This document shows positions 1 through 14,420 of a stretch of DNA of 14,420 nucleotides, one piece after another. This DNA comes from Archangiaceae bacterium (GTDB lineage Bacteria; Myxococcota; Myxococcia; Myxococcales; Myxococcaceae), in contig JAYVCD010000439.1 in NCBI GenBank assembly GCA_043750125.1, positions 1 through 14,420 of the forward strand, written 5' to 3'. The notes under the pieces are model-generated. The model made no database searches and was not told the DNA's origin. It saw only the letters and a list, made by a program, of their open reading frames with translations. Made by a program: the position numbers and the translations under genes. Position 1 is the stretch's first letter. Every line of letters begins with the position of its first letter.

Positions 1-96
1 AACGAAAGCCGTGTGCGGGAAATCCGCATGCACGGTTTGACTGGAGGTGGGGGAACCCGGATCGCGTGAGCGAAACCGGCGCCCCCATCCACCTAT
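1..96 (+). mobile_element. 3' end of a group II intron (domains V and VI); the rest, including any RT/maturase ORF, lies upstream of the window
   Basis: D5 at 6-38, AAGCCGTGTGCGGGAAATCCGCATGCACGGTTT: AGC catalytic triad at 7-9, lower stem 6-14/30-38, 2-nt bulge AT at 28-29, upper stem GCGG/CCGC with a GAAA-containing loop. D6 at about 43-93: GGTGGGGG (46-53) pairs with CCCCCATC (82-89), inner CCGG/CCGG stem and TCGC-GTGA-GCGA GNRA hairpin, candidate branch A91, terminal AY (AT, 95-96). The exact 3' splice site (96 or 97) is uncertain. Confidence 0.93.
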
Positions 97-835
97 GAAT
101 TCCCGCCTCGCCCTGCTGCTCGTCCTTGCTTCGCTGGTCGCTCACGCCCGCTCGAAGAAGGGCCCCAGCCCCGACAAGCACGACGCTCCGGCGACAGTGA
201 TTCTCAACGACCAGAAGACCTCGGTCGTCTGGACCGACGGCGACAGCTTCAGCATCAAGGAAGGCCCGTACAAAGGTCACGGCACCCGGCTGCAGCGCTA
301 CAACACCCTCGAGGCCTTCGGGCCGGTGCATTCCTGGGGCACCTGGACCCCGCGTGAGCTCTACGACATCGCCAAGGCCAGCTCGGGCGTCGCCGCGAGC
401 CAGGAATGGAAATGCACCACCGACGGGAAGCTCGATGGCTACAAGCGGCTGTTGATCGACTGCCCCGAGGCCGCGAAAGAGCTCGTCCGGCAGGGCCACG
501 CGCTGGTCTACGCCGTCGAGGGAAACAAGCCCGACCCCGAGCTGCTGATCCTTCAAAAAGAGGCTCAGAAGAACAAGGTCGGAATGTGGGAAAAAGGAGT
601 CGTCAGTGGCGTCGTCACCAGCGTCCATTCCCTGGGCGAAGACAGCGAGAAGGCCGAAGCCGAGTCCTACAACCGGGTCGTCGACACCCGCACCGGCGAG
701 GCCTTTGCTCGCAAACACAAGAACGCCTACGAGTCTTGCCAGACTGTCTGTGAAAAGACCGACGCCGACCAGTCGTGCATGATCTACGTGCCGTTCAAGC
801 ACCGCTACCGGGCCAAGCCCGACTGCCTGCGGTAG
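95..835 (+). CDS. Secreted thermonuclease (SNase-like) family protein with a Cys-containing C-terminal extension
   Basis: Signal peptide MNSRLALLLVLASLVAHA; SNase motifs DGDS (DGDT), RLQRYNTLE (RLxxIDAPE), DGYKRLL (DxYGRxL), LVRQGHA, EAQKNKVGMW. Start moved from GTG47, which lies in intron D6, to ATG95. Confidence 0.82.
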   Translation: MNSRLALLLVLASLVAHARSKKGPSPDKHDAPATVILNDQKTSVVWTDGDSFSIKEGPYKGHGTRLQRYNTLEAFGPVHSWGTWTPRELYDIAKASSGVAASQEWKCTTDGKLDGYKRLLIDCPEAAKELVRQGHALVYAVEGNKPDPELLILQKEAQKNKVGMWEKGVVSGVVTSVHSLGEDSEKAEAESYNRVVDTRTGEAFARKHKNAYESCQTVCEKTDADQSCMIYVPFKHRYRAKPDCLR

Positions 836-904
836 GCCCCGGCAGTGCATTGAGCCCTCAGGATCCGTTGCCGATGCGGGTGGGCTGCATTAACCACCTG
901 CTCC

Positions 905-2761
905 ATGACTCCCAACCCTGCTGAGCCCACCGGCTACGTGCCTGCCCGGCCCCCCGCGCCTCCCAGGAAGCGCAACTGGGTGCTGTGGGCGGTGATCGGC
1001 GCTCCGCTGCTCGGGTGCTTGTTCTTCAGCGTGATTATGGCGGTCGCCGGTCGAGAGGCCGCGGTCCCCTCGAAAGCCGTGCTGAAGATGACGCTCAGCG
1101 GGCCGATTCCGGAACGCAATGCCGACGAAGGCCTGGCCGAGATTTTCGGCAAGACGCCGCTGACCCTTCGCGACCACCTCGACAACCTGAAGAAGGCCGC
1201 GGCCGACAAGCGAATCAAAGGCGTGGTGCTGCGGCTCGAGATGCCGATGATCGGCTGGGCGAAGACCGAAGAGCTTCGAGACGCGCTCAACCAGTTCAAG
1301 AAGTCGGGCAAGTTCGTGATCGCCTATTCCGAATACCTCGACGAGAAGACCTACGCGCTGGCGCTGAGCGCCGACGAAGTGCTGATGGCGCCCGACAGCT
1401 TCTTCGAGTTCAACGGTCTGTCTTCAGACGTAATCCACTACCCGGGGCTGCTCGAGAAGCTCGGGGTGCAAGTGCAATATTTTCGTTACGGAAAGTACAA
1501 GTCTGTCTCCGGTGAGTCGTTTGGCCGCAAGGCGCTGACCGAGCCGGTGAAAGAAATGATCAATTTCACCCTCGACACCCAGTTCGCCTTGTTTGTCGAT
1601 GCCGTCGCTGCCGCCCGCAAGCTGACCACCGATGAAGTGAAGGCATTGATTGCCGCGCCCGGGCTGCACGCCGAATGGGCGCTGCAGAAAAAGCTGATCG
1701 ACGGCATTTCGTACTGGGATGAGGTCGAGGCGAAGATCAAAAAACGGATGAACCTGGGTGAGAAAGACAAGCTGGGGTTCGTCAGCGCGCACAACTATCG
1801 CAACGTCAGTGATTCAGAGGCAGGCCTCGAAGAGGGCAAGCACACCTTCGCGCTCATCTATTCGCAGGGGCTCGTCGTGGCAGGGAAGGGAGGAATTGAC
1901 CCCTTCAGCGGCGACGACTCGCAGGGCTCGACCCCAATCATCGAAGCGATGCGCAAGGCCGCCGCTGACGACAAGGTGAAGGCGATCATCTTCCGGGTCG
2001 ATTCTCCGGGCGGAGCCGGCCTCGGCTGCGACCTCGTGCGTCGGGAAGTCGAGCGGCTGCGGCAGAAGAAGCCGATCATCGTCTCGATGAGCGACATGGC
2101 GGCCAGCGGCGGTTACTGGGTCTCAATGGACGCGACCGCGATCGTCGCGCAGCCCTCGACCTACACCGGGAGCATCGGAATCTGGAGCGTGGTTCCCAAC
2201 TTGAAGCAGACCTACGAAAAGCTGGACCTCAACCCCGAGGTCTTCAATCGCGGGGCGCACGCCGATGCGCTCAACGGCTCGCGCCCGATGAGCGAAGAAG
2301 AGGCGAAGGTCTTCGATGTCGCCCTCAAGTCGTCCTACGACCGGTTCGTCGACCTCGCCGCCAAGGGCCGAAAGAAGTCGCACGAGCAGATGGAAGAGGT
2401 CGCGCAGGGCCGCACCTGGCTGGGCAAGGTTGCGGTGGAGAACGGGTTGATCGACAAGCTGGGCGGCTTCGAGGCGGCGATCGCCCTGGGGAAAGAGAAG
2501 GCCAATCTGCCCGCGGGCGACTCGGTGAAGCTGGTTCCGTTCGAGAAGAAGAAGTCGATCTTGCAGCAGCTGTTGAGCAAGGACGAAGAGGACGATCTCG
2601 CCGGTCAGGCGGTGAACGGGGTCATCGCCCACGCGATGGAAGTCTCAGGGCTTCGGGCGGTGATCGCCCCCGCCTCTGGCCTGAGCACGGTGGCCCGGCA
2701 GCTGTTGCTCAAGCGCGAGACCCTGTTCCCGATGGCCGAGTACCAACTCGACGTTCACTGA
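905..2761 (+). CDS. sppA: Signal peptide peptidase SppA, long two-domain (67K) type, peptidase S49
   Basis: N-terminal TM segment; KKAAADKRIKGVVL; GKYKS (catalytic Lys); RVDSPGG; MAASGGYW (catalytic Ser); TGSIGI; VAQGRTWLG; GLIDKLGG. Confidence 0.95.
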   Translation: MTPNPAEPTGYVPARPPAPPRKRNWVLWAVIGAPLLGCLFFSVIMAVAGREAAVPSKAVLKMTLSGPIPERNADEGLAEIFGKTPLTLRDHLDNLKKAAADKRIKGVVLRLEMPMIGWAKTEELRDALNQFKKSGKFVIAYSEYLDEKTYALALSADEVLMAPDSFFEFNGLSSDVIHYPGLLEKLGVQVQYFRYGKYKSVSGESFGRKALTEPVKEMINFTLDTQFALFVDAVAAARKLTTDEVKALIAAPGLHAEWALQKKLIDGISYWDEVEAKIKKRMNLGEKDKLGFVSAHNYRNVSDSEAGLEEGKHTFALIYSQGLVVAGKGGIDPFSGDDSQGSTPIIEAMRKAAADDKVKAIIFRVDSPGGAGLGCDLVRREVERLRQKKPIIVSMSDMAASGGYWVSMDATAIVAQPSTYTGSIGIWSVVPNLKQTYEKLDLNPEVFNRGAHADALNGSRPMSEEEAKVFDVALKSSYDRFVDLAAKGRKKSHEQMEEVAQGRTWLGKVAVENGLIDKLGGFEAAIALGKEKANLPAGDSVKLVPFEKKKSILQQLLSKDEEDDLAGQAVNGVIAHAMEVSGLRAVIAPASGLSTVARQLLLKRETLFPMAEYQLDVH

Positions 2762-2773
2762 AAAGAACGCCGC

Positions 2774-3304
2774 CTACTTCAGCTCGCGCGCCAACTGCTC
2801 GAGCTGATTTCGCAGCGACCCGTCGTACACCACGCTGCCCACCTGCGCGGTCAGCCCACCCAGCAGCCGTTTGTCGACCTTCGCCTCGAGCAGCACGTCG
2901 CGCTGGGTCAGCTTCTGCAGCGAGTCTTCCAGCGACTTCAGCTGCCCCGCGTCGAGCACGGTCGCGCTGGTGACCTTCCCCCGCACCCGCCCCATGCGCA
3001 CGTCGACCAGCTCGCGGTAGACGCGAACGATGTCTCCCACCTGGCCCAGCCGGTTGCGGTCATTGAGCAGCCGCAACGTGTTGGCGAGCGCCAGGTTCAA
3101 AGGCTTCGCCGTCAACAGGCCTTCGAGCACCGCCTGGCGCTGCGCCCGGGTGTAGGCGGGGTTGCTGATCACGTCGTTGAGCTCGGGGCTCGAGTCCAGC
3201 GTGAGCACGAATTGTTGCAGCTCGGCGAGCACCTGGTCGGCGGCAGGCCCCGAGGCGTCGAGGAGTGCACGGGCATAGCGGCGGGCGATGGAGACATTGA
3301 CCAT
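2774..3304 (-). CDS. atpH: ATP synthase F1 subunit delta
   Basis: IARRYARAL N-terminus, VISNP, LRLLNDRNRL, VTSA, KVDKRLLGGLTAQVGSVVYDGSLRNQL C-terminal delta/OSCP signature; 176 aa. Confidence 0.96.
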   Translation of the reverse strand: MVNVSIARRYARALLDASGPAADQVLAELQQFVLTLDSSPELNDVISNPAYTRAQRQAVLEGLLTAKPLNLALANTLRLLNDRNRLGQVGDIVRVYRELVDVRMGRVRGKVTSATVLDAGQLKSLEDSLQKLTQRDVLLEAKVDKRLLGGLTAQVGSVVYDGSLRNQLEQLARELK

Positions 3305-3314
3305 TTCGCCGCGC

Positions 3315-3342
3315 GGCGTAACACGGCGTCCGGGAACGTCAA
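3315..3342 (-). promoter_or_regulatory. Putative sigma70-type promoter for atpH
   Basis: On the minus strand TTGACG (-35, 3342-3337), 16-nt spacer ending TGT, then TACGCC (extended -10-like, 3320-3315), 10 nt before the ATG. No Shine-Dalgarno is visible. Confidence 0.5.
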
Positions 3343-3387
3343 AGAGAGAGTGGGGACCCCTTTTTTCTGCTTGTCTGCCCCCCTCAA

Positions 3388-5199
3388 ATGGAACCCGTCA
3401 TCGGCATCGACCTCGGCACGACGTACAGCGCCGTCGCAACCGTCGAAGCAGGCAAGCCGGTCTTGATTGCGTCTCGCTCGGGCGCGCGGCTGACTCCTTC
3501 GATCATCGGCTTCACCGGGTTGGGAGACCGGGTCGCCGGCGAGCAGGCGCGGATGCTGGGAGACGAGGCGCCCGACCGCGTCGCACCGGCGACCAAGCGC
3601 TACATCGGCAAGCGCTGGAGCCCCGCGCTTGCGGCCAGCGCCAGGTCGGTGGTGCCCTACGCGTTGATCGCCGGGCCCAACGGAGAAGTGCGAATCAAGG
3701 TCGCCGGCCGGACGCTGCCGCTGACGCAGATCGCCGCGATGCTGCTGGGCGAACTGAAGCTCGACGCCGAAGCCCACTTCGGAGTGCCGGTTCAAAAGGC
3801 GGTCATCACCGTCCCCGCCAACTTCGACGACGGGCAGCGGTTTGCGACCCGGGAAGCCGCGCGCATCGCCGGCCTCGACGTGCTGCGCATCATCAATGAA
3901 CCCACCGCGGCGGCCGTCGCCTACGGCTTCACCGACAGCTTCCAGGGCCGGGCGTTGGTGTTCGATCTGGGCGGTGGCACCTTCGACGTGAGCATTCTCG
4001 AAGTCGAGAACGGGGTCTTCGAAGTCAAGGCGTCGGGAGGAGACCCCCAGTTGGGCGGCGACGACTTCGACAACCGCATCGTCGAATGGCTGCTGGCCCA
4101 GCTGCCCGAGGGAATTCGTCAGGCGGCCGGCAAAGACCGGGTCTCGATGCAGCGGCTGCGACACACCGCCGAGCGCGCGAAGCGCACGCTCACCGAGAAA
4201 GCCGAGGCCTTCATCTCGGTCGCAGACCTGGGCGATCATTCGACCGCGACCGCGAACCGGTACGCGCAGCTCGACACCGCGCTCACCCGCGATTTCTTCG
4301 AAGCGCTGGCCGACCCGCTGACCCGTCGCTGCATCGAGGTCTGCAGCAAGGTGATGGAACAGGCGCACGTCACTCCGAAGAGCATCGACGCGGTGATGCT
4401 CGTCGGAGGAATGACCCGGGTGCCGCTGGTGCGAAAGTTGGTGCTCGACCTGTTTGGCAAGGACCCCGTCGCCGGCGTCAACCCCGACGAAGTGGTCGCG
4501 CTCGGCGCCGCGGTGCACGCCGCCGAGCTGTCGCGTCAGCAAGGGGCCGCGCTGCTGATCGACGTGGCCACCCACACCCTGTCGATCGGCACCCTCGGCG
4601 GCGGAGTGCGCAAGCTGCTCGCGAAGAACACTCCGGTTCCCGCGAGCGCGAAAGAGATTTTTCTACCCGCCCGCAGCGGTCAGACCGACGCGCGAATGCA
4701 GATTTTCCAGGGCGACAGCGACAGCGCGGTCGACTGCACCAAGCTGGGCGAAGTGGTGCTCACCGACCTTCACGTCGAGCGCCGGGGCGATGTTCCGATC
4801 GAAGTCACCTTCGAGCTGTCGGCGGAAGGCACGCTGTCGGTGCGCGCGGTCGACACCACCACCGGCATGGGCGAAGCGCTGCGCATCGACGCGCGCACCA
4901 CGCTCTCTGTCGCTGAAGTCGACCGGCTTCAGGCCGAGCAGCAGAAGTACGCCACCGAGCAGGGTGAGCGCGACAAGCACCTGGCCGTCACTGCGTTTCC
5001 GCAAATCCTCGACAAGGCCGAGAAGCTCGCCCGCCTGCTCGAGCGCAGCGCTTTGGAAAACCCGGGCCCGGAAGCCGAAGGAGTCGTCGGCGAAGTGCGC
5101 GCCCTGCTCGCCCGCGGCCAGGCGGCGCTCAAGGGGTCCAACACCACCGCGATGGCCGACGTGGCCCGCACGCTCGAGAAGTTGTTCTCGGTGGTCTGA
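3388..5199 (+). CDS. Hsp70/DnaK-family protein (divergent paralog, probably not the housekeeping DnaK)
   Basis: [76 protein letters not shown]; divergent substrate-binding domain. Confidence 0.95.
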
Positions 5200-5207
5200 A
5201 GTCTTCC

Positions 5208-5732
5208 TCAACCACCGCGCCTGGCCAGCGGCGCGGTGTGCAGCAGCGTCACCGGGGGGCGGTCCAGCCGGCAGACACACAGCGCGTCGAGCGTGAACCG
5301 CCCCGGGACCCGCACCGCGAGCAGCGTGCGCGCGTCGGCCGCGCTGACCGGTGAGCGGGTGCGCAGGGTGCAGTGCGGTTGAAAGGCGTGCGGGCTGTCG
5401 TGAAACCGGATGCCCGACGCAGCGACCCGCTGGTGCAGCGTTCGAAACGGAGCCTCGTTCTCGAGCGTCAGCGCGAACACGTCTGTATTCGGAAAGCGAA
5501 CCACCCGCCCAAAGGCAGTCTCGATCGGAGCGGTGTCTTCGGCGATCCGGTCGATGATCGCGTACGCCTCGACCAGGCTTTGCGAGGCGTCGAGCAGGCC
5601 CACTCCGTTCGAGCCGGCGATGGTGATTTCCGCCGGCAGCGAGGCGAAGAAGGTGTCCTTTTGCGAGCGCCGAACATCAATCACCCGGTCACAGAACGGC
5701 GGGGGGATGTTGAGCACGAAGTAGATGTTCAT
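5208..5732 (-). CDS. 2H phosphoesterase / 2'-5' RNA ligase-family protein with a degenerate first motif
   Basis: 174 aa; second motif FQPHCTL is intact; the first-motif position reads PAEITI; RFPNTDVF and the ending FTLDALCV fit the LigT-like layout. Confidence 0.75.
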   Translation of the reverse strand: MNIYFVLNIPPPFCDRVIDVRRSQKDTFFASLPAEITIAGSNGVGLLDASQSLVEAYAIIDRIAEDTAPIETAFGRVVRFPNTDVFALTLENEAPFRTLHQRVAASGIRFHDSPHAFQPHCTLRTRSPVSAADARTLLAVRVPGRFTLDALCVCRLDRPPVTLLHTAPLARRGG

Positions 5733-5783
5733 TTCTAAAGCTGAAGCTTCATTCCGTCGTGGCTCGCCTTGAACCCCAGGCGT

Positions 5784-6860
5784 TCAGTCTCCGATGAGGT
5801 CACACCCCGACTCGAACCCGGTGGCATCGAATTCCCGCGTCATGCTTCCCACCGCAGCGGCCGTCTCTCCCGCCGCAGTCCACCGCGCGATGAGCTTGAG
5901 CTCGTGGCGGCCGTTGCGCTTGGGCGAGCAGTACTCGAGCAGGTAGAAACGGTTGGCGAGCCCGGCGACCTTTTCTGCGATGCGCGAGAAGGCCAGGGCC
6001 AATTCGGCGGGCGCGTTCGCCGGGTAGTAGCCGTCTTTCCCGTAGCTCTCGAGCGCGCCGCGATCGACTTCGGTGCCGAGGCCGACCGTGAAGATGTGCA
6101 CCGGGCTTGCCCGCACCCGCGCCAACACGCTGACGCTGCTCTCGCGGGCCGCCTGGTCGGTGCCATCGGTAAAGACGATCAGCGACGCGTCTTTGAACGC
6201 CACGTCTTTCTGCGCCGAGCTCTGCGCCTGGAGCAGGTCGATCGCCTGGATCAACGCTCCGTTGAGGTTGGTGCTGTCGTCGACGCAGCGGTACGCCGCG
6301 CAGGTCTTCGCTTCGGGGTTCCCAGCGCACTGCGCGTTCGATTCGCACTGCCGATCTTCCAGCGACTTGAGCCCGTCGAGCAGCGCGGTCTTCTCACCGG
6401 TAAACCCGACCACCTGCTGCGGAACCACCCGGCCATCGAAGGTGTAGATCGCCACCCGCTGGCCGTCGGTCGCCCGCGCCAGCACGGTCTCGATGTATTT
6501 GGTCGCCGCGCCGCGCACCACCGGCCAACTGTTCGAGCGCAAGATGCTTCCGGAAAAGTCGAGCAGCAGCAGCGAATCCATCTGGTAGCGCTGGCCTTTG
6601 GGCTGAACCGTGCGCCGGCTCTCGTAGGGGCTGACCGCGTTTCCGTCTTCGAGGATTTCGAAGTTGTCGCCGGTCAGCCCGCTCACCGGTTGACCTCCAC
6701 AGGTGTCGACGCTGAAGAAGGCCGAGACCTTCCCCGGCCGGGTGGTGGTCACTGCCTCTGCACCGGGTTGAGAGAATTGAAGGCAGTTGGGCAGGTCGGA
6801 AAACTGGGGGCCACAGCCAACAACGAGGAGCAACAGGCCTGCTGCGCGCGTGTAGGTCAT
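5784..6860 (-). CDS. VWA-domain lipoprotein
   Basis: Lipobox LLLLVVG-C; MIDAS elements LLLDFSGS, TNLNGAL, IVFTDG; VSGLTGDNFEILEDG pre-VWA segment; YLLEYCSPKRNGRHEL C-terminal domain. Confidence 0.85.
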   Translation of the reverse strand: MTYTRAAGLLLLVVGCGPQFSDLPNCLQFSQPGAEAVTTTRPGKVSAFFSVDTCGGQPVSGLTGDNFEILEDGNAVSPYESRRTVQPKGQRYQMDSLLLLDFSGSILRSNSWPVVRGAATKYIETVLARATDGQRVAIYTFDGRVVPQQVVGFTGEKTALLDGLKSLEDRQCESNAQCAGNPEAKTCAAYRCVDDSTNLNGALIQAIDLLQAQSSAQKDVAFKDASLIVFTDGTDQAARESSVSVLARVRASPVHIFTVGLGTEVDRGALESYGKDGYYPANAPAELALAFSRIAEKVAGLANRFYLLEYCSPKRNGRHELKLIARWTAAGETAAAVGSMTREFDATGFESGCDLIGD

Positions 6861-7073
6861 TGTGGGGCAGACGGTATTCCTCCTCTGGACCTCCGCAATT
6901 TTCTGGCGGTAGATCGGCGAGGCTTTTCAAGATCGATTTGCGGTTCAAATACAGATGTCAACGTTCGCACGACGGGTTAATCAGACCGCGCCAGTCCGTC
7001 GCAGGTTCTCGGGGCCTCCCTGTCTGATTGCATGGGGAGTGAGAGCCCGATGGCTGCAAAGGGGAGGTGGGTC

Positions 7074-8132
7074 GTGAAGAGATTGTTGTGGTTGGCACTC
7101 ATCGCTGCCGGTGCGAGCGCGTCGGCCGGGGCTTCAGAGACTTCGCTCAAACCGCAGGGAGCGCCGCTGAAGGTCACCCGGGTGCGGGCCGTGTTGTCGA
7201 CGGCCAAGGACGAGCTGACCGGCTCGTTGTTCCCTTCCAAGCTGGGGGCCCTGGGCTTTGAAGTCGGCGGGCGGTTGATGAAGAGCCGGGTCGTCAAGGG
7301 CGAAGGGGTCAAGGAAGGAGCGGTGCTGGGCCAGCTGGACCCGGAGATTGTCGACGCTCAGGTCGCCGGAGCCGAAGCGGCGGTGGCTGCGGCCGAAGCC
7401 GGCGCCGAGATGGCCAGCGACCTTGCCGCGCGAAACGAGAAACTGAAAATTGAAGGCAGCGTCAGCGACGTGCAGAGCAAGGGCGCGAGCACGACTTCCA
7501 AACAGGCCCAGGCGCAGCTGCTCGGAGCGCGCGCGCAGCTGGCTCAGATCAAGGCGGCTCGCAGGCGGCACGACTTGAAGGCTCCGTTCGCGGGGACGGT
7601 GATCGACGCTCCGGATCAAATCGGAGGAATGGTCGGCCCCGGACTGCCGGTCTACATCATCGAGCAGCTCGACCCGCTGATCCTCAAGACCACCATCAGC
7701 GAAGACGCACGTTCCGTGGTGAAGCCGGGGGTCAAGGTGAAGGTGTCCTCGGTCGGCGGCAAGGCTTCGACCGATGACGCGGTGGTGAAGGTGGTGCTCG
7801 CCTCGGCCGACCCGCAGACGCGGCGAATTCCGGTCGAGATCTCGGTACCCAACTCCGACGGGCGCTTCGTCGCCAACACCCTGGCCCGGGCGGTGATGCC
7901 GATGGGCAGCGCGCAACAGGCGGTCGCGATTCCAGCCACCGCGCTCGGGACCAACGCGGGCGAGCACGTCTGGTCGGTCGGGCCCGACGGTCAGTTGAAA
8001 CGCGTCCCGGTCAAGGTGCTCGAGCGCCTCGGCAAAGAAATCGTGTTGTCCGCCGCTGAGCCGCTCGAGCAGATCATCGACTACCCGACCTCGGCGCTCG
8101 TCGAAGGCTCCAAAATCACTCCCTCGCGCTGA
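7074..8132 (+). CDS. RND efflux periplasmic adaptor (membrane fusion protein)
   Basis: GGAGG at 7063-7067 ahead of GTG7074 gives MKRLLWLALIAAG; lipoyl halves FEVGGRL...VKEGAVLGQLD and LKAPFAGTV flank an Ala/Gln-rich hairpin; ADPQTRRIPVEI; IPATAL. In-frame ATG7032 and ATG7050 are alternative starts. Confidence 0.92.
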   Translation: MKRLLWLALIAAGASASAGASETSLKPQGAPLKVTRVRAVLSTAKDELTGSLFPSKLGALGFEVGGRLMKSRVVKGEGVKEGAVLGQLDPEIVDAQVAGAEAAVAAAEAGAEMASDLAARNEKLKIEGSVSDVQSKGASTTSKQAQAQLLGARAQLAQIKAARRRHDLKAPFAGTVIDAPDQIGGMVGPGLPVYIIEQLDPLILKTTISEDARSVVKPGVKVKVSSVGGKASTDDAVVKVVLASADPQTRRIPVEISVPNSDGRFVANTLARAVMPMGSAQQAVAIPATALGTNAGEHVWSVGPDGQLKRVPVKVLERLGKEIVLSAAEPLEQIIDYPTSALVEGSKITPSR

Positions 8133-8141
8133 CAGGCATCC

Positions 8142-11100
8142 ATGACTCTTTCCGACGTGAGTATTCGTCGCCCCGTCTTCACCACGATGATGTCGGTGTG
8201 CCTGGTCGTTCTGGGCGTGATGGGCTTCAGCCGGCTGGGCACCGATTTTTTTCCCGACGTGAGCCTGCCGGTCGTCGTCGTCACCACCCTCTACAAAGGC
8301 GCCGGGCCTTCCGAAATCGAGAACCAGGTCTCCAAGCCGATCGAAGACTCGGTCGCGGGAATCAGCGGCGTGGACCAGATTCATTCGTTCTCGCGCGAGA
8401 ACGTCTCGCTGGTGGTGGTGATGTTCAAGCTGTCCACCAGCCTGGATCGCGCCGTTCAGGAAGTGCGCGACAAGGTCTCGGGCATCACCCGCTTGCTGCC
8501 TTCCGACGCAGATCCGCCCACGGTCGGCCGGGTCGACATCGGAGCGTCCCCGGTCATCACCTACGCCGCGACCGCAAACGTGCCGTCGAAAGACCTGCGC
8601 CGGATGATCAAAGAACGGCTCGAGCCGACCCTGGCTCAAATCGAAGGCGTGGCCGAGGTGCGGGTCATCGGCGGCGACGTGCGTGAGATTCGCGTCAACA
8701 TCGATCTCGACAAGGCGAAGGCGGCGGGCATCGCTCCGGGACAGGTCGCGGAAAAGATCGGCACCGAGAACCTGAACCTTCCCGCCGGGCGCCTCGAGCT
8801 GGGGCCCACCGAGCTGACCGTCCGGGCGATCGGTCAGTACGCGAACGTCGACGCGTTGCGCGCGCTCACCATCGCCAAGAGCCAGTCGGGATCGCAGGTG
8901 CGGCTCGATGAGATCGCCGAAGTGGACGACGCGGTCGCCGACCAGCGAACGCTCGCCCGGCTCAACGGCACCGAGGCGATCATCGTCGACGTGGTGAAGC
9001 AGCCCGGCTCGAACACCATCAAGGTCGCCGACGAAGTGAAGAAGATGATGACCCAGATGGAACCCGTGCTCGGCAACGGCTTTCAAGCGCGCCCGCTGGT
9101 CGACCAATCGTTGCTGGTCAAAGAGAACGCCCACGAGGTCTACGTTGCGTTGATCTTCGGCGGCTTCATGGCGGTGTTGATCATTTTGCTGTTCCTGCTC
9201 GACCTGCGCGGCACGTTCATCAGCTCGCTGGCCCTTCCCACCAGCGTGATCGGCACGTTCTTCGTGATGTTCGTGCTCGGCTACACCCTCAACCAGATGA
9301 CCCTGCTCGCGCTGTCATTGGCGATCGGGCTGTTGATCGATGACGCGGTGGTGGTGCGCGAGGCGATCACCCACCGCCTCGAGCTGGGGGAATCTCCGCG
9401 CAGCGCGGCCTCGAACGGGACCAAGGACGTCTACCTCGCGGTGTTGGCCACCACCTTGTCCCTGGTCGCGGTGTTCGTCCCGGTGGCGTTCATGCCCGGA
9501 ATCGTGGGGCAGTTCTTCAAGCAGTTCGGGATCACCATCTCGGCCGCGGTGATCATCTCGTTGTTCATCAGCTTCACCCTCGACCCGATGCTGTCGGCCC
9601 GGCTGGCGAAGGCCCGAAAGCCCGGCGAGGCACGCAAAGAGAACGCGGTCGCTGCGGTGCTGCGCCGCGGGTTCAATTCGATGGAGCACGGCTACGAGCA
9701 GATCTTGCGCTGGGTCCTGCGGAACCGGGCTTGGACCGGGTTGGTCACCGTGGGAATTCTGGTGCTGTCGGGCTACGGGGCGAGGAACCTCGGCGCAGAG
9801 TTCACTCCGCAGGAAGACCGTGCGCAGTTCATGGTGGATCTGCAGCTGAGCGACGGGGCGAGTCTTTCGGAAACCACCGTTCGCACCGCGATGGCCGAGG
9901 CGGTGTTGAAGAAGATCCCCGAAGTGACTGACGTCTACAGCATCGTCGGGCTGAACGGAGACGTGAACAAGGCGCGGCTGCGGGTGCTGACGACCGAGAA
10001 GAACAAACGGTCGCGCGGGATTCAGGTGATCAAGGAAGACACCCGGGCGCTCTTGACTCCGGTGTTGCCCGCGACGGCGGTGACCCTGCTCGATCCTCCG
10101 CAGATTGAAGGCGCCGGCGACTTCTTTCCGATCATGGTCCGGGTGATGGGGCCCGAGCTCGAGGTCGTCACCGAGCAAGCCGAACGAATCGCTGGGATCA
10201 TGCGCGAGATTCCCGGAACCGCCGACGTGCGCGTCGAGGCGAATCCTCCCAAGCCCGAGCTGCAGGTGATCATCGATCGCGCGCGTTCCAGCGACGTCGA
10301 TCTGTCTTCGGCTTCGCTGGCGATGCAGCTGCGCCTGGCGATGAGCGGGCAGACGGTGGGCAAGCTGCGCGAGGGCACCGAAGAGACCGACATCGTGGTG
10401 CGTCTGGCCGAGAAAGATCGCGCCACCCCCGATGCGGTCGCGCGGCTCGACATCTTCACGCCCAAAGGACTTCGCTCGGTCAGCGACGTGGCGACCCTGG
10501 TCACCCGCGACGGACCCAGCGTGATCGAGCACCACAACCGCCAGCGTCAGGTCGCCGTCTACAGCGGTCTGGGCAAAGGCGCGGCGCTGGGCGACATCGC
10601 CTCGCAGCTGCGCAAGCGCCTCGAGCAGGCCCCCGTGCCGCCGGGCTATTCGATTTTCTACGACGGGCAGGTGAAGACCTTCGATGAGCAGAACGCGGCG
10701 TTCGCGGTCGCCTTCGGGCTCGCCTTCGTCTTCATCTACATGGTGCTCGCTTCGCAGTTCGAGAGCTTCAAGCACCCGTTTACGATCATGGTCTCCGTCC
10801 CGCTGGCGTTGATCGGAGCCCTGCTCGGCCTGGTCCTGGGCGGCTTCAACCTCTCGCTGGGAGCGATGATCGGGATCATCTTGCTGATGGGCCTGGTGAC
10901 GAAGAACGCGATCTTGCTCGTCGATGGAGCGCTGCAGAACCTTCGCGCCGGCGATGATCTCAACACCGCGCTGCTCAAGGCCGGCCCCCGTCGGCTGCGC
11001 CCGATTCTGATGACGTCAGCCGCAATGGCAATCGGAATGGTCCCAACCGCGCTCGGCACCGGAATGGGCAGCGAGTTCCGCGCGCCGATGGCGGTGGCCG

Positions 11101-11279
11101 TCATCGGAGGCGTCATCACTTCGACCTTCCTCACCCTGCTGGTCGTCCCGGTGGTGTTCAGCTTCTTCGAGAATCTCACTCCGCGCGCCCTGCGAATCGG
11201 CAAGACCGTCGAGGAAGACGAGCTCGCCGAGCCGGGGGTCGAACAACCCAGGCCCGCTGCACTCAAGCGGTCCGCGTGA
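8142..11279 (+). CDS. RND efflux permease, AcrB/AcrD/AcrF family
   Basis: 1045 aa; SIRRPVF start; TM4 GLLIDDAVVV; SFTLDPML; GLVTKNAILLVD; RLRPILMT; proton-relay Asp-Asp, Lys and Thr residues are present. Confidence 0.97.
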   Translation: MTLSDVSIRRPVFTTMMSVCLVVLGVMGFSRLGTDFFPDVSLPVVVVTTLYKGAGPSEIENQVSKPIEDSVAGISGVDQIHSFSRENVSLVVVMFKLSTSLDRAVQEVRDKVSGITRLLPSDADPPTVGRVDIGASPVITYAATANVPSKDLRRMIKERLEPTLAQIEGVAEVRVIGGDVREIRVNIDLDKAKAAGIAPGQVAEKIGTENLNLPAGRLELGPTELTVRAIGQYANVDALRALTIAKSQSGSQVRLDEIAEVDDAVADQRTLARLNGTEAIIVDVVKQPGSNTIKVADEVKKMMTQMEPVLGNGFQARPLVDQSLLVKENAHEVYVALIFGGFMAVLIILLFLLDLRGTFISSLALPTSVIGTFFVMFVLGYTLNQMTLLALSLAIGLLIDDAVVVREAITHRLELGESPRSAASNGTKDVYLAVLATTLSLVAVFVPVAFMPGIVGQFFKQFGITISAAVIISLFISFTLDPMLSARLAKARKPGEARKENAVAAVLRRGFNSMEHGYEQILRWVLRNRAWTGLVTVGILVLSGYGARNLGAEFTPQEDRAQFMVDLQLSDGASLSETTVRTAMAEAVLKKIPEVTDVYSIVGLNGDVNKARLRVLTTEKNKRSRGIQVIKEDTRALLTPVLPATAVTLLDPPQIEGAGDFFPIMVRVMGPELEVVTEQAERIAGIMREIPGTADVRVEANPPKPELQVIIDRARSSDVDLSSASLAMQLRLAMSGQTVGKLREGTEETDIVVRLAEKDRATPDAVARLDIFTPKGLRSVSDVATLVTRDGPSVIEHHNRQRQVAVYSGLGKGAALGDIASQLRKRLEQAPVPPGYSIFYDGQVKTFDEQNAAFAVAFGLAFVFIYMVLASQFESFKHPFTIMVSVPLALIGALLGLVLGGFNLSLGAMIGIILLMGLVTKNAILLVDGALQNLRAGDDLNTALLKAGPRRLRPILMTSAAMAIGMVPTALGTGMGSEFRAPMAVAVIGGVITSTFLTLLVVPVVFSFFENLTPRALRIGKTVEEDELAEPGVEQPRPAALKRSA

Positions 11280-12673
11280 GGCCCATGACCCGACCGTCGT
11301 TTGCGTTGTTCGTCTGCTTCGTCGCGTTCACTGCCGGGGCCCAGGTCCCGACTCCGTCTGAGATTTCGGGCCCGGCCCTGGTCGAGCCGTCGCCCCGTCG
11401 ACCCGTCAGCCTCGAGGACGCACTCAAGCTGACCGCGCAGAACAACCAGGATCTCGCGGCCGCCCGCGCGCAGCATCAACAGGCCAGGGCGCAGGCCAGC
11501 CGCGTCTGGGGGGCCATTCTTCCGGAAGTCAGCGCTTCGGGCAGCCTGGTGCGAACCAGCGCGCCCGCGAAGTTGGATCTCGGCCAATTCGTCGGCCTGG
11601 TCGGCGGGGTCTACGGGATTACTCCGAAGGACGCGTCGCTGATTCCTGAGCCCGTCTACATCACCAAAACCGACTCGGCGTACGCCTCGCTGTTGATCAC
11701 TCAGACCCTCTTCACCCCGCAGCTGTTCTTGATTCCCGCGGCGTCCAATGGGGTCGAAGCAGCGCGGCTGGGTGCGCTCGAGGCCCGCGAACAGGTGCTG
11801 TTGGGAACGGCCAAGGTCTACCTCGCCCTCGAAGGCATCGCCCAACTCGAGAGCGCCGCGCGCGAGGCCGAAGCGGTGGCCCTCAAGCGCGAGAAGGACA
11901 CCCGCGCCCAGATGGCGGTGGGAATGGCAGTCGAGGTCGCCTCGCTGCGCGCTCAGGTTGAGACAGCCCAGGCGAGAAATACGCTCGCCCAACTGGCGGG
12001 CACCCGCGAGCAGCTGCTCGGGCTGCTCGAGGCCTTGACCGGTGAGGCGGTGCGCCCGCTCGAGGACGGACCCCGACTCGACTTCGGAACTGCTGCGGCC
12101 GAGAAGTCCGAGCCGTGGAATGCGACCTACCTCGTTCGGGCGCAAGGCAAAGGCGCTGAGGCCACCGAGGCCTACCATCTGTATGACCGGCTGGCGTGGA
12201 TGCCCACGGTCTTCGCGCAGGCCAAGGGCAACTACAACTCGAACACCGGCTTCACCGGTCAGGCCTTCAGCTACGACCTGAGCCTCGGGCTCACCGTGCC
12301 GCTCTACGACCGCGGCGCGCGCTACGCGACCATGCACGAGAACGACGCGAAGTCGGTCGAGCAACGGGCGAAGTTGCTCAGCAGTCAGCAGAAAGCCAAG
12401 GCCAACTGGGTCGCCAGTCGGGCCAGCCTGCAGGCCGCCGAAGCCGCGCTCGCGCAGGCCAATTCTCAAGCGACGCTCGCGGCCCGAGCGCAAAAGCAAC
12501 TCGAGTCGGCCGTGGGTGCCGGCGTGTCGACCGCGCTCGAGCTGTCGGACATCGACAATAAACGGTTTCTGGCTGCCAGCGCCGCGGCCCAGGCCCGCAG
12601 CCAGGTCGAGATTCGGAAAGTCGAGCTCGCCGCGGCAGAGGGGAGGTTGGCGAAGGTGATTGGCCTCGAGTGA
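11276..12673 (+). CDS. TolC-family outer membrane efflux protein
   Basis: GTGA start/stop overlap with the RND gene (ATG11285 is an alternative); signal peptide; VSLEDALKLTAQNN; LPEVSASGS; LGLTVPLYDRG; third gene of the MFP-RND-OMF operon. Confidence 0.92.
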   Translation: MRPMTRPSFALFVCFVAFTAGAQVPTPSEISGPALVEPSPRRPVSLEDALKLTAQNNQDLAAARAQHQQARAQASRVWGAILPEVSASGSLVRTSAPAKLDLGQFVGLVGGVYGITPKDASLIPEPVYITKTDSAYASLLITQTLFTPQLFLIPAASNGVEAARLGALEAREQVLLGTAKVYLALEGIAQLESAAREAEAVALKREKDTRAQMAVGMAVEVASLRAQVETAQARNTLAQLAGTREQLLGLLEALTGEAVRPLEDGPRLDFGTAAAEKSEPWNATYLVRAQGKGAEATEAYHLYDRLAWMPTVFAQAKGNYNSNTGFTGQAFSYDLSLGLTVPLYDRGARYATMHENDAKSVEQRAKLLSSQQKAKANWVASRASLQAAEAALAQANSQATLAARAQKQLESAVGAGVSTALELSDIDNKRFLAASAAAQARSQVEIRKVELAAAEGRLAKVIGLE

Positions 12674-12714
12674 CCTCGACCTCAACGGCCTTCGGGTCCT
12701 CCCCGGGTTTTTGA

Positions 12715-12740
12715 GGCACTGACTAATATTAGTCAGTGCC
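12715..12740. repeat. Perfect 26-bp palindrome, REP-like
   Basis: GGCACTGACTAATATTAGTCAGTGCC equals its own reverse complement; AT-rich core in high-GC DNA. The REP-like label is inference. Confidence 0.9.
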
Positions 12741-12811
12741 CCCTCGAAGACGCCCGCCCCGGCAAGTCGCGCAGTCCGGTCGATGTGAAGACCGGTGTTC
12801 CGATGTGGTAG

Positions 12812-13147
12812 TCGGCGGGTCCGCTTGGCCCTCGCGATCTTCGCCGTGACGCGTTGACTCTGGTCGGCTCGACGCTGTTTTCCAACGTGCCGTACGTGAT
12901 GCTCGCGCGCGAGTGGGTGCCGAAGATGACGCACCCGGCATTCGCCTGGCAGGTGTTGGTGCTCGCTTCGACGCTGGCCGGCAATCTGACGCTGGTCGGC
13001 AGCGTGGCCAACCTGATCGTCTTCGAAGGCGCCCGCGGCAAAGTCGAGGGTCCCTTCTGGGCGTACCTGAAAGTGGGCGTCCCGGTGACGTTGCTCTCGT
13101 TCGGCCTGGCCCTGGGAGTCCTCTGGGCCGAGCACGCCCTGCTCTGA
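12812..13147 (+). pseudogene. 3' fragment of an ArsB/NhaD (ion transporter superfamily) permease
   Basis: FSNVP and ASTLAGNLTLVGSVANLIV motifs plus a final TM helix FWAYLKVGVPVTLL; only about 100 aa of a family that is typically about 400 aa; in-frame TAG at 12809-12811 and no N-terminal part upstream. Confidence 0.85.
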
Positions 13148-13157
13148 AAAGCGCCGT

Positions 13158-13335
13158 TCAGCTCGACCCCGCTTCGAGCAGCAGCTTCACGGATCGCGAC
13201 CGGCGCGGGTGTCTTCCAGTCGACCGACTTGATGTTCACGTACCAGCGCGGCGCGTTCGTGGGGTCCGCCGAAAATGATGCGACCTCGGCGATGGGGCGG
13301 TGGATCAAAATCTCAGTGAGGACGTCGACGGTCCT
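13158..13335 (-). pseudogene. SRPBCC (START-like) family gene remnant with an internal deletion
   Basis: TVDVLTEILIHRPIAEVASFSADPTNAPRWYVNIKSVDWKTPAPVAI is an SRPBCC N-terminus. At about 13191 it joins, out of frame, VKLLLEAGSS*, which resembles the family C-terminus. The expected start codon reads AGG (13335-13333). Confidence 0.75.
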
Positions 13336-13423
13336 GGGCGGCTGAGCGTTGCATGGGACGGGCGCGAACGTGAGGGCCGACTTCCGCCAGCCGGGTTTTG
13401 CTCGCGCTCGTACCTTCTCGAGC

Positions 13424-13798
13424 ATGACGATCTCCTACTTCGTGTCGGCGATTCCTTCTTCCTAGCTCGACGTGCTGCGACGCACTGCCACTGCCCACAT
13501 CGACGAGACTGGCGGCTCGCCGTTGCGGTGTTGCCTGCGCTTGTCCGTCCCGGGCGAAACCACGCCCTGCACCGGCCATCTCGAGCCCGGGTGGCCGCCC
13601 GACTTTCGCAACCGCAGCCAGGTGCTTCGCGCTTACGACTCGGCCGGGCGGATCGCTGCCGCAGTGCTGGTGGACGGAAAGGACGCCGAGCCTCACATCA
13701 CGGCGCTGCTGCAGAACCCCGAACATCAGATCCTTCACAGCCGAAACGTTCTCTACGGGTGCTTCATGTTCACCCTCTCGAACAGGAAGCCGCGGTAG
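13424..13798 (+). pseudogene. DUF1203-family gene with a nonsense codon and an internal deletion
   Basis: ATG13424 MTISYFVSAIPSS, TAG at 13463-13465, then in frame GGSPLRCCLR...PGE, VLRAYDSAGRI, HSRNVLYGCFMF. The central segment expected between PGE and PC (ending GPVFIH in this family) is missing at about 13560. Confidence 0.75.
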
Positions 13799-14420
13799 TC
13801 GGCCCGCGCGCCACTGCCATGAACCTTGGGCGAGTAGCCGCAGATCAATTCCCGCTGCAACTTCCACCGCTCGTTGGGAACCTGCCGCAGCAGCTCATCG
13901 CGCGAGATGAACCACTCGGGCCCCGAATACGAAGTCCCGTCCGGGTTGAGCCACCGTTGGGACATCACTTGAGAGTGACCGTCGAGAATGACGGGGACCA
14001 TGGTGAGGAAGAGATAGTCTTTGGCGGCGTCGGCGAGTTTTCCAACCACGCCTTCCCAGTCTTCGAAGTAGTGAAGTGAGTTGTTGGCGACCACCAGGTC
14101 GTACATTTTCTCGAGACAGCTGAAGTCCGAGGTGAAGGACACTTCCGGAAACCGCTTCGAGCCAAAGGCCACCGAGGTCGGCAAGTCGAAGCAGGTGCAG
14201 TCGAGCTTCAGGTCGGGAAGCAGCGCGCGGAGCAGGCCGTATTGGTGACCGACTCCGCCTCCCCAATCGAGAAGGCTGATCGCCGGCCGTTGCCGCGCCG
14301 CACGCGCTGCTGCGAAGACCAGTCCCAGCACCGCGTTGTGCCGCAGCAGATTGTCGGCTGAGAACAGCTCAGTCCTCGGATCAAAAGCCGACGACTCGAG
14401 CTCCGAGGCGAACACCGGAG
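13753..14420 (-). CDS. Class I SAM-dependent methyltransferase (TIGR04325-like), 5'-partial
   Basis: Motif I SLLDWGGGVGHQY, CFDLP, YDLVVANNSLHYFEDW, YRGFLF; the frame is open to the window edge. Confidence 0.8.
   Translation of the reverse strand, partial: PVFASELESSAFDPRTELFSADNLLRHNAVLGLVFAAARAARQRPAISLLDWGGGVGHQYGLLRALLPDLKLDCTCFDLPTSVAFGSKRFPEVSFTSDFSCLEKMYDLVVANNSLHYFEDWEGVVGKLADAAKDYLFLTMVPVILDGHSQVMSQRWLNPDGTSYSGPEWFISRDELLRQVPNERWKLQRELICGYSPKVHGSGARADYRGFLFERVNMKHP

Follow-up and report, generated by a model that had tools for sequence, protein, structure and literature searches.

A group II intron end at the start of an Archangiaceae contig, probably from a clade targeting start codons behind leaderless-type promoters

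The window analyzed here, the whole 14,420-nucleotide stretch that makes up contig C439 of an Archangiaceae genome, opens with the last 97 nt of a group II intron which very probably belongs to a clade that targets the start codons of genes with leaderless-type promoters. We propose that these introns insert exactly between codons 1 and 2 of genes whose ATG or GTG lies 6–7 nt past a TANNNT box, and that the site is recognized by a 3–4 bp EBS1–IBS1 pairing (CAYG with (C)RUG) together with a separate read-out of TANNNT. The intron would end in an ATG or GTG of its own and not in AY, with the host reading frame abutting a start codon both in the DNA and in the unspliced RNA. Transcription from the host -10 box would begin at the host start codon and give a 5' exon of 3 nt, splicing would restore the native leaderless mRNA, and the terminal RUG might serve as a spare start codon or as a mimic that binds EBS1. 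Mobility would presumably proceed by replication-fork priming, as in other endonuclease-less introns. The anatomy of the junctions, the covariation of EBS1, the single ATG of empty sites and the restriction of the trait to one reverse transcriptase (RT) clade are established here and carry the proposal.

Positions 4–93 of the window match the Rfam model for group II domains 5 and 6 (RF00029) with 42.5 bits (E 1.2e-5; gathering score 40), and the 97 nt of intron (1–97, plus strand) share 98–99% identity with seven further copies in this genome. A consensus fold computed with RNAalifold on 42 intron tails, together with the Rfam alignment, places the domain 5 helix at 9–35, with 10 pairs of which three show compensatory changes, and domain 6 at 43–93, with its 5' strand at 43–53, its 3' strand at 82–93 and a bulged adenine at 91. 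A91 is the presumed branch point and the seventh base from G97, a spacing equal to that of the Rfam consensus tail. The RF00029 score, the compensatory pairs and A91 thus supply the domains 5 and 6, with a bulged branch-point adenine, that are expected of a group II intron. The remaining tail, UAUG at 94–97, is single-stranded in the consensus and includes the ATG at 95–97 as an intron-borne start codon (window 81–100 reads gcccccatccacctatgaat). The initial annotation had remarked that no Shine-Dalgarno sequence precedes this ATG and that the bases upstream of it are paired in domain 6. Both remarks hold, as by eye no purine-rich run is present at 75–94 and 43–53 pairs with 82–93; the ATG itself is unpaired.

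Frame 1 of the window begins with the tail of an RT/maturase ORF (1–69, plus strand), comprising its last 22 codons and a TGA stop at 67–69, so that the ORF crosses domain 5 and stops within the loop of domain 6. The same tail terminates a 404 amino acid RT fragment on contig C167, which contains the Pfam domains RVT_1 (E 3.4e-36) and GIIM (E 7.5e-14); the RT with maturase (X) domain typical of group II introns is therefore seen on C167, the window holding the last 22 codons only. Domain I of the intron lineage matches RF02003 (group-II-D1D4-4). Judged from an 89%-identical copy in Archangium, the complete element would be an RT-encoding, endonuclease-less intron of about 2 kb.

The source genome (G000; 460 contigs, 89% complete) contains 11 matches to domains 5 and 6, eight of which form one family. 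Its members on C2, C134, C362, C363, C427, C298 and C439 lie at contig ends, while that on C167 extends 1.15 kb further. The eight copies are 98–99% identical across approximately 95 nt and all end in ...CCACCTATG, after which the sequence diverges completely. From this shared end followed by divergence we conclude that the truncation is an assembly break and not biology: with several copies present, the intron is a repeat at which the assembly was interrupted, and this is why the contig starts inside it. In seven of the eight copies the terminal ATG opens an ORF of at least 81 amino acids (111, 401, 701, 666, 812, 246 and 81), so that the copies are not placed at random with respect to ORFs, in keeping with what the initial annotation had expected. 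Besides the window ORF, four of the other seven have lipoprotein-type N-termini by eye, and the copy on C134 is followed by a 2-hydroxyacid dehydrogenase whose Pfam domain begins at residue 3. The exception, on C427, lies antisense within an ATPase-like ORF (P-type-ATPase motifs by eye) and is followed by a frame of 6 codons, which counts against the proposal.

Clustering of contig ends located the 5' junctions in this genome, in which ATG is directly followed by GTGCGTCGTGAAGG, at the ends of C317, C318, C319 and C79 and within C90 and C3; ATG thus stands at both flanks of the intron. Each 5' ATG is preceded by non-coding DNA in which 6–7 nt follow a TANNNT box, except on C90 (TAAAGA), a degenerate relative with a broken RT. 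The supposition that the 5' exon would hold no coding sequence of the interrupted gene is borne out, since the -10-like box, the 6–7 nt and the start codon are all that is found there. The 5' exons of G000 have A or G at -4, not C, and this counts against the proposal.

A search with the RT fragment yielded 80 related loci in about 50 assemblies. The carriers are Myxococcota, Acidimicrobiia (many, with several copies per genome), Kribbella, Solirubrobacteraceae and a few metagenome-assembled genomes labelled Burkholderiales or Bryobacteraceae; among cultured strains they include Embleya sp. NBC_00896 (NZ_CP108777.1) and Kribbella sp. DT2. The coincidence of intron end and nuclease ATG that had been read from the window alone proved general: the same ATG ends all eight family copies in G000, and the intron ends in ATG or GTG at 72 of the 80 loci, well above what chance would give. 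Of the remaining eight, three have unreadable ends and five form an outgroup clade in the RT tree (FastTree), where the branch between 48 ingroup and 5 outgroup rows has 99% SH-like support. Five ingroup rows were rechecked; three end in ATG, one belongs to a contig that stops inside domain 6, and one has no domain 5 in its locus. Of the outgroup copies, two (L102 and L105) continue past domain 6 without an RTG; the remaining three lie on contigs that terminate at domain 6 or immediately after it. The start-codon trait maps to one RT clade. An intron on a Streptomyces plasmid, with 47% RT identity, has a canonical ...UAC end and lies among transposase genes.

Among the 58 loci with at least 300 nt of downstream sequence, 53 have an in-frame ORF of at least 60 amino acids, a length reached by the other two frames at 14 and 28 loci, and the median lengths are 218 amino acids in frame versus 15 and 44.5; the placement of homologous copies elsewhere is therefore also non-random, as anticipated. 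The five loci with an in-frame ORF of less than 60 amino acids count against the proposal. This criterion discriminates weakly because GC-rich DNA leaves most RTG frames open: in G000 at least 60 open codons follow 53% of all RTG and 65% of TANNNT-N6/7-RTG sites. We consequently place the weight on junction motifs, N-termini and empty sites. The downstream N-termini are by eye typical of their families, which include Fpg/Nei-like proteins (MPE...), short-chain dehydrogenases, MiaB-like and Fmt-like proteins, HIT proteins and antitoxins.

Adding the six 5' junctions of G000 to those of 56 related loci gave 62 distinct junctions, every one of which has a start codon directly before the intron (ATG 40, GTG 22). 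The spacer between TANNNT and this codon is 6 nt in 40 junctions, 7 nt in 18, and 8 and 9 nt in one each. The box accordingly lies 6–8 nt from the start codon in 59 of the 62, and at any other offset within 57 nt it occurs only four times. The box is conserved at its initial TA and its final T and free at the three bases in between; a spacer of 6–7 nt and a start codon that begins with a purine complete the pattern. In Mycobacterium tuberculosis, many genes of which are leaderless, the -10 motif TANNNT lies 7–12 bp upstream of the start site and a purine occupies +1 in 85% of cases, according to the portion of PMC3898074 drawn on here. With TANNNT some 7 nt before a start codon that begins with a purine in 59 of the 62 junctions, the target geometry matches the -10/start-site layout of such leaderless genes, as far as a likeness between sequence patterns can tell.

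The alternative that survives best, which we consider possible though clearly the less probable reading, is that TANNNT is read as plain DNA by the intron protein or RNA, its -10 likeness being evolved mimicry or coincidence. This alternative concerns the read-out step only and is otherwise compatible with our explanation, but the targets need not then be leaderless. There is precedent in LtrA, which reads distal 5'-exon bases. Such a reading would be specific enough, since the full motif is rare: the two strands of G000 together contain 545 TANNNT-N6/7-RTG sites, 195 of them with C at -4. It also agrees with the position of the nuclease site directly after the stop codon of a dCTP-deaminase-like gene (dcd), and with a strict scan of two of the six G000 5' flanks, which found no two-hexamer sigma-70 promoter with a -35-type element; the latter result counts against our explanation. 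The free inner bases and the 6/7 spacer, on the other hand, are a signature of sigma/-10 binding and not of base pairing.

Considerably less probable is survivorship, by which reverse splicing would occur at any (C)RTG, promoters would not be targeted at all, and only those copies behind a promoter and a start codon would survive, since there they are expressed and do no harm. The IBS1 of only 3–4 nt, the G000 copy antisense in a gene and the few copies with short downstream frames would fit, but the presence of TANNNT at a fixed spacer of 6–8 nt in 59 of the 62 junctions does not. Survivorship further predicts that neutral copies in intergenic DNA and mobile elements should be common, yet the sites with short ORFs at L044 and L112 carry the box.

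Intron-less orthologous loci, a comparison that the initial annotation had put forward, have a single ATG at the site and keep the native start, in support of targeting behind start codons. The orthologs in G004, G002 and G001 of the gene upstream of the C318 junction are followed by a -10-like box, a single ATG and CGC GTG CTC ATC GCC.... Since this empty allele continues into the start of the C134 dehydrogenase, C318 and C134 are the two halves of one locus, whose empty allele carries a single ATG. G001 and G004 also lack the intron at the C319 site, where TAGGCT and 7 nt precede the ATG of a secreted protein of 172–185 amino acids; a tblastn search of G000 with the gene found downstream in those two genomes gave no match, and this pair was not joined.

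Near-identical introns within one genome differ in the 5' triplet (ATG or GTG) and are constant in the 3' triplet, from which it follows that the former is host sequence and the latter intron sequence. Of 54 full-length relatives, 34 begin with G (GTGCG, in one case GTGTG) and 20 with TTGCG; the GTGCG of the G000 junctions agrees with the GUGYG start of group II introns, the 5' end of the window copy itself lying outside the assembly. To locate EBS1, the first 640 nt of these 54 introns were aligned (805 columns). Exactly one column separates the introns behind ATG from those behind GTG, and it lies in the hairpin loop ...CU-CAY-GUCA.... The C of CAY can pair with G at exon position -1 and the A with T at -2 in all 54 introns, and the Y faces -3 as U-A (32), C-G (15) or U-G (7), with no incompatible combination; the following G stands opposite C at -4 in 45 of 46. 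The EBS1 C variants occur in at least six separate places in the RT tree. The EBS1–IBS1 pairing with the end of the 5' exon, compatible from -1 to -3 in 54 of 54 introns, places the 5' splice site directly after the host start codon, and the single start codon of empty sites places the 3' splice site after the RUG of the intron. We infer that in the window the 3' splice site follows G97 and that the whole ATG at 95–97 is intron, the host start codon standing at the 5' junction.

The terminal GUG is confined to introns with EBS1 CAC (9 of 15, versus 0 of 39 with CAU), and this distribution hints at a contact of EBS1 with the end of the intron itself as well. Strict covariation of the terminal RUG with EBS1 was rejected, six introns with CAC ending in AUG.

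Group II introns usually end in AY, and in the known ones IBS1 ends at the 5' splice site. The initial annotation had the intron end in AU at 96, with G97 as the first base of the exon and homing between the T and the G of the start codon. The homing habit and the intact ATG before codon 2 stand; the AT/G boundary conflicts with the EBS1 pairing (54/54) and with the 7-nt spacing from A91 to G97. We consider it improbable that the boundary lies there. It would preserve the canonical AY end and yield the same ligated product, TG being repeated at both junctions. However, the introns would then begin with GGUGCG or GUUGCG instead of GUGCG or UUGCG, the pairing of EBS1 to G at -1 would fall beyond the end of IBS1 at the splice site, lineages ending in GTG would end in GU, and the bulged A would lie 6 and not 7 nt from the end; the required GGUGCG start and 6-nt spacing are what lower its rating. 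The register favored by the EBS1 covariation and the domain 6 spacing ends in UG, as AUG or GUG, which departs from the AY end of group II introns and counts against our explanation. Transcription start, splicing and the exact splice register are read from sequence, and the repeated TG allows three registers with an identical spliced product.

The gene which in the DNA begins with the intron-borne ATG (95–835, plus strand) codes for a secreted SNase-like nuclease of 246 amino acids. Its PF00565 match is weak (29.2 bits, against a Pfam cut-off of 21), and residues 1–18 resemble a Sec signal peptide by eye. Codon 1 would be supplied by the intron, the native exon beginning at 98. That insertion leaves the protein intact, as had been suggested, is confirmed by orthologs within the genus (74–77% identical), which have their start at this codon and begin MN(W/R)RL or MTRRL; the paralog shares this start codon too. 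The next gene (905–2761, plus strand) specifies an SppA-type signal peptide peptidase (PF01343, E 3e-70), and the order nuclease–SppA recurs on C438 and in relatives. In the orthologs and in the intron-less paralogous block on C438 the nuclease gene lies directly 3' of dcd. On C438 its ATG is preceded by TAAGCT and 6 nt; in relatives it starts 2–12 nt past the dcd stop codon. The nuclease start may therefore be operon-internal and not promoter-led, which counts against our explanation. The native ATG and promoter of the window nuclease would lie about 2 kb upstream, outside the assembled sequence. Neither a second dcd gene nor a partner contig for the 5' junction of the window was found among the G000 contigs, and this also counts against our explanation; the partner could not be located because the sole dcd gene of G000 sits on the intron-less paralog contig C438. 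It is plausible that expression of the nuclease depends on splicing or cleavage. The further idea that the intron separates the gene from a native leader did not hold up: the targets have leaderless-type geometry, so that the gene is not cut off from one.

That the window copy is a dead relic, the nuclease being expressed via some other signal, is improbable: just 97 nt of it are assembled and degenerate relatives such as C90, with its broken RT, exist in the same genome, but the copy is 98% identical to C167 over about 97 nt (others 98–99%), which suggests recent activity, and its domains 5 and 6 score above the Rfam threshold.

Beyond start-codon targeting as proposed above, a bolder reading deserves mention, although we hold it only as a speculation with perhaps a modest chance of being correct. 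The clade may read leaderless promoters as such, possibly in DNA opened by sigma factor or RNA polymerase, and the RT may perhaps be translated from the host start codon. By landing after a 5'-terminal start codon the intron would capture both the transcription and the translation start of its host, and the terminal RUG would be a spare start codon or an internal copy of IBS1, which could enable release of the 3' end of the intron if the 3-nt 5' exon were lost. As every determinable ingroup end is RUG, a start-codon role for this triplet is suggested. In 53 of the 54 copies the frame set by the host start codon contains no stop over at least 121 codons of ribozyme sequence, whereas neither of the other two frames is free of stops over the same stretch in any of the 54 and about 4% of shuffled sequences are; these counts come from intron copies that are related to one another. 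In introns of the Actinomycetota type the stop of this frame lies within a conserved loop, next to an RUG in that loop, and in those of the Myxococcota type (5 of 5) the frame leads without interruption through the entire RT ORF. A second conserved candidate for the RT start, GAGGGCATG, about 50 codons downstream, weakens the value of the stop of the upstream frame as a mark of where the RT begins.

If start-codon targeting is correct, it would constitute a fourth kind of target beside homing sites, terminators and attC sites, used by a multi-copy element in several phyla. Each genome would then have a ribozyme at codon 1 of dozens of unrelated genes, and expression of all these host genes would be tied to splicing. 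The hosts include enzymes with a critical N-terminal residue, for example a protein of the Fpg/Nei type that starts MPE. The clade would also show that in nature a group II intron can work with a 5' exon of 3 nt and a 3' end other than AY. In practice, gene-calling programs will place the start of the gene at the intron-borne ATG and overlook the intron, and assemblies from short reads stop precisely at such start codons, as happened in the window. Copies in cultured strains make the idea testable.

Among known systems, class C (IIC) introns insert after intrinsic terminators or attC sites. The present clade resembles them in having no endonuclease domain, a very short IBS1 and no conserved stretch like IBS2, and in being a multi-copy element that recognizes a generic genomic signal. 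It differs in that this signal would be a -10 box with a start codon and not a hairpin, and in that insertion takes place inside the first codons of a gene. All 62 junctions follow a start codon, and a scan of two of the 62 flanks detected no terminator-like site 5' of the junction on the strand of the intron.

Closer in position is the IIB1 lineage of Michel et al. (2007), members of which, as described in the relevant part of PMC12584367, have an extra 300–700 nt inserted close to the start of domain I and lie within or next to initiation or termination codons, where insertion re-creates a functional codon. The position beside an initiation codon is shared by the introns studied here. The domain I insertion is not: whole introns are 1.85–2.04 kb long, the conserved upstream motif of the RT frame begins about 0.4–0.45 kb from the intron 5' end, and the RT stop lies 27–125 nt before the intron end in 51 of 54, so that a total of about 0.5 kb is left for the ribozyme and there is no room for such an insertion. 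In that lineage, on the same account, a single conserved gene is occupied, as opposed to many copies per genome in unrelated genes here, and the generic target of -10 box plus start codon and the RUG end are likewise peculiar to the present clade.

Introns of the B.c.I4 type splice 53–56 nt after domain 6 by virtue of a 3' extension (as outlined in a section of PMC2691827). They share with our introns a 3' end that deviates from the standard arrangement of domain 6 plus AY, but here only 4 nt follow domain 6 and the branch point lies at the usual 7 nt from the end. Among retroelements at large, the yeast retrotransposon Ty3 is directed to transcription start sites via host factors (PMC7306698, in the part consulted); it too lands on a generic transcription-initiation signal, although it is of another element class, with another mechanism and another host.

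The target specificities of bacterial group II introns given in the portion used of a 2015 review (PMC4424553) are homing sites, terminators and attC sites. The start-codon habit is not mentioned in the passages drawn on from that review or from PMC7306698, PMC3552965 and PMC8919778, and no description of start-codon targeting was found in the main texts of the literature searched. Group II introns associated with start codons are thus known; what appears to be new in the present clade is the combination of a generic leaderless-promoter target with an intron end other than AY.

At the dehydrogenase site, where the intron-bearing Archangiaceae MAG has the copy whose 5' junction lies on contig C318 (L119), the -10-like box and the ATG are separated by 6 nt, whereas the three relatives with an empty site (L128-L130) have spacers of 8–10 nt. 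This difference may be the reason why only the allele of the MAG was invaded at this site.

One copy lies outside the start-codon setting. It is found on contig C427 (L008), antisense within an ORF possessing P-type-ATPase motifs (93–1598, minus strand). Since the stop codon of this ORF is supplied by intron sequence, the gene appears to have been truncated C-terminally by an off-target insertion.

Degenerate relatives of the intron were located on contigs C90 (L002, 688–1534) and C46 (L003, extending to about 2078). The RT is broken or deleted in both, and their 3' ends still read ...ACC(C/A)ATG, followed by ORFs of 310 and 37 amino acids, respectively; the 5' junction ...ATG|GTGCG is also preserved in C90. 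Contig C46 additionally carries the D5/D6 of a third, distinct group II intron (593–668; 52.5 bits), which terminates in ...CTACTCACC and has no terminal ATG.

Outside the window, C438:1327–4574 carries the dcd, SNase-like nuclease and SppA block once more, here without an intron. It compares with window 95–2761, and amino-acid identities to the window genes are 77% and 84%. The block arose by segmental duplication or else belongs to another strain or species that was binned into the MAG, the contamination of which is 1.96%. At least 10 further repeat families interrupt the assembly at contig ends, among them one of 28 members with a terminal motif of repeated GATCCACC type and several whose ends begin with CTAG; these families are probably insertion sequences. 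Window 2774–13425, the rest of the stretch, contains ordinary genes: one on the minus strand for the ATP synthase delta subunit, one for an Hsp70 paralog that has numerous relatives in the MAG, and an HlyD/AcrB/outer-membrane-factor efflux operon.

The two intron types were also compared at the end of the RT reading frame. In the Myxococcota-type introns (window 1–69 and locus L024) the RT ORF has no stop before D5, crosses D5 and stops within the D6 loop, ending 27–29 nt upstream of the terminal ATG. The corresponding distance is 110–113 nt in most Actinomycetota-type copies.
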